DNA of 64,000 bases from Dehalococcoidia bacterium (GTDB taxonomy: Bacteria; Chloroflexota; Dehalococcoidia; UBA2979): positions 2,848,001 to 2,912,000 of the forward strand of contig OZ244720.1 of assembly GCA_965219085.1 (NCBI GenBank). The letters are read 5' to 3'. Numbering within the stretch: position 1 is the stretch's first letter; every line of letters starts with the position of its first letter. Below the pieces are notes generated by a model. It was not told the origin of the DNA and ran no database searches. It saw only the letters and a list, made by a program, of their open reading frames with translations. Positions 1-64,000 of the stretch are shown here, one piece after another. The translations under genes and the position numbers were made by a program.

Positions 1-590
1 TGGGGGACTCGGCGGTACCCGCCGTGCGGCTGCGTGCTGAGCGGCCGAACCACGTCTGGGCGCTGGACTTCCAGTTCGACCAGACCGCGGACGGGCGGGT
101 CCTGAAGCTGCTCAACATCGTCGACGAGCACACACGGGAGGCGCTGGCGGTGGTGGCCGCCAGGCGCATCAACGCCGACGCCACCGCCGCCACGCTCGAC
201 CGGATCGTCGCCTGGCGCGGAACGGCGCCGGGGTACATCCGCTGCGACAACGGGCCCGAGCTCACGGCCAACGCCTTGCGCGACTGGTGCCGGTTCAGCG
301 GCACCGGCAGCAGCTACATCGAGCCTGGCGCGCCGTGGGAGAACCCGTACGTGGAGTCGTTCAACGGCCGGCTGCGCGACGAGTTCCTGGCCGTCGAGCA
401 GTTCGACAGCCTGCTTGAGGCGCAGGTGCTGCTCGAGGACTGGCGGATCGAGTACAACACGAAGCGCCCGCATAGATGGCATGAGGGCCGGTCCCCTCCT
501 CACAGCGGATACTCGTCTCCGCCGGGAGCACGGCCTCGATGGGCTAGGTAGCGGCTCGGCAAGGAGCCTGAGAGAGGTAGGAGACCGGCC

Positions 591-1676
591 ATGCGGCAGG
601 ATATCGCAACGATGCGCATCGACGACAGGGATGGGGCCGCCGTCATCGTCGGCCTCGACGTGGGCGATCGTTACACGCACGTCCACGCGCTCGGCGCCGG
701 CGGAGAGGCGGTGCGCGAACGGCGCGTCCGCACCACGGCGGCGTCGCTGACTACAGCGCTGGCCAGCCTGCCTCCAGCGCGGGTCGTGCTCGAGGCGGGG
801 CCGCGCTCGCCGTGGCTAAGCCGCCTCGTGGCGGACCTCGGCCACGAGGCGGTCGTCGCCAACCCTCGCCAGGTGGCGCTGATCGCCCGCAGCCAGCGCA
901 AGACCGACCGGCTCGACGCCGCGTGGCTGGCGCGGCTGGGGCGCTTCGACCCGGAGCTGCTCGCCCCGATCCGCCACAGGAGCGAGCGAAGCCAGCACGA
1001 CCTCGCCGTGGTGCGCGCCCGCGACGCACTGGTGCGCACCAGGACGTTGCTCATCAACCACGTGCGTGGGGCCGTCAAGGCCTGCGGCGCCGCGCTGCCG
1101 TCGTGCACGGCCGAGGCCTTCCACCGCAAGATGGGGGACCACATCCCCGACGGGCTGCGCCCGGCGCTGCTGCCGCTGGTGGAAACGATCGGCGAGCTGA
1201 CCGCGCGCATCGCGGCAGCCGGCCGCGAGGTCGACGCGCTGTGCGAGGCTCACCCCGAGACCGCGGCGCTGCGCCAGGTCACCGGCGTGGGGCCGATCAC
1301 GGCGCTCACGTTCGTGCTGACGATCGAGGACCCCGGCCGCTTCCCGAAGAACCGGGAGGTGGGGGCCTACCTCGGGCTCGTGCCGCAGCAGCGGGAGTCT
1401 GGGGAGCGAGCGCCACAGCTCGGCATCAGCAAGAGCGGCGACGCGGGCCTGCGGCGGCTGCTCGTGCAGGCTGCGCACTACATCCTCGGCCCCTTCGGAC
1501 CCGATACCGACCTGCGCCGCTGGGGTGAGCGCTACGCCGCTACGGGGGCCGGCAACGCGAAGAAGCGCGCCGTCGTGGGCGTCGCGAGGCGGCTGGCGGT
1601 GCTGCTGCTCGCGCTGTGGAAGAGTGGCGAGGTCTACGAACCGCTACGTCACGCCGCAACCCGCGAGGCTGTGTAG
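591..1676 (+). CDS. IS110/IS1111-family DEDD transposase (bridge recombinase)
   Basis: RuvC-like motifs VGLDVG, LEAG and KTDRLDA; C-terminal GVGPITA and AYLGLVPQQRESG with the catalytic Ser; AG-rich RBS upstream. Confidence 0.95.
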   Translation: MRQDIATMRIDDRDGAAVIVGLDVGDRYTHVHALGAGGEAVRERRVRTTAASLTTALASLPPARVVLEAGPRSPWLSRLVADLGHEAVVANPRQVALIARSQRKTDRLDAAWLARLGRFDPELLAPIRHRSERSQHDLAVVRARDALVRTRTLLINHVRGAVKACGAALPSCTAEAFHRKMGDHIPDGLRPALLPLVETIGELTARIAAAGREVDALCEAHPETAALRQVTGVGPITALTFVLTIEDPGRFPKNREVGAYLGLVPQQRESGERAPQLGISKSGDAGLRRLLVQAAHYILGPFGPDTDLRRWGERYAATGAGNAKKRAVVGVARRLAVLLLALWKSGEVYEPLRHAATREAV

Positions 1677-2003
1677 GGGCGAGGCAGCGTAGCAGGCGGC
1701 GGGGAGCGGAGAGCAGGAAGGAAGAATCCGAGCGCGAACGAAGCCTTGCACGTGATGCCGAACACGGGCGACTGCGACAGGCTGCTTGTCCCACCGAGGA
1801 CGCCGCATAGCTGGCAGCGCCCCCTGGAAGCAGGATGTGCCTTCATGCACCGGACCCGACGCGCGGTCCATCGAGAGTGCGGATAGAAGCTCGGCACGGG
1901 CTCCGCCACCGGACATCACGAGTAGCTCGGCCCGGACCAGGAGAGGCGTCGTACCCGGAGGAGGCCGCCACGTCGGCCTTGCGGAAAGACCGTCCCTCAT
2001 AGA
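1677..2003 (+). ncRNA. Predicted bridge/seek RNA locus of the IS1111-type element
   Basis: CAGGCTGCT (1778-1786) is the reverse complement of the target right half AGCAGCCTG. CCGCATAG (1803-1810) equals the target left half plus core. They are separated by a GTCC/GGAC hairpin and closed by a GGGCG-CTGC/GCAG-CGCCC stem. RNA boundaries are inferred. Confidence 0.8.
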
Positions 2004-2738
2004 AGGCAGCGTAGCAGGCGGCGGGGAGCGGAGAGCAGGAAGGAAGAATCCGAGCGCGAACGAAGCCTTGCACGTGATGCCGAACACGGGCGACTGCGAC
2101 AGGCTGCTTGTCCCACCGAGGACGCCGCATAGCTGGCAGCGCCCCCTGGAAGCAGGATGTGCCTTCATGCACCGGACCCGACGCGCGGTCCATCGAGAGT
2201 GCGGATAGAAGCTCGGCACGGGCTCCGCCACCGGACATCACGAGTAGCTCGGCCCGGACCAGGAGAGGCGTCGTACCCGGAGGAGGCCGCCACGTCGGCC
2301 TTGCGGAAAGACCGTCCCTCATAGAAGAAGCTCGGCACGGGCTCCGCCACCGGACATCACGAGTAGCTCGGCCCGGACCAGGAGAGGCGTCGTACCCGGA
2401 GGAGGCCGCCACGTCGGCCTTGCGGAAAGACCGTCCCTCATAGAAGCAGGATGTGCCTTCATGCACCGGACCCGACGCGCGGTCCATCGAGAGTGCGGAT
2501 AGAAGCTCGGCACGGGCTCCGCCACCGGACATCACGAGTAGCTCGGCCCGGACCAGGAGAGGCGTCGTACCCGGAGGAGGCCGCCACGTCGGCCTTGCGG
2601 AAAGACCGTCCCTCATAGAAGAAGCTCGGCACGGGCTCCGCCACCGGACATCACGAGTAGCTCGGCCCGGACCAGGAGAGGCGTCGTACCCGGAGGAGGC
2701 CGCCACGTCGGCCTTGCGGAAAGACCGTCCCTCATAGA
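1682..2738 (+). repeat. Tandem array of five IS right ends: 1682-2003, 2004-2325 (322 bp), 2326-2444 (119 bp), 2445-2619 (175 bp), 2620-2738 (119 bp)
   Basis: Every unit ends GGAAAGACCGTCCCTCATAGA. The next unit starts at an internal AG of the non-coding region (equivalent to 1682, 1885, 1829, 1885). Confidence 0.95.
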
Positions 2739-2839
2739 AGCAGCCTGGGCTGGCTCGCCCCGGCTGCCTACGCCGAGCGCTGGGAGACTCAGCTACACGC
2801 TGGACTCTCATAAGCGGTGGACTCGCGAAGGGGGTCCGG

Positions 2840-3969
2840 TCACCCCGCGTAATCCGCGAGCCACTCAGCGGCGATGAATCCCAATGCATACGTCAGCCAG
2901 AAGTGGCTTCGGTCGAAGTCGTGCACTTCACCGGGAGTTCTGGTGAGTTGTTCGACGGCGAAGCTGGGATTGCGGGCTCTACGCCCGACCTCCAGATCGT
3001 ACACATATTGGGCGTAGTCGGCAGTGCCCTCGCTCATCCAATCGGGACCGAAGTACAACTCGTCCGTTTCCATGGCGAGGACGTTCTGGAGGACGTGAAA
3101 GTACTCGTGTGCTACTGCACTCGCGCTGCAGCCGGGGAACTGGAACTCGATGACATCGTGCGAAACCGTGCAGTAGAACGTGTTGCCGGCGTCGACGTCG
3201 ACCGTGTAGTCGGTGGTGTGTACGCCGAAGCGCATCGCGACCACGTCGGTGGCGCTCTCGAACAGCGCCCGGACCTCGTCGCGCTGCTCAGCCGTGATGT
3301 CGTCGGCGAAGACGAACGTTGGCCGCGCCGTCCCGCGTTCCCACCACCGTGCGTCTCTCGACAGTTCGAGCCGCAGCGCCTGCCCGCGGGCGAGCGTCGT
3401 GAGCCCGACGTCGTCCGCGTCCGCACCGTAGTGCACGTACCGTTGCGTCTCGGCCTCCCACCTCGACGCCTCCACGGGCTCGTCGCCAAAACGGGCGAGG
3501 GCATCCGCGACAGGCGTGCCGTCCGCGCCCGTCCAGCCCATGAGGTTCCACCCGGCGCGGAGGGAGATCACGACGCCCTCGCCGGAGACGAGGCGGGTCC
3601 ACTCGACGGTCGAGTCGCCGTCGAGAAGCAGCCACGGCCCCATCCCCCCGTGAGCGTCGGCAGGTCGCTGTACCGGCGTCGCAGGGCGTGCTGGTAGGCC
3701 TGCTCCTCGGCGTCCCACGCCGAGACCTGCCGCAGCGCCGGGATCGCGTCGAACAGCTCCGAGGTGGAGGTGCTCGGCCCGACCCAGCCGACCATGTTCC
3801 AGCCGGGATACAGCACGGCGGTGATCGTGTCCGCCTCGGATGTTCCCGCCGGGTCGGACGAGGCGACAGCGTGCGCGGGCGCCACTCCGACACCGAGCAC
3901 GAGGAGCGCGAGCGCCGCGAGGAGCGCGCGCCGGAGGTGTGCGGGCGGGAGCGGGCTCGATGCGGTCAT
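2840..3969 (-). pseudogene. Secreted zinc-metallopeptidase-like paralogue 4 (HEYFH motif), frameshifted near 3645 and truncated by the IS3 end
   Basis: Signal peptide and YPGWNMVGW domain in the 3568-3969 frame continue in the 2840-3718 frame with HEYFH...WMSEGTADY. The stop is supplied by the IS3 terminus right after WLADYAG. Confidence 0.75.
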
Positions 3970-5216
3970 GGCGCCTCCAGCGTCTCGCGGTACGCCTCGA
4001 ACTGCTCGTAGAACTCCTCGAACGTCAGGCCGAACGCGCCCTCGAACGCCTCGTCGCGACTCCGCGCCTCGGGCAGGCGGCGGTAGTAGTCGAAGATGGC
4101 CGGGTCACCGGCGTGGTCGGCGAGCCACTCGACAGCGAGGAAGCCGAGTCCATGCACGGCACGCCGCGTGACCCCGCCTGGGTTCGCGTCTCGCTCCAGC
4201 TCCCGGAGGGGAACGGCCGTGTGCGCCGCTCCCACGACCTGGCCGTCACGGTACCGCAGTGCATCCTCGGAGCCGAGCGCGTGGCGGGCCTGGGCGAGCA
4301 CGTAGATCTCGGATCCGGCGTCGAGCCACTCGGGGAGGCTCGGGTGCCACGGGTCGGTGTTCACAGGCACGAGGCCCCTGAAGTACAGCCGGGCGAGTTG
4401 GTCTAGCGAGAACTGCTCGACGCACCGGGAGCAGACGTAGATCTGCACGCCGCTGCCGAGGACGGCAAAGCGCTCGGCTAAGAAGCCGTCGAGCGCCCGG
4501 TACCTGTCGAGGAGGTCGTCGCGTAGCTGCTGCGGCAGGTCACCGTAGAACGAGATCGGCGGGGTCGAGACACCCACCTGCCACCAGCCGCGCGCCCTCG
4601 GCGTCTCGACCCAGATCGCATCGCCGCGATGCAGCCTGGACAGGGTGTCCGCACCGTCCAGCGTACCCGGTGCGTAATGCTCGAATCGCTGCGACCGGGC
4701 GTTCCACTGCGACGAGCGGTCGACGTCACTGCCCAGCCGCCCGAGGGCGCTATCCAGACGTGTCGTGTCCTCGCCCGCCGATGCCACGAGGTTCTGTCCT
4801 GCGTACGGCGGGAGCACCAGGGCTTCGTCCGACACCGCGCGCGTCCACTGGACGGTCGCGTCGCCGCGCAGGCGCAGCCAGAGGCCCATGCCGCGTTCAA
4901 CCGTCGGCAGTTCGCCGTCCCCGTATCGCCCGGCGTGCCGGTAGCGTCCGTGGTTCGCGTCCCACGCCGAGACCTGCTGGAGGGTTCGGATCGCGTCGAA
5001 CAGCTCCGAGACCGGGCTGTCCGGCGCGACCCAACCCACCATGTTCCAGCCGGGGTACAGCGTCGACGTGATCGTTTCTTCTGCCGGCTCGCCCGAGGTC
5101 GGCGCGGCGTTGGCGCGGTCGGGAGACAGCCCCATGCCCACCACGGCGAGCACTACGAAGCCGGCGAGGAGCGCGTGGCGCAGACGGGGAGCCATCGGTA
5201 CGCGGCGTCGCGTCAC
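3966..5216 (-). CDS. Secreted paralogue 3 (YPGWNMVGW domain, degenerate peptidase-like C-terminus)
   Basis: Open frame with signal peptide. GTG start overlaps the upstream paralogue's stop (GTGA); alternative ATG at 5195. Conserved C-terminus LGFLAVEWLADHAGDPA...FEAYRETLEAP. Confidence 0.8.
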   Translation of the reverse strand: MTRRRVPMAPRLRHALLAGFVVLAVVGMGLSPDRANAAPTSGEPAEETITSTLYPGWNMVGWVAPDSPVSELFDAIRTLQQVSAWDANHGRYRHAGRYGDGELPTVERGMGLWLRLRGDATVQWTRAVSDEALVLPPYAGQNLVASAGEDTTRLDSALGRLGSDVDRSSQWNARSQRFEHYAPGTLDGADTLSRLHRGDAIWVETPRARGWWQVGVSTPPISFYGDLPQQLRDDLLDRYRALDGFLAERFAVLGSGVQIYVCSRCVEQFSLDQLARLYFRGLVPVNTDPWHPSLPEWLDAGSEIYVLAQARHALGSEDALRYRDGQVVGAAHTAVPLRELERDANPGGVTRRAVHGLGFLAVEWLADHAGDPAIFDYYRRLPEARSRDEAFEGAFGLTFEEFYEQFEAYRETLEAP

Positions 5217-5308
5217 GGCAGCATCAGTCCCGCGCGGTGTTCCTCGAACTCCTCTTAAAACGCGTCGACGGCGATGCCGAAGGTGGCCTCGAATCGCTCT
5301 CGCCATAT

Positions 5309-6936
5309 TGTCGTTGAGCAGCGATTCGGTCAGTAGTTAACGGAGCAGCGATTCTGTCAGTCCCCAGCCAGCGAGCAGGGGGTGACAGTGCAGCAGTCCG
5401 AAGAAGCACGACGCTACGTACTCGACAGGGTGATGGCCGGAGATCTGCGAGCCTCTCAGGCCGCCGAGATCCTGAGCATCAGCGAGCGACACGCGTGGCG
5501 GCTCCTCGCCGCCTACCGCGCGCGCGGAGCCGCGGCGTTGGAGCACGGCAACCGCGGGCGCCGTCCGCACAACGCCGTCCCGGCCGACGTCGCCTCGGCC
5601 GTGGTGCGCTTCGCCACCACCCGCTACCCGGGAGCGAACCACACCCCACCTCGCCGAGTTGCTCTGGGAGCACGAGGGCCTGGACGTGAGCAGTTGGACC
5701 GTCCGCCGGATCCTGGCGCGGGCCGGCATCGCGAGTCCCCGCCGGCGCCGGCCGCCCGAGCACCGTGTCCGGCGTGAGCGGATGCCCCGCGAGGGGATGC
5801 TGCTCCAGGTCGACGGCAGCCACCACGCCTGGCTCGAGCAGCGCGGCCCGCGCTCCGCCCTGCTGCTCGCCGTTGACGATGCGACCGGCGCAGCCGTGCA
5901 CGCCCTCTTCCGCCCCGTCGAGGACGCGCGCGGCTACTTCCTGTTGCTGGAGGAGATCGTCCGGCGCTGCGGCATCCCGCTCGCCCTCTACAGCGACCGC
6001 CACGGCGTCTTCAAAGCCTCCTCCGACGGACGGCGGGGCCTGAAGGTCGCAACCCAATTCGCACGGGCGATGCGGGAACTCGGGATCACCCAGATCTTCG
6101 CCCGCTCACCGCAGGCCAAGGGCCGCGTGGAACGTGCCGCGGGGACGTTCCAGGACCGCCTGGTGACCGAACTCAGCGACGCCTCGGCCTCCACCATCGC
6201 CGAGGCCCAGACCGTGCTCGAGCGCTTTCTGCCGCGCTTCAACGCCCGCTTCCGGGTCCCGGCAGCCGAGCCCGCGGTGGCCTACCGCCCGCTCGACCCC
6301 GCGCTCCCGCTCGCCTCCATCCTCAGCTTCCGGCACCCCCGCAGCGTCGCCCGCGACAACACGGTCAAGTACCGCTGGCGCACGCTCCAGCTGCTGCCCG
6401 GGCCCGAGCGGACCAGCTACGCCGGGGCGCAGGTCGAGGTGGTGGAACGGCCGGGCGGCGAGCTCTCCGTCCTGCACCAGGGGGAGACGATCCCCTCGCG
6501 CGAGGCACCGCCGCGCGCCGGGGTGCTGAGGGCGGCGCGCTCCGAGCTGGCCCGGAACCCCGACCACGAGCGCATCGCCTCAGGGCTCGGTTCCGGAGGA
6601 GCACCCCGGCGACTCCCCGTGGCGCCCGCCGTCCTGGCGGCGGAGGGTGCGCCCAACGGGGCCGCCGTGAAGCCCGAGCCCGGGAGCAAGCAGCTCCGCC
6701 CACCCACGCCCCGACAGCTCGCCCGCTGGAAGGCCATCCAGCAGGCGCAGTTGCAGGGGCTCTCGATGCGGGCGACTGCCAGGCTGCTCGGTATCTCCCG
6801 TGTGACCGTCAGCAACTACGTCCGCGCCAACGGGGTGCCTGGACGCCGGAACGGCGCTACGGCACCCTCCGGCGGCCAGCGCGGTACTGACAAAGTCGCT
6901 GCTCCGTTGGACTGACAGAATCGCTGCACGTCGACA
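5309..6936 (+). mobile_element. IS1202/IS481-like (ISNCY) insertion sequence with 7-bp TSD GCCATAT
   Basis: TGT...ACA ends; TSD at 5302-5308 and 6937-6943; each end carries two copies of a GCAGCGA(T/C)T(C/T)(G/T)GTCAGT motif. Confidence 0.9.
5382..6915 (+). pseudogene. ISNCY/IS1202-like DDE transposase with one frameshift in a C run near 5645
   Basis: N-terminal HTH (5382 frame) joins the 5659-6915 frame (LLQVDGSHHAW, AVDDAT, YSDRHG, SPQAKGRVER). May be a real lesion or a homopolymer sequencing error. Confidence 0.8.
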
Positions 6937-8893
6937 GCCATATGTCCTCGCTCGGAATCGGGTCCTGGAAGTAGCGGAAGACGGTGGGCTCGCCCACGCG
7001 CTCGGCCAGCAGTTCCACGGCGAGCTCGCCGAGCCATTGCGGCACGGAGCCGGTCGTCCGGCTGGAGTCCTCACCGTCCTGCAACGAGCCTTGCTCGTAC
7101 TTCACCACCGCGATCAGGACGGCCTGGCGCCGGTCGCGGTCGAGGCGGCCTGCTGCGATGCGGTATTCGCGGGTCGCGTAGCGTTCGGCGCCGTGGAACA
7201 GCCATGGCGGGAAGGGCCCCGCGCCCGGCCACGACCCGTGGGCGCCCGTCAATGCCTGGGCGGCGAACGCATCCAGCCGCCACTCGCCGCATCGGTTCAG
7301 CGCGATGATGGTCTGAGCCTGCCAGAGCCGGTCGCCGCACCACGCATTGAACGAGTACGCCGGGAACGCCTCACGCACGGCATCCACGTCGGCGCCGGCA
7401 TAGATCGTGTACGCGGGCAGCTCGGCTTCGAACCGCTCGACGAAGAACGCGTGCACGTGCTCGAGTTCCGCCTCGACCTCCTCGCGCGCGTCGGCCGCAA
7501 CGTCGCCGAGGAACACGAGGGACGGCCCGCCGGCTTCGTCCTCAACCCGGTGGGCGTCGGGCGCGAAGTGTTCGGCGCGGTACGCCTCGAACGACACGTG
7601 GAAGTCGTCGATGCTCATGCCGAAGGCGGCTTCGAAGGAGCGGGTCCAGTCTGTGGACGTGCGCAACAGGCGGTGGTAGTGGGCGATGGCGTCGTCGCCC
7701 CGCCTCCCCGGTGAGCCATTCCACCGCGAGGAAGGCCAGGTCGCTCACTCCGTCGTCCCGCGTCTTGTCCTCATCGATTTGTCCTCATCGATCTCACGCA
7801 AGGCGAGCGCGCTACGCCGTGCTGCCCGCAGTGCTCGGGTGTTGGCGGAGTCCTCGACGCCTATCGCGGCGTGGTACAGCAGCTGAGCATACGAGGACAG
7901 GCCGAGCGTGAGCCACGCCGGGGGCCTTGCCGCCGTGCCAGCGGGGAAGGCGCCCAGCGCCTGTTTGGAGTAGATGTATGCGCGGAGGTACGGCTCCTTC
8001 TGCTCGTATGCCAGCCGTTCGCCGAGTGCGTTGGTGATCCCGCAACTGAGAACGACGATGGCGACCCCGTCGAAGCTGCGGCCGCAGACGTTCGTCTGCG
8101 GCTCCGAGTCAACACCGCCCGGTAAGCCAGCCGCCCGCCTGCGTCGTCGTTCGCGATGTAGTAGAAGGCGCCGCGCGCGATGCGCCCGAAGTACTCTGCG
8201 AAGAACGTCTCCGTGCCGTCGTACTGCGTGAGGATGGCGTCCTTCTTGCCGGTCGGTAAGTCGCCGAAGAATGCGACGGGTGGAGGCCGGGTCCCGGCTT
8301 GCCACCAGTTCCGCGCGCCCGGCGCCTCGACGCAGACCGCGTCGCCGCGCACGGGCGTGGCGTCGCCGGGGGTGTACCGCACGTAGCGCTGCCGAGAGGG
8401 TTCCCAGCGCAGAATCCTGGCGCCGGGACCATCGAGGCGGTCGACAGCCTCCGGGTCGGCTACCGCGACGAGGTTGATGCCCTCGGACAGCCGCAGGAGC
8501 ACGCTGTCCGGCTCGGCCGGGCGGGTCCATTCGACGGTCATGTCGCCGCGCAGGCGTAGCCAGAGCGCCGTGGCGGGCTTCACCGTAGGCAGTTCGTCGT
8601 AGCGGCGACGCACGGCGTGCTGGTAGGCCTGCGCCTCCGCGTCCCACGCGAGACCTGCCGCAGCGCCGGGATCGCGTCGAACAGCTCCGAGGTGGACTTG
8701 GTCGGCCCGACCCAGCCGACCATGTTCCAGCCGGGATACAGCACCGTCGTGATCGTGTCCGCCTCGGACGCTCCCGCCGCGCTGGACGCCGCGACGGCCT
8801 GCCCAGGCGTCACTTCGATGCCGAGCGCGAGCAGCACAAGCGCCGCGAGGAGTGCGCGCCGGAGGTGCGCGGGCGCGAGTGGGCTGGGCGTCA

Positions 8894-10984
8894 TCATGGC
8901 GCTTCCAGCGTCGCGCGGTACGCCTCGAACTGCTCGTGGAACTCCTCGAAGGTGAGGCCGAAGGCACCCTCGAACGCCTCGTCTCGGCTCGTGGCATCTG
9001 GAAGCCGGCGGTAGTAGTCGAAGACAGCCGGGTCGCCGGCGTGGTCGGCGAGCCACTCGACGGCGAGGAAGCCGAGAGCCCTGGTTGGCCACCTTCCGGC
9101 GGCGCGGGCACCGTCTGAGGTCGAGAGATCCGGGGCCGAAACGGGGTTGTAGACGGCGGCGGACGCCGCCAGATCGTGGAATTCCCCGACGACGAGCGTT
9201 CCGGCGGCTTCCCCGTACATGGCTTCGGCGTATGCGATGGCGCCGTCGTCGAACCAGGCGGGGGCCCGGCCGGAGGCGATCCCGGACGCGGGAATCGGTT
9301 GCTTGTGAGCCAGCTCGCGTATCAGCCCGCCGACGTAGAAATAGTCGAGCGGTGGCGAGGCGCCGCACTGTGCCAGCGTGAGCGCGCCCACTCCGTAGAG
9401 CGGCCAGCGGCGGCAGCTCTTGGAGTCATGCCAACCCGGGATGGCAGCAAGCGCCTCCTCGGCATCCGCTGCAACGTACAGGCTGAACTCTGTCGCTTCC
9501 GCCTCGAACCGGTCGGCGAAGAACTGCCGCACATCCTCGAACTCAGACCGGATCGCCAGGGCGGTCTCCAGTGGTACGCCCTCGAGCACCACCAGCACCG
9601 CCTCCTCCCTGGCGTCAGTGAGGTGCGGCAGCCGAGGGAAGGTCGCGGCCCGGTAGTCCGCGAACTGCTCGTAGAAGTCGTCAGCGCTGATGCCGAACGC
9701 CGCTCCGAAGGCGTCCTGCCAGTCGTCGGTATCGCGTATGAGACGGAAGTACTCGAAGACGGCGGGATCGCCGGCGCGGTCCGCGAGCCATTCCACGGCG
9801 AAGAAGCCGAGCCCCGCCTCGGCGCCGTTGAGCCACCCACTGCGGTTCTCGGTGACCTCGAACGCCTGCAACGGGAGTTCGGTTCGCCGGGCCCAGCCGT
9901 TCCAGTTCTCGCGTGAGCGGGTCGGCCTGAACCCGGCAGCCTCGTCATGCACGTGGCGTGCGTACTCGAACGAACCCTCGGTCAGCCAGCCCGGACCGCG
10001 TGGGTCGAGCCTGGGCCGCCCGCGCAGGCGAGAGCCCTTCCGGGCAGTCTCGGAGATCAGCGCGTCGAGATACTCCGCCGCCTGTGCACCGCCCTCGAAG
10101 AGGTACGCGCATCTGAGCACCCTGACCGTGACCGCGACAAAGTCGGTGCGTCCGCAGAAGCCATCAGTGCCGGGATCGCGACCGAACACGGCGCGATAGA
10201 TCGTGCGCACATCGTTGGTGTCTGCGCCGATGTAGTGGTGCCGGCCTCGCCCCACTGCCCCGAAGCGGACGGCGAAGAACGCCCTGGCGCCCTCGTACGC
10301 GGCAATGATCGCAGCCTGAGTGTCCTCCGGGATGTCGCCATGGAACGTAAACGGTGGCTTCTGTGCTCCGGGCTGCCACCAGCCGACTGGGTGCGAGGCC
10401 TCGATCCAGACGGCGGCTCCGTGTCTGAGCTCGGCGACGTCGCCTGCCGGGCTGGACACTGGGATGTATCGCACGTACCGCTGCGTCTGCGCGTCCCAAC
10501 CCCGCGCGAGCACCACGGCATCGCCGAGACGAGCCACGGCTTCGGCGACCGGCGTGCCGTCCTGACCCGTCCAGCCCACGAGGTTCTCCCCGGCGCGTAG
10601 GGAGAGCAGCACGCTCTCGCGCGACACCGCGCGGGCCCACTCGACGGTGGAGTCGCCACTGAGACGCAGCCACAGCCCCATGCCGGGTGTGAGCGTCGGC
10701 AGTTCGCCGTACCGGCGTCTCAGGGCGTGCAGGTGGGCCTGCGCGTCGGCGTCCCACGCCGACACCTGCCGCAGCGCCGGGATCGCGTCGAACAGCTCCG
10801 AGGTGGATGTGCTCGGCCCGACCCAGCCGACCATGTTCCAGCCGGGGTACAGCACCGTCGTGATCGTGTCCGCCTCCGGCGCCTCCTCTGAGGCGGCCAT
10901 CGTCCGGGCGGGCGCCATGCCCGAAGCCAGCACCAGGAGCGTGAAGGCGACGAGGGGTACCCGTCGGAGGTGGCTCACCGGCAC
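8894..10984 (-). CDS. Secreted paralogue 1 (duplicated YPGWNMVGW-type domain plus two degenerate peptidase-like modules)
   Basis: Intact 696-aa ORF with signal peptide; WLTEGSFEY and WFDDGAIAY motifs; two LGF(F/L)AVEWLAD repeats. Confidence 0.85.
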   Translation of the reverse strand: MPVSHLRRVPLVAFTLLVLASGMAPARTMAASEEAPEADTITTVLYPGWNMVGWVGPSTSTSELFDAIPALRQVSAWDADAQAHLHALRRRYGELPTLTPGMGLWLRLSGDSTVEWARAVSRESVLLSLRAGENLVGWTGQDGTPVAEAVARLGDAVVLARGWDAQTQRYVRYIPVSSPAGDVAELRHGAAVWIEASHPVGWWQPGAQKPPFTFHGDIPEDTQAAIIAAYEGARAFFAVRFGAVGRGRHHYIGADTNDVRTIYRAVFGRDPGTDGFCGRTDFVAVTVRVLRCAYLFEGGAQAAEYLDALISETARKGSRLRGRPRLDPRGPGWLTEGSFEYARHVHDEAAGFRPTRSRENWNGWARRTELPLQAFEVTENRSGWLNGAEAGLGFFAVEWLADRAGDPAVFEYFRLIRDTDDWQDAFGAAFGISADDFYEQFADYRAATFPRLPHLTDAREEAVLVVLEGVPLETALAIRSEFEDVRQFFADRFEAEATEFSLYVAADAEEALAAIPGWHDSKSCRRWPLYGVGALTLAQCGASPPLDYFYVGGLIRELAHKQPIPASGIASGRAPAWFDDGAIAYAEAMYGEAAGTLVVGEFHDLAASAAVYNPVSAPDLSTSDGARAAGRWPTRALGFLAVEWLADHAGDPAVFDYYRRLPDATSRDEAFEGAFGLTFEEFHEQFEAYRATLEAP

Positions 10985-11115
10985 GCGTGGCTCCCCTCCG
11001 CGGCCCCGGCGCAGCAGGGCGCGTAAAGAATACGCGCACGGGGCGCGGATGGTTCCCTCCGCTGCACGGACTGGTCGGGGCGGCAGCGTCTGGCGCGGTT
11101 GCGCGCTATCCTCGA

Positions 11116-11886
11116 ATGGACATGACCACCACCCGCTCCAGACGCTCGCGCGCCCGCCCGCGCCTCGACGTATTGCTCGTCGAGCGCGGTCTTGCGCCCT
11201 CGCCTGAGCGCGCGCGTGCGCTCGTGCTCGCGCGCGACGTGCGCGTCGACGGCACGGTCGCGACGCGCCCCGCCCAGCAGGTGGCGGACGGCGCGGCCAT
11301 CGAGGTGCGCGAGCCGCCGCCGTTCGTCAGCCGGGGCGGGGAGAAGCTCGCGCGCGCGCTCGACCGCACCGGCGTCGACGTGCATGGGCTGCGTTGCCTG
11401 GACGTCGGCGCTTCGACCGGGGGGTTCACCGACTGCCTGCTCCAACGCGGCGCGCGCGAGGTCGTGGCCGTCGACGCCGGCTACGGGCAGCTCGCGCAGC
11501 GGCTCCGCGACGACCCGCGTGTCGAGGTGCGCGAGCGCACGAACGCGCGCACGCTCGAGCCGCTCGACCCGCCGGCCGACCTGGCGGTCACCGACGTATC
11601 GTTCATCTCGCTCACCCTCGTGCTGCCGGCCGTGCTCGGCTCATTGCGGGGCGGCGCCGACGTGCTGGCGCTCGTGAAGCCGCAGTTCGAGGCTGAACGC
11701 GCCGACGTGCAGCGCGGCGGCATCGTGCATGACCCGGTCGTCCACGCCCGCGTCGTCGGTCGCGTGGCCGCCTGGGCCATCGACCGAGGCGTGCGGGTGC
11801 GCGGCGTCGTGCGCTCGCCGCTGCGGGGCCCGGCGGGGAACCGCGAGTTCTTCGTGTGGCTGCGCACGACCACGGAGGCGGCATGA
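11116..11886 (+). CDS. tlyA: TlyA family rRNA methyltransferase
   Basis: S4 domain RLDVLLVERGL, FVSRGGEKL, DVGASTGGFTD, LVKPQFE, GNREF. Confidence 0.95.
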   Translation: MDMTTTRSRRSRARPRLDVLLVERGLAPSPERARALVLARDVRVDGTVATRPAQQVADGAAIEVREPPPFVSRGGEKLARALDRTGVDVHGLRCLDVGASTGGFTDCLLQRGAREVVAVDAGYGQLAQRLRDDPRVEVRERTNARTLEPLDPPADLAVTDVSFISLTLVLPAVLGSLRGGADVLALVKPQFEAERADVQRGGIVHDPVVHARVVGRVAAWAIDRGVRVRGVVRSPLRGPAGNREFFVWLRTTTEAA

Positions 11887-12794
11887 GCAGCGAGCGCGGC
11901 GGCGGCGCGATCCAGCGGTGTGGCGTGTGCTACCACCCCGACGTGACCGGCGCGGCGCAGCTCGCACAACAGCTGTGCGATCAGGCCGCGGAGGCAGGCT
12001 GCGACGTCTGGATGGCCGCACTCGAGCGCGATGGGAACCCGTCGCCGGATGGCGGCGCGGTGGCCGCTCAGCTGCCGGGCACCGACCTGCTCGTCTGCGT
12101 CGGCGGCGACGGCACCATGCTGCAGGCGTCCGGGCTCGCCTCGCTGCTCGGCGTGCCGGTGTTCGGGGTGCGCATGGGCCGCCTCGGGTTCCTCGCGGAG
12201 TCCACCGAGGGCGAGGCCGAGGCCGCGCTCGGGCTGATCCTCCTCGGCGAAGGCCGCATCGAGGAGCGCACGATGGCGCAGGCATCCGTCGTGGACGCGA
12301 GCGGGGAGGCCGAGGCGCTGCACGCGCTGAACGACGTCGTGATCGGCCGCAACCGCCTCGGCCGCACCGTCACGGTCGGCCTGAGCGTCGACGGCGTGCT
12401 GCTCGCCGAGTACCGCGCCGACGCCGTCGTGGTGGCGACGGCGACGGGCTCGACGGGGTACACGCTCGCGATCAACGGCCCAATCCTCTACCCGACCTCG
12501 CCGGAGTTGATCGTGGGCGCGGTCGCGCCGCACCTGTCGTACGGCAACGCGCTGGTCGTGCGCGGCGAGACGGAGATCACGCTGCGGATGGCCCGCGGCT
12601 ACGAGGCGATGATGACCGTCGACGGCCATCACGAGCGCCCGGTGCCGTCCGGCACCGTCGTGCGCGTCACGCGCTCTCCTCGCGTCGCGCGCTTCGTGCG
12701 GCTCGGTGGGGAGCGGCAGTTCTACGCGAACCTCGCGCTGCGGCTGGGCTGGCTGCGCATCGACCACCAGCTCGACGCCGACGACGGCGAGTGA
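11883..12794 (+). CDS. nadK: NAD kinase
   Basis: GGDGT, GRLGFL, ALND, TATGSTGY motifs; ATGA overlap with tlyA. Confidence 0.95.
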   Translation: MSSERGGGAIQRCGVCYHPDVTGAAQLAQQLCDQAAEAGCDVWMAALERDGNPSPDGGAVAAQLPGTDLLVCVGGDGTMLQASGLASLLGVPVFGVRMGRLGFLAESTEGEAEAALGLILLGEGRIEERTMAQASVVDASGEAEALHALNDVVIGRNRLGRTVTVGLSVDGVLLAEYRADAVVVATATGSTGYTLAINGPILYPTSPELIVGAVAPHLSYGNALVVRGETEITLRMARGYEAMMTVDGHHERPVPSGTVVRVTRSPRVARFVRLGGERQFYANLALRLGWLRIDHQLDADDGE

Positions 12795-12846
12795 GGGCTG
12801 CGGGCGGGGTGATGCCTATCGCGCCGCGCGGTTCTATCCTGTACGC

Positions 12847-13386
12847 ATGACTACGGACATCGCCGCCCTTCCAGCCTCGCTCCCCGATGGCGCCGTGGTG
12901 GACCGCGCAACCGTCGGGGATGTCGACGCGATCACTGACCTCGTCAACTTCTGGGCGGCGCGCGGCGACATGCTGCCGCGCACCAAGGGCGAGACCTACG
13001 AGAACCTGCGCGACTTCTTCGTGATCCGCGAGGACGGCGCGGTCGTCGCGTGCGGGGCGCTCCACATCGTGTGGGCCGACATCGCCGAGCTGAAGTCGCT
13101 CGCCGTCTCCGAGAACTGCCAGGGCCGCGGCTACGGCCAGCACCTCGTGCGCGCGTGCGTCGAGGAGGCGTCCCGGCTCGGCCTCGATCGCGTGTTCGCG
13201 CTCACCTACAAGCCCGAGTTCTTCGAGCAGTTCGGCTTCATCCAGGCCGACGTGATGGCGCTGCCGCGCAAGGTGTGGAACGAGTGCTACCGCTGCCCGA
13301 AGTTCCCCGGCTGCAACGAGATCGCGATCACGCTCGACCTCCCCGGCCGCACGGCCGAGCCGGCCGCCGCCGCAGTCGCGCTGTGA
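12847..13386 (+). CDS. argA: Short-form amino-acid N-acetyltransferase (GNAT, ArgA-like)
   Basis: MLPR..YENLRDF, AELKSLAV, QGRGYG, LPRKVWNECYRCPKF. Confidence 0.8.
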   Translation: MTTDIAALPASLPDGAVVDRATVGDVDAITDLVNFWAARGDMLPRTKGETYENLRDFFVIREDGAVVACGALHIVWADIAELKSLAVSENCQGRGYGQHLVRACVEEASRLGLDRVFALTYKPEFFEQFGFIQADVMALPRKVWNECYRCPKFPGCNEIAITLDLPGRTAEPAAAAVAL

Positions 13387-13946
13387 CGCCTGACCCGCTG
13401 CCCGAAGTCCTCAGCAGCGAACGCGTCTACGAAGGCCGCGTCTTCGACATCGAGCACGACGCGATCCGCTTCCCGGACGGCGTCGAGGCGATGCGCGCGA
13501 CCGTGCGCCACCCCGGCGCGGTCGCCCTCGTGGTCATCGACGACGACGGGCGCTGGCTGCTCGTCGAGCAGTACCGCCACCCGGCCGGGCAGCGGCTGCT
13601 CGAGATCCCGGCCGGCACGCGCGAGCCCGGCGAGGCGCCGGACGTCACCGCGCACCGCGAGTTGCGCGAGGAGACCGGCTACGACGCCGACTCGCTCGTG
13701 CGCATCGGCGGCGCGTGGATGGCGCCGGGCTTCACCTCGGAGTACATCGACTTCTACCTCGCGACCGGCCTGCGCGAGGCGCCGCTCGACACCGGCGACG
13801 AGGAGGACCTCGGCGCGCCGATCCCGTACACGCGCGAAGCGATCGAGGCGGCCGTCGCCGACGGCACGATCGAGGACGCGAAGACCCTGGTCGCGCTACA
13901 GCTCTACGAGCTGCACTCGCAGCGGGGGGACGCAGCAGCGGGCTGA
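13383..13946 (+). CDS. NUDIX hydrolase (ADP-ribose pyrophosphatase-like)
   Basis: HPGAV, QYRHP, Nudix box EIPAG...AHRELREETG, DAKT. Confidence 0.9.
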   Translation: MTPDPLPEVLSSERVYEGRVFDIEHDAIRFPDGVEAMRATVRHPGAVALVVIDDDGRWLLVEQYRHPAGQRLLEIPAGTREPGEAPDVTAHRELREETGYDADSLVRIGGAWMAPGFTSEYIDFYLATGLREAPLDTGDEEDLGAPIPYTREAIEAAVADGTIEDAKTLVALQLYELHSQRGDAAAG

Positions 13947-13971
13947 GCGCGCGTAGCGGGCCGGACGGCGG

Positions 13972-14255
13972 CTAGACGCCGTCCATCACGATGATGCTCG
14001 TGTCTGACGTGGGGTTGAGGATCTCCACGAACTCGGCGTAGCTGTCCGAATCGAGCCAGGCCCTGGCCGCATCCGCGTTGTCGAACTCGACTACGACGAA
14101 GCGAGGCGGCGCCCAATCGCCCTGGCGTACGTCGCCGCCGCCGCCGCGGAGGATGTACTTGCCGCCGTGGCGCTCGATGCCGGCACACCCGCGGCGAACT
14201 CGGCGAAGCCCGCCTCATCGGTTACGCGCACATCGGCGACTACGTATCCAGCCAA
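13972..14255 (-). pseudogene. DUF1330-family protein, frameshifted near 14180
   Basis: TTG start after GGAGG: [19 protein letters not shown]..., then in another frame [12 protein letters not shown]...FVVVEFD...SDSY...IIVMDGV*. Confidence 0.7.
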
Positions 14256-14489
14256 CGTGCGGCCTCCCTCTCGCGCGATCGTGCCCGCGCACAGCACGCG
14301 GCCTCCGGAGTCCCTGTGAAGCCTCGGCGGCACGTCAACGCGCAGGCAGGATCGAGCCGTGACGATCGGCTGACGCCGGACCTGTCGCGGGTGGGCCGCG
14401 CCCGCTTGACCATGACCGCACCCCCGGCAATAGTCAGCCTCGCCACCGGCCACGCGGGGCCCGGGGGAGTGCGGCACAAAGGGGCAGCC

Positions 14490-16250
14490 GTGGCAGACGA
14501 CCTGCAACACGACATCCTCATCGTCGGCGGCGGCGGCGCGGGCCTGCGCGCCGTGATCGCAGCCGCCGAGGCGCACCCCGACCTCGACATCGCAATGGTC
14601 TCCAAGGTCTACCCGATGCGCAGCCACACGGTCTCCGCCGAGGGCGGCGCCGCAGCCGTGATCAAAGAGGACGACAGCTTCGACGAGCACATCCACGACA
14701 CCATCAGCGGCGCCGACTGGCTCGCCGACCAGGACGCCGTCGAACTGTTCGTCAACGAGGCCCCCGGCGAGATGATCCAGCTCGAGCACTGGGGTTGCCC
14801 GTGGAGCCGCGAGGAGGACGGCAGCGTCGCCGTCCGCCCCTTCGGCGGGATGCGCATCCGGCGCACCTGGTACGCCGCCGACAAGACCGGCTTTCACATG
14901 CTCCACACGCTGTTCCAGACCTCGCTCAAGCACACCGCCGTCAAGCGCTACGACGAGTGGTTCGCGACGCGCCTGCTCGTCGAGGACGGGCGCTGCCAGG
15001 GCGTCATCGCGATCGAGATGCGGACCGGCGAGGTCCACGCGATCCGCGCGCGCTCGGTGATCATGTGCACCGGCGGCGGCGGGCGCGTCTTCCCGTTCAC
15101 CACCAACGCCGCGATCAAGACCGGCGACGGCATGGCGATGGCGTACCGTGCCGGCGTCGCGCTCAAGGACATGGAGTTCGTCCAGTACCACCCCACGGGC
15201 CTGCCCGGCACCGGCATCCTCATCACCGAGGCAGCCCGCGGCGAGGGCGGCATCCTGGTCAACAGCGAGGGTCACCGCTACCTCGAGGACTACAACCTCG
15301 GCGATCCCGTCCCCATCGACGACCCGCGCCACCCGCAGCTCCGCACCATGGAACTCGGTCCGCGCGACAAGCTCTCGCAGGCCTTCATGAAGGAGCAGGA
15401 CGCGGGCCGCGTCTTCCACGGCGAGTACGGCACCTATACCCACCTCGACGTGCGGCACCTCGGCGAGCAGCTGATCGAGGAGCGCATCCCGTTCGTGCGC
15501 GAGCTCGCGAAGAACTACGCGGGCATCGACCCGGTGCATGAGCCGATCCCGGTGCGGCCCGTCGTGCACTACATGATGGGCGGCATCCACACCAACACGA
15601 ACGGCGAGACGAGCCTGCCGGGCCTGTTCGCCGCGGGCGAGTGCGCCTGCGTCAGCATCAACGGCGCGAACCGCCTCGGCTCCAACTCCCTGACGGAGCT
15701 GCTCGTGTTCGGCCGCCGCGCCGGCCTCGCCGCCGCCGAGTTCGCGCGCGAACACCCCGACCTCGACAGCGACGCGCTCGAGGCGCAGCGCGCCGACGAG
15801 GAGGCCTCGATCGCCGCGCGCTTCCGCACCCCGCGCGACGGCGGCGAGCGCCTCGTCACCATCCGCCGCGAGCTCAACGCCACGATGGAAGCAGGCGTCG
15901 GCGTCTATCGCGAAGAGGCGCTGCTACAGGCCACGACCGAGAAGGTCGCCGAGCTCAAGGAGCGCTTCGAGAACGTCGCCATCGACGACCACAGCAAGAG
16001 CTTCAACACCGAGCTCACCACCGCGATCGAGCTCGGCTTCCTGCTCGAAGTCGGCGAGGCGGTCGCACACTCCGCGCTCCAGCGCACCGAGTCGCGCGGC
16101 TCGCACCAGCGCATCGACCACCCCGACCGCGACGACGACCAGTTCCTCAAGCACTCGCTCGCGTTCCGCACCGACGGCGCGCCGCGCATCGAGTACTCGG
16201 ACGTGACGATCACCAAGTGGCCGCCCGCCGAGCGGACCTACGGCAACTAG
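14490..16250 (+). CDS. frdA: Fumarate reductase/succinate dehydrogenase flavoprotein
   Basis: [16 protein letters not shown] (covalent FAD His), [28 protein letters not shown]. Confidence 0.95.
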
Positions 16251-16267
16251 CGAGACCTGGAGGCATC

Positions 16268-17056
16268 GTGACGACCGAAGCCATCGCCGCCGAGGCTGCC
16301 CCCACCGGCCAAACCGTCACGCTCGAGGTGTTCCGCTACCACCCCGACACGGACACGGAGCCCTCGTACCAGAGCTACGAGGTGCCGTACCGCGAGGAAT
16401 GGGTGGTCCTCGACGCGCTGAACTGGCTCAAGGACGAGGTCGACGGCACGCTCAGCTATCGCTGGTCGTGCCGGATGGGCGTCTGCGGCAGCTGCGGGAT
16501 GATGGTCAACGGCTACCCGCGCCTCACCTGCAACGCCTTCCTGCGCGAGTTCCTGCCCGGCCCGATCCGCGTCGAGCCGCTGCGCGGCTTCCCCGTCGAG
16601 CGCGACATGGTGACGGTCCTCGACGACTTCATGGACAAGCTCACCGACGTGAAGCCGTGGATCATCCGCGAGGTCGAGCAGCCGGTCGAGGAGGGCGAGT
16701 ACCTTCAGTCGCCCTCGCAGCTCGCGGACTTCAAGCAGTTCAGCATGTGCATCAACTGCATGCTCTGCTACGCGGCCTGCCCCGTGTACGAGCACGAGGA
16801 CGACTTCCTCGGCCCCGCCGCGCTCGCCCTCGCGCAGCGCTACAACCTCGACTCTCGCGACGAGGGCAACGCGCAGCGCGAGGAGCTGATCTGGTCCGAC
16901 GAGGGCATCTGGGACTGCACGTTCGTTGGCGAGTGCAGCGAGGTCTGCCCCAAGCACGTCGACCCGGCGGGCGCCATCCAGCAGGCCAAGGTTGAGGCGA
17001 CGAACAGCTTCTTCATCTCGCTGCTGCCTTTCACGCCGCCGGGGATGGGTCGCTAG
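16268..17056 (+). CDS. frdB: Fumarate reductase iron-sulfur subunit
   Basis: SCRMGVCGSC, CINCMLCYAACP, CTFVGECSEVCPK; GGAGG RBS. Confidence 0.95.
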   Translation: MTTEAIAAEAAPTGQTVTLEVFRYHPDTDTEPSYQSYEVPYREEWVVLDALNWLKDEVDGTLSYRWSCRMGVCGSCGMMVNGYPRLTCNAFLREFLPGPIRVEPLRGFPVERDMVTVLDDFMDKLTDVKPWIIREVEQPVEEGEYLQSPSQLADFKQFSMCINCMLCYAACPVYEHEDDFLGPAALALAQRYNLDSRDEGNAQREELIWSDEGIWDCTFVGECSEVCPKHVDPAGAIQQAKVEATNSFFISLLPFTPPGMGR

Positions 17057-17058
17057 CG

Positions 17059-17448
17059 ATGCCCGGACCGCTCCCACGAGCCAAGTCCAACGCGTGGTGG
17101 AACCGGAGCTGGGCGTACCGCCTGGTCCTGCTGCGCGAGCTCTCTTCCGTCTTCGTCGCAGCCTACATCGTGCTGCTGCTCGTGCTGGTCACGCAGGTGC
17201 GGGACGGCGAGGGCGCGTTCAACGACTACCTCGACCTGTTGCAGAACCCGGTGTTCTGGGTCCTCCACGCGGTGATTCTCGGCTTTGCACAGCTGCATAC
17301 GTCGACGTGGTTCCGGCTCACACCGAAGGCGCTGGGGTCCAGGGTGGCCGGCAAGCCGGTACCGCCGCAGCTCATGGTCTTCGGGATGTACGTGCTCTGG
17401 GCGGGCGCCTCGATCGTGGTGCTTGCGGCCTTCCTGGTGGACTGGTAG
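17059..17448 (+). CDS. frdC: Fumarate reductase membrane anchor C
   Basis: WW...LRELSSVF, HTSTWF.L.PK; three hydrophobic segments; operon position. Confidence 0.85.
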   Translation: MPGPLPRAKSNAWWNRSWAYRLVLLRELSSVFVAAYIVLLLVLVTQVRDGEGAFNDYLDLLQNPVFWVLHAVILGFAQLHTSTWFRLTPKALGSRVAGKPVPPQLMVFGMYVLWAGASIVVLAAFLVDW

Positions 17449-17460
17449 GGGAGGCGCGCC

Positions 17461-17790
17461 GTGCGACCCTCGAACGAGCCGTTCTGGTGGGCGATGTTCT
17501 CCGCGGGCGGGATGGTCGTCGCGCTGCTGCTGCCCGTCCTGATCATCATGACCGGCTTCGTCGTCCCCGCCGGGGGCGTCGAGTTCGACCAGCTCGACAA
17601 GCTCTTCAACAACCCGCTCGTACGGCTGATCATCCTCGGCGTGGCGTTCCTGTCGTTCTTCCACGCCGCGCACCGCATCCGCCACACGCTGAAGGACCTC
17701 GGCCTGCGCTCGGTTGCGACGCCGCTGGCGGGGGTCTGCTACGCTGCGGCCCTTGCCGGGACCGTGTGGGCAGCGCTGGTGGTGCTGTAG
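17461..17790 (+). CDS. frdD: Fumarate reductase membrane anchor D
   Basis: SNEPFWWAMFSAGG and HAAHRIRHTLKDL, typical of FrdD. Confidence 0.9.
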   Translation: MRPSNEPFWWAMFSAGGMVVALLLPVLIIMTGFVVPAGGVEFDQLDKLFNNPLVRLIILGVAFLSFFHAAHRIRHTLKDLGLRSVATPLAGVCYAAALAGTVWAALVVL

Positions 17791-17824
17791 CCCCTCGCCC
17801 GTTCCGGGAACTGCGAGGGACCCC

Positions 17825-18001
17825 ATGACCGACCGACTCACCCAGCTGTTCACGGCTGTCGGCGCGGGCGTCGTGGTCGGCGTGATCGTCGGCCTGCTCG
17901 CTGAGCTTGCCGCCGACCCGCCGTCGTTCGTGACGGGCGGGCTTGCGGGCATCCTCGGCGCCGTCGTCGCCGTCTTCGTCACCTCGAGGCGGAGCGCGTA
18001 G
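17825..18001 (+). CDS. Small two-TM membrane protein
   Basis: GAGGGA RBS, ATG, two hydrophobic helices. Confidence 0.55.
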   Translation: MTDRLTQLFTAVGAGVVVGVIVGLLAELAADPPSFVTGGLAGILGAVVAVFVTSRRSA

Positions 18002-18055
18002 CGCTCAGGGGTTGCCCGGCCGCCGAGGAGCGTTCGACCTCTGGCGCCATAGGGC

Positions 18056-20263
18056 TCAGGGTTGGGACCGGACGAACCACAGGCACAGGCAGTCATCTAT
18101 CGCGACATCGTCCAGGTCCGTGACCGGATGGACGCTGTGGTTCGCGAGGTCGACGAGCACGGTGGTCGGGGGCTCGGTGTCCGGCGTTCCCGTGTGCCAG
18201 AGCCGCGGAACGATCTGCCCGACCACCAGGTCGTCGGAGACGAAGCCGGCCAGGTGGAGCTTCTCCGACGCGTCGTCCCACGTGAACGCGGCGACCACCT
18301 CGCCGCCCTCGCCCACGAGCGCGAAACGCTGCTCGTCTGCTCCATACAGGCTCCACAGGGCCGTGCCGTCCCCACGCACCTCGTCGAGATACCACCTGGC
18401 CGACTCCGGCGCCGAGGCGTCATCCGGCGGCGGAAGGAGCGCGGTGCCCGAGTCGGTCACGTATGCATCGCCCCCGTAGTCCCACAGGAACCCGCCGCTC
18501 CTCCAGTGCCAGCCCTCGGCGCCGTCCGGGTCGAGGCCCGCGGGAGGCTCGACCTCCTGGCCCGAGCGGAACCACCAGAGCCGCGCGACGTGATCCCGGG
18601 AGTCGTGCGAGTCCGGGTCCGGTAGCCATGCGGTGATCGCAACATCCTGCGCGGTCACGCCCTCGATGTACGAACCCTGGGGGATCTCGCCCCAGTCCTC
18701 CCAGTCGAAGGTGCTCCTACGCCACACGCGGAGGCGCAGCGAGGCGTCCTCGGTCGGGCCGCTGTAGCAATCCTCGCAGTAGCCCTGCTCGCAGACGGCG
18801 GCTGCCATGGTTCGGCCATCGTCGCTCACCTGGAACGAAGTGACGTAGGCGGACGAGTCGTCCCAGACGGCCCAGAGGCGTTCCGTCACGAAGCCATCTC
18901 CGGTGGCAAAGCCGAGGGTGACGTCCGTCGCGAATCCCTCGTACGGCCAATCGGCGAAGTACAACGCGGCGCCGGCGGGCAGCTCCCGCGGGTCGCCGAG
19001 CGTGAGTGGGATGTACTCGACGGCGGGCCGAGCCGTCTTGGCCGCGGGCGCGGGGCGAGCGGTGATGAAGTGGTAGTACTCGTACTGCGAGTTCGCCAAC
19101 TCGATGTCGAGCCCGAACGGCAGACTCAGGCCTTCGACTTCGTGGATGCTCGCCGTAGCAAGGTCGACGAGTTCCATCGTGGTGGCCTCAATCCCGAATC
19201 CTGTTCCGGTCAGGGTTCTCGAGCGGATGAGCAGGTCGCCGACTGTGGATGGACCCCCGCGCTGGTCGGTCGCGGTGTAGTGCTGGACGGAACCGTCTCG
19301 ATCCGGGATCGCCAGCAGTGGGCCGCCTTCGTCGCGGGCACTCCCCACCACGCTGGCATCCGGCACTTCGCCGGAAGCCACCCAGCGGAACCGCTGTACC
19401 CACCTTTCCCGTTCGTCGAGGCCGAGAGGGGCGAGGCGCGCGAGCATCGCCTCCCACTCTTCGTCCGTGAGCCAGGTCCAGTGCTCGCGCGCGTGCCAGA
19501 TGTTCAAGGTACCCACCAGCACGTCGTCGTCGGTCACCTCAACGATCCACGTCTCAGGGAGCAACTGGCCCCAGTCCTCCCACGTACCGCCGCCATCGTG
19601 CGAGACCCAGAGGCGCAGCTCCGTATCGGCGCTCGGTCCCGATTCACCGTCCACGGGTTCCGTTTCGCAGAAGCTGGCGTGGCAGACGGTGGCAGCCAGG
19701 GTCTGGCCGCTCGCGCTCACCCCGAAGCTACGGACCGGGTTGTAGTGCTCGCGGTCACTCGCCCCGTCAAAGGACGCCAATGGGCGATCCTCGCGGAACG
19801 CGCCGACCGCCTCGTCGAAGAGAACTCGGCGATAGTCGGACGGTTCGGCGTCGCACGCTGTGCATGGGGACACCCAGTAGTACAGCGCGAGGCCGTCGGG
19901 CAGCGGTCGCGACTCTCCACGTGTGATTGGCATGGACTCGACTGCGTACGGCGGGAGCGTCGGCGCGGCAGTTGGTTCGGGTGAGGGACTCGGTGACGGC
20001 ACGGGTGTGGCGCTCGGCGTTGGCGTGGGTGCGGCAGTCGGCTCAGGTGTGGGGCTCGGCGTCGAGGCCGGTGTCGACGTTGGGCTCGGCGTCGAGAGGG
20101 ACGCCGGAGCTGCCGTCGTCGTTGAGGTGGGCTCGGGGGTCGCGGTCGCGATGGGGGGTGCTGGATCCGCGGGACTCGAGGCGGGCGGGGCGGGGTCGTC
20201 GTCGCACGCCGCAGCCGCGAACGCGAGCACACAACAAACGAGAGCCACGGCCCGGCGCATCAC
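18056..20263 (-). CDS. Large lipoprotein with Pro/Thr linker and two internal homologous modules
   Basis: Lipobox (LAFAAAAC), PT-rich stalk, repeated VS..G.T.AA.VC...C...LRL...WEDWG module. Confidence 0.8.
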   Translation of the reverse strand: MMRRAVALVCCVLAFAAAACDDDPAPPASSPADPAPPIATATPEPTSTTTAAPASLSTPSPTSTPASTPSPTPEPTAAPTPTPSATPVPSPSPSPEPTAAPTLPPYAVESMPITRGESRPLPDGLALYYWVSPCTACDAEPSDYRRVLFDEAVGAFREDRPLASFDGASDREHYNPVRSFGVSASGQTLAATVCHASFCETEPVDGESGPSADTELRLWVSHDGGGTWEDWGQLLPETWIVEVTDDDVLVGTLNIWHAREHWTWLTDEEWEAMLARLAPLGLDERERWVQRFRWVASGEVPDASVVGSARDEGGPLLAIPDRDGSVQHYTATDQRGGPSTVGDLLIRSRTLTGTGFGIEATTMELVDLATASIHEVEGLSLPFGLDIELANSQYEYYHFITARPAPAAKTARPAVEYIPLTLGDPRELPAGAALYFADWPYEGFATDVTLGFATGDGFVTERLWAVWDDSSAYVTSFQVSDDGRTMAAAVCEQGYCEDCYSGPTEDASLRLRVWRRSTFDWEDWGEIPQGSYIEGVTAQDVAITAWLPDPDSHDSRDHVARLWWFRSGQEVEPPAGLDPDGAEGWHWRSGGFLWDYGGDAYVTDSGTALLPPPDDASAPESARWYLDEVRGDGTALWSLYGADEQRFALVGEGGEVVAAFTWDDASEKLHLAGFVSDDLVVGQIVPRLWHTGTPDTEPPTTVLVDLANHSVHPVTDLDDVAIDDCLCLWFVRSQP

Positions 20264-20449
20264 GGCCCACCCTCAGACGAGGAGGCGAGCGATCCCGCGA
20301 ACGTCCGGGACGCCTCCTACTGGAGGATACGTTTCGGGCCGACGGGCGGTTCCATCGAAGCAACGATCGGGCCGCAGGCACCCGATCGTCGGTTGGTCGG
20401 AGGCAGTCAGGGGCGGTCGCTCAGCGCGCGCCGCCCTCTCACGGGACCT

Positions 20450-21859
20450 CTACGGGTGGGTCATCTCCTCCGGCCGCACCCACTCGTCGAACTCCGCGTC
20501 CGTGACGTAGCCGAGCGACACCGCGGCCTCGCGCAGCGTCGAGCCGTCGAGGTGCGCGTGGTGGGCGACCTCGGCTGCGCGGTCGTAGCCGATGTGCGGG
20601 CTCAGCGCCGTCACGAGCATCAGCGAGGACTCCATGAGCGCCTGGATGCGGTCGCGGTTCGGCTCGATGCCGATGACCATGTTGTCGGTGAACGAGACCG
20701 CCGCGTCGCCGAGCAGGCGGATCGACTGCAGCGTGTTGTAGACGATGACCGGCTTGAAGACGTTGAGCTCGAAGTGGCCGGTCGCGCCGCCGAAGTTGAC
20801 GGCGACGTCGTTGCCCATCACCTGCGCGCAGACCATCGTCAGCGCCTCGGACTGGGTGGGGTTCACCTTGCCCGGCATGATCGAGGAGCCCGGCTCGTTG
20901 GCCGGCAGCATCAGCTCGGCGAGCCCGGCGCGCGGGCCCGAGCCGAGCAGCCGCACGTCGTTCGCGATCTTCATCAGCGAGGCGGCCACGGTCTTGAGCT
21001 GGCCCGACAGCTCCACCTGCGCGTCGTGCGCCGCGAGCGACTCGAACTTGTTGGGCGCGGTCACGAACGGCAGGCCGGTGATGCCGGCGATCTCGGCCGC
21101 CACGCGCTCGCCGTACTCGGGGTGGGCGTTGAGGCCGGTGCCGACGGCGGTGCCGCCGAGGGCGAGCTCGAGCACGCGCGGCATGGCGCCCTCGACGCGG
21201 GTGACGGCGTTCTCGACCTGGCGCACGTAGCCGGAGAACTCCTGCCCGAGCGTGAGCGGCGTCGCGTCCATGAGGTGGGTGCGGCCGATCTTGACGATGT
21301 CCTCGAACGCGGCCTGCTTCGCCGACAGCGCGCCATGCAGGTGGTGCAGCCCGGGCACGAGGCGGTGCGTGACCTCCTCGGCGGTGGCGATCGACATGGC
21401 GCCGGGGAACACGTCGTTCGAGGACTGCGACATGTTGACGTGGTCGTTGGGGTGGACGGGGTCCTTGGAGCCGCGCTCGCCGCCGAGCAGCTCGATGGCG
21501 CGGTTCGAGATGACCTCGTTGGCGTTCATGTTGGACTGGGTGCCGGAGCCGGTCTGCCAGACGACGAGCGGGAAGTGGTCGTCGAGGTCGCCGTCGATGA
21601 CTTCCTGGGCGGCGGCGCGGATGGCGTCGGCGCGCTCGCTATCGAGCTTGCCGAGGGCCTCGTTCACGGTGGCGGAGGCGTGCTTGACGATGCCGAGTGC
21701 GCGGATGATGGAGCGCGGCATGCGCTCGTCGCCGATCTTGAAGTTCTGGAGCGAGCGCTGGGTCTGCGCCCCCCAGTACACGTCCGACGCCACCTCGATG
21801 GCGCCCATGCTGTCGGTCTCTGTGCGGGTCAGTGCGGCGGTCGTCGTCATCGTGGCCAT
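20450..21859 (-). CDS. fumC: Fumarate hydratase class II
   Basis: [25 protein letters not shown]; AAGGAG RBS. Confidence 0.97.
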
Positions 21860-21905
21860 GTCGTCACTTGCTCCTTGTCGTGAGCCGCTATGTAGGGCTG
21901 CCTGC

Positions 21906-24224
21906 TCAGTGTGGCTGCGATTCCCATGGGTCTGGGAGGCCGCCAATGTAGATCCGTTGCATCTGGGGGAGTGAGCGCTTCTTCTCCTGCCAGAACAGGC
22001 GCAGCACTTCGTCAGGGGTGACTGGCTCTCCGGTGGTTGCCTCGCGAATTCGGTTCAGGCCAAGCACCCTGTACTGCGCGGCAGCTTCAGCAATCGCATC
22101 TGCGCGCATTGCACGGAAACCGTGAGTGTCGGCGAGGTCCCATTCCAGATCGCCCGATGGACTCGCGTGGACGTCGCCAAGCCATCGCTCGACGTCCTTG
22201 TGGCGAAGGAAGAAGTGCAGACAGGGGCCCCCACTGTGCTCAGAGGGCCCGGGGCAAAGGCCCCGCCCGTAGACGACTGCCCTGGAGTCGGGAGGGCTCA
22301 GATCGTTGTCGTCGTCAAAGACAGGAATCGATGTACCTTGCGATCGCACGTCGGCTGCGGCATCGTGCTCTCGAAAGCGCACATGGAGCTTCCCCGAAAT
22401 ACCGACTCCCCCACGCGCCTCGATTCTGAATTCCAAGATGTTCGCCTCGCGGACGAAGTCTTCCCACGCAGCCGAGACCGGTAGTACCGACGGGCCGACT
22501 GTCACGAGCGAACCTTCATCTGCCTCGACACGGAACTGCACTCGCTCAAGTATGTCGTTACCGACCAAGTCGAACGGAACGACCACGCGGATGACCTTCT
22601 GGGCGTTCGGGCGGATGCTGTATGACGAGTGCTCAAAGCGGAATTCTTGCTCTGGCGGCGGATCCAGCACGATATGCACGTCCGCCTCGGCCGCCTCCAT
22701 CTCTCGTCCTAGCTGCTCGTATGAAGCAGTAAGTGTTGCCGACCCCAACGCATCCCGTGATTGCACCAGTACCTTGGCGCGCTGTCGTGTCGAACCGCCA
22801 CCGCTCGGCACTGCGGGCTCCGAGAACTCGTCAGACACTTCTTCGATCTCGACGATTCCATCAGCGTCCGAGGATACTGTGAGTGTGCCGTCGGCGAGCG
22901 GTTCTTTCCCAACACTGTAGAGCGTAAGCCACCTTGTAGCACCGAGGCCCAATCGTGCCGACGACGGCAGGAAGTAGAACCCATCCGGCAGTTGCGGTCT
23001 GCCAGTGGAGTCTTCTTCAAGGTAGTTGCCGAGCCACGCGCCGGCTTCTAAGTTGGCCTTCTGGAGCTCTTGGCTGATCCCGGCGCGTTCGGCGTCCTGG
23101 AGTTCCTTTGTGACGGTTTCCAGGGCAGCCTCGACATGCGGCCGGACGGCCGCCGCGAGTGCTCTATAGTACGGGTGATTGGAGTCTAGACCACCGTTCT
23201 GTGGCTGCCGATCTTGCCGAATGACTGGCCGGTCATTGTGTTCGGTTGGCCCGTCGTTGCGGAACTCGTCGAGTAGGGTTTGGATATACGGATCCATAAG
23301 CTCACCAGCGATTCTGGCAGCATGAGGGTGATATTCGGATCCGGCGAGAAAGTATCCGTGATCTGCGGCTGGAGAGCGTACCAAAACGAAACCATCGAAT
23401 TGATCATTGCGATCCTGAGATGATCTTGCACCCTCTCCTACATCGAACAACTTCAGGTGTGGGTGCGCATCCGGGAATCCGTCGACTGAGAGTTCCCCGT
23501 TGAATTGCTGTCGTGCATCGGGGTTCTCCCATGATGCCAGCCCATACCGAAGTTGTGCGCCGCCGTAGCCATCCCCTGCTGTCTTGCTTCGGTCGATTAA
23601 GATGACCGTGTTGCGGTCCAGGAGACTGCGTAGTGCGAAGTGTCCTCGTAGTTGCTCCTCTATTGTGTTGTAGCGCGGGAGGCGCGGCCCACCCTCGGCT
23701 CGTGAGGCGAGGTGAATAGTGGCCACGGTTCCTGATCGTTGACGTCCACCGAAGAGTCGATCGTAGTCTGCTTTGCGCGCCGCTCTCGGCCGACTGATTG
23801 TCGCGCCCTGGTAGTCCTTTGGTATCTCGATGCGTGTGAATGCCCCGGAGCTATCGACTGTTTCCACGACGAGGCTCCCGAATACAGCGCAGTCCTTAGC
23901 GCCAACCCCGAAGTAGCCCCGGCCGCCAGCTTCGCTTGTGTCGCCACCCTGCGTGAATTTCGTGCGAGCCAGATCGGGCGACATGCCCCCGGCTTGGTCT
24001 CGAACCGTCAGCCGGCGCTCCGTGCTCGAGTACTCAATCGCGATTCTTCGTCGTGGCGATCCTGGGTCCTCGATGCTGTCGTACGCGGTGTCGGAATTAG
24101 TGATCAGCTCGACGAGACCTCGCACGACATTGTTTCCGAGCGCGAGCCGCGCGCGATCTGCGGCACCCTGAGGTCCGAGCTTATAGTCGAAGGTTTCTGG
24201 GGCGCGTTCATTCGGACTATGCAT
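21906..24224 (-). CDS. GHKL (Hsp90/MutL/MORC-like) ATPase with long uncharacterised C-terminus
   Basis: N-box [10 protein letters not shown]1 [10 protein letters not shown]2 [15 protein letters not shown]; visibly more AT-rich than the flanks. Confidence 0.75.
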
Positions 24225-24807
24225 CGTAACCCCTCAGGAGTTCTGGTTCTGCCTTCTCCAGTTCGCTCAGGAAGCGTTCGAGTACGGGATCGGTCGGCTT
24301 GGCCAAGGCATAGAGTCTCGAAAACCGGGCGCGCCACGTAGCGGGAAGGCTGCCGACTGTGCAGCCGAGCATATCTGCTAATTCCTGCCTGCTCGGTCTA
24401 TGGTGCCTCCCGGTGGTGAAATCCCGAAAAGCCTTATGTGAGCGCACGCGATCCAGATCGGATAGAGCGGATGCATCGAACTGGGCTGTGACGGGCGTGC
24501 GAACGAACTGGCGGATATGAGCTTCATTATCATCGAGCCACTGAGCCCCCTGGCGCGTTAGTGTCCAGCCATCGCGTAGTCCACCTGAGACGTCCCCCTT
24601 TGGCTTGAGGTTCTTGAGCGCGTAATAGGCGGTGTCGACGCGAGGGTATTCTGGGTAGCGTTCTAGGGAGAATAGCTCGGGTGCCAGCCTGAAGCACTCA
24701 ACAGTGACATCTTCGACATGGGCAGGCGACAAATCGGCACGGAGGTTTCGCAGCGCGTAGCGCACCACTGCCCCGAGATTGGTGCTCTGTTGGCGACGCT
24801 GAGCCAC
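24217..24807 (-). CDS. Putative winged-helix DNA-binding protein
   Basis: HVEDVTVECFRLAPELFSL..YPEYP and wing-like GWTLTRQG; overlaps the ATPase start by 8 nt; GGAGG RBS. Confidence 0.6.
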   Translation of the reverse strand: MAQRRQQSTNLGAVVRYALRNLRADLSPAHVEDVTVECFRLAPELFSLERYPEYPRVDTAYYALKNLKPKGDVSGGLRDGWTLTRQGAQWLDDNEAHIRQFVRTPVTAQFDASALSDLDRVRSHKAFRDFTTGRHHRPSRQELADMLGCTVGSLPATWRARFSRLYALAKPTDPVLERFLSELEKAEPELLRGYDA

Positions 24808-24842
24808 GCTTCGCCTCCCTCCCTAGTCTAGTCGCCATCCCA

Positions 24843-25787
24843 TCACCGCCCCGGCGTAGCCGCCACAAGCTCCAGCACTGCGTCCCCCGCAGCCTTGATC
24901 CCCGCCGCCTCCGACTCGCTGACCGGCGACTCGTAGACCTCGAGGATGCCGCCGTCGCCGAGCAGGACCGGGGCGCCGACGTAGGCGTTCTCGACGCCCC
25001 ACTGGCCGCTCAGCAGCGTGCAGCAGGGGAGGATGCGGCGCTCGTCGCGGAGGATGGCGTCGACCATCTCGATCGTCGCGGCGGCGGGGGCCGTGAAGGC
25101 CGATCCCGTCTTCAGCAGGCCGACGATCTCCGCGCCGCCCTTCGTCGTGCGGTCCACGACGGCGTCGATGCGGTCCTGCGCCATGAGCGCGGTCAGCGGC
25201 ACGCCGCCGGCGGTCGCCGTCGAGACGATGGGGACCATCGTCGCCTCGGTGTGGCCGCCGAGCACCCACGCCGAGACGTCGCGCACCGAGACGCCGAGCT
25301 CCATCGCGATGAACGTGCGGTAGCGCGTGCTGTCGAGCATGCCGCCCTGGCCGATGACGCGCGCGGCCGGCAGCCCAGTCGTCTCGAGGGCGACGTGGCA
25401 CATCGCGTCCATGGGGTTCGCGAAGATGATGAAGGTGGCGTCGGGCGAGTGCTCGATGGCGCTGCCGACGACGCTGCGGACGATGCCGGCGTTGGTGCCG
25501 AGCAGGTCTTCGCGCGTCATGCCGGGCCGCCGCGGCACGCCCGAGGTGACCACGACGACGTCAGAGCCGGCGGTGTCGGCCCACTCGTTGGTGCCGGTGA
25601 CGGAGACGCTGCTGCCGACCCACGGGGCGGCCTCGGCGATGTCGAGCGCCTTGCCCTGCGGCAGGCCGTCGACGATGTCGATGAGGATGACGTCGGCGTA
25701 GCCGCGCGCGGCTAGGATCTGCGCCATGGAGGTGCCGGTGTTGCCGGCGCCTACGATCGTGACTTGCTTGCGGGTGCTCCCTGCCAT
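24843..25787 (-). CDS. mdh: Malate dehydrogenase (LDH-like)
   Basis: VGAGNTG, GKALD, GVPRRPGMTREDL, LDSTR, GGAEIV.LLKTGSA. Confidence 0.95.
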   Translation of the reverse strand: MAGSTRKQVTIVGAGNTGTSMAQILAARGYADVILIDIVDGLPQGKALDIAEAAPWVGSSVSVTGTNEWADTAGSDVVVVTSGVPRRPGMTREDLLGTNAGIVRSVVGSAIEHSPDATFIIFANPMDAMCHVALETTGLPAARVIGQGGMLDSTRYRTFIAMELGVSVRDVSAWVLGGHTEATMVPIVSTATAGGVPLTALMAQDRIDAVVDRTTKGGAEIVGLLKTGSAFTAPAAATIEMVDAILRDERRILPCCTLLSGQWGVENAYVGAPVLLGDGGILEVYESPVSESEAAGIKAAGDAVLELVAATPGR

Positions 25788-25982
25788 CGTCGTCTTCCCT
25801 TCGTGCGTGTATGCCCCGGGTGTCTCTCATGCGGGCAGAGCCCGGGTTCCCTTCATGCGGGCAGGGCCCGCTGGGGGCGTGCGCGGTGAGTGCTTCGCGT
25901 GCTTGCGGTGCGGTTCCGGGTTGATGCTCCGGGGACAGCCGCCGTACGTCGGTCGTGCGGCCGCCCGCGTTCAGTCGCTGTT

Positions 25983-27200
25983 CTAGCCTGCCATCTCGCG
26001 GTTGAGGCGCTCGACGATGCGGTCGAAGAACGCGCGCGTGTTGAGCCACTCGACGTCGGGTCCGATGTTGATGGCGAGGTCGCGGGTCATGTCGCCCGAC
26101 TCGACGGTGTCGATGCAGACGCGCTCGAGCGTGTCGGCGAAGGCTTCGACGTCCGGGGTGTTGTCCATGCGGCCGCGGTAGCGCAGCCCGCGCGACCACG
26201 CGAAGATCGAGGCGATCGGGTTCGTCGAGGTCTCGTTGCCCTGGAGGTGCTGCCGGTAGTGGCGCGTGACCGTGCCGTGCGCGGCTTCGGCCTCGACGGT
26301 GTTGCCGTCGGGGGTGAGCAGCACGGAGGTCATGAGGCCGAGCGAGCCGAAGCCCTGCGCGACGACGTCGGACTGGACATCGCCGTCGTAGTTCTTGGCG
26401 GCCCACACGAAGCCGCCGTCCCACTTGAGGGCCTGCGCGACCATGTCGTCGATGAGCCGGTGCTCGTAGGTGAGGCCGGCCTCGCCGAAGCGGCCGGCGA
26501 AGTCCTGGTCGAAGACCTCCTGGAAGAGGTCGCGGAAGCGGCCGTCGTAGGCCTTGAGGATCGTGTTCTTCGTCGCGAAGTAGAGCGGCAACTGGCGGTC
26601 GAGCGCGTAGGTCATGCAGGCGCGGGCGAAGCCGCGGATCGACTCATCGAGGTTGTACATGCCCATGGCGATCCCGCCGCCGGCGAAGTCGAAGATCTCG
26701 CGCTCGACTGGCTCGCCGCCGTCGGCGGGGGTGAAGGTCATGGTGAGGCGGCCGGCGCCGGGCACGACGAAGTCGGTGGCGCGGTACTGGTCGCCGAAGG
26801 CGTGGCGTCCGATCACGATCGGGCGCTTCCAGCCGGGCACGAGCCGCGGGATGTTGCTCATCACGATCGGCTCGCGGAACACGGTGCCGCCGAGGATGTT
26901 GCGGATGGTGCCGTTGGGCGAACGCCACATCTGCTTGAGGCCGAACTCCTCGACGCGGTCTTCGTCGGGGGTGATGGTGGCGCACTTCACGCCGACGCCG
27001 TGGCGCTTGATCGCCTCTGCGGCGTCGATGGTGATCTGGTCGGCGGTGGCGTCGCGGCTCTGGATGCCGAGGTCGTAGTACTCGAGGTCGACGTCGAGGT
27101 AGGGAAGGATCAGCTGTTCGCGGATCCACGCCCAGATGATGCGCGTCATCTCGTCGCCGTCGAGTTCGACGATCGGGTTCTGCACCTTGATCTTTGCCAT
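25983..27200 (-). CDS. icd: NADP-dependent isocitrate dehydrogenase (type II)
   Basis: [45 protein letters not shown]. Confidence 0.97.
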
Positions 27201-27288
27201 CAGGCCCCCTCGTGCGTGCTCGCGAGCCGAGCGCGGTGCGTACGGTACCAGCGGCAGGGGCCGGCCGTGCGGCCGGTCCGCCCCGGGT

Positions 27289-28833
27289 CTAGAGCGGGAT
27301 GTTCCCGTGCTTCTTCGCCAGTGGCGACTCTGCCTTGCGTTGCAGCATCCGCAGCGCCTGGGCGATGCGAGAGCGCGTGTCGCGCGGATCGATCACGTCG
27401 TCGACGTAACCCTTGGCGGCGGCGATATACGGGTGCTCGATGCGCTCCTGGTAGTCGGAGACGAGCTCGGCGCGCACGACGGCCTCGTCCTCGGCGGCCT
27501 GGAGCTCGCGGCGGTTGATGATGTTCACCGCCTGGCTGCCGCCCATGACGGCGATGGCGCCGCCGGGCCAGACGAAGTTGATATCGGCGCCGAGGTGCTT
27601 GGAGCCCATCGCCACGTAGGCGCCGCCGAAGCCCTTGCGCGTGATCACGGTGATGAGCGGCACGGTCGCCTCGGCGTAGGCGTACAGCAGCTTCGCGCCG
27701 TGCGCGATGATGCCGCCGTACTCCTGCGCCACGCCCGGCAGGTAGCCGGGCACGTCGACGAGCGTCACGACCGGCACGTTGAACGAGTCGCAGATGCGCA
27801 CGAACCGCGCCGCCTTGCGCGACGAGTCGATGTCGAGCACGCCGCCGAGGTACATCGGCTGGTTGGCGACGACGCCGACGGTCTGCCCACCGATACGCCC
27901 GAAGCCGACGACGATGTTCTGCGCGAAGTACTCGTGGACCTCCATGAAGTCCCCGTTGTCGAGCAGCCGCTCGATCACGTCGCGTACGTCGTAGGGGATG
28001 GCGTCGTCCTCGGGGACGATGCTGAGGATGTCGTCGAGCTTGCGGTTCGGGTCGTCGCCGGTGTCGACGTCCGGCGGGGACTCGACGTTGTTGGCGGGGA
28101 GGAACGAGAGCAGCCGCCGCACCTCGTCGAGACAGGCCTGCTCGTCGCTGAAGGCGAACTGGGAGACGCCGGACTTGGCGGCGTGGGACATGGCCCCGCC
28201 GAGCTCCTCGAAGGTGGTCTGCTCGCCGGTCACGCTCTGGATGACGTCGGGGCCGGTGATGTACATCTGCGAGGTGCCCTCGACCATGAACACGAAGTCC
28301 GTGATCGCGGGCGAGTAGACGGCGCCGCCGGCGCACGGCCCCATGATCACGCTGATCTGGGGGATGACGCCGGAGCCGTGGACGTTGCGCAGGAAGATGT
28401 CGCCGTAGCCGGCGAGGGAGTCGACGCCCTCCTGGATGCGCGCGCCGCCCGAGTCGTTGAGGCCGACCATCGGCACGCCGGTCTTGAGGGCGAGGTCCAT
28501 GATCTTCGCCATCTTCTCCCCGACGACGGTGGAGAGTGAGCCGCCGAAGACCGTGAAGTCCTGCGCGAACACGCACACCGGGCGGCCGTCGATCTGGCCC
28601 CAGCCGGTCACCACCGCGTCGCCGTAGAACCCCCCTCCGGCGCCGTCTTCCCCCCACTCCACGCCGAGGGCGTCGAGTTCGTCGAAGGTGCCGGGGTCGA
28701 GGAGTGCCTCGATGCGCTCACGAGCGGTGAGCTTGCCGCGCTCGTGCTGTGCGTCGATGCGCGCCTGGCCCCCGCCGAGGAGGCCGCTCTCTTTGCGTTC
28801 CGCGAGTTCCGCGAGGCGGTCTTCGTGGCTCAC
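27289..28833 (-). CDS. pccB: Acyl-CoA (propionyl-CoA) carboxylase carboxyltransferase subunit
   Basis: [47 protein letters not shown]. Confidence 0.9.
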
Positions 28834-29019
28834 TGCCGCGCCGCCGCGTGTTGAATCGTCATGGCCGTACGGTTCCGCCCCCGGTCGCGGCCCCCGGGGC
28901 CGCGGAAGCGCCGCACGCACGGTGAACCGGCGGCGGCGCGAGCGTCCGTAGTATCCGGTGATTCGCAGCGCAGCGCCAGACCACGCCCGGGGCAGCGGGG
29001 CGGTGGGGGCGCGGCGTGC

Positions 29020-29658
29020 TTAGGGAATGATCAGCTCGTCACCCTCGAACAGGTTGGTGAGGCCATCGACGGTGGTGCCGTTGGCCGCCGCGAGCTCCTC
29101 GAGGGTCACATCGAACTCGAGCGCGATGCCGTAGGCCGTGTCGCCGGCCTGCACCACGTACGTGCGCGTCCCGGATTCGTCGGTGGTGGTGCCGTCGCCG
29201 GAGTCGGCGGCGTCTTCGCTATCGTCCCCGTCCTCCGAGTCGGCCGACTCGGCGCCCTCGGGGGTGTAGCCCTGGCGTATGCGGAGCTCCTGGCCGACGA
29301 AGATCAGCGCCGCGTTCTCGATGTCGTTGGCTTTCATGATGGCGTCGACGGTGGTGTCGAAGCGCTCGGCGATGGCGGACAGGCTGTCGCCTGGCTCGAC
29401 GGTGTACTCGATCTCCTCGCCGGCTGCGGCCGCGGTTGTGTCGGCTGCCTCGGGCGTTGGGGTCGCGACGATGGTGGCTTCCGGCTCGCTCGCGTAGGGC
29501 GTGGCGGTGGGGATGGGCGTGCCCTCGGCGGCGGGTTCGGGTGTGGGCTCGGCTTCGTCGTCGCCCCCGCAAGCGGCTGCGAGGAGCGACACGCCGACGA
29601 CCACGGCAAGCATCAGCCGGGCAAGCGCCGACCGCGACTGGATATGGATCAGGTGCAT
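29020..29658 (-). CDS. LysM-domain lipoprotein (two LysM)
   Basis: LAAAC lipobox; YTVEPGDSLSAIA and YVVQAGDTAYGIA. Confidence 0.9.
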   Translation of the reverse strand: MHLIHIQSRSALARLMLAVVVGVSLLAAACGGDDEAEPTPEPAAEGTPIPTATPYASEPEATIVATPTPEAADTTAAAAGEEIEYTVEPGDSLSAIAERFDTTVDAIMKANDIENAALIFVGQELRIRQGYTPEGAESADSEDGDDSEDAADSGDGTTTDESGTRTYVVQAGDTAYGIALEFDVTLEELAAANGTTVDGLTNLFEGDELIIP

Positions 29659-29729
29659 AGGCGGCTAACCATCCGAGCGTGCCCATCGTACCGTAGCGTG
29701 ACTCGGCGCGGCAAGTACGGGCCGAGGCG

Positions 29730-31082
29730 CTATCCGCCGTGCTCGGTCAGCAACTCACGGAGCAGCGCGGTCCCAACCTCGAGGAAGATCGAGAGGTCCT
29801 CGCGGAACACCGTGTCCAGGGTGTCGAGGGACGTGTGGATGAACTCCGAGCCCCCGCTGTGCACCGTGATCGACGGCACTCCCGCGCCCTCGAAGATCGT
29901 GTGATCCGAGGACGCGCCCATCGGGAAGTCGCCGACGGGGATGCCGTAGCCGAGCAGGTCGGCCACGGCCGCGCCACGCTCGGCGAGCGCGATGTCGCCC
30001 GGCACGAAGCGCGGCCCGTCGTGGGTCCGCTGCCCGATCCGCGCCACCATGTCGAAGTTGAGCATGAAGACCGTGTCGGACACGTCGTGCGCGTCCACGA
30101 ACGCCTGCGAGCCGAGCAACCCCACCTCCTCGGCGCCGAACGCGATCACGCACAGGCCCTCGACGCGATGCGTGCGGGCGAGCTCGATGATCAACGCCGT
30201 CCCCGAGGCGTTGTCGTTCGCTCCCGGGCCGTAGGGCACGGAGTCGTAGTGCGCGCCGAGGTATCCGCGGCACTCGCCGTTGCGCCCCACGACGTTCTGC
30301 GATGTCACTTCCCGCCTGCCAATGTCGGCCGTGACCGTGACCGGAGTGCCGTCCGCCGCCAGCGCGAGCAGCGCCTCGCGCGACTGGCCCGCGATGCCGA
30401 TCACGGGGATCGTCACGCTGGACAGTTCGCCGAGCGTGCCGCCAAAGAGTCCGGGGTCGTGGTTGACGATGACCACGCCCACGGCCCCCGAGTCCCGGGC
30501 GTTGGTCGCCTTGTCGCGGAACGGGACTACGCCGCGGTCGAGCAGGGCGATCGCCCCGCTCACGTCGACGCCCTCGAAATCCTCGGCGTCACCGAGACCG
30601 GCGTGGACAAGCGGCGCGGTCGCCTCGCCATTGCGGGAGCCGCCCAGCGCGAGCGCTTGCAGCGAAGGTCCCTCGCCCGCCGTCGCGAGCGAGGAGTGGT
30701 CGCCGCGGTACGTCGTGCCGAACTCCTCGATATCCACGACATAACCGGCGTCACGAAGCTGCGAGGCGATGTACTCGGCAGCCTCGCGCTCCGCGTCGGT
30801 CCCGGCGGGACGGATGCCAATGTCGACGGCGAGCACGCGCAGGTGCTCGAACGCACGGTCGACGTCGGGATCGCCCAGTTGCGAGCCCGTGAACACCGTC
30901 GACAGGTCGACGGTTGGTGTGGGCGTCGCGGTCGCCGGCGGGGCGGTCGCTGTCGGCGACGCGTCGGCCGGCGTGCGCGCCGGCGCGGTGGCGACGGCGT
31001 CGGACTCGTCGCCACCTGAACAGGCTGCGAGCAGGAGCGCGGCGAGCGCCAGCAGGAGCCATCGATGTGCGAAGTGCGTCAT
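29730..31082 (-). CDS. M28 family aminopeptidase lipoprotein with PA domain
   Basis: LLAAC lipobox; GAHYDSV, GANDNASG, GAEEVGLLGS, NFDM, SDH. Confidence 0.9.
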   Translation of the reverse strand: MTHFAHRWLLLALAALLLAACSGGDESDAVATAPARTPADASPTATAPPATATPTPTVDLSTVFTGSQLGDPDVDRAFEHLRVLAVDIGIRPAGTDAEREAAEYIASQLRDAGYVVDIEEFGTTYRGDHSSLATAGEGPSLQALALGGSRNGEATAPLVHAGLGDAEDFEGVDVSGAIALLDRGVVPFRDKATNARDSGAVGVVIVNHDPGLFGGTLGELSSVTIPVIGIAGQSREALLALAADGTPVTVTADIGRREVTSQNVVGRNGECRGYLGAHYDSVPYGPGANDNASGTALIIELARTHRVEGLCVIAFGAEEVGLLGSQAFVDAHDVSDTVFMLNFDMVARIGQRTHDGPRFVPGDIALAERGAAVADLLGYGIPVGDFPMGASSDHTIFEGAGVPSITVHSGGSEFIHTSLDTLDTVFREDLSIFLEVGTALLRELLTEHGG

Positions 31083-31150
31083 CTCACCCTCGGGGGGAGC
31101 GCCGGTGTCGTATCGGTGGTGGGAGCGAGCGACGGGGGTGCCCGCCGCTC

Positions 31151-32002
31151 CTAGCTTCGATCGTAAAACAAAAGCTGGCCCGCGTAACCCGCGTGATCGC
31201 CGAATCTGTCGCGAGCCCACTCGATCAGACGCACGTTCTGCCCCCCGGGTGTGTATGTCTTGCCGTAGTACTGCTTGAGGGCTGCGCCGATGTTGGTGTC
31301 CACCGGGAACGCCTCGGGCTTGTCGAGGGAGAACAGGCACACGCAGTCGGCAATCTTCGGACCGATGCCCCTGTAACTCATCAGTCGGCCCCGGGCTTGC
31401 TCGTGAGAGCGATGGATAAGGTCGTCCAGGTCCAGGAAGCCATCAGTGACATCCCTCCCGACGGTCCAAATCAGACGACCTCGGCCGAGCCCCAGCCGCA
31501 GGCTCCCCAATGCGTCCGCGCCAACCTCGAACAGGCGTTGAGCGGAGGGGAAGGCATTCAGTTGCACGTCATCCAGGGCCTGATCCTCACCGTACTTGTC
31601 GGCCAGCTGCCCTACGATCGCCGCGATCCCCTCGACGCTGTTGTTCTGTGAGCAGATGTAGGCAACGAGGCACTCCCATGGGTCTTGGCGTAGCAGCCGC
31701 ATCCCGCCGTGCTTCTCCACCAGCGTCGCCATCTTCGCGTCCACCTCACGGAGCGCGGCGTGGACAGGCTCGATGTTCTCGTCGAGGCGGAAGTAGTGCT
31801 CGACGTGGGAGCGGATCGACTCCTCGGGGACGTTGCTGCGGAACTCGATGCCGGCCTCGGAGTTGCGGACCTTGATCGCGTGGCCGCCGACGACGCCGTA
31901 GAGCCAGCCATCGCGCTCGCCCGCGCGCTCCGTCCAACGGAACGCCTGGTCGCGGAGCCAACCGACTTCGAGCTTGAAGGGGTGACGCGCCGGAAGCTCC
32001 AC
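31151..32002 (-). CDS. 8-oxoguanine DNA glycosylase (OGG1-type, HhH-GPD)
   Basis: QAFRW, GMRLLRQDPWECL..ICSQNN, GIGPKIADC, FPVDT, AGYAGQ; start approximate. Confidence 0.85.
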   Translation of the reverse strand: MELPARHPFKLEVGWLRDQAFRWTERAGERDGWLYGVVGGHAIKVRNSEAGIEFRSNVPEESIRSHVEHYFRLDENIEPVHAALREVDAKMATLVEKHGGMRLLRQDPWECLVAYICSQNNSVEGIAAIVGQLADKYGEDQALDDVQLNAFPSAQRLFEVGADALGSLRLGLGRGRLIWTVGRDVTDGFLDLDDLIHRSHEQARGRLMSYRGIGPKIADCVCLFSLDKPEAFPVDTNIGAALKQYYGKTYTPGGQNVRLIEWARDRFGDHAGYAGQLLFYDRS

Positions 32003-32004
32003 CG

Positions 32005-32433
32005 CTACCGCGCTTTGCGAGAGGCGAACCAGCGCCGGATGCGCGTTGCGAGGGTCTCGGAGGGGTACGAGATCGTGCGGCCTCGCCACTGCTTCGAGCG
32101 GGCGGCGCCGCCCTTGGCGCCGCCGAAGACCAGCAGCGCGCCGCTGGCGACGAGGAGCGCCACCCCGGCGAACAGCACCCACTGTCCGAGTCCGAACCCG
32201 CGGAAGAAGAACGACCCGAGGATCAACAGGAAGCTCAGCAGCACCAAGTGCGAGAGCGAGATCCTCGACAGCTCGCGGGCGACGGCGCGTTGACGCGCGG
32301 AGACCTGGTCGGCGACGCGGCGCAGGTGGCGCTTGAACGCGCGGTTGCGGCGTCGCTCGGGTGTGGGGAACTGCTCGATCTTGTCGAGGATCTCGTTGAT
32401 CTCGCGCTCGAGCCGGTCTTTGTCGTCGGCCAT
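32005..32433 (-). CDS. Hypothetical membrane protein
   Basis: ORF with two TM segments; TACAAT -10-like box upstream. Confidence 0.7.
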   Translation of the reverse strand: MADDKDRLEREINEILDKIEQFPTPERRRNRAFKRHLRRVADQVSARQRAVARELSRISLSHLVLLSFLLILGSFFFRGFGLGQWVLFAGVALLVASGALLVFGGAKGGAARSKQWRGRTISYPSETLATRIRRWFASRKAR

Positions 32434-32490
32434 GGGTAAGTCCCCGTCGCGACGCTCATTGTAGCAGTCGGCAGGTGCGCTGGGCGGTCG

Positions 32491-34101
32491 CTACGCCTGG
32501 ATCCCCCACCCGCCGCCGCCCGGCGTCTCGACGCGCACGCGGTCGCCGGGCTCGACCTCGACCTGCGCGCGCGCAGGCAGCTCGTGCGTCGACCCGTCGG
32601 CGCGCACGAGCACGTTGCGGCCCGGCTCGCCGTCAGCGCCGCCGGCGAGGCCCCATGGCGCGAAGCGACGTCGCTCGGTGACGAGCGTGACTGTCGCGCG
32701 GTCGTGGAACGCGTACTCGCGCACCAGGCCGTCGCCGCCACGGTGCAGGCCGTCGCCGCCCGACCCGGCGCGCACCTCGTAGCGCTCGACCGTGAACGGG
32801 TAGGCGAGGGGCAGCGCCTCGACGGGCGTGTTCATGGTGTTCGTCATGTGCGTGTGGACGGCCGGACGCCCCTCGCGCCGAGGGCCGCCGCCCGCGCCGC
32901 CCGCAATCGTCTCGTAGTACGCGTACGGGCGGCCGCGCGCGCGGTCGTAGCCGCCGATGGTGACGTTGTTCATCGTGCCCTGCGAGGCCGCGGGGATGCG
33001 CTCGGGCAGCGCGGCCGCGAGCGCGCCGAGCGCGACGTCCGTGATGCGCTGGGAGGTCTCGACGTTGCCAGCGGACACCGCGCGCGGCGGCCCCGCCGCG
33101 ACCACCGAGCGCTCCGGCAGCGTGAAGCGCACCGGACGGTAGCAGCCCTCGTTGGTGGGCACGTCGGGGCCGGCGAGGCAGCGGATCACGTAGTAGCAGG
33201 CCGAGCGCGTCACGGCGGCGACCGCGTTGAGCGAGGAGCGCTCGCTCTCCGGGTCGGTGCCCGTGAAGTCGAAGTGCACCGCGTCGCCGTCGACGGTGAC
33301 GGCGAGCCGGATCGCGAGCCCTTCGGCCTCGCGGCCAGGCGGACCGTCCTCGAGGCGGTCCTGGAAGCGGTACGTGCCGTCGGGGATGCCTGCGATGACG
33401 GCGCGGATGCTGCGCTCGCCGTGGTCGAGGAGCGCGGCGTAGCGCTGCGCCAGGCCGTCCTCGCCGAAGCGCTCGGCGGCCGCCCGCACGCGCCGCGCGC
33501 CGAGGGCGGTCGCCGCGAGCTGCGCGCGCAAGTCGCCTCGGCGCTCGTCCGGGGCGCGCGAGTTGCGCACGAACAGCGCGAGCGCCGACTCCTCGGGCAC
33601 GCCGGCGCGCACGAGCCGGATCGGCGGCACGACGAGGCCCTCCTGCAGCAACTCGGTCGCGACCGGCATCGAGCCCGGCGCCATCCCGCCGATGTCGGCG
33701 TGGTGGGCGCGCGTCGCGACGAACCCGATCAGCGCGCCGGACGCGCCGAAGACGGGCGCGACCGTCGTGAGGTCGGGCAGGTGTGTGCCGCCGAGGAACG
33801 GGTCGTTGACCGCGCAGACGTCGCCGGGCTCGAACGGCCCGAGCTCCATCACCGCCAGCACCGACGCGGGCATCGACCCGAGGTGTACGGGCATATGCGC
33901 CGCCTGCGCGACCATCGCACCATCGGGGTCGAAGACCGCGCACGAGAAGTCGCGCCGCTCCTTGATGTTCGGCGAGTACGCGGTGCGCCCCAGCGCCTCG
34001 CCCATCTCCTCGGCGATCGAGGACAAGACGGCGTCGGCGATGGCGAGGTCGGCGGCGGAGAGCGCGTCGAGGGGCGCCGGTCGGCCGCGTCCCGTGGTCA
34101 T
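32491..34101 (-). CDS. Hydantoinase B / oxoprolinase family protein
   Basis: SPNIKERRDFSC, HMPVHLGSM, NDPFLGGTHLPD, HHADIGG, TPGGGG. Confidence 0.93.
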   Translation of the reverse strand: MTTGRGRPAPLDALSAADLAIADAVLSSIAEEMGEALGRTAYSPNIKERRDFSCAVFDPDGAMVAQAAHMPVHLGSMPASVLAVMELGPFEPGDVCAVNDPFLGGTHLPDLTTVAPVFGASGALIGFVATRAHHADIGGMAPGSMPVATELLQEGLVVPPIRLVRAGVPEESALALFVRNSRAPDERRGDLRAQLAATALGARRVRAAAERFGEDGLAQRYAALLDHGERSIRAVIAGIPDGTYRFQDRLEDGPPGREAEGLAIRLAVTVDGDAVHFDFTGTDPESERSSLNAVAAVTRSACYYVIRCLAGPDVPTNEGCYRPVRFTLPERSVVAAGPPRAVSAGNVETSQRITDVALGALAAALPERIPAASQGTMNNVTIGGYDRARGRPYAYYETIAGGAGGGPRREGRPAVHTHMTNTMNTPVEALPLAYPFTVERYEVRAGSGGDGLHRGGDGLVREYAFHDRATVTLVTERRRFAPWGLAGGADGEPGRNVLVRADGSTHELPARAQVEVEPGDRVRVETPGGGGWGIQA

Positions 34102-36083
34102 CGTCGCTCCAGCAGCAGGTTGCCTTGATCGTCCACCGTCGCCGCCCAGCCAGGCGCGATCACCGTCGTCGAGTCGAGCTGCGCGACCAGCGCGGGGCCA
34201 TCGAGGCGGTCGCCGGGGCGCAGCGACGCGCGGTCGACGAGCTGCGCGGACTGCGCGTGGCCGTCGAACCACGCCTCGACGGCGGCGGGCGCGGCGCCCT
34301 CGGCGTCGAACGCGGGCTCCGGCGCGGTCGCGCCCGTGGCGGCGCGCGCCGTCGCGCGCACGTTCACCACCTCGAGAGGCGCCGAGGCGTCCTGGTGCGC
34401 GAAGCGCGCTTCGTGCAGCGCGTGGAAGTCGGTCCGGGCGCGCTCGAACGCTTCGGCGGACTCGATGCCGTCGAGGTCCACGGTCAGCTCGTAGGACTGG
34501 CCGAGGTAGCGGACGTCGAGCGCCCAGTGCAGGTCGGCGCCGGGCCGGTCGAGTTGCTCGGCCGCCTCGCGCCCGGCTGCGGCGAGCGCGTCGCGTAGTG
34601 CGCCCGCAGCGGACGGGTCGAGGGGGAGCAGCACTGATCGGGCCAAGGTCGCCGTGAGATCGCTACCCGCCGCGCCGAGCGCGGCGATGACGCCGGGCGC
34701 CATCGGCACGAGCACCCGTGGCACGTCGACGGCGTCGGCGAGCGCGCAGGCGTGGAGCGGCCCCGCGCCGCCGAACGCGACGAGCGTGAACTCGCGAGGG
34801 TCGAAGCCGCGCTGCACCGAGACCACGCGCAGCGCGCGCTCCATGTTCGCCACGGCCACGTCGAGCACGGCCTGCGCGGCGCGCTCGATCTCGCCGCCGA
34901 ACGCGCCCGCGACGTTCGACGCGGCCTGGCGCGAGCGTTCGGCGTCGAGCGCCATCGCGCCGCCGAGCAGGCCCGCGGGCGGCAGCCGGCCGAGCAACAG
35001 GTTGGCGTCGGTGATCGTGAAGTCCTCGCCGCGGCCGTAGGCGGCGGGGCCGGGGTCGGCGCCGGCCGACTGCGGGCCGACGTGGAGCGCGCCGCCGGCG
35101 TCGAGGCGCGCGATCGAGCCGCCGCCCGCGCCGACCGTGTGCACGTCGACGGCGGGAGTGCGCGCGGGCAGCCCGGCCACTTCGATGTCCGCGCGGGCGG
35201 GCAGCGTGCCGTCACAGAGCGCGACATCGGTGGAGGTGCCGCCCATGTCGAAGGTGATGACGCGGTCGAAGCCCGCGCGTCGTGCGATCTGGAACGCGCC
35301 CGCGACGCCGGCGGCCGGGCCGGAGAGCAGCGTCGCCACCGGCAGCGCCGAGGCGCGCTGTGGTGTCGCCGAGCCGCCATCGGACTGCACGACGCGCAGC
35401 GTCCCGGCGCCCCGCTCAGCCAGGCCTGCCTCGAGGCGGGCGAGGTACGCCGACATGACCGGGCCGACGTACGCGTTGAGCACCGTCGTCGCGGTGCGCT
35501 CGACCTCGCGGTACTCGGGTGAGACGCGCGAGGAGAGCGAGACGTAGAGCCCGGCCTCGGCCGCGAGGTCCTCGAAGCGCCGTTCGTGCTCGCCGTTGGC
35601 GTACGCGTAGAGCAGCGAGACGGCGAGCGCCTCCGCGTCCGCGTCCACCGCCGCCTGCACGAGCGCGCGCACCTCGGCCTCATCGGCGGAGCGCTCGACG
35701 GAGCCGTCAGGCCGGAGTCGCGCACTCAGCTCCAGCCGGCGCTCGCTCGGGACGAGGGGGTCGGGCGTGACGGGTTCGAGGTCGTAGATGTCGGGCCGGG
35801 TCTGGCGGCCGATGATGAGCAGGTCGCGCATGCCCTCGGTCGCGACGAGCGCCGTGCGCGCGCCGCGCCGCTGGATCACGGTGTTCGTCGCCACTGTCGA
35901 GCCGTGGACGACGAGGTCAGGCGCGACGCCGAGTACGTCGATGCCGGCGAGCACGGCGCGCGAGGGGTCGTCGGGTGTCGAGGGGCGTTTGTGCAGCTCG
36001 ACGGCGCCGTCGCGCCAGAGCACGAAGTCGGTGAAGGTGCCGCCGACGTCGACGCCCAGCAGGGCGGAGCCGTGCTCACCCAT
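34098..36083 (-). CDS. Hydantoinase A / oxoprolinase family protein
   Basis: DVGGTFTD, HGSTVATN, SGPAAG, DMGGTSTD, GAGGGS, FGGAGPLH. Confidence 0.93.
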   Translation of the reverse strand: MGEHGSALLGVDVGGTFTDFVLWRDGAVELHKRPSTPDDPSRAVLAGIDVLGVAPDLVVHGSTVATNTVIQRRGARTALVATEGMRDLLIIGRQTRPDIYDLEPVTPDPLVPSERRLELSARLRPDGSVERSADEAEVRALVQAAVDADAEALAVSLLYAYANGEHERRFEDLAAEAGLYVSLSSRVSPEYREVERTATTVLNAYVGPVMSAYLARLEAGLAERGAGTLRVVQSDGGSATPQRASALPVATLLSGPAAGVAGAFQIARRAGFDRVITFDMGGTSTDVALCDGTLPARADIEVAGLPARTPAVDVHTVGAGGGSIARLDAGGALHVGPQSAGADPGPAAYGRGEDFTITDANLLLGRLPPAGLLGGAMALDAERSRQAASNVAGAFGGEIERAAQAVLDVAVANMERALRVVSVQRGFDPREFTLVAFGGAGPLHACALADAVDVPRVLVPMAPGVIAALGAAGSDLTATLARSVLLPLDPSAAGALRDALAAAGREAAEQLDRPGADLHWALDVRYLGQSYELTVDLDGIESAEAFERARTDFHALHEARFAHQDASAPLEVVNVRATARAATGATAPEPAFDAEGAAPAAVEAWFDGHAQSAQLVDRASLRPGDRLDGPALVAQLDSTTVIAPGWAATVDDQGNLLLERR

Positions 36084-36277
36084 CGCTGCTGGCAATGGTG
36101 GCGATGGCAGGGGCGCGGCTCGGCGTCATGGCTGCATCGTACCAGCGCCCGCGCGCGCATCGCGCGCGCATCGGAGCCGTACAGCGCGTGGCTTGACCCT
36201 GCCACGGCGACGCGGATAGCGTGGGTTGCCGGCGCGCACGCGCCCCTCGACGCGAGCACACACGGGAGACCGATTCG

Positions 36278-36961
36278 ATGCCAGATCGATACTCAGTGAC
36301 TGCACGGTCGGTGTTGGGCAAGCGCGCCAAGCGGCTGCGCTGGGACGGCATCTTGCCGGGCAACGTCTACGGCCGTGGCCTCGAGTCGGTGGCGGTGCAA
36401 CTTCCGTACCGCGGGGCCGAGACCATCATGTCCGAGCACGGCCTGAGCTCGCTCATTGAGATCGAGATCGAGGGCGAGGACACGGTGCGGCCCGTGGTGG
36501 TGCGCGCCGTGCAGCGCCACCCGCTGACGCGCGAACTACAGCACCTCGACTTCTACCAGGTGGACCTGTCGCGGCTGATGCAGGCGATGGTGCCGATCAC
36601 GGTGACCGGCGAGGCGCCCGCGGTGCACACCTACCAGGGCGTCGTGATCACCGGCGCGGACCACGTCTCGGTGCAGGCACTCCCCGCCGACATTCCCGGC
36701 CACCTGGAGATCAACATCGACGGGCTCGAGGAGCTGGACGACCAGCTCACCGTCGCAGACCTCGACCTGCCGGGCGGCATCTCGTTACTGACCGAGCCCG
36801 ACATCATGATCGTCCGCGTCCAGCGCCCCCGGAAGATCGAGGACGCCGTCGAGGAAGCCGAACTGCTCGAAGGCGAAGAGGGCGAGCTCGCCGAGGGCGA
36901 GGAGGCTCTGGACGGCGAGGACTCCGAAGGCGACAGCGAGGAGCGAGCCGCTCCTCGCTAA
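36278..36961 (+). CDS. rplY: 50S ribosomal protein L25/Ctc
   Basis: LPGNVYG, VQRHPL, HLDFY; acidic tail. Confidence 0.92.
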   Translation: MPDRYSVTARSVLGKRAKRLRWDGILPGNVYGRGLESVAVQLPYRGAETIMSEHGLSSLIEIEIEGEDTVRPVVVRAVQRHPLTRELQHLDFYQVDLSRLMQAMVPITVTGEAPAVHTYQGVVITGADHVSVQALPADIPGHLEINIDGLEELDDQLTVADLDLPGGISLLTEPDIMIVRVQRPRKIEDAVEEAELLEGEEGELAEGEEALDGEDSEGDSEERAAPR

Positions 36962-38097
36962 GCGTTTCCGGGTTCCACCACGGCCAGCGGCTGCGGCGTC
37001 TTGCCCAGCGCCACGTCCGTGCGGAGTTGCCCGCACGCCGCCGCGATCTCCGCGCCTCGCTCGATGCGTACCGTCGCGTTGATGCCCGCCGCCTGCAGCT
37101 CGCGCTGGAACGCGCGCACGCGGGCCGTCGAGGGGCGTCGCAGGCCCTCGCCCGCCGTCGGGTTGTACGGGATGAGGTTCACGTGCGCGCGCATCCCGCG
37201 CACGCGCGCGGCAAGGCGGCGCGCCTGCTCGGGGGCGTCGTTGACGCCTTCGAGGAGTGCGTAGGCGAACGTGACACGCCGCCCGGTGCGCTCGACGTAC
37301 TCGCGTGAGGCGTCGAGGAGCCCGGCGATCGTCACGCCGCCCGCGGTGGGGATGAGCTGGCGCCGCAAGTCGTCGTCGGGGGCGTGCAGCGAGACGGTGA
37401 GGCCGACCTGCAGTCCCTCGCCGGCGAGGCGGCGGATGGGGCCCTCGAGGCCGACGGTCGAGATCGTGATGCCACGCGCCCGCATGTCGAGGCCGTGCGG
37501 CTCGATGAGCCAACGCACGGCTCGCAGCGTCGGACCGTAGTTCGCGAGCGGCTCGCCCATGCCCATGAACACGACGTTCGAGATGGGTTGATCGGGAGTG
37601 CCGCGGGTGAAGTGCAGCACCTGCGCGAGGATCTCGGCGGTCGTGAGGTTGCGCGTGAAGCCCTGCTGGCCGGTGGCGCAGAAGACGCACCCCATCGCGC
37701 AGCCCGCCTGCGTCGAGACGCAGACGGTGGCGCGGCGGCGCGTGCCCATGACGTGCTCGGACCGCTCCGGGTCGTAGTCCATCCGCACCGCCTCGACGGC
37801 GTCGCCCGCGGAGAACGCAGGTGCGCCGCGCGGCGGATCTCCGAGGCCGAGCAGCACCTTCGTCGTGCCCCCGTCGTCGGCGGCGGTGCGGGCGAGCTCG
37901 GGTGGTGGCGCCAGCGTGTAGGTCTCGGCGAGGCGCGCCCGCAGTTGGAGCGGCAGGTCCGTCATCGCGTCGAACGACGTCACGCCCTCGCGCAGCGCCC
38001 AGCGGGCGATCTGGCGCGAGCGATACGCGGGCTCACCCCACGTGACGAGGCGAGCTTCGATCTCTGCGAGTGAGTCGTCGAGCAGGTGGGCGGGCAC
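36958..38097 (-). CDS. rlmN: 23S rRNA m2A2503 methyltransferase (radical SAM)
   Basis: CVSTQAGCAMGCVFCATG, MGMGEP, SLHAP, NLIPYN, AACGQL. Confidence 0.96.
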   Translation of the reverse strand: MPAHLLDDSLAEIEARLVTWGEPAYRSRQIARWALREGVTSFDAMTDLPLQLRARLAETYTLAPPPELARTAADDGGTTKVLLGLGDPPRGAPAFSAGDAVEAVRMDYDPERSEHVMGTRRRATVCVSTQAGCAMGCVFCATGQQGFTRNLTTAEILAQVLHFTRGTPDQPISNVVFMGMGEPLANYGPTLRAVRWLIEPHGLDMRARGITISTVGLEGPIRRLAGEGLQVGLTVSLHAPDDDLRRQLIPTAGGVTIAGLLDASREYVERTGRRVTFAYALLEGVNDAPEQARRLAARVRGMRAHVNLIPYNPTAGEGLRRPSTARVRAFQRELQAAGINATVRIERGAEIAAACGQLRTDVALGKTPQPLAVVEPGNA

Positions 38098-38122
38098 GGA
38101 TCGAGTCTAGCAGCCGGGCCGG

Positions 38123-39094
38123 CTACGCCTCGCCGCCGAGGCGCGCGCCGATCAGCGCGCGGTCGCCATTGAGGTAGTCCTCGATCTCCAGCGCGCGCCG
38201 GCCCGCGCGCTGCACGCGTAGCAGCGCGAGGCCGCCCTCGCCACACGCCACCACGGCGCGCGCGACGCGGCCGGGCAGCAGGTCGCTCAGCGGCGCGGCG
38301 TTGCCGGCACAGACCTCACCCGGCGCGGCGCTCTCCGGGGCCGCGACGGGCCACGCGGCGTGGATCGTGAACGGCGCGCCGCGGTACGTCGTCGTCGCCT
38401 GCGGCCACGGCTGCATCGCGCGCACGCGCCGCCACAGCTCCTCGGCCGGCCGTGACCAGTCGAGGGCGCCGTCGGCCTTCGCGAGCGTTGGCGCGTACGT
38501 CACGAGCGTCTCGTCCTGCGGCGTCGCCTCGAATTCCCCCTCGACCCACGGCCCGAGGAGCTCGAGCATCCGCCGCGCGCCGAGCTCGGCGATGCGGTCG
38601 GTGAGCGTGGCGGTGTCGTCGAGCGGCTCGATCAGCGTGGCGATCGTGCCCAGCACCGGTCCCGCGTCGAGTTCGCGCACGATCCGCATGATCGTCGCCC
38701 CCGCCTCGGCGTCGCCGGCGAGGATCGCCGCGGCCCCGGGCGACGCCCCCCGGTGCCGCGGCAGCAGCGAGGCGTGCACGTTCAGCACGCCGTGCGGAAA
38801 CGCCTCTAGCAGGTGCGTCGGGAGGATGTGCGCGGATGCGGCGAGGACGCCAACGTCCGCACCGAAGGCGGCGATCTCCGCCGTCTGCTCGCGGCGGATG
38901 CGCTGCGGGGTCAGCACCGGCACGCCCGCGTCGGCGGCGAGGCGCTTCACCGGCGTCGCGACGGCCGTACCGGAGCGCCCACGCGGGCGGTCGGGCTGCG
39001 TGACGGCCGCGACGACCTCGACCTCGGGCGCGTCGAGGAGCCCTCGCAGCGTCGGGAGGGCGTAGTCGGGCGAGCCGAAGAAGACGACGCGCAT
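38123..39094 (-). CDS. fmt: Methionyl-tRNA formyltransferase
   Basis: VFFGSP, TQPDRP, NVHASLLPRHRGASP, LDAGP. Confidence 0.96.
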   Translation of the reverse strand: MRVVFFGSPDYALPTLRGLLDAPEVEVVAAVTQPDRPRGRSGTAVATPVKRLAADAGVPVLTPQRIRREQTAEIAAFGADVGVLAASAHILPTHLLEAFPHGVLNVHASLLPRHRGASPGAAAILAGDAEAGATIMRIVRELDAGPVLGTIATLIEPLDDTATLTDRIAELGARRMLELLGPWVEGEFEATPQDETLVTYAPTLAKADGALDWSRPAEELWRRVRAMQPWPQATTTYRGAPFTIHAAWPVAAPESAAPGEVCAGNAAPLSDLLPGRVARAVVACGEGGLALLRVQRAGRRALEIEDYLNGDRALIGARLGGEA

Positions 39095-39128
39095 CAGCGG
39101 AACCGTAGCAGGGTGGCCGTGGCGGGCG

Positions 39129-39353
39129 TCAGGTGACGGTCACCGCCCACAGCGCAAAGCCGATGAAGACGATCACGACGACGATCGTGAGGCGGTGCAG
39201 CGACTTCTGGATGCCTCGACGCGTGCGGAAGCTCTGATCGGCCCCGCCGAGCGCCGCCCCGAAGCCCGTGCCCTTCACCTGCATGAGCACGATCACGACC
39301 AGGACGATCGCGACGAGGATCTGTGCGATGTGGAGGAAGAAGGTGAGTTCCAT
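39129..39353 (-). CDS. secG: Preprotein translocase subunit SecG
   Basis: Two TMs with the LMQVKGTGFG..GG..FRTRRG linker. Confidence 0.9.
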   Translation of the reverse strand: MELTFFLHIAQILVAIVLVVIVLMQVKGTGFGAALGGADQSFRTRRGIQKSLHRLTIVVVIVFIGFALWAVTVT

Positions 39354-39398
39354 CGTGCTCCGAGGCTAGCCGCCGCGCGCGGCCTGGGGCAACCGCGC

Positions 39399-40799
39399 TC
39401 ACGCCTCGGCGGTGGTGGAGGGCGCCTGGATGCGCAGGTCGCGCTCGTAGTACTGGCGCATCACGGCCGCCGCCAGCCGTTCCGAGTCGTGGCGGTAGCG
39501 GTGCTCCGGGTCGACGAGGTCGGCGAGCACGAGCCGCGCGCCGGCGTAGTCGGCGTCGCCCGGGGCGAGCACAGCCTCGGACTGCCACTCCGGCGGCAGG
39601 GGCTCGGCCGGCAGGTTGCTGTTGGCGAGCACCACATCGGCGACGTCGTCGCGGTCGAGGTGGCGGCGGATCGCGGCGTAGTGGTCGGCGGCGTTGAACG
39701 CGTCCGTCTCGCCGTGCTGCGTCGCGACGTTGGAGACGTAGACCTTGTGCGCCCTGGACGCCTCAACGGCCTCGGCCAGCCCAGGCACCATCAGGTTCGG
39801 CAGCACCGAGGTGTAGAGCGAACCGGGGCCGATCACGATCAGGTCGGCGGCGAGCAGCGCCGCGACCACTTCGCCGTTGACGGGCGCCTGCGCGGGCTCG
39901 ATGAAGACCTGCTCGATGGGCGACCCGGCCTCAGGCAGGGCGGATTCGCCGTGGACGACCGAACCGTCTGCGAGGCGCGCGCCGAGCGTGATGTTGGCGA
40001 GCGTCGAGGGCAGGATGCGCCCGCGCACGGCGAGCACGCGCGAGGTCTCGCGGATGGCGACCTCCATGTTCCCGGTGACCTCCGACATGGCGACGATGAA
40101 GAGGTTGCCGAAGGAGTGTCCGGCGATGCCGTGGCCGGCGTCGTCGCCGAAGCGGTACTGGAACAGTCGCGTCACGAGCGGCTCGGCGTCGGCGAGCGCG
40201 GCGATGCAGTTACGGATGTCGCCCGGCGGGATCACGTTGAGGTCGCGGCGCAGGACGCCGCTCGACCCGCCGTCGTCGGCGACGGTGACGATCGCGCTGA
40301 TGTTGCCGGTGTAGCTCTTGAGCCCGCGCAGCAGCGTCGAGAGGCCCGTGCCGCCGCCGATGACGGCGATCTTGGGGCCCCGGTCCTGGGTCCGCTGCTG
40401 CCAGATGCGGCTCACGAGGTCCTCGCCATCGCGGAGGGGGATGACGGCGCTGACGATGGAGCGGTTGAGTTTCCACGTCGCGATCACGGTGACGACGGTG
40501 GCCGTGGAGATGAACAGCAGCCCGCGCACCCATCGCGGAAGGAACTGCAGCGTCGCGGTACCGACCCAGTCGGGGAAGGCGTAGGTGACGTAGACCTCGC
40601 GCAGCAGGTAGGCGATGCCCAGCGCCATGAGCACGACGCCGAGCAGAATCAGGAGCAGCCAGCGCTTGATGTGGAGGCCGACGTACAGCCACTTGGCGAA
40701 GCTCGTGCGGCTCACGCGCACTCCCGACCACCCCGCCCGAGCATCATCGTCGGGCGCACCGAGCCAGCGATCAAGCCACGATCGCAATATCCGTTTCAT
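39399..40799 (-). CDS. yvcK: YvcK/GlmR (CofD-like) protein with N-terminal membrane segment
   Basis: GGGTGLS, DDGGSSG, PPGDIRNC, GHSFGN, GPGSLYTS, RHD. Confidence 0.9.
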   Translation of the reverse strand: MKRILRSWLDRWLGAPDDDARAGWSGVRVSRTSFAKWLYVGLHIKRWLLLILLGVVLMALGIAYLLREVYVTYAFPDWVGTATLQFLPRWVRGLLFISTATVVTVIATWKLNRSIVSAVIPLRDGEDLVSRIWQQRTQDRGPKIAVIGGGTGLSTLLRGLKSYTGNISAIVTVADDGGSSGVLRRDLNVIPPGDIRNCIAALADAEPLVTRLFQYRFGDDAGHGIAGHSFGNLFIVAMSEVTGNMEVAIRETSRVLAVRGRILPSTLANITLGARLADGSVVHGESALPEAGSPIEQVFIEPAQAPVNGEVVAALLAADLIVIGPGSLYTSVLPNLMVPGLAEAVEASRAHKVYVSNVATQHGETDAFNAADHYAAIRRHLDRDDVADVVLANSNLPAEPLPPEWQSEAVLAPGDADYAGARLVLADLVDPEHRYRHDSERLAAAVMRQYYERDLRIQAPSTTAEA

Positions 40800-40801
40800 G
40801 G

Positions 40802-42316
40802 TCAGGCGTCGAGCACGGCGCGCAGCGCGGCCTGCGCTTCGTTCGGGTCGGCGCGGCCGCGCGTCTCGCGCATCACCTGGCCGACGAGGAACTTGATTGC
40901 GCTGTCCTTGCCGCCCTGGTAGTCGGCGACCGGCTTCGGGTTCGCTTCGATGACCCCGGCGGCGATGCGCGCGATCTCAGCGTCGTCGCGCACCTGGCCC
41001 AGCCCGCGCTCCTCGACGATCGCGCCGGGCATGTCGCCCGACTCGAACGCTGCGGCGAGGACCTCTTTGGCGGTAGCCGCTGTGATCGTGCCCGCTTCGG
41101 TGAGGCGTACAAGCTCGGCGATGTGGCCCGGCGTCAGCTTCGTGTCCGTCAGCTCGGCGTCGCCGGGGAGTTCATTGAGCAGTGCGGCCACGTCGCCGAT
41201 GAACCACAGCGCCACCGGCCGCGCGCGTGCGGCGCGCTCCGCGTCGTCGTCGCCACCGGCGACGGCGACCGCCGTCTCGTAGGCATCGGCGCGGGCGCGC
41301 GTCTCGACGAGGATGCGCGCCTCGTCCGCCGAAAGTCCGTAGTCGGCCTCGAAGCGTGCGCGCCGGGCGTCCGGCAACTCCGGCAGGCGCTCGCGCAGCG
41401 CCTCGGTGCGTTCGGACGTGATCGAGAGCGGCGGGAGGTCGGGCTCGGGGAAGTAACGGTAGTCGTGCGCCTCTTCCTTCGAGCGCTGGCTGACCGTGTG
41501 GCCGGTCGCGTCGATGTAGCCGCGGGTCTCCTGCTCGATCGAGCCACCGCCGTCGAGGATTGCGGCCTGGCGTCCGATCTCGAACTCGATGGCGCGCTGC
41601 ACGGCGCGGAACGAGTTCATGTTCTTGATCTCGACCTTCGACCCGAGCGGCGCGCCGTACCGCCGCAGCGAGATGTTGGCGTCGCAGCGGAACGAGCCCT
41701 TCTCCATGTCGGCGTCGGAGACCTCGAGGTAGCGCAGCGTCTGGCGCAGCTTGCGCAGGTAGGCAACGGCCTCGGCCGCCGAGTGCATGTCCGGCGTTGA
41801 GACCATCTCCATCAGCGGCACGCCCGAGCGGTTCACGTCGAGGAGGGAGTAGCCGCCGCCTGCCTCCCCGGGCTGCGCTTCGCGGTGGAGCAGCCGCGCG
41901 GTGTCCTCCTCGAGGTGGATGCGCTCGAGCTGGATCTCACGCTCCTCGCCGTCTGTCTCGATGCGCACGGTTCCGCCGACGCAGAAGGGCTGGTCGTACT
42001 GCGAGATCTGGTAGCCCTTCATGAGGTCCGGGTAGGGGTAGTTCTTGCGGTCGAACTTGGAGTGCTCGGGGATCTCGGAGCCGAGGGCGAGGCCGGTGAG
42101 GATCGTGTGGTCGACGGCCGCGCGGTTGATCACCGGCAGCACCCCCGGCATGCCGAGGCAGACCGCGCAGACGCGGGTGTTGGGATCCGCGGCGAAGTAG
42201 TCGCTGGCGCAGTCGCAGAACATCTTCGAGCGCGTGCGCAACTGCGCGTGCACCTCGAGGCCGATGACGACCTCGTAGCCGGTGGCGCTTGCCGCGGGTG
42301 CGGCGTCGGTGGTCAT
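40802..42316 (-). CDS. gatB: Asp/Glu-tRNA amidotransferase subunit B
   Basis: [41 protein letters not shown]. Confidence 0.97.
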
Positions 42317-42634
42317 GGGCGCTCCATTCGGCGTCGGCAGGGACGAGCGGCGCGCGAAGGCGCGCTCACCTGCATGAGGTGCGTTCCATGCCAGAGGATA
42401 CGGGAGTGCCGATCAACGCGGACCGTGCAACACCAATCGCCTGAACCGGGGTGCAGCGAGAAGCGAGCCGGGAGAGGGTGACACCCTCGGCGGTGCAGGC
42501 TCCGCCGCTCGCAGCGCGAAACACCCCGGGGCGTGGCCCCGGCAGCGCCCCGGCGAGCGACGGCCCTGCATGCTGGTTTGCCGCGCACCCGGTGTGCTGG
42601 GCGCGCGGCAGGCCAGCGCCGAACTGACCTCCGG

Positions 42635-42805
42635 CTAGGAGGCTTCCGCTTCCTCGGGGTTGAGGTACCTCTCGGGGTTGCCGATGAAGCGGTTCCGGCA
42701 GCCGATGTCGTTGAAGCGGTACCACTTCCCGTCGCTGTGGAACCAGCGGAAGTTGCTGCTGTCGTCGTCGGTGACCTCGGTGCCGCAGACTATGCAGTCA
42801 GCCAT
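42635..42805 (-). CDS. Small YHS/TRASH-like metal-binding protein
   Basis: CIVCG...GKWYRF...GC..RF..NPERY; GGAGGGAG RBS. Confidence 0.75.
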   Translation of the reverse strand: MADCIVCGTEVTDDDSSNFRWFHSDGKWYRFNDIGCRNRFIGNPERYLNPEEAEAS

Positions 42806-42924
42806 AGCGGGACTCCCTCCGTAACGTAGAGCGATGCTCTCTTCAGCGCGACGATACACCGCACGCGTGAGCCCTGTGAAGGGGTCGCGCCGCGTGGCCG
42901 CGATCACCCCGCAACCAGGTGGCC

Positions 42925-43494
42925 TCACTCGATCGTGAACGGAGCCCGCATCCCGAGTTCGTAGTGCGCGGGGATGTTGCAGATCAGCACGTAGCTCCCG
43001 GGCTCGAGGCTGGCCGTGAGGCTCACGGTCGTGCCTGCCGCGGTCTCCAGGACCTTCTCCACCACCTCGACATCGCCACCGGTCACTGCCACGCCGCCCT
43101 GGACGGGCAGTGCGTCGTACGCGTGCGCGGCGCGAAGGACCCAGAGATCGTGCACGACCGCGCCTTCGTTGATCATCTCGAAGGTGACTTCGCCTGCCGC
43201 TATGGAAGGGAGGCCCGTCCCGAAGGCCCACTCGATGCCCACGACGATCACCACGCCGCGAGCCGCGGTTTGCTGGAGCTCCTCTGCCCGGGCAGTCGCC
43301 GCGTCCGCCGACGTAGCGCCCGTTGGCGTCGCGGCCGGCGTGGCCGGCGTGGGAGTCACCGTTGGCGTGGCCGTCGAGGTGTCGGCTCGCGGCGCCGGCG
43401 TCGTCCCCGTGTTCTCGGAGCCGGCGCAGCCGGCGGACAGCGCCAACGCGATGAGCAGCGTCATGGTCGCGAAGCGGCCCGACCATCGCAGCAT
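42925..43494 (-). CDS. Cupredoxin (sulfocyanin/auracyanin-like) lipoprotein
   Basis: LSAGC lipobox; type-1 Cu ligands H...CNIPAHYELGM. Confidence 0.85.
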   Translation of the reverse strand: MLRWSGRFATMTLLIALALSAGCAGSENTGTTPAPRADTSTATPTVTPTPATPAATPTGATSADAATARAEELQQTAARGVVIVVGIEWAFGTGLPSIAAGEVTFEMINEGAVVHDLWVLRAAHAYDALPVQGGVAVTGGDVEVVEKVLETAAGTTVSLTASLEPGSYVLICNIPAHYELGMRAPFTIE

Positions 43495-43621
43495 GAGACC
43501 TCCCTGCCACTCAGGCGGCCGTCGGACCGCCCCTACCAGAATACGGGGCATTGCTCAGTAAGCGACCGGGGTCGGTTCCGCGGGCTTGTTGGTACGATGT
43601 AGTGAGGGACAAGGAGCCTCG

Positions 43622-44167
43622 ATGGTCGCGTCAGCACGCCAGGGCACGGTGCACCAGCTCAACGTCTCCGGCGGCGGCGTGCCCAAGCTGCCCGTCGAGG
43701 AGGCGCGTGTGTACCTCGAGGGCATGGGCGGCGACGCCCAGGCCGACCGCCGCCACCACGGCGGGCCGGAGCGCGCGCTCTGCCTGTTCGCCCTCGAACG
43801 CATCGAGGAGTTCCAGGCGGAGGGCCATCCCATCGCGCCCGGCAGCACCGGCGAGAACGTCACGATTGCGGGCCTCGACTGGTCGCGCGTGGTGCCCGGC
43901 GCACGGCTGCGGCTCGGCGGCGAGGTGCTGGTCGAGGTCAGCTCCTACACCGCGCCGTGCAACAAGAACGCGCAGTGGTTCGCGGGTGGGGACTTCAACC
44001 GCATGAACCACCAGCTCCACCCCGGCTGCAGCCGCGTCTATGCGCGCGTGCTCGAGGAGGGCATGCTGCGCAGCGGCGACGCCGTCGAACTCATCGAGGA
44101 GCGTGCGGCGGACCGGGTCTGGCGAGCGCAGCCCACCACGTACCGCTGGTCGCCACCCGGCGAGTAA
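43622..44167 (+). CDS. MOSC domain protein (YiiM-like)
   Basis: HHGGPERALC, GENVT, APC, YARVLEEG; AAGGAG RBS. Confidence 0.9.
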   Translation: MVASARQGTVHQLNVSGGGVPKLPVEEARVYLEGMGGDAQADRRHHGGPERALCLFALERIEEFQAEGHPIAPGSTGENVTIAGLDWSRVVPGARLRLGGEVLVEVSSYTAPCNKNAQWFAGGDFNRMNHQLHPGCSRVYARVLEEGMLRSGDAVELIEERAADRVWRAQPTTYRWSPPGE

Positions 44168-44189
44168 GGCTGAGGCCAGGAGGCGCGGA

Positions 44190-45083
44190 ATGGCTGAGAC
44201 CGAGGCACTGCGTCGACTCGAGGATGTCGGGACGTTGCACAAGCCGCTGCTGGTGGCGTCCTTCGTGCGCAAGAACGGGATCAACACCACGGCCGCGGCG
44301 GCGCTGATGCACCGCATCCGCTCGCACGAGCTGCAGCCGATCGCCCAGTTCGACCCGCAGCCGTTCTTCGACTTCACGCAGTCGCGCCCCCAGTCGCGGA
44401 TGGAGGGCGACGAGCGCGTCATCGAGTGGCCGCGCAACCGCGTCCACCTCGAACGGGCCGCCGAAGGCGGGCGTGACGCGCTCATCGTCTCCGGCATCGA
44501 GCCACACCTGCGGTGGCGCGACTTCAGCCGCGAGCTGAGCGCGTTCGCGCTCTCGCTGGGCGTCGAGGCCGTGCTGATCCTGCGCTCGTTCCCGGCGAAC
44601 GTGCCGCACACGCGACCGGTGCTGCTGCGGCTCACCACGACCAGCGAGGAGCTCTCGGGCGAGATGGGCCTGGCGCAACTCCAACCCTCGTACGAGGGCC
44701 CGATCGACATCGGCGAGGTGGTCGCGACCGAGCTGGCTGCCAGTGGCGCCTCCATCGGCGGCATGACCGCGCTCGTGCCCAACTACCTCGGCGTCGTGCC
44801 GAACCCGATGGCGGTGCTTGGTATCACCCGCACGCTCGACCGCCTGCTCGGCGCGGAGACGCCGACGGGCGAGTACGAGGAGGCGTCCGCCAGCGTGCGG
44901 GCGCAGGCCGACGAGCAGATGCAAGTCTCGGCCGAGGTGCGCGAGGCCGTGGAGGCGATGGAGGAGCAATACGAATCGATCGCCGGCGCCGCGAACGACG
45001 ACGACTCGGAACTCCCGTCCGTCAGCGACATCCTCGAGGACGTCGAGCGCTTCCTTTCGAACGAGGGCGATAGCCCGGCCTGA
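44190..45083 (+). CDS. PAC2 family (proteasome assembly chaperone-like) protein
   Basis: FFDFTQSRP, GIEPHLRW, VPHTRP, YEGP, VPNY, VERFL. Confidence 0.85.
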   Translation: MAETEALRRLEDVGTLHKPLLVASFVRKNGINTTAAAALMHRIRSHELQPIAQFDPQPFFDFTQSRPQSRMEGDERVIEWPRNRVHLERAAEGGRDALIVSGIEPHLRWRDFSRELSAFALSLGVEAVLILRSFPANVPHTRPVLLRLTTTSEELSGEMGLAQLQPSYEGPIDIGEVVATELAASGASIGGMTALVPNYLGVVPNPMAVLGITRTLDRLLGAETPTGEYEEASASVRAQADEQMQVSAEVREAVEAMEEQYESIAGAANDDDSELPSVSDILEDVERFLSNEGDSPA

Positions 45084-45323
45084 CGCTCCAGCGGCCACCT
45101 CTGAACAGCGCCCGCCTGGAGCCGCGCCTGAGGCCTTCGACGTCCGCGCCGGGCGATCCTCTTGGCGTGCCCGCAACCGCTCTCGCTCGCGCCCGGAGCC
45201 AATGAAAGCGCTGCGGGGCGGCATCGACGAGGCGCTGATCCGCCGAGTCCGGGAGCGGCTGCTGGAGCGGTAACCGGCGGGACGACGTGCGGCCTCCCTG
45301 CTAGCATGGACTTCCGCCCACAA

Positions 45324-45398
45324 GCGGGAGTAGCTCAGGGGTAGAGCATCTGCTTCCCAAGCAGAGGGTCGTGGGTTCGAATCCCATCTCCCGCTCCA
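45324..45398 (+). tRNA. tRNA-Gly (CCC)
   Basis: Cloverleaf GCGGGAG/CTCCCGC, anticodon loop TTCCCAA, GTTCGAA T-loop, encoded CCA. Confidence 0.97.
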
Positions 45399-45432
45399 CA
45401 CACCATCGCTCGACGCCACCGGCGCGCGTGAC

Positions 45433-45657
45433 GTGACGCGCGAGGTTGGCCTCGTGCTGATCGTCGTGGGCGCGGTCGTCGCTGGCGCCGGCGTGCTCGC
45501 GCTCACGGGCGCGCTCGGCTGGTTCGGCAACCTGCCCGGCGACCTGCGGTTCGAGCGCGGCAACGGCAGCGTGCGCGTCTACGTCCCGCTCGCGTCGATG
45601 CTCGTGGTCTCCGTCGTGCTGTCGTTGTTGCTGGCCCTGCTGCGGCGCCTGTTCTGA
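45433..45657 (+). CDS. DUF2905 small membrane protein
   Basis: GNLPGD.R......VYVPLASM..SVVLSL pattern. Confidence 0.85.
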   Translation: MTREVGLVLIVVGAVVAGAGVLALTGALGWFGNLPGDLRFERGNGSVRVYVPLASMLVVSVVLSLLLALLRRLF

Positions 45658-45682
45658 CGCCCGGCCGACGGTGGATGCGCGT

Positions 45683-47119
45683 TCAGGCGGCGGACCGGAA
45701 CGCCTCGCCACGCGGCGCGCGGGTGATGGCCACGAACACCAGCGCGAGGATGTTCGACACGCCGAGTGCGGCGAACGCCGGCTCGTAGCTCCCGGTCCAG
45801 TCCCGGATCGACGCGACCACGATCGGGCCCAGCACGACGCTCGCTGTTGCCACCGGCGTCATCAACCCGCGAATGGTCGCGAACCACTCGCGGCCGAAGT
45901 AGTCGGCCTGGAGGGCCGGGATGAGCGGGAGCACGCCTGAGTACGTGGGCGAGTAGAGCACGAGGAAGAACACGATCCCGATGTTCCCGCCCAACGCCGT
46001 AAAGAGGATGATGCCGACCGACTGGAAGGCGAAGCAGAAGCCGATCACGAACCGTTTGTCGTAGCGGTCACCCAGCCACGCGAAGCCGACGCGGCCCGGC
46101 GTGCCGATCAGCGCCATCAGGCTGAGGATCCCCGCCGCAGCCGAAAGCGACATGCCGCGCTCCTCGAGCAGCGGGATCAGGAACAGCGCCACGGACCCGG
46201 TCACGAAGTGCCGGGCCGCGAACATGAGCGCGATGCTCCAGAAGGCTTGCGTCTTCATCGCCTCCCACGGCGAGTAGGTCACCTCCTGAGGCGCCTCGGC
46301 GCCCGGGAAGTCGCCGTCGCCGGAGCGGTCCTCGGGCTTGTCCCCATCCGGGAGGTAGCCGTAGTCCTCGGGCCGGTGACGGATCACGAACGAGAGCGGG
46401 ATGCCGACGACCCAGATGGTCGCGCCGGCGAACACCAGCGCCTGGCGCCACCCGACCGCCTCGATGAGCCAGGCCAGCGGCAACGCCAGGATGCCCCCGA
46501 AGCTCAGGCCCAGGTTCATCACCCCGTGCGCAGTGGCGCGACGCCGATAGAACCAGTTGGTCACGGCGGCCATGGGCGCATTGCCCATTCCGGCGCTGAC
46601 GCCACCCTGCACCAGGAAGATGAAGATGATGTAGAAGTAGACGACCGACATCGTCTGCCCGAGCAGGATGAACCCGAGCCCGCTCAGCACCACGCCAATC
46701 AGCACGAGCTTCTGCGAGCCGTACTTGTCGATGAGGAAGCCTACGCCCGGCGCGAGGACACCACCCTGGATCCTCGCGAGCGACAGGGCCGCGCCGAGCG
46801 CGGCCGCACTCCATCCGAGGTCGTCCTTGATCGAGTTGAAGAAGACGCCCATCCCGTAGTACGAGAACGCGCCCATCAGGGCCATGATGGCGGTGCCCGA
46901 GAGGACTACCCACCAGCCGTAGAAGATCACCGGCCGGCGTCTCAGGAAGGACCGCCCGCCGGGCCGCTCCGGCCCGCCGGTCCCGTCCGCGCCGCCGGTC
47001 CCGTCCGCGCCGCCGGTCCCGTCCGCTGGCGCCGCGACCGCCGGACGCGTCGAATCGCTCGCGGCGGGCTCGCTGCCGCTTGCGGTCGGTGGGCGTCCGG
47101 CCGGGTCGTTCGCGCTCAT
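45683..47119 (-). CDS. MFS transporter (OFA/MCT-like)
   Basis: FYGWWVV, G.LIDKYG, WFYRRRATA, GRVGFAWLGDRY; about 12 TMs. Confidence 0.9.
   Translation of the reverse strand: MSANDPAGRPPTASGSEPAASDSTRPAVAAPADGTGGADGTGGADGTGGPERPGGRSFLRRRPVIFYGWWVVLSGTAIMALMGAFSYYGMGVFFNSIKDDLGWSAAALGAALSLARIQGGVLAPGVGFLIDKYGSQKLVLIGVVLSGLGFILLGQTMSVVYFYIIFIFLVQGGVSAGMGNAPMAAVTNWFYRRRATAHGVMNLGLSFGGILALPLAWLIEAVGWRQALVFAGATIWVVGIPLSFVIRHRPEDYGYLPDGDKPEDRSGDGDFPGAEAPQEVTYSPWEAMKTQAFWSIALMFAARHFVTGSVALFLIPLLEERGMSLSAAAGILSLMALIGTPGRVGFAWLGDRYDKRFVIGFCFAFQSVGIILFTALGGNIGIVFFLVLYSPTYSGVLPLIPALQADYFGREWFATIRGLMTPVATASVVLGPIVVASIRDWTGSYEPAFAALGVSNILALVFVAITRAPRGEAFRSAA
46974..47026 (-). repeat. 18-bp tandem repeat x3 encoding ADGTGG in the MFS N-terminus
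   Basis: CCGCCGGTCCCGTCCGC repeated three times with an 18-bp period. Confidence 0.85.
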
Positions 47120-47147
47120 CGCGCGCGCCCGCTCCGCCTCGACGCGA

Positions 47148-48584
47148 TCACGCGGTGGCCGGTAGCAGCCACGTCGAGCGCTGCTGGAACTCGCGGGCCT
47201 TGCGCAGCGCTATCGCGCCGCGCTCCATGCTCAGGAAGCAGGGCAACCCGGCGTCCAGGAACGCCCTCGCCACCGCGTTGACGTCGACGCCCTCGACGTA
47301 CGGGATGTCCGTGCTCAGCACCGTCACGATCGGCTTGCCCGGCTGCTGGTCCTGCACCGTGCGCAGCACCTTGATGCGCTCGTCGAGCGTGTCGGGATCC
47401 TCCTTGACCGCGCCCGCGCCGAACTCGACCACCATCACGTCGAAGCCCTCGTCGCGACCGAGCACGCCGAGCGTCCGTTCGAGGAGCTCGGGGCCGCGCA
47501 CGCTGGGCCCCTCGAAGGGGTTGCTGAAGCTGCCTCCCATGATATCGGCGTACGAGGCGATCTCCTCGAGCGACGCGTCGCTGGGCGAGGGAATCCGGAA
47601 CCCCTGCTGGCCGAACACGTCGGCGATCTTGCCCGAGTGCCCGCCGGAGACCGCGATCAGCGCCGCGTCGACGCCCGGGTCGCCCACGTAGCGCAGCGCC
47701 ATCGCCGTCTCCAGCATCTCCTCGATGCTCGACACCTTGATGGCGCCGCAGACCGTCAGCATCGCGTCCCAGAGCTCGGCCGGGACGGCCTCGCTGCGCG
47801 TGTGTGCGAAGCCCGCGCGGGCCGACTCGGAGGTGCTGCCCACCTTCCAGACGAGCACGGGCTTGCGGGCGGCCGCGTCGCGCAGCGCGTCGAAGAACGC
47901 CGAGCCGTCGTTCACGCCCTCGAGGTACATGCCGATCACCTCGGTCGCATCGTCGGCGGCGTAGTAGCGCAGGTAGTCGGTCGCGTCCACGACGGTGCCG
48001 TTGCCGAAGCTGACGCCCTTCGACACTTCGATGCCGTTGGCCGGGGCGGCCGACGCGATGCTCATCGAGGTGGTGCCGCTCTGCGAGAGATAGCTGAAGT
48101 ACCCGCCGCTCCCGCCGTGCGGCAGGTCCCGGCCCGGCCGGATGCCGAGCGCCGGGTTGTAGAGACCCATGCAGTTGGGCCCGATCACGAGGAAGTCGCC
48201 CTCGGTCGCGATGTTCCGCACGGCTTCCTCGAGCTGCTGGCCCATGTCCGTGCCGGTCTCGGCGAACCCCGCGGCGAAGATGTGGGCTCCTCCCACGCCC
48301 TTCGCAGCGCAGTCCCGCAGCACTGCGGGCACCACCGTGCTGGGTACCGAGATCGCTACGTAGTCCACCGGCTCCGGGATGTCGAGCAGGCTGGCCACGT
48401 TCGGGAATCCCAGCTCCTCGGCGCCCGGCCACTCACGCTCGTCGATGTTGACGTGGTAGATCTTGCCGAACTCCGTGAACGGCCCATGTGCGTGCAGCCA
48501 CATGTAGTCGTTGTCCTGTTTCGCCCCTACGACCGCGAGCACCTTCGGGTGGAATACGCGGTCAAGCCCGGCCTGGATGTCCAT
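47148..48584 (-). CDS. Acyl-CoA synthetase (NDP-forming) alpha-like CoA-binding protein
   Basis: AVVGA, GFAETG, IGPNCMG, SQSG, SFGN, YLEG, KPV..KVG, AHT. Confidence 0.85.
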   Translation of the reverse strand: MDIQAGLDRVFHPKVLAVVGAKQDNDYMWLHAHGPFTEFGKIYHVNIDEREWPGAEELGFPNVASLLDIPEPVDYVAISVPSTVVPAVLRDCAAKGVGGAHIFAAGFAETGTDMGQQLEEAVRNIATEGDFLVIGPNCMGLYNPALGIRPGRDLPHGGSGGYFSYLSQSGTTSMSIASAAPANGIEVSKGVSFGNGTVVDATDYLRYYAADDATEVIGMYLEGVNDGSAFFDALRDAAARKPVLVWKVGSTSESARAGFAHTRSEAVPAELWDAMLTVCGAIKVSSIEEMLETAMALRYVGDPGVDAALIAVSGGHSGKIADVFGQQGFRIPSPSDASLEEIASYADIMGGSFSNPFEGPSVRGPELLERTLGVLGRDEGFDVMVVEFGAGAVKEDPDTLDERIKVLRTVQDQQPGKPIVTVLSTDIPYVEGVDVNAVARAFLDAGLPCFLSMERGAIALRKAREFQQRSTWLLPATA

Positions 48585-48760
48585 GGTTGCCCCTCCGGCT
48601 GCGCGCGGCGCATTGCCCCCGTGCCACACACGACCTTTGGGGGACTTTACACCCGACGCGCCCGCACGGGTGTTCAGGCTCCGATCGGCGCCCCGATCGC
48701 GTTGAGACAGCCCGGTTGCGGGGGCCGGTCGGGAGTGCGGTGCGTGGTGCGTGGTAGGTG

Positions 48761-48844
48761 TGGTACCGGGGGAGGGGGTCGAACCCTCACGCCTTGCGGC
48801 CGCGAGTTTTAAGCCCGCTGCGTCTGCCATTCCGCCACCCCGGC
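48761..48844 (-). tRNA. tRNA-Leu (TAA)
   Basis: Reverse strand GCCGGGGTGGCGGAATGGCAGACGC...CTTAAAA...long variable arm...GGTTCGACCCC...ACCA. Confidence 0.95.
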
Positions 48845-48881
48845 GGGTGTGACCTCGATCATACGCCCGTGGCGCGAGCCC

Positions 48882-50135
48882 CTACGGCGGTATCGATTGC
48901 GCGGCCGGCGTCACGAAGTCGCTGACCGTCCCCGGGCGCATCCCGGCGGCTTGCAGCGCGGCGCACAGCTCCTCGAATGCCTCCTCGCCGGCGATGTCGA
49001 GGCGGAAGCTCAGCAGCGCGGCGCCCACGGGCAGGTGGGTGTCGACGAGGTCATGCTCGACCTCGATCACGTTCACGCCCTGCGCCGCGATGATGCGGCT
49101 GATGCGCGCCAGCTCGCCCGGCGCGTGCGCCGTCGCGAACGTCAGCGAGCGACGCCGCCCCTCGCCGGTCAGGCCGCGCTCCACGATGCGGTCGAGGAGG
49201 TTGATGTCGACGTTGCCGCCGGACAGCACGGGCACCATCGGCCCGTCCGCCTCGACGACACCCGCGAGCAGCGCGGTGATGCCGAGCGCTCCGGCGCCCT
49301 CGATCACGAACTTGGTGCGCTCGATCAGCAGCACCATCGTGCGGGCGATGTCCTCCTCGTGGACGGCCACCACGTCGTCGACGTAGCGCTCGATGAGCTC
49401 GAGCGTGAGCGCCGAGGGGCCCGCCACAGCCGCGCCGTCGGCCAGCGTCTGCACGTACGGCACCGTTCGCGGGGCCCCCGCAAGCAGCGAGGCCACGATG
49501 CCCGGCATCGCCTGCGACTGCGCGCCGATGACGCGGATGTCGGGCCGCAGCGACTTCACGGCGAGCGCCACGCCCGCCAGTAGTCCGCCCCCGCCCGCCG
49601 GCACGATCACCGTCGTCGCCTCCGGCGCCTGCTCAATGACCTCGAGGCCGAGCGTGGCCTGCCCGGCGACGATGGCCGGGTTGTCGAACGGCGGGACGAA
49701 GAGCAGGTCACGCTCGGCGGCTCGCTCCTGCGCGCGCTCGATGCAGTCCTCGAGCGGGCCGTCGACCAGGATGACCTCGGCGCCGTAGCCGCGGGTCGCG
49801 GCCTGCTTGGCCAGCGGCGCGTTCGCGGGCATCACGACGGTGGCGGCGATGCCGCGCTCGGCGGCCGCCAGCGCGACGCCCTGCGCGTGGTTGCCGGCGC
49901 TGGCGGCGATCACCCCTCGTGGTGTCGTTGTCAGCGAGCCGAGCATGTTCGACGCGCCACGGAACTTGAACGAGCCGCCGCGTTGCAGGTGCTCGCACTT
50001 CAGCAGCACGGGCACGCCCGCGAGGTTCGACAGCGATACGCTCGGCCACATCGGCGTCACGCGCGCTGCCGAGGCGATACGCTTCCGCGCCGCGTGCACG
50101 TCCTCGATCGTGACGGTGTCGGGCGTGGTGCTCAT
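48882..50135 (-). CDS. ilvA: Threonine ammonia-lyase with ACT domain
   Basis: KCEHLQRGGSFKFRGA, SAGNHAQG, GGGGL, SGGNVD. Confidence 0.93.
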   Translation of the reverse strand: MSTTPDTVTIEDVHAARKRIASAARVTPMWPSVSLSNLAGVPVLLKCEHLQRGGSFKFRGASNMLGSLTTTPRGVIAASAGNHAQGVALAAAERGIAATVVMPANAPLAKQAATRGYGAEVILVDGPLEDCIERAQERAAERDLLFVPPFDNPAIVAGQATLGLEVIEQAPEATTVIVPAGGGGLLAGVALAVKSLRPDIRVIGAQSQAMPGIVASLLAGAPRTVPYVQTLADGAAVAGPSALTLELIERYVDDVVAVHEEDIARTMVLLIERTKFVIEGAGALGITALLAGVVEADGPMVPVLSGGNVDINLLDRIVERGLTGEGRRRSLTFATAHAPGELARISRIIAAQGVNVIEVEHDLVDTHLPVGAALLSFRLDIAGEEAFEELCAALQAAGMRPGTVSDFVTPAAQSIPP

Positions 50136-50182
50136 GGATCCATGATGGCACGCGTCGTGCCGGGCGGAGCGACCGGGCAGTG

Positions 50183-50554
50183 CTACCGCCGCACGGGCCG
50201 GAACTGCGCGTACAGGACGCCGATGACCCCGCCGGCGAGTCCCAGGACGACGGCCTCGCCGCCCACGCCGCCGGGCTGGTCGGCGAAGACCGTCGAAGAC
50301 GGCCACTGGTCCATGCTCACGAGCACCAGCCAGCCGACGATCCAGCCGATTGCGCCGTCGCTTGCGCTGACGAGGAGTTCGGGCGTCGTGAGCCGGTTTC
50401 CGGCGGCGTAGCGGGCGAAGGCCGGCCCGGTCGCGCCGATGAGCAGCGGGAAGAGGTGGTATGTCGTGCCGTCGGCGAGCGAGGTGATGACCACCCACGC
50501 CACGGTCGCGATCGTCACCGCCACGGTCCCAGCGACGATCGGCGCTACGCGCAC
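50183..50554 (-). CDS. Hypothetical membrane protein
   Basis: Four hydrophobic segments. Confidence 0.55.
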   Translation of the reverse strand: MRVAPIVAGTVAVTIATVAWVVITSLADGTTYHLFPLLIGATGPAFARYAAGNRLTTPELLVSASDGAIGWIVGWLVLVSMDQWPSSTVFADQPGGVGGEAVVLGLAGGVIGVLYAQFRPVRR

Positions 50555-50610
50555 GTGGAGGCCCTTCCGGTCATCGGTCGTTGGTCCACGCGGTCACGGT
50601 ACCACGGGGG

Positions 50611-51045
50611 TTACACGTCGGCGGCGTAGTCCCACGACACGATGTGCTCGGGCCGCACGCGGAACACGACGGTGCCGGGCGAGCCGTCGCGGTACGGCTC
50701 GGCGAAGGCGTTGCCCTCCTCCTCGCCGTAGTAGCGCGTGGCCATGCGCCGCGCGACCTCGTACAGCGGGTCGTCTTCCTCGGTGACCTCTTCGGCGGGG
50801 CCATCGATGACGGCGCACGCGTACGGCGGCTCGCGGTCGTCGATGCAGACCGAGGCGTGGGGGACGCGCTGGATGTTGCGCCACTTGAGGCTGGAGCGGC
50901 CGGTGAAGATCAGCACCGAGCCGTCGCGCCACTCGTACCAGACGGGCGCCGAGCGCGGATGCCCACGCCGATCGACCGTCGAGACGACGGCCATCTTGGC
51001 GCCCTCGGTCAGGAACTGTTCGAGCCGGGCTTCGTCCATCGGCAA
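50611..51045 (-). CDS. PPOX-class (F420-dependent) split beta-barrel protein
   Basis: STV...GHP..APVWY, K.RNI...P; GGAGG RBS. Confidence 0.85.
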   Translation of the reverse strand: MPMDEARLEQFLTEGAKMAVVSTVDRRGHPRSAPVWYEWRDGSVLIFTGRSSLKWRNIQRVPHASVCIDDREPPYACAVIDGPAEEVTEEDDPLYEVARRMATRYYGEEEGNAFAEPYRDGSPGTVVFRVRPEHIVSWDYAADV

Positions 51046-51200
51046 GGTGCACCTCCGTCTGTGCGATAGGGCATGATGCGCCTGCAGCCGCCGGGCGCAA
51101 CACCGCGGCCTCGCGCGGGCGATCCAGGTCAGAAGTACATGTCACGAAGCGAGCCGTCTTCAATCAAAACGGCTGTTACTGCTTCCCAGTGGTAGCGCCC

Positions 51201-51587
51201 TCACCAGAGACGCATCACACCGTAGCTGTCGAAGGACGTCTCGTTGGAGACGAGTACCAGCTCGCGACTGATTGCCTGTGCGATGAGCATGCGGTCGAAC
51301 GGGTCGCGGTGCAGACCCGCCAGCGCCCCGGCGCGCACACCATCCTCGACGGTCACGGATAGCTTCTCGAAGCGCTGACTGGCGATGTACTCGGGAATGT
51401 TGAGAGCCAGAGTGTCCACGCCACGCAACCGCCCCAGCCGGCGCTTGGTCGCGATCTCCCAGGCGGATGCGGCGCTGACGAGTACGTCGTTCGACTCCTC
51501 TGATATCGCTGCTCGGGCCGGCGCCGGCAGATGGTCGCTGCCTTCGAACCACCAGATGAAGGCGTGAGTGTCGAGGAGGAGGCGCAA
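51201..51587 (-). CDS. vapC: VapC/PIN toxin
   Basis: LLDTH, SAASAWEI..K, HRDPFDRMLIAQA. Confidence 0.93.
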   Translation of the reverse strand: MRLLLDTHAFIWWFEGSDHLPAPARAAISEESNDVLVSAASAWEIATKRRLGRLRGVDTLALNIPEYIASQRFEKLSVTVEDGVRAGALAGLHRDPFDRMLIAQAISRELVLVSNETSFDSYGVMRLW

Positions 51588-51590
51588 GAT

Positions 51591-51824
51591 CTAGGCGCCC
51601 TCCCAGGCGGCGAGTTCCGATTCGGGGAGAGGATCGAAGAAGCTGTCGTCGAGCTTGATTCGCCCCCTGAGTGTGCCGAATTGGCGCTTGCCCGGCGGCT
51701 CGAAGGCCACAAGCCGCGCCACAGGCTTGCCGTTCCGCGCAATCACGACATCCTCACCGGCCTCAACTTGCGCCAACAGGCGCGACAGGTTGCTCTTCGC
51801 TTCGTGAACGTTAACCGTCGTCAT
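51591..51824 (-). CDS. Phd/YefM-family antitoxin
   Basis: VNVHEAKSNLSRLL...GEDVVIARNGKPVARLV; directly upstream of vapC. Confidence 0.93.
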   Translation of the reverse strand: MTTVNVHEAKSNLSRLLAQVEAGEDVVIARNGKPVARLVAFEPPGKRQFGTLRGRIKLDDSFFDPLPESELAAWEGA

Positions 51825-52041
51825 TCGCGGTGCTCCTGCTCCACCGTAGTCTAGCTAACCTGCGGGCTAATGCAAATGCGTGCGGACACCAGCGCCTCCA
51901 CCCCTTCAGGGGCACGACTTCTGATTCCAGGATCATCCGTGAGCGTCTACCCTTCTGACAGTGATCGCGGGTTGAGTCGCAGGCCACGGAGGCGTAGGCT
52001 GCGAGGGCACACATCGCACGCATGTTCGTCGAGGTGACAAC

Positions 52042-56427
<4,386 letters not shown>

Positions 56428-56521
56428 GCGGCGACATCCGCGACAGAACCGGTAAACTGATCCGCGCGGGCTTGCGGCGCGCGAGGGCGCACGCAACGCC
56501 GCATGGGTGAGGAGGCAAGCG

Positions 56522-57379
56522 ATGCCGAGGCCGATCTGGCGCGGGGCAATCAGCTTCGGGATGGTCTCGATCCCGGTGCGGCTCTACACCGCCACCGAGA
56601 GCAAGGACGTCTCCTTCCGCCAACTCGACCGCGAGGACCACTCCCGCGTCCGCCAGCTGCGCTGGAACATGGAACTCGACCGCGAGGTGCCCTACGACCA
56701 GATCGTGCGCGGCTACGAGTACTCCAAGGACCGCTACGTCGTCCTCGATGACGAGGATTTCGAGAAGCTGCCGCTCCCCAGCAGGCGCACCATCGCCATC
56801 CAGGCGTTCGTGCAGCTCGAGGAGATCGACCCCGTCTACTACGAGAAGGCCTACTACCTCGAACCGGACGAGGCGGGCGAGAAGCCGTTCGCGCTGCTGA
56901 TGCGGGCGCTGGAGGCCAGGGGCCTCGTGGCCGTCGCGCAGGTCGCCATCCGTAACAAGGAGCGGCTCTGCGCGCTGCGCGTGCTCGGCGACGATGGGGA
57001 AGGCGGCGGCCGGATCCTCCTCGAAACGTTGCACTACCCCGACGAAATCCGCACCGCCCGGCTCGAACCCCTCGACACCGCCGAGGTGACCGAGGACGAG
57101 CTGGCGATGGCGCTCACGTTAGTCGGGATGCTCGAGCAGCCGTTCGCACCCGAGGAGTACCACGACGAGTATCGCGAAGCTCTGATGACCGTCATCAACG
57201 CCAAGCTGGAGGGCCAGGAGCTCGCCGAAGCCGCCGAACCCGAGACCGCCAAGATCGTCGACCTCATGGCCGCGCTCCGCGCGAGCGTCGAGGCCGCCAG
57301 CCGCCAGCACGACGCCGACGAGGCCGAGGCGGAAGCCGAGGCCGCCGAGCCCTCGCACGCCGAGGCGAAGGCCAGCTAG
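56522..57379 (+). CDS. ku: Ku protein (NHEJ)
   Basis: IWRGAISFGMVSIPV, RGYEY, YYLEP, DLMAALRAS. Confidence 0.96.
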   Translation: MPRPIWRGAISFGMVSIPVRLYTATESKDVSFRQLDREDHSRVRQLRWNMELDREVPYDQIVRGYEYSKDRYVVLDDEDFEKLPLPSRRTIAIQAFVQLEEIDPVYYEKAYYLEPDEAGEKPFALLMRALEARGLVAVAQVAIRNKERLCALRVLGDDGEGGGRILLETLHYPDEIRTARLEPLDTAEVTEDELAMALTLVGMLEQPFAPEEYHDEYREALMTVINAKLEGQELAEAAEPETAKIVDLMAALRASVEAASRQHDADEAEAEAEAAEPSHAEAKAS

Positions 57380-57413
57380 GCCGCGCCGGCTGCACCCGCG
57401 GTAGCGCGCCTCG

Positions 57414-60362
57414 ATGCCCTCCCCAGAGCACACGACCCCGCCCGCGGCTTCCGAGGCATCCGGCACCCTCGCGGAGTACGACGCGAAGCGCGATTTCGGC
57501 GAGACGCCCGAGCCGGCGCCCCAGTCGCCGTCACAGTCGCCGTCACAGTCGCCGCCAGCCGCGACCGGCCCCCTGACGTTCGTCGTGCAGCAGCATCGCG
57601 CGACGCGCATGCACTACGACGTACGCCTCGAAGTGGGTGGCGTCATGCCCTCGTGGCCCGTGCCGAAGGGCCCCTCGACGAACCCGCGCGAGCGCCGACT
57701 TGCGATCCAGACCGAGGACCACCCGCTCGACTACGCCTCGTTCGAGGGGCTGATCCCAAAGGGCCAGTACGGCGCGGGCGAGGTCATCGTCTGGGACAAC
57801 GGCACCTACTCGCCCGACGAGGGCGGGCGCCTGTCCTTCGGCGACCGCGAGGAGGCCGAGGCGCGCGTGCGCGCGGGCATCGCGGCGGGCAAGCTCTCGA
57901 TCACGTTCCGCGGCCGCAAGCTCAAGGGCTCGTGGACGTTCGTGAAGACGAGTGCCTCCGAGGACAGCTGGCTGCTGATCAAGCACCAGGACGTCGCGGC
58001 AGACCCCGACCGCGAACTGACCGCCGAGGACGCCTCGGTGATCTCGGGCCTGACCATCGGCGACCTTCAGGGTGGGCGCGTACCCGACCCGGCACGCGCT
58101 GGCACGCCGCCGCGCCTAGCCGACGTGCCGGGCGTCGCCCTCGACGCGCTGCCGCGCGGTGTGAAGCCGATGCAGGCGGACCTCGCCACCGAGCCGTTCG
58201 ACAACGCGGCGTGGTTCTTCGAGCCGAAACTCGACGGCATCCGCGCGCTCGTCACCATCGAGGGCGACGCTTCCCTGGATGCGGGGATACCCCGCGGGTC
58301 CCTGGATGCGGGGATACCCTGCGGGTCCCTGGATGCGGGGATACCCTGCGGGTCCCTGGATGCGGGGATACCCCGCAGGGTCTCGCTGCGCGCGCGCAGC
58401 GGGCGCGACATCACCGCGCAGTACCCGGCGCTCGTGCGAGCGCTGGCCGAGCAGCCCGTCGCTACGGCGGTCCTGGACGGCGAGATCGTCACGCTCGACG
58501 AGCGTGGCGTGCCGTCGTTCGAGCTGTTGCAGCAGCGCATGGGCCTCCAGAACGCCGAGGAGATCGCTGTCGCCGACGCGGAGCGGCCCGTGCTGTTCTT
58601 CGCCTTCGACGCGCTTTACCTCGACGGCCACGACCTGCGCCGCGTGGCGCTGGAACATCGCGCCGAGGTGCTCGCCCGCGTGGTGCTGCCGGGGCCGCTC
58701 GTGCAGCGCGTCGAGACGTTCGCGGCCGACGGCATCGCGGCGTTCGAGGCGGCGAAGGCGCTTGGCCTCGAGGGCGTCGTGGCGAAGCGCCGCGACAGCG
58801 TCTACGAGGAGGGGCGGCGCTCGCAGCGCTGGCTCAAGGTGAAGGTGCGCCAGACCGGCGACTTCGTGATCGGTGGCCACCACAGCGGCGAGGGCGCGCA
58901 CACCGGCACCTTCGGGGCGCTGCTCCTCGGCACGCGCGACGAGGGCTCCTCGGGCGATCCCCGCCCCGACGAAGACCCATCCCTGCGCTACGTCGGCCGT
59001 GTCGGCACGGGCTTCGACGACGCCACGCTGCGAGAGCTGCGGGCCCGCCTCGACGCCATCGAGACCGACACCAACCCCTTCGCCGAGGAGCCGCCGGACG
59101 TGGACCGCGTGACGTTCGTCCGGCCGGAGCTTGTGGCCGAGGTCGCGTACGCGAACGAGACGCGCGAGGGCATCCTGCGCGCGCCGTCGTTCCTGCGGCT
59201 GCGGCCCGACAAGCCGCCGTCCGAGGTGCGCCGCCCCGCACTCGTCGCGCCGCCCGCCTCGTCGCGCACAGCGACGGCGCCCACCGACGCCGACGCCATC
59301 GCCTCGGTGCTCACACAACTCGACGGCAACGCGGCCGAGATGCAACTCGCCATCGGCGCGCACGAGGTGCGGGTGACGAACCTCGACAAGGTGTTGTGGC
59401 CGGAGCACCAGGCATCTGAAGGCGGAGGCTCACCGGCCGTCACGAAGCGCGACCTGCTGCGCTACCTCGCGCGGGTCTCGCCGTGGCTGCTCCCGCACAT
59501 GCGCGACCGCCTCGTCACGCTCACACGCTACCCCGACGGCGTCGGCGGCAACTCGTTCTACCAGAAGCACTACGACCGACCGCCGGCGTTCGTCGAGACC
59601 GCCGAGGTGTACGTGGACTCCTCGCGCGGCGACGAGACGGCGCTGCTCTGCAACAACCTCGCGACGCTGCTCTGGCTCGGCCAGCTCGCCGACCTCGAAC
59701 TGCACGTCTCACTCGCGCGCGCGAGCGCGGAGCCGGACGGGCACCACCTGCCGATGGTGTTCTCCGGCTCGAAGGAGCAGATCGAGCGCTCGGCGCTCGG
59801 GCACCCCGACTTCGTGCTGTTCGACCTCGACCCCTACATCTACGCGGGCGACGAAGCGAGCGGCGAGGAGCCGCAGCTCAATCGCCGCGCCTTCTCGCAG
59901 ACCGTCGAGGTGGCGCGCTGGCTCAAGGAGCTGCTCGACGCGGCGTCACTGTCGTCGTTCGTGAAGACCTCGGGCGCGACGGGGCTGCACATCTACGTGC
60001 CGGTGCTGCGGCACTTCGACTACCCGGCGGTGCGGGCGGTGGCGGGCACGTTCGCCGACTTCCTGCAGCGCGCCCACCCCGCCGAGATCACGCTCGAGTG
60101 GGCGACGCAGCAGCGCACGGGCAAGATCTTCGTCGACGTGAACCAGAACGCTCGCATCAAGAACCTCGCGACGGCGTTCTCGCCACGCCCGAAGCCCGGC
60201 GCCCCCGTCTCGACGACGCTGCGCTGGGACGAGCTCGACGACGTGTACCCCTCGGACTTCACGATCCACACCGCGCTCGCCCGCCTCGCCGAGGTGGGCG
60301 ACCCATGGGCGGACATCATCCGACATAAGCATGACTTGCGGGCGTTGATCGAGGGGGAGTAG
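57414..60362 (+). CDS. ligD: LigD (phosphoesterase-ligase-polymerase order)
   Basis: PE: HRATRMHYDVRLE, EDHPLDY; LIG: EPKLDG, DGEIV, EGVVAK, WLKVK; POL: FDLDP, KTSG..GLH. Confidence 0.96.
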   Translation: MPSPEHTTPPAASEASGTLAEYDAKRDFGETPEPAPQSPSQSPSQSPPAATGPLTFVVQQHRATRMHYDVRLEVGGVMPSWPVPKGPSTNPRERRLAIQTEDHPLDYASFEGLIPKGQYGAGEVIVWDNGTYSPDEGGRLSFGDREEAEARVRAGIAAGKLSITFRGRKLKGSWTFVKTSASEDSWLLIKHQDVAADPDRELTAEDASVISGLTIGDLQGGRVPDPARAGTPPRLADVPGVALDALPRGVKPMQADLATEPFDNAAWFFEPKLDGIRALVTIEGDASLDAGIPRGSLDAGIPCGSLDAGIPCGSLDAGIPRRVSLRARSGRDITAQYPALVRALAEQPVATAVLDGEIVTLDERGVPSFELLQQRMGLQNAEEIAVADAERPVLFFAFDALYLDGHDLRRVALEHRAEVLARVVLPGPLVQRVETFAADGIAAFEAAKALGLEGVVAKRRDSVYEEGRRSQRWLKVKVRQTGDFVIGGHHSGEGAHTGTFGALLLGTRDEGSSGDPRPDEDPSLRYVGRVGTGFDDATLRELRARLDAIETDTNPFAEEPPDVDRVTFVRPELVAEVAYANETREGILRAPSFLRLRPDKPPSEVRRPALVAPPASSRTATAPTDADAIASVLTQLDGNAAEMQLAIGAHEVRVTNLDKVLWPEHQASEGGGSPAVTKRDLLRYLARVSPWLLPHMRDRLVTLTRYPDGVGGNSFYQKHYDRPPAFVETAEVYVDSSRGDETALLCNNLATLLWLGQLADLELHVSLARASAEPDGHHLPMVFSGSKEQIERSALGHPDFVLFDLDPYIYAGDEASGEEPQLNRRAFSQTVEVARWLKELLDAASLSSFVKTSGATGLHIYVPVLRHFDYPAVRAVAGTFADFLQRAHPAEITLEWATQQRTGKIFVDVNQNARIKNLATAFSPRPKPGAPVSTTLRWDELDDVYPSDFTIHTALARLAEVGDPWADIIRHKHDLRALIEGE
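58272..58379 (+). repeat. 27-bp tandem repeat x4 containing the palindrome GCGGGGATACCCCGC, in frame in ligD
   Basis: TCCCTGGATGCGGGGATACCC(C/T)GC(G/A)GG x4 encoding (SLDAGIP[R/C][G/R])4. Confidence 0.95.
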
Positions 60363-60419
60363 GGCGCGGGCAGAACGTCGCGTAGCTCCACAGGGTGGTG
60401 TAGCGATACAGTCGATCGT

Positions 60420-61046
60420 ATGGAAAGCGTATTCATCTACTGGGATAACTCCAATATCTTCCACGAGGCACAGCGCCTCGCGGAGGAACGCGACAGGACT
60501 CCCGGCGCGCGTTACCTCGTGCGCATCGACTTCGAAGCGATGTTGAACCTGGCGCACGCCGGACGTGCGGTCGGGCATGCGGTCGCTGCCGGCTCCGTGC
60601 CACCAGAGATGCGGCAGTTGTGGAATCGCCTCGAAAGCCGCGGTGTGGAGGTCAAGCTGTTCGATCGCGGCAGTCCGGAGCGCGGCGAGCAGGAAATGCC
60701 GGACCGCTTGTTGCAACTACGGATGTTGGAGGACGCACTGGATAACAACGGCGATCCGGGCGTCGCCGTGTTGCTGACCGGAGACGGGGCGGGCTATCAG
60801 GAGGGTGCGGGCTTCCACAGTACCCTGGAGCGGATGCATAGGCGTGGCTGGCGGGTGGAGATCCTGTCGTGGTCGCATTCCTGCAACCAGCGGATGCGCC
60901 GCTGGGCCGAAGAGAACGGTGTGTTCGTCGCGCTGGACGACTTCTACGAAGCCGTCACGTACAGGGAGCCCTCGCGGTCCGGGTTCGAGTTCGCGCCCGC
61001 GCGCGATTCCGCGCCGCTCGATCTCTCGTTGCGGGCAACTGCGTAA
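60420..61046 (+). CDS. NYN (LabA/DUF88, PIN-like) domain protein
   Basis: IYWDNSNI, EQEMPD..L, LLTGDG, GWRVEI.SW, LDD. Confidence 0.85.
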   Translation: MESVFIYWDNSNIFHEAQRLAEERDRTPGARYLVRIDFEAMLNLAHAGRAVGHAVAAGSVPPEMRQLWNRLESRGVEVKLFDRGSPERGEQEMPDRLLQLRMLEDALDNNGDPGVAVLLTGDGAGYQEGAGFHSTLERMHRRGWRVEILSWSHSCNQRMRRWAEENGVFVALDDFYEAVTYREPSRSGFEFAPARDSAPLDLSLRATA

Positions 61047-61098
61047 CCGTGCGGCTCTCCCATTGGCCCCCTTGGCGGCGGCGTCATACAGTCGATAT

Positions 61099-62235
61099 AT
61101 GGCTGTGAACGGGGCGCGCGACGCCGGGCGCGGGGGACTGAAGCAGCTCGCGCTGCGCGAGCGCCACGAGGCGCTCGGCGCACGCTTCGCACCCTTCGCG
61201 GGCTGGGAGATGCCCCTCCAGTACCAGGGCATCGTCGCTGAGCACGAGGCCGTGCGAGGGGGCGTCGGGGTCTTCGATGTCTCGCACCTCGCGCGTGCGT
61301 GGGTGCGCGGTCCCGGCGCCGCTGAGCTGCTGCGCTCGGTCACCACGTTCGACGTGACCACGGTGCCGGTCGGCAAGGCGCACTACTCGCTGTACTGCAA
61401 TGAGGCCGGCGGCATCGAGGACGACGTCTTCATCTACCACCTCCCCGACGACCAGTGGTTGGTCATCCACAACGCCGCCAACGCCGATGCCGACTTCCTG
61501 CGCCTCCAGAGGGTCGCCGGCGACGCCGCGTCCGAGGAGACCCCGCAGACCGTCATGCTCGCCGTGCAAGGCCCCGACGCTGTCGAGTTGCTCACGAGCG
61601 TCCTCGGGGATGGGTTCGCGACGCTGGAGCCGCGCGACTGCGCCCAACTCGACTGGGGCGGCGTGCCCGTGCTCGTCGCCCGCACCGGCTACACGGGCGA
61701 GGACGGCGGCGAGTGCATCGTCGGGGCCGACGATGCCGCCGCACTGTGGGACGCGCTGACCGGCGCCGGCGCGACGCCCACCGGCCTCGGCGCGCGCGAC
61801 ACGCTGCGGCTCGAGGCCGCGCTGCCGCTCCACGGCAACGACATCGACGCGACCACGCACCCGTTCGAGTCGGGCCTCGGTTTCGCCGTCACGCTCGACG
61901 ACGATGCGCCGTTCACCGGCCGCGAGGCGCTCACCGAGGCGAAGGCGCAGCCCCGCACGCGGCGGCTTGCCCACGTCCTCGCGCAGCAGCGCGGAGTCAT
62001 CCGGGCGGGCTACGGTGTGCACGTGACAGACGAGGACGGTGAGCTCCTCGGAGACCCCCTGACGACGCTCACCAGCGGGGCGTTCAGCCCCAGCTTGCGC
62101 CTCGGCATTGGCATGGCCTACCTTCCCGCGCAGCTAGCCAGGCCCGGCGTCAGGCTCGCGGTGGACGTGCGTGGGCGCGCGCTCCCCGTCGAGGTCGTGC
62201 GCCGCCCGTTCTACCGGAAGCAGGAGCAGTCGTGA
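61099..62235 (+). CDS. gcvT: Glycine cleavage T protein
   Basis: FAGWEMPLQY, FDVSH, RTGYTGEDG, ARDTLRLEA, PFY. Confidence 0.96.
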   Translation: MAVNGARDAGRGGLKQLALRERHEALGARFAPFAGWEMPLQYQGIVAEHEAVRGGVGVFDVSHLARAWVRGPGAAELLRSVTTFDVTTVPVGKAHYSLYCNEAGGIEDDVFIYHLPDDQWLVIHNAANADADFLRLQRVAGDAASEETPQTVMLAVQGPDAVELLTSVLGDGFATLEPRDCAQLDWGGVPVLVARTGYTGEDGGECIVGADDAAALWDALTGAGATPTGLGARDTLRLEAALPLHGNDIDATTHPFESGLGFAVTLDDDAPFTGREALTEAKAQPRTRRLAHVLAQQRGVIRAGYGVHVTDEDGELLGDPLTTLTSGAFSPSLRLGIGMAYLPAQLARPGVRLAVDVRGRALPVEVVRRPFYRKQEQS

Positions 62236-62633
62236 GCGGCGGACAGGTACCGGACGGGCTCCTCTACACGAGCGACCACGAGTGGCTCCGCCGTGACGAC
62301 GCAAGCCCCGATGAGGCCGTGATCGGCATCACGGACTTCGCCCAGGACCAGCTCGGCGACGTGGTCTACCTCGACCTCCCCGCCGAGGGCGCCGAGGTCA
62401 CCAGCGGCGAGCGCTTCGGCGAGGTCGAGTCGGTCAAGACCGTCTCCGACCTCTTCGCACCGATCACTGGTGAGGTCATCGCCACCAACGGCGACCTCGA
62501 GGACCAGCCCGAGCTGGTCAACGACTCGCCGTACGACGAGGGCTGGCTGGTCCGCGTGCGCATCGCCGACGACTCCCAACTCGACGGCCTGCTCGACGCC
62601 GACGCGTACCGCGCGCAACTCCCGGCGAGCTGA
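62232..62633 (+). CDS. gcvH: Glycine cleavage H protein
   Basis: HEW, GITDFAQDQLGD, VESVKT (lipoyl Lys), NDSPY..GWL. Confidence 0.97.
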   Translation: MSGGQVPDGLLYTSDHEWLRRDDASPDEAVIGITDFAQDQLGDVVYLDLPAEGAEVTSGERFGEVESVKTVSDLFAPITGEVIATNGDLEDQPELVNDSPYDEGWLVRVRIADDSQLDGLLDADAYRAQLPAS

Positions 62634-62659
62634 CGTTGGCGTCCCTTCCGATCGAGGCG

Positions 62660-64000
62660 TTGCCCGCGGGGTCGCCCCACCCATACATCCCGGCCACCGA
62701 GGCCGATCGCGCGCGCATGCTCGCGCGTGTCGGCGTCGAGAGCGTCGATGCGCTGTTCGCCGACCTGCCCGCGGCCTACCGTGACCCGGCGTTCGAGTTG
62801 CCGCCGCAGCTGACCGAACCGGAGCTGATCGCGCTGCTCGAGGAGCGCGCGGCGATCAATGCCCACCCGGGCCGGCCGAACTTCCTTGGGGCGGGCGCGT
62901 ACCGGCGCTCGATCCCGTCGATCGCCGGCTACCTGACGAGCCGCTCGGAGTTCGTCACGGCGTACACGCCGTACCAGCCGGAGATCAGCCAGGGCACGCT
63001 GCAGTCCGGCTTCGAGTACCAGTCGGTCGTCTGCGAACTGACCGGGATGGATGTCTCCAACACCGGCCTCTACGACGTCGCCAGCGCGACCGCCGAGGCG
63101 TGCCTGCTCGCAGCGCGCGCCACGCGCCGCACGGCCGTCGCGCTGCTCGAACCGATCCACCCCGGCACCGTCGACGTCATACGCGCCTACGCGCGCGGAA
63201 CGGGCCTCCGAGTCGACCTCGTGACCTCCGCGGACGCCGCGACCGAGGAGCACGCGTGCCTCGTCGCACAGCAGCCCGACTTCCTCGGCACGATCGCCGA
63301 CCTCGAACCGCTCGCCGAGGCGGCGCACTCCGCCGGCGCGCTGTTCGTGACCGTCGCCGACCCCTTCGCGCTCGGCCTGCTGCGCGCGCCCGGCGACGCG
63401 GGCGCCGACATCGTCACCGGCGAGGGACGCGACCTTGCGGGCGCGCCCGCCTTCGGAGGGCCGTCCGTCGGGCTGTTCGCCGCGCGGCAGCAGTACCTGC
63501 GGCAGATGCCGGGCCGCATCGTCGGCCGCACGAAGGAGCTCGAGACGCCGCCCGGCCACGACGAGCCACGCACCGGCTACGTGCTCACGCTCCAGGCGCG
63601 CGAGCAGTTCATCCGCCGCGAGCGCGCCACCTCGAACGTCTCGACGGCGCAGGCGCTGATCGCGCTCGCCTTCACCATCACGGTGCAGGCGCTCGGCCCG
63701 CGCGGCCTGCGCGAGGCCGCCGAGCTGTGCTACCAGCGCGCCCACGCCGCCGCCGCGCGCGTGGCGGCGCTGCCGGGCCACGAGGTCCCCGAGCGCGGGC
63801 CGTGGTTCCAGGAGTTCCTCGTGCGGGGCCCGGTGCCCGCGGCGACCCTTGCCCGCGAGCTCGCCGCGCGCGGTATCACGGCTGGGCTCGACGTGTCGGA
63901 CCGGCCCGAGTCCGAGGCGCACGAGGCGCTGCTCTTCGCCGTCACCGAGGCGACGCCCGACGCGCACGTCGACGCGTTGATCGAGGCGCTCGCGGAGATC
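62660..64000 (+). CDS. gcvPA: Glycine dehydrogenase subunit 1 (runs off the window end)
   Basis: Read by hand: HPYIP, FLGAGAY, EFVTAYTPYQPEISQG, QMPGRIVG, REQFIRRERATSN; no stop before 64000; start approximate. Confidence 0.93.
   Translation, partial: MPAGSPHPYIPATEADRARMLARVGVESVDALFADLPAAYRDPAFELPPQLTEPELIALLEERAAINAHPGRPNFLGAGAYRRSIPSIAGYLTSRSEFVTAYTPYQPEISQGTLQSGFEYQSVVCELTGMDVSNTGLYDVASATAEACLLAARATRRTAVALLEPIHPGTVDVIRAYARGTGLRVDLVTSADAATEEHACLVAQQPDFLGTIADLEPLAEAAHSAGALFVTVADPFALGLLRAPGDAGADIVTGEGRDLAGAPAFGGPSVGLFAARQQYLRQMPGRIVGRTKELETPPGHDEPRTGYVLTLQAREQFIRRERATSNVSTAQALIALAFTITVQALGPRGLREAAELCYQRAHAAAARVAALPGHEVPERGPWFQEFLVRGPVPAATLARELAARGITAGLDVSDRPESEAHEALLFAVTEATPDAHVDALIEALAEI

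What the first reader, a model, noticed from the sequence alone, without database searches (positions are those of the whole stretch)
1677..2740. IS1111-type bridge-recombinase element with five tandem right ends, each fused at the AG recombination core to an internal site of its own RNA locus
Seen: after the transposase the right end (...GACCGTCCCTCAT-AGA) occurs five times. Each is followed by AG and a restart inside the non-coding region at the equivalent of 1682, 1885, 1829 or 1885; the last is followed by the true target. Two restart sites resemble the true target ccgcat-AG-cagcctg: gcggat-AG-aagctcg (1885, used twice) and cctgga-AG-caggatg (1829). The third, ggggcg-AG-gcagcgt, is weak and one base out of register. 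Units differ in length (322, 119, 175, 119 bp), share the exact element terminus and appear identical in overlapping parts, so ordinary slippage does not explain them. Inference: the recombinase repeatedly acted on near-cognate targets inside its own guide-RNA gene (self-insertion then collapse of duplicated transposase copies, or one-ended recombination). The result has a second full guide copy (2004-2325) and three truncated copies lacking the target loop. This could be a natural record of off-target self-recombination and a route to bridge-RNA arrays, dosage change or decoy RNAs.
Basis: partly seen in the sequence, partly recalled or inferred. Interest (0 to 1): 0.88.

Follow-up and report, generated by a model that had tools for sequence, protein, structure and literature searches.

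The report
Mobile element with five right ends
A small RNA-guided jumping gene has copied its own tail, which carries its guide-RNA gene, several times by rejoining at its usual AG crossover point; a 2026 preprint describes such tail repeats in bulk, so this is a clean new example, not a new kind of thing.

Summary
Window 476-2738 is an IS1111-type (IS110 family) element inserted at ccgcat-AG-cagcct in an rve transposase gene. After the transposase gene its right end occurs five times. The units (322, 322, 119, 175, 119 bp) are 100% identical suffixes of the element, and each is joined RE-AG-internal sequence.

Three tandem duplications (322, 119, 294 bp) are enough to build it. Two other copies in this genome and one in a related genome carry shorter right-end arrays.

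All 7 distinct junctions have AG in register. Five of 7 share only that AG. A 7-nt perfect match nearby was never used in register. This points to the element's own recombinase acting at the core dinucleotide, not to slippage.

The "near-cognate target" idea fits only 2 of 7 sites, and those two motifs are conserved whatever the target. The route (one-sided or unequal exchange, or circle insertion then collapse) is unresolved.

A bioRxiv preprint of August 2026 already reports tandem non-coding units beside IS110 transposases (n=468) that keep only the left-donor match. What is added here is the strict core rule and the duplication of a whole bridge-RNA gene. Reads from the source sample were not available.

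The parts
3..473 (+). 5' part of the host gene, an rve-type integrase/transposase of another IS, interrupted by the element
   Evidence: PF00665 (E 2.4e-18) and PF13683 (E 1.2e-21). The reading frame resumes at 2739.
474..475 (+). Left copy of the AG core dinucleotide (junction LT-AG-LE)
   Evidence: Sequence. The empty site CCGCAT-AG-CAGCCT occurs 10 times in the genome.
476..493 (+). Left end. Counting the AG, there is a 7-bp extension (AGATGGC), then the sub-terminal inverted repeat ATGAGGGCCGGTC (481-493).
   Evidence: It matches the reverse complement of 1988-2000 at 12 of 13 positions. The same left end is present in 10 copies in the genome.
591..1676 (+). Transposase/recombinase gene, 361 aa, intact
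   Evidence: PF01548 DEDD_Tnp_IS110 (E 1.3e-18) and PF02371 Transposase_20 (E 1.8e-20). ORF.
1682..2003 (+). Original right-end segment (unit 1, 322 bp). It starts at the AG used for the 322-bp duplication and ends at the element terminus.
1746..1925 (+). Bridge RNA (seekRNA) gene, copy 1. Closing stem 1746-1759 with 1911-1924. Target-binding loop 1766-1822, with RTG 1779-1786 (AGGCTGCT) and LTG 1803-1810 (CCGCATAG). Hairpin CCUG-GAAG-CAGG 1823-1834. Donor-binding loop about 1835-1897, with RDG about 1838-1845 and LDG 1881-1889 (GGATAGAAG).
   Evidence: The guides match this copy's flanks 8/8 and 8/8 and change with the flanks in relatives. Consensus fold. MFE -76.4 kcal/mol, z -2.0. No Rfam family matched.
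1988..2003 (+). Right sub-terminal inverted repeat GACCGTCCCTCAT plus the 3-bp extension AGA (first right end)
   Evidence: features of the IS1111 family
2004..2325 (+). Unit 2 (322 bp): a complete second bridge-RNA gene (2068-2247) plus the right end. Junction RE-AG-gcagcg.
   Evidence: 100% identical to 1682-2003
2326..2444 (+). Unit 3 (119 bp): starts at the AG inside the LDG-coding DNA (equivalent to 1885). It holds no complete guide loop, then the right end.
2445..2619 (+). Unit 4 (175 bp): starts in the GAAG hairpin loop (equivalent to 1829). It holds the donor-binding loop (2451-2513) but not the target-binding loop, then the right end.
   Evidence: Together with unit 5 it repeats 2151-2444 (period 294).
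2620..2738 (+). Unit 5 (119 bp), identical to unit 3. Its right end is the one next to the true target flank.
2739..2813 (+). Right AG core (2739-2740) and the rest of the interrupted rve gene (S-S-L-G-W-L-A-P... to TAA at 2811-2813)
   Evidence: Contigs of X1, X8 and X18 cover this flank.

Best explanation
An IS1111-type bridge-recombinase element sits in its cognate target, a conserved site in another IS's rve gene. In this group the right end carries the bridge-RNA gene. Here that right end was expanded by at least three tandem duplications (322, 119 and 294 bp in the simplest order). In each, the element's own recombinase joined the authentic right-end/core junction (left donor, ...CATAGA-AG) to an AG dinucleotide a short way upstream inside the element.

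The partner site needs little more than the AG core and proximity. It is a one-sided (left-donor half-site) reaction. It was most likely resolved in place as an unequal exchange between sister copies, or as a top-strand transfer fixed by replication.

Shown: the anatomy, the AG rule, the lack of any use of longer homology, recurrence in four elements, and intact transposase genes. Inferred: that the recombinase did it, and by which route.

Consequence (inferred): the element now carries two complete bridge-RNA genes, a third donor-loop-only copy, and five nested right ends.
For: (1) 7 of 7 distinct junctions in four elements are RE(...CATAGA)-AG-internal sequence, with AG also present at the internal site. 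Every unit is an exact suffix of its element.
(2) The shared sequence at the junction is AG alone in 5 of 7, 4 nt in 1 and 7 nt in 1. A perfect 7-nt end-anchored match (ATAGAAG, the LDG-coding DNA) lies within 120 nt in all four elements and was used in register in 0 of 7. The 119-bp unit here starts at an AG 3 nt upstream of it.
(3) All 7 partner sites lie within 322 nt of the right end, although only 26-33% of the element's AG sites do. P is about 2e-4 if sites were drawn evenly.
(4) Recurrence: 3 of 10 RE-bearing copies in this genome and 1 of 28 exact-RE stretches in other species' genomes (the same locus as L045).
(5) All four array-bearing copies keep full-length transposase ORFs of 361-364 aa.
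(6) In IS621 the protein itself reads the core dinucleotide, and 87.2% of 117 off-target insertions kept the core while only 47.9% resembled target or donor (passages read).
(7) Top-strand LD-RT to new-RT transfer has been shown in vitro for another IS110 element (bioRxiv 10.1101/2025.10.25.684509, part 2 of 3 of the Results (section 4) and the Discussion (section 9) read).
(8) Hu et al. (bioRxiv 10.64898/2026.08.14.744561, sections 8 and 10 read) report tandem non-coding units beside IS110 transposases (n=468). Their boundaries keep almost only LD matches, and for the partial-circle junctions they studied the unmatched side shows no residual similarity to the donor.
Against: No reads from the source sample were available, so the array rests on the assembly alone. 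The four runs laid hold relatives and show no array junction.

No recombination intermediate, reciprocal deletion product or partial circle was seen. Among the 11 copies in this genome none is X-AG-flank.

A break at RE-AG repaired with a minimal 2-nt overlap would give the same AG rule.

Two of the 7 sites are unusually like the target and the RE-flank junction, so some guide or homology contribution cannot be excluded.

The sample is small (7 junctions, 4 elements, 2 genomes of one genus), and the copies are related.
Confidence: 0.7

Rival explanations
1. First reader's route. The excised circle, guided by its bridge RNA, inserted into near-cognate targets inside the resident copy's own guide gene. 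Homologous recombination between the two long direct repeats (LE-tnp-X) then deleted one transposase copy, leaving Y-RE-AG-Y-RE.
For: The logic gives exactly the observed junction. The sites at 1829 and 1885 score 8 of 14 against the target, with only 3 of 94 AG sites better. IS621 off-targets tolerate mismatches and 1-nt insertions, as at the 1682 site and at one G012 site, which match one base out of register. [quoted passage not shown]
Against: Five of 7 sites are mid-rank for likeness to the target. By my arithmetic, 2 or more of 7 falling in the top 6 of 94 has P of about 0.07. The best internal pseudo-target (the LTG-coding DNA at 1803-1810 with its flank, 10 of 14) was not used. The two high-scoring motifs are invariant in relatives with other targets. 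All 7 sites lie within 322 nt of the right end, which a free circle would not favour. However, longer duplications may simply be less stable. No nested copy was found: the left flanks of the 10 other copies printed, and this copy's own, are target-type. No RE-AG-LE junction was found in this genome or in 5 related genomes. Each event needs two steps.
Confidence: 0.15
2. No strand exchange by the recombinase. A nick or break made at RE-AG (or a stalled fork there) was repaired by microhomology-mediated template switching or replication slippage onto an upstream AG, which re-copied the segment.
For: This also explains a fixed right boundary at the cleavage site and a junction overlap that always includes AG. 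The 175/294-bp junction has a 7-nt overlap, GAAGCAG. Proximity to the right end is expected.
Against: Annealing should favour longer overlaps. Yet 5 of 7 junctions have only 2 nt. The base left of AG matches in 1 of 7, which is about the chance rate. The 7-nt perfect match available in every element was used in register in 0 of 7. Serine-type cleavage leaves the enzyme covalently on the 5' end, which favours religation over free ends.
Confidence: 0.08
3. Assembly or polishing artefact: the real locus has one right end.
For: No read support could be obtained. The runs found share at most 0.45 of the sampled words, and none of the four laid shows an array junction. A relative in run X8 has one right end on the same kind of flank (table 5).
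Against: The genome is a single 3.3-Mb contig. Arrays of different unit lengths occur at three loci in it and at one locus in another genome, always joined at AG at the exact element terminus. Assemblers do not know that position. The preprint reports the same pattern widely.
Confidence: 0.04

Closest known systems
Tandem non-coding repeat units beside IS110 transposases (Hu, Xie, Yang, Rubin, bioRxiv 10.64898/2026.08.14.744561, Aug 2026; outline, sections 8 and 10 and passages read)
   Same: Head-to-tail units next to the transposase gene. Unit boundaries keep the left-donor (element right-end) match only. The other side shows no guide match. The authors read it as a one-sided reaction started at LD and resolved in place.
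   Different: The word IS1111 does not occur in that text. The word 'core' occurs 3 times and never about unit junctions. Figures and supplements were not visible to me. Here the bridge-RNA gene lies in the right end, so the array duplicates the guide gene itself. The strict AG rule, the non-use of the 7-nt match and the three-step history are worked out at base level.
ISPpu9 modular transposition (Pares-Guillen et al., NAR 2025, PMC12288879; Introduction and one Results section read)
   Same: An IS110-family element with repeated end boxes, recombination at an AG dinucleotide, several alternative circles, and an sRNA module downstream of tnp.
   Different: In ISPpu9 the extra module has both a left-type (A') and a right-type (B') box and moves on its own. 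The units here have no left end and are exact suffixes of the element.
IS621 / ISEc11 bridge RNA (seekRNA) systems (Durrant 2024 PMC11208160; Hiraizumi 2024 PMC11208158; Siddiquee 2024 PMC11187229; passages read)
   Same: A DEDD plus Tnp-domain recombinase. An RNA with a target loop and a donor loop. The LTG is identical to the top strand and the RTG is complementary to it. There is a core dinucleotide. Off-targets mostly keep the core.
   Different: The core is AG, not CT. The RNA is downstream of tnp (IS1111 layout). Nothing here was tested biochemically.
Direct top-strand transfer LD-RT to a new RT (Sun et al., bioRxiv 10.1101/2025.10.25.684509; part 2 of 3 of the Results and the Discussion read)
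   Same: It produces an LD-core-newRT junction without a circle, which is the junction type seen in the arrays.
   Different: It was shown for a cognate new target with full bridge RNA in an IS110-group element. Here the new partner is a non-cognate internal AG.
One-ended transposition and adjacent duplication by IS91 (named in the Hu et al. discussion; otherwise recalled)
   Same: Functionally unequal ends lead to one-sided events and tandem structures.
   Different: IS91 is an unrelated HUH rolling-circle enzyme with no guide RNA.

Membership tests
IS1111 group of the IS110 family | DEDD (RuvC-like) N-terminal domain plus the Transposase_20 C-terminal domain | tested here: met
   PF01548 E 1.3e-18 and PF02371 E 1.8e-20, both above their cut-offs
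IS1111 group of the IS110 family | Sub-terminal inverted repeats of 11-13 bp, with extensions of 7 bp (left) and 3 bp (right) (Siddiquee 2024) | tested here: met
   ATGAGGGCCGGTC (481-493) matches the reverse complement of GACCGTCCCTCAT (1988-2000) at 12 of 13. The extensions are AGATGGC (7, counting the AG) and AGA (3).
IS1111 group of the IS110 family | Long non-coding region downstream of tnp | tested here: met
   327 bp between the stop codon (1676) and the first right end (2003), against 115 bp upstream of tnp
IS1111 group of the IS110 family | Site-specific insertion without target duplication beyond the shared core | tested here: met
   The empty site CCGCAT-AG-CAGCCT is present 10 times. 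The occupied site has AG on both sides.
Bridge RNA / seekRNA | Target loop whose two guide segments match the left flank (same sense) and right flank (complement), and change with the target among relatives | tested here: met
   This copy matches 8/8 and 8/8. Among 12 element/flank sets, the RTG matched 8/8 in 4, 7/8 in 3, 6/8 in 2 and 5 or fewer in 3. The LTG matched 8/8 in 1, 7/8 in 5, 6/8 in 2 and 5 or fewer in 4 (no shuffled control was run).
Bridge RNA / seekRNA | Donor loop matching the element's own ends | tested here: inconclusive
   GGATAGAAG (1881-1889) matches RE end plus core TCATAGAAG at 7 of 9. TGCCTTCA (1838-1845) matches the complement of AGATGGCA at 6 of 8. Both are invariant in the relatives, so there is no covariation to test.
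Bridge RNA / seekRNA | The RNA is made and is needed for recombination | not testable with these tools
   The one RNA run laid covers only the flank 2744-2842. There is no Rfam model.
IS110 tandem non-coding expansion (Hu et al. 2026) | At least 2 same-strand adjacent units of 50 bp or more at 95% identity or more within the IS110 locus (their method) | tested here: met
   Units of 119-322 bp at 100% identity
IS110 tandem non-coding expansion (Hu et al. 2026) | Unit boundaries keep the LD match only | tested here: met
   Every unit ends in the full right end (LD). The partner sides are mid-rank for donor likeness, except that the 1885 site overlaps the LDG-coding DNA.

The most novel reading that the evidence does not exclude
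In IS1111-type elements, where the guide gene lies in the right end, one-sided recombination at the core makes natural bridge-RNA arrays. A spare complete guide gene would be free to drift to a new target, giving retargeting or dual-target elements. Donor-loop-only and loop-less transcripts could act as split-guide parts or decoys that tune excision against insertion. Five nested right ends would let the element leave with or without the extra guides. The same copy sits beside 10 empty perfect targets yet shows three or more local events. This would mean the one-sided reaction can outrun true transposition.
Probability: 0.12. Interest if true: 0.75.

Novelty: new member of a known kind. Interest (0 to 1): 0.45.

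Why it matters
Bridge recombinases are being developed as programmable genome editors. What they do when only one half-site matches matters for their safety and for how these elements grow. This locus is a base-resolved natural record of seven one-sided events. All seven keep the core dinucleotide, all are local, and they show little or no dependence on guide match or on longer homology. It also shows that in the IS1111 layout such events duplicate the guide-RNA gene. That gives a simple natural substrate for testing half-site recombination and the effect of extra or truncated guide copies.

Tried and rejected
Rfam. No family matched 400-2900 at E up to 1, so the RNA was defined from guide/flank matches and alignment instead.

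Promoters and terminators. The scan of 400-2900 found 0 promoter-like sites and 2 minus-strand terminator-like sites, against a shuffle mean of 0.7. Nothing was built on this.

Reads. The look-up of sequencing runs listed 22 runs, with a best share of 0.45. Logan contigs of X1, X4, X8 and X18 were laid on 1400-2900. No contig crosses any array junction. Bins 2012-2113 and 2165-2368 have no cover. The runs hold related copies in other flanks, so the array could be neither confirmed nor refuted. The RNA run X18 covers only 2744-2842, so there is no evidence on expression.

Wider surveys. The exact 18-nt right-end motif gave 28 stretches in genome contigs with 1 array, which is the one already found in G012. 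It gave 7 stretches in metagenome contigs with 0 arrays. Short-read contigs would collapse arrays in any case. The search of relatives matched in 8 of 61 genomes.

Intermediates. There is no RE-AG-LE junction in this genome or in G004, G012, G013, G015 and G017 at up to 1 mismatch. No reciprocal X-AG-flank deletion was found among the 11 copies. The truncated copy at C1:1333208 ends at a GC overlap about 100 nt into the flank, not at the core.

Target-likeness as the rule for partner sites was rejected for 5 of 7 sites. Likeness to donor or to LT-AG-RD was also unremarkable.

Literature. Searches led to the papers used. One search (IS1111 + tandem repeat) listed only Coxiella typing papers among the 15 shown of 70. 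In these searches I found no paper describing duplication of the guide gene in IS1111-type arrays.

Structure prediction, protein homology searches and complex prediction were not used, because the family assignment was already clear.

Full report
WHAT IS THERE

Window 3-473 encodes the N-terminal two thirds of an rve-type integrase (PF00665, PF13683). Its frame is broken after ...CGCCCGCAT-AG at 475 and resumes at 2739 (AG-CAGCCTGGGC..., stop at 2811-2813).

The intervening 2,263 bp (476-2738) is an IS110-family element.
- It has a 361-aa ORF at 591-1676 with PF01548 and PF02371.
- It has 13-bp sub-terminal inverted repeats matching at 12 of 13, with 7-bp and 3-bp extensions. Those are the lengths given for the IS1111 family (Siddiquee 2024, passages).
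- Its long non-coding region lies downstream of the transposase gene.
- The uninterrupted 14-mer CCGCATAGCAGCCT occurs 10 more times in the genome, each in the same rve context. Contigs of run X1 also read the empty site. The boundaries and the AG core are therefore secure.

THE GUIDE RNA

Eleven copies in the genome (85-100% identical) and relatives from other genomes were aligned. The alignment shows two short variable segments around a conserved hairpin.
- In this copy AGGCTGCT (1779-1786) is the reverse complement of AG+CAGCCT.
- CCGCATAG (1803-1810) equals the left flank plus core.
- Other subfamilies carry CACCCACT/CGGCAGAG, GAGCTGCT/CCACCAG and GGTAGC/TTCAAGAG, and sit in gggcag-AG-tgggtg, cccacc-AG-cagctc and ctcaag-AG-ctacc.

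Over 12 element/flank sets the right guide matched 8/8 in 4, 7/8 in 3, 6/8 in 2 and 5 or fewer in 3. The left guide matched 8/8 in 1, 7/8 in 5, 6/8 in 2 and 5 or fewer in 4 (no shuffle control was run). The sense/antisense pattern is the one described for IS621, where the LTG pairs with the bottom strand and the RTG with the top.

A second, invariant pair matches the element's own ends. TGCCTTCA is at 1838-1845. GGATAGAAG is at 1881-1889 and matches the RE end plus core at 7 of 9. A closing stem (1746-1759 with 1911-1924) has one pair with compensatory changes in 4 sequences. The single-sequence fold has z = -2.0. Rfam has no model for it.

THE ARRAY

The right end ends at 2003, 2325, 2444, 2619 and 2738. 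The units of 322, 322, 119, 175 and 119 bp are exact suffixes of the element.

Write the original tail as a (147 bp), c' (56 bp) and B (119 bp). The locus then reads a c' B | a c' B | B | c' B | B. There are three junction types, so at least three events. Three suffice:
1. duplication of a c' B (322 bp);
2. then of the last B (119 bp);
3. then of c' B B (294 bp).

TRF's exact 294 x 2.0 repeat fits the third step. In that order every event used the outermost right end, the one next to the cognate flank.

Unit 2 holds a complete second guide gene. Unit 4 holds the donor loop only. Units 3 and 5 hold no complete loop.

IT RECURS

In the same genome the copy at C1:1259819 has a 59-bp extra right-end unit, and the copy at C1:891783 has a 76-bp one. 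That is 3 of 10 RE-bearing copies.

A related genome (G012; L045 is the same locus as L070) has units of 59 and 64 bp. It was the only array among 28 exact-motif stretches in other species' genomes. There were none in 7 metagenome contigs.

All four array-bearing copies keep full-length transposase ORFs.

WHAT THE JUNCTIONS SAY

All 7 distinct junctions read RE-AG-Y, with x-AG-Y at the internal site. AG occupies 0.062 of positions.

The overlap is AG alone in 5 junctions, AGCG in one and GAAGCAG in one. The base left of AG matches in 1 of 7, which is the chance rate.

Every element contains a perfect 7-nt copy of its own terminus plus core (ATAGAAG, the DNA coding the left donor guide) within 120 nt of the end. 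It was used in register in 0 of 7 events. The 119-bp unit here starts at the AG 3 nt upstream of that register. A process driven by annealing should have preferred it.

All 7 partner sites lie within 322 nt of the right end, where 26-33% of the AG sites lie (P about 2e-4).

Likeness to the target was scored over 7+7 nt.
- The sites at 1829 and 1885 score 8 of 14 (3 better, 3 tied, of 94 AG sites).
- The 1682 site scores 2 of 14 (67 better).
- The four sites in other elements score 4 of 14 (30-42 better of 91-92).
- The best internal pseudo-target (10 of 14, at the LTG-coding DNA) is unused.

The two high-scoring sites match the RE-AG-flank junction even better. The 1829 site has Levenshtein distance 4 with none better. 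The 1885 site shares an 8-mer with none better. Both motifs are invariant in relatives with other targets. Likeness to the target is therefore not the rule. The rule is core dinucleotide plus proximity.

MECHANISM

The fixed right boundary at the cleavage site and the strict core point to the element's recombinase. So do the indifference to longer homology, the recurrence and the intact enzyme genes.

Published work fits this.
- IS621 reads the core through protein contacts and cleaves top strands through 5'-phosphoserine links.
- 87.2% of its 117 off-target insertions kept the core, while 47.9% resembled target or donor.
- An IS110 element transfers the LD-RT top strand directly to a new RT in vitro.
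- Hu et al. (2026 preprint) find tandem units that keep almost only LD matches. They suggest that LD-initiated reactions are resolved in place.

I favour a one-sided exchange between the RE-AG-flank junction and an upstream AG on a sister copy (confidence 0.7 for recombinase-mediated, core-only recombination). No nested or RE-AG-LE form was found, and a free circle would not favour nearby sites. I give it 0.15. Break repair with a minimal 2-nt overlap gets 0.08 and an artefact 0.04. None of these routes was tested directly.

LIMITS

No reads from the source sample were available. A relative in run X8 has the single-RE form on the same kind of flank, at depth 3.8 (table 5). That shows the simple form exists but says nothing about this strain.

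The junction sample is small and comes from one genus. Record titles of relatives read Dehalococcoidia/Tepidiformaceae MAGs. Whether the extra units are transcribed is unknown.

NOVELTY

The phenomenon is in print as a preprint (n=468 loci). That text does not mention IS1111, and the word 'core' never refers to unit junctions. I could not see its figures or supplements.

This locus adds a base-level case in the IS1111 layout, where the array duplicates the guide gene. It also adds the core-only rule for the partner site and the non-use of the built-in 7-nt homology. I rate it a new member of a known kind, with interest 0.45.

Noticed in passing
G000:C1:340394-341911 (L002): This copy carries the guides CACCCACT/CGGCAGAG (for gggcag-AG-tgggtg) but sits in a ctcaag-AG-ctacc target, the site of another subfamily. 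It is 99-100% identical to the C1:1259819 copy from about 300 nt inside the element to the right end. Its first ~300 nt are only 61-87% identical, and the left end has one extra A. Either it was guided in trans by another subfamily's RNA, or it is a gene-conversion chimera.
   Followed up: partly
G000:C1:1859038-1859950 and the twin at C1:1972909-1973820 (L011): The right ends of two copies are split, between GCAGAAAG and ACCGTCCCTCATAGA, by a ~0.9-kb ORF-less group II intron on the minus strand (RF02003 at 95.1 bits, RF00029 at 44.8 bits). The two loci are 1003 of 1031 identical.
   Followed up: partly
genome-wide, e.g. C1:503766, 1151188, 1561139: There are ten empty, perfect 14/14 targets for this element in the same genome, and only one is occupied. 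The host rve-IS is itself present in 11 copies.
   Followed up: partly
L075 compared with L065: The same flank (CCGTCGTGC) follows the right end directly in one genome. In another it follows after an extra AAG (CATAGAAG-AAG-CCGTCG). This is a 3-nt shift, as if the other AG of AGAAG had been used as the core.
   Followed up: no
G000:C1:1333208-1334571 (L005): A truncated copy. The element stops at ...GGAAGCAGGATGTGC and continues about 100 nt into the right flank at a 2-nt GC overlap. This deletion did not occur at the AG core.
   Followed up: no
L049, L056, L069 (genome contigs): The exact 18-nt right-end motif also occurs in MAGs labelled Pseudomonadota, Candidatus Poribacteria and Planctomycetota. 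This is either transfer between phyla sharing a habitat or binning error.
   Followed up: no
L053-L057, L061, L076: Several copies abut, tail to tail across about 10 nt, a second IS1111-like end (…CACTTCCTTCATGGA-AG). One element family therefore seems to target the end region of another.
   Followed up: no
window 2840-3718 (-) and 3966-5306 (-): Two neighbouring minus-strand ORFs (292 and 446 aa) share motifs such as YPGWNMVGW and LAxEWLADxAG. They are likely paralogues of unknown function.
   Followed up: no

What the first reader, a model, noticed from the sequence alone, without database searches (positions are those of the whole stretch)
1765..1825. Readable guide loop: the element's non-coding RNA exactly encodes both halves of its insertion site
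Seen: CAGGCTGCT (1778-1786) is the 9/9 reverse complement of AGCAGCCTG (2739-2747), and CCGCATAG (1803-1810) is an 8/8 match to 468-475. Both include the AG core and sit in an internal loop between a GTCC-caccga-GGAC hairpin and a GGGCG(A)CTGC/GCAGCGCCC stem. Established: IS110/IS1111 recombinases use bridge/seek RNAs, and IS1111 members encode them downstream of the transposase. Here the bottom-strand guide precedes the top-strand guide. Recombinase, ends, core and target are thus all defined, giving a candidate programmable recombinase with an AG core and about a 15-bp target.
Basis: partly seen in the sequence, partly recalled or inferred. Interest (0 to 1): 0.75.

Follow-up and report, generated by a model that had tools for sequence, protein, structure and literature searches.

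The report
IS1111-type bridge RNA guide loop
A jumping gene in this bacterial genome carries a small RNA gene whose two short loop sequences spell out both halves of the site it inserted into, as expected for this already known family of RNA-guided insertion sequences.

Summary
CAGGCTGCT (1778-1786) is the reverse complement of AGCAGCCTG (2739-2747), and CCGCATAG (1803-1810) equals 468-475. Only 20 of 2,000,000 mock genome sites gave both matches in that order.

The element is window 476-2003, an IS1111-type member of the IS110 family. It sits at an AG core inside an IS3-family transposase gene. The uninterrupted site occurs 10 more times in the genome.

The loop lies in a conserved RNA scaffold. 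That scaffold recurs downstream of the transposase in relatives from several phyla, with 19 of 33 pairs showing compensatory changes. Among 17 guide types from 40 loci, loops fit their own flanks and not others': 4.92 vs 2.01 of 7 on the left, 5.59 vs 2.91 of 7 on the right. Two loci (L002, L059) do not fit. A second loop matches the right end in 26 of 26 elements.

The guide order is the one already published for IS1111 seekRNAs, so this is a new member of a known kind. RNA expression and activity are untested.

The unexpected part is a 735-bp array of right-end segments (2004-2738). Every junction reads right end-AG-internal AG site.

The parts
3..475 (+). 5' part of the interrupted IS3-family transposase gene (left flank of the insertion)
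   Evidence: Pfam rve 2.8e-18 and rve_3 6.4e-23. 10 full-length copies of this stretch at 92-95% identity elsewhere in the genome. The reading frame continues across the empty site (...RPHSSLGWLAPAAYAERW...).
468..475 (+). Left target half CCGCAT plus the AG core (474-475)
   Evidence: Identical to 1803-1810. The empty-site 40-mer is found 10 times, 7 exact and 3 with one mismatch.
476..2003 (+). IS1111-type insertion sequence, 1528 bp (ATGGCATGAGGG...CCCTCATAGA)
   Evidence: Borders set by the empty sites and by 10 paralogous copies at 85-89% identity.
481..493 (+). Left subterminal inverted repeat, 5 nt in from the end
   Evidence: 12 of 13 complementary to 1988-2000.
591..1676 (+). Transposase/recombinase gene, 361 aa
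   Evidence: PF01548 1.3e-18 and PF02371 1.8e-20. NCBIfam NF033542 'IS110 family RNA-guided transposase', 233.4 bits against a cut-off of 140. GLVPQQRESG fits the GL-P----S(t)G motif (translation; motif). Distant sequence match to the ISCro4 and IS621 transposase structures.
1766..1822 (+). Target-binding loop module of the bridge/seekRNA gene: outer stem 1766-1775 / 1814-1822 and hairpin 1788-1801
   Evidence: The stems are invariant in 15 close relatives and show compensatory changes in distant ones. Covariance-model hit of 149 bits.
1776..1787 (+). 5' guide GACAGGCTGCTT, complementary to the top strand of the right target half (AG+CAGCCTG) plus the last A of the right end
   Evidence: 7 of 7 for the window. 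9 of 10 of these columns (alignment columns 13-22) carry 3 or more different bases among relatives.
1802..1813 (+). 3' guide GCCGCATAGCTG, same sequence as the top strand of the left target half (so it pairs with the bottom strand). AG sits at a fixed place, followed by 3 nt that partly match the first bases of the left end.
1823..1834 (+). Small linker hairpin CCTG-GAAG-CAGG
   Evidence: Helix 4 (3 of 4 pairs with compensatory change).
1837..1897 (+). Donor-binding loop module: outer stem 1837-1841 / 1893-1897, helix 1846-1851 / 1875-1881, hairpin 1852-1869, 5' loop TTCA 1842-1845, 3' loop GATAGAAGCTC 1882-1892
   Evidence: The 3' loop carries ATAGA+AG, which is the right end plus core. ATAGA or ATGGA matched the element's own right end in 26 of 26 rows. 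Helices 5-7 show 10 pairs with compensatory change.
1988..2000 (+). Right subterminal inverted repeat, 3 nt in from the end
2004..2740 (+). Tandem array of right-end segments. Four units, each an AG followed by an exact copy of a 3' part of the element: 1684-2003, 1887-2003, 1831-2003, 1887-2003. A final AG follows.
   Evidence: All four copies are 100% identical to their source, and each source is preceded by AG.
2088..2144 (+). Second, identical copy of the target-binding loop, inside the array
2739..2747 (+). AG core plus right target half CAGCCTG
2741..2813 (+). 3' remainder of the interrupted IS3-family transposase gene, up to its stop codon

Best explanation
Window 476-2003 is an IS1111-type insertion sequence of the IS110 family. 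Its 327-nt region downstream of the transposase gene encodes a bridge RNA (seekRNA) with two modules.

In the target-binding module (1766-1822), the 5' loop strand pairs with the top strand of the right half of the target (AG+CAGCCTG). The 3' loop strand pairs with the bottom strand of the left half (CCGCAT+AG). Together they specify the 15-bp site CCGCATAGCAGCCTG, with exchange at the AG core.

In the donor-binding module (1837-1897), the 3' loop strand matches the right end plus core (ATAGA+AG). The 5' strand matches the start of the left end only weakly.

The DEDD/Ser recombinase would use this RNA to join the circularised element (right end-AG-left end) to the target.

Shown here: the sequence matches, the borders, the family membership of the protein, the conserved and covarying RNA structure, and guide-flank covariation across relatives. 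Inferred from the published family mechanism: that the region is transcribed, that the RNA is bound by the protein, and that this particular copy is active.
For: - Matches and chance: (20 of 2,000,000 mock sites).
- Borders and core: the 40-nt empty site occurs 10 times in the genome, and the exact 15-mer occurs 10 times.
- Protein: PF01548 and PF02371; NF033542 at 233 bits against a cut-off of 140.
- IS1111 traits: 12/13 subterminal inverted repeats, the long non-coding region downstream of the transposase gene, and the GL-P----SG motif.
- Same genome: 12 copies of the loop module in four versions (window type x2, B x4, C x1, D x5) on identical stems. Each version sits in a different target.
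- 40 loci, 30 unique insertions, 17 guide types. Own-flank match on the left was 4.92 of 7 (n=25) against 2.01 for other elements' flanks (n=336). On the right it was 5.59 of 7 (n=22) against 2.91 (n=288).
- Guide columns are hypervariable (majority-base share 0.53-0.54) against 0.93 for the other 121 columns.
- On 28 distinct sequences, 95.1% of cells pair and 19 of 33 pairs show compensatory change. 0 of 500 shuffles reach this, and slid controls give at most 8 pairs.
- In those distant elements the loops again read out their own flanks (for example L060, L062 and L065 have 9-10 nt each side).
- The donor 3' loop equals the element's own right end in 26 of 26 rows.
- Published mechanism for the family.
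Against: - No direct evidence of an RNA. Rfam has no matching family (0 matches). The promoter and terminator scans found nothing. The single-sequence fold is no better than shuffles (z +1.06 and +0.56).
- Only assembled contigs could be laid. The two RNA-library runs covered relatives at 90-95% identity, which does not show transcription of this copy.
- No right end-AG-left end junction was found in the genome or in any fetched locus (0).
- Two of 30 unique insertions do not fit their guides: L002 (left 4/7, right 1/7; B-type guides in a D-type target) and L059 (2/7, 1/7).
- The register of the 5' guide relative to the core shifts by one base between guide types, and the A of the core is unpaired in some.
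- The match of the donor 5' strand to the left end is weak: 3.00 against 2.29 of 4.
- The alignment used for one search was fitted to the model's structure, which favours that structure.
- Only one window-type copy exists although 10 sites are free.
Confidence: 0.88

Rival explanations
1. The guide segments act as DNA, not RNA. The element's own single-stranded DNA pairs with the target, as in transposon-directed target choice of IS200/IS605 elements.
For: Nothing here shows a transcript. Base pairing as such cannot tell DNA from RNA.
Against: The protein belongs to the family for which RNA guidance was shown experimentally. The conserved structure holds strand-specific G-U pairs, which would be A-C on the other strand; one example is a U-G pair kept in 27 of 28 sequences. 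The module always lies downstream of the transposase gene and on its strand.
Confidence: 0.04
2. The matches are chance, or a passive copy of target sequence picked up by the element, and have no role in targeting.
For: Short matches occur often in G+C-rich DNA. 8,855 and 30,060 of 2,000,000 mock sites matched one side alone.
Against: Both matches, in order and within 40 nt, occurred in 20 of 2,000,000 mock sites. The same two loop positions track the flanks in 17 guide types and in distant phyla.
Confidence: 0.01
3. About the array at 2004-2738 only: it is an assembly artefact or an ordinary slippage / unequal-crossover duplication, not a product of the recombinase.
For: All units are 100% identical, as expected of very recent events or of mis-assembly. 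The junction microhomology is only 2 nt. For L004 and L006 the internal sites do not resemble the target (right-half scores 1/7 and 3/7). I could not lay reads on the array itself.
Against: All 8 junctions in 4 loci have the form exact right end-AG-sequence that follows an internal AG, and each array ends at the cognate right flank. The loci are the window, L004 and L006 in this genome and L050 in another assembly. At 1887 a 7-nt in-register homology (ATAGAAG) was available but was not used; the join is at the first AG. A short-read contig of run X1 carries the L006-type junction (table 5c), although that run may be the source sample. Tandem cargo repeats were seen as by-products of an IS110 element in 3 of 96 colonies.
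Confidence: 0.3

Closest known systems
seekRNAs of IS1111-family elements ISEc11, ISPa11, ISKpn4 and ISPst6 (Siddiquee et al. 2024, PMC11187229; outline and sections 6, 9, 13 read)
   Same: DEDD transposase with the GL-P----S(t)G motif, subterminal inverted repeats, and the non-coding region downstream of the transposase gene. [quoted passage not shown]
   Different: The host is a Chloroflexota genome (closest relatives are Dehalococcoidia/Tepidiformaceae assemblies). The core is AG and the targets are other insertion sequences. I could not compare sequences with the ISfinder entries, and supplements are closed, so identity with a catalogued IS cannot be excluded.
IS621 bridge RNA (Durrant et al. 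2024, PMC11208160; Hiraizumi et al. 2024, PMC11208158; passages read)
   Same: Two internal-loop modules, for target and donor, each a stem, guide, stem-loop and guide. Exchange occurs at a 2-nt core. Bases next to a guide match the other partner after exchange ('handshake'). Here the 3' guide continues with AT or TT, which equals the first two bases of the left end in 9 of 9 distant elements where the left end was found.
   Different: In IS621 the RNA lies in the left end, upstream of the gene. Its 5' guide pairs with the bottom strand of the left half and its 3' guide with the top strand of the right half, the reverse order. Its core is CT. The protein matches only distantly (E 3.1e-8 over the C-terminal domain).
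Predicted IS1111 bridge RNAs in the right end (Durrant et al. 2024, section 'Diverse IS110s encode bridge RNAs')
   Same: A bridge RNA was predicted in 93.0% of IS1111 elements, located in the right end, with target and donor loops.
   Different: No Rfam family matched this RNA. Their model files and Supplementary Table 5 were not available to me.
Partial circles of ISPpu9 (PMC12288879, abstract read) and tandem cargo repeats of CazIS110-1 (10.1101/2025.10.25.684509, passages read); half-match recombination of IS621 (10.64898/2026.08.31.748434, abstract read)
   Same: IS110-family recombinases make products other than the whole element: circles of sub-modules, tandem repeats, and events in which only half of the RNA's guides are matched.
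   Different: Here the products are fixed in natural genomes as arrays of 3' segments joined at internal AG sites. None of those papers, as far as I read them, describes that.

Membership tests
IS110 family, IS1111 group | N-terminal DEDD (RuvC-like) domain and C-terminal Transposase_20 domain | tested here: met
   PF01548 1.3e-18 and PF02371 1.8e-20. NF033542 at 233.4 bits against a cut-off of 140.
IS110 family, IS1111 group | C-terminal GL-P----S(t)G motif (Siddiquee 2024) | tested here: met
   GLVPQQRESG in the translation of 591-1676.
IS110 family, IS1111 group | Subterminal inverted repeats of 7-17 bp | tested here: met
   481-493 against 1988-2000, 12 of 13 complementary, 5 and 3 nt in from the ends.
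IS110 family, IS1111 group | The longer non-coding region lies downstream of the transposase gene | tested here: met
   115 nt upstream (476-590) against 327 nt downstream (1677-2003).
IS110 family, IS1111 group | Site-specific insertion at a shared core dinucleotide, without other duplication | tested here: met
   Left flank plus one AG plus right flank equals the 10 uninterrupted sites. All paralogues are flanked AG...AG.
IS110 family, IS1111 group | Circular intermediate with a right end-core-left end junction | tested here: inconclusive
   0 junctions in the genome and in the fetched loci. Only contigs, not raw reads, could be laid.
Bridge RNA / seekRNA | Two guide segments in one internal loop, complementary to opposite strands of the two target halves | tested here: met
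Bridge RNA / seekRNA | Guides covary with the target among relatives while the scaffold is kept | tested here: met
   Exceptions: L002 and L059.
Bridge RNA / seekRNA | Conserved secondary structure supported by compensatory changes | tested here: met
   19 of 33 pairs, 95.1% paired, 0 of 500 shuffles. Within the close clade only 2 of 33.
Bridge RNA / seekRNA | Donor-binding loop complementary to both element ends | tested here: inconclusive
   Right-end side: 26 of 26 rows. Left-end side: 3.00 against 2.29 of 4.
Bridge RNA / seekRNA | Transcribed, bound by the transposase and required for transposition | not testable with these tools
   No raw RNA reads of this organism were available.

The most novel reading that the evidence does not exclude
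The arrays of right-end segments record half-matched bridge recombination in nature. They occur in the window at 2004-2738 and in L004, L006 and L050. In this reading the right end-AG junction of an inserted copy acts as a half donor and recombines with target-like internal AG sites on a sister copy. That duplicates the 3' part, and in the window it duplicates the whole RNA gene. In the same clade, guides have been re-aimed at other insertion sequences. In related genomes a second, distant IS110-family element sits exactly at the AG of this element's donor-binding loop. Together this would be an RNA-guided conflict between transposons that can be read directly from their guide loops.
Probability: 0.35. 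Interest if true: 0.6.

Novelty: new member of a known kind. Interest (0 to 1): 0.4.

Why it matters
The finding adds a fully delimited IS1111-type system from a poorly studied phylum: protein, ends, AG core, 15-bp target, target loop and donor loop. It also supplies a natural reprogramming series of 17 guide pairs on an almost invariant scaffold, four of them in one genome. That series gives ready-made loop swaps for testing the rules of IS1111-type guides, which are less studied than those of IS621. The questions include the register of the guide relative to the core, whether the first core base must pair, and the bases that match the other partner after exchange. If the right-end arrays are recombinase products, they give natural examples of off-target or half-site events, which matter for the fidelity of bridge recombinases as tools.

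Tried and rejected
- Rfam found no family over window 1-3300 at E up to 1.
- Single-sequence folds of 1677-2005 and 1740-1915 were no more stable than shuffles. They say nothing for a G+C-rich region.
- The promoter and terminator scan of 400-2100 found 0 sites. The scan does not cover this phylum's signals.
- Sequencing runs: only Logan contigs were on offer. No run held more than half of the sampled words. The RNA-library contigs (X21, X22) lie on relatives at 90-95% identity. I draw no conclusion on expression, habitat or copy number from them. Parts without cover mean nothing.
- I first read CCTTCATGC (1840-1848) as a left-end guide pairing with GCATGA. I rejected this because TGCACC (1846-1851) pairs with GAGTGCG (1875-1881) in a helix that shows compensatory changes in distant relatives, and because the left-end variants do not covary with it.
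- Guide complementarity explains only part of the array junction sites. The window's sites score 6, 5 and 4 of 7 on the right half and one L050 site scores 5 of 7, but L004 scores 1, L006 scores 3 and the other L050 site scores 3.
- L002 is 100% identical to the B-type copy L004 over most of its length but only 73-90% over the first 300 alignment columns. Whether it is a recombinant or an off-target insertion stays open.
- One literature search for right-end tandem arrays found no description. That is one search, not proof of absence.
- Automatic end-calling made errors that I left in the counts. For the window's row the 'right flank' is an internal array junction, the right end called for L047 is false, and in L066 and L076 the core was placed 2 nt too far in. 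3 of 29 model matches were dropped before that count: the truncated L040:1-82 and the two further matches inside the window's array.
- The count includes those rows.

Full report
**The observation.** Reading window 1-3300 confirms both matches at the stated coordinates.
- CAGGCTGCT at 1778-1786 is the exact reverse complement of AGCAGCCTG at 2739-2747.
- CCGCATAG at 1803-1810 is identical to 468-475.
- The two segments lie on the two sides of an internal loop. The loop is closed below by GGGCG(A)CTGC (1766-1775) paired with GCAGCGCCC (1814-1822) and above by the hairpin GTCC-CACCGA-GGAC (1788-1801).

To measure chance I took 2,000,000 mock empty sites from the same genome. I asked whether the 327-nt non-coding region held the complement of the right 9-mer and the left 8-mer. 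8,855 and 30,060 sites matched one side, 140 matched both, and 20 matched both in the observed order within 40 nt.

**What the element is.**
- The ORF at 591-1676 (361 aa) carries PF01548 (DEDD_Tnp_IS110) and PF02371 (Transposase_20).
- It passes NCBIfam NF033542, 'IS110 family RNA-guided transposase', with 233.4 bits against a cut-off of 140.
- It matches the solved ISCro4 and IS621 transposases only distantly (E 6.5e-9 and 3.1e-8).
- Upstream, 3-551 is the integrase-core part of an IS3-family transposase (rve, rve_3).
- Joining the left flank, one AG and the sequence after 2740 gives a 40-mer that occurs 10 more times in this 3.3-Mb genome, 7 exact and 3 with one mismatch. Across it the IS3-like frame reads on as ...RPHSSLGWLAPAAYAERW... 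to a stop at 2811-2813.
- This fixes the element as 476-2003 (ATGGCATGAGGG...CCCTCATAGA), flanked by AG on both sides, with no other duplication.
- The ends carry subterminal inverted repeats (481-493 against 1988-2000, 12 of 13).
- The long non-coding region lies downstream of the gene.
- The protein holds GLVPQQRESG, which fits the GL-P----S(t)G motif that Siddiquee et al. give for IS1111 transposases.

All tested defining features of the IS1111 group are met. A circle junction was not found (0 in the genome and fetched loci), and raw reads were not available.

The genome holds 10 further copies at 85-89% identity. A scan for the conserved stems finds 12 copies of the loop module in four versions.

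| Type | Copies | 5' loop | 3' loop | Flanks | Target |
|---|---|---|---|---|---|
| Window | 2 | GACAGGCTGCTT | GCCGCATAGCTG | CCGCAT-AG ... AG-CAGCCTG | IS3-like rve gene |
| B | 4 | GAGCACCCACTT | GCGGCAGAGATA | GGGCAG-AG ... AG-TGGGTG | 3' end of a DDE_Tnp_1_4 transposase gene |
| C | 1 | GGCCGAGCTGCT | GTCCACCAGCTG | CCCACC-AG ... AG-CAGCTCG | just upstream of another IS110-family transposase gene |
| D | 5 | GAGGCGGTAGCG | GTTCAAGAGTTG | CTCAAG-AG ... AG-CTACCGCC | a DUF772 (IS5-like) transposase gene |

The stems and the hairpin are the same in all. Each loop reads out its own flanks. All four targets are other insertion sequences. Exact free sites remain for the window type (10) and the D type (7).

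**Relatives in other genomes.** A scan of one genome per species returned 49 loci, mostly from Dehalococcoidia/Tepidiformaceae assemblies, with distant ones from other phyla. I examined 40 loci: the window, 10 paralogues and 29 relatives. One (L061) failed my pattern, although the covariance model later found its module. This gave 30 unique insertions with 17 guide types.
- The seven bases before the core in the 3' loop matched the element's own left flank at 4.92 of 7 on average (n=25). They matched the flanks of other guide types at 2.01 (n=336; 9 of 336 reach 5 or more).
- The 5' loop matched its own right flank at 5.59 of 7 (n=22) against 2.91 (n=288; 25 reach 5 or more). Three registers were allowed in both cases.
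- The rows are not all independent, because some flanks are copies of one repeat.
- Two insertions do not fit. L002 has B-type guides in a D-type target (4/7 and 1/7). L059 scores 2/7 and 1/7.
- L002 is identical to the B-type copy over most of its length but diverged over the first 300 alignment columns. It may be a recombinant; this is open.
- In an alignment of 15 guide types, the guide columns have a majority-base share of 0.53-0.54 and the other 121 columns 0.93.

**The RNA structure.**
- Within the close clade the stems hardly vary, so they give little covariation (2 of 33 pairs).
[quoted passage not shown] Their proteins are 42-55% identical to the window's. E-values run from 2.3e-9 to 3.7e-5.
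- On the 28 distinct sequences, 95.1% of cells pair and 19 of 33 pairs show changes on both sides. No shuffle of 500 reaches this, and sliding the partners by 1-3 columns gives at most 8 such pairs and 28-40% pairing. This alignment was fitted to the model, which favours the structure, and it includes one spurious row from the window's array.
- The structure has seven helices: the outer stem and hairpin of the target module, a small linker hairpin, and three helices of a second module at 1837-1897.
- Single-sequence folding is uninformative here, and Rfam has no matching family.

**The second module binds the donor.**
- Its 3' loop (1882-1892, GATAGAAGCTC) contains ATAGA+AG, the last bases of the right end plus the core.
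- Relatives whose right end reads ...CATGGA carry ATGGAAG in this loop. The loop agreed with the element's own right end in 26 of 26 rows (only one position varies).
- The strand on the 5' side (GCC-TTCA) is complementary to bases 2-5 of the left end only in part: 3.00 of 4 for own ends against 2.29 for others. The left-end side is therefore not settled.
- In the target module the three bases after AG in the 3' guide tend to match the first bases of the left end. They read AT or TT in the distant elements, equal to their left ends in 9 of 9 where the left end was found.
- The last base of the 5' guide often pairs with the last A of the right end. In the window this gives 10 contiguous matches to the right junction.
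- This resembles the handshake guides described for IS621.
- The register of the 5' guide relative to the core differs by one base between guide types. The A of the core is mismatched in the D type, L058 and L066.

**Comparison with what is known.**
- Siddiquee et al. (2024) showed that IS1111-family elements encode a seekRNA downstream of the transposase gene. [quoted passage not shown] The order is the reverse in IS110-type elements.
- Durrant et al. (2024) predicted bridge RNAs in the right end of 93.0% of IS1111 elements.
- In IS621 the 5' guide pairs with the bottom strand of the left half and the 3' guide with the top strand of the right half.
The finding is a new, well delimited member of a known kind.
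- Transcription, protein binding and activity of this copy are inferred, not shown.

**The unexpected part.**
- Behind the first right end the window holds four further right-end segments (2004-2738). Each is an AG followed by an exact copy of 1684-2003, 1887-2003, 1831-2003 and 1887-2003. Then come AG and the true right flank.
- Each source position is itself preceded by AG. The first unit duplicates the whole RNA gene (second loop at 2088-2144).
- Smaller arrays of the same form occur in L004 (59 nt) and L006 (76 nt) of this genome, and in L050 (59 and 64 nt) of another assembly. That makes 4 of 30 unique insertions.
- At 1887 a 7-nt in-register homology with the right end (ATAGAAG) was available but was not used. 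The join is at the first AG, whose left side (GCGGAT-AG) resembles the window's left target (CCGCAT-AG).
- Two of the window's three internal sites rank 1st and 3rd of 94 AG sites for fit to the right-half guide. The sites of L004 and L006 do not fit.
- I read the arrays as products of recombination between a right end-AG junction and internal AG sites of a sister copy, at about 0.5-0.6 likelihood.
- This is in line with the tandem cargo repeats (3 of 96 colonies) reported for an IS110 element, with partial circles of ISPpu9 and with half-match recombination of IS621 (abstract only).
- An assembly artefact or slippage is not excluded.

**Verdict.** This is a new member of a known kind, of moderate interest. 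The guide series and the right-end arrays are the parts worth following up.

Noticed in passing
window 2004-2740: Tandem array of four right-end segments. Each is joined as right end-AG-(sequence following an internal AG at 1682-1683, 1885-1886 or 1829-1830), and all are 100% identical to their source. Similar arrays occur in L004, L006 and L050.
   Followed up: yes
L061 3797-5083; also L035, L045, L070: In four loci of related genomes, a second and only distantly related IS110-family element is inserted in the opposite orientation. It carries a 362-aa ORF with PF01548 and PF02371 that is 26% identical to the window's protein. It sits exactly at the AG of the donor-binding loop (GCGGAT-AG | AAGCTYGG), flanked by AG on both sides. 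So one insertion sequence appears aimed at another's bridge RNA gene. It is not present in the window's genome (best match 34% identity).
   Followed up: partly
G000 copies L010 and L011 (genome 1971386-1972908, 1857515-1859037): Two D-type copies carry an insertion of about 910 bp inside their right end (between ...GCAGAAAG and ACCGTCCCTCATAGA). L011 also has a different right flank. The inserted DNA was not identified.
   Followed up: no
G000 copy L005 (genome 1333208-1334569): A B-type copy is truncated after the target-binding loop. The deletion runs into the flank about 80 bp beyond the insertion site, at a 5-nt microhomology (GTGCC).
   Followed up: no
G000 copy L002 (genome 340399-341911): A copy with B-type guides sits in a D-type target. 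It has a 1-nt insertion in its left end and a diverged first 300 alignment columns. It may be a recombinant between elements or an off-target insertion.
   Followed up: partly
right ends of distant homologues L062, L064, L065, L067, L073, L076, L077, L079: A TTGAC(A/T/C) box lies about 24 nt before the right end in these distant elements. In the window the same place reads TTGCGG (1979-1984). It could be the -35 half of a promoter completed across the circle junction, as described for other IS110-family elements. This was not tested.
   Followed up: no
whole genome G000: The genome is very rich in insertion sequences that sit inside one another. It holds 11 IS3-like copies, several IS110-family types, and IS5-like, IS4-like and IS256-like genes around the copies studied.
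   Followed up: no
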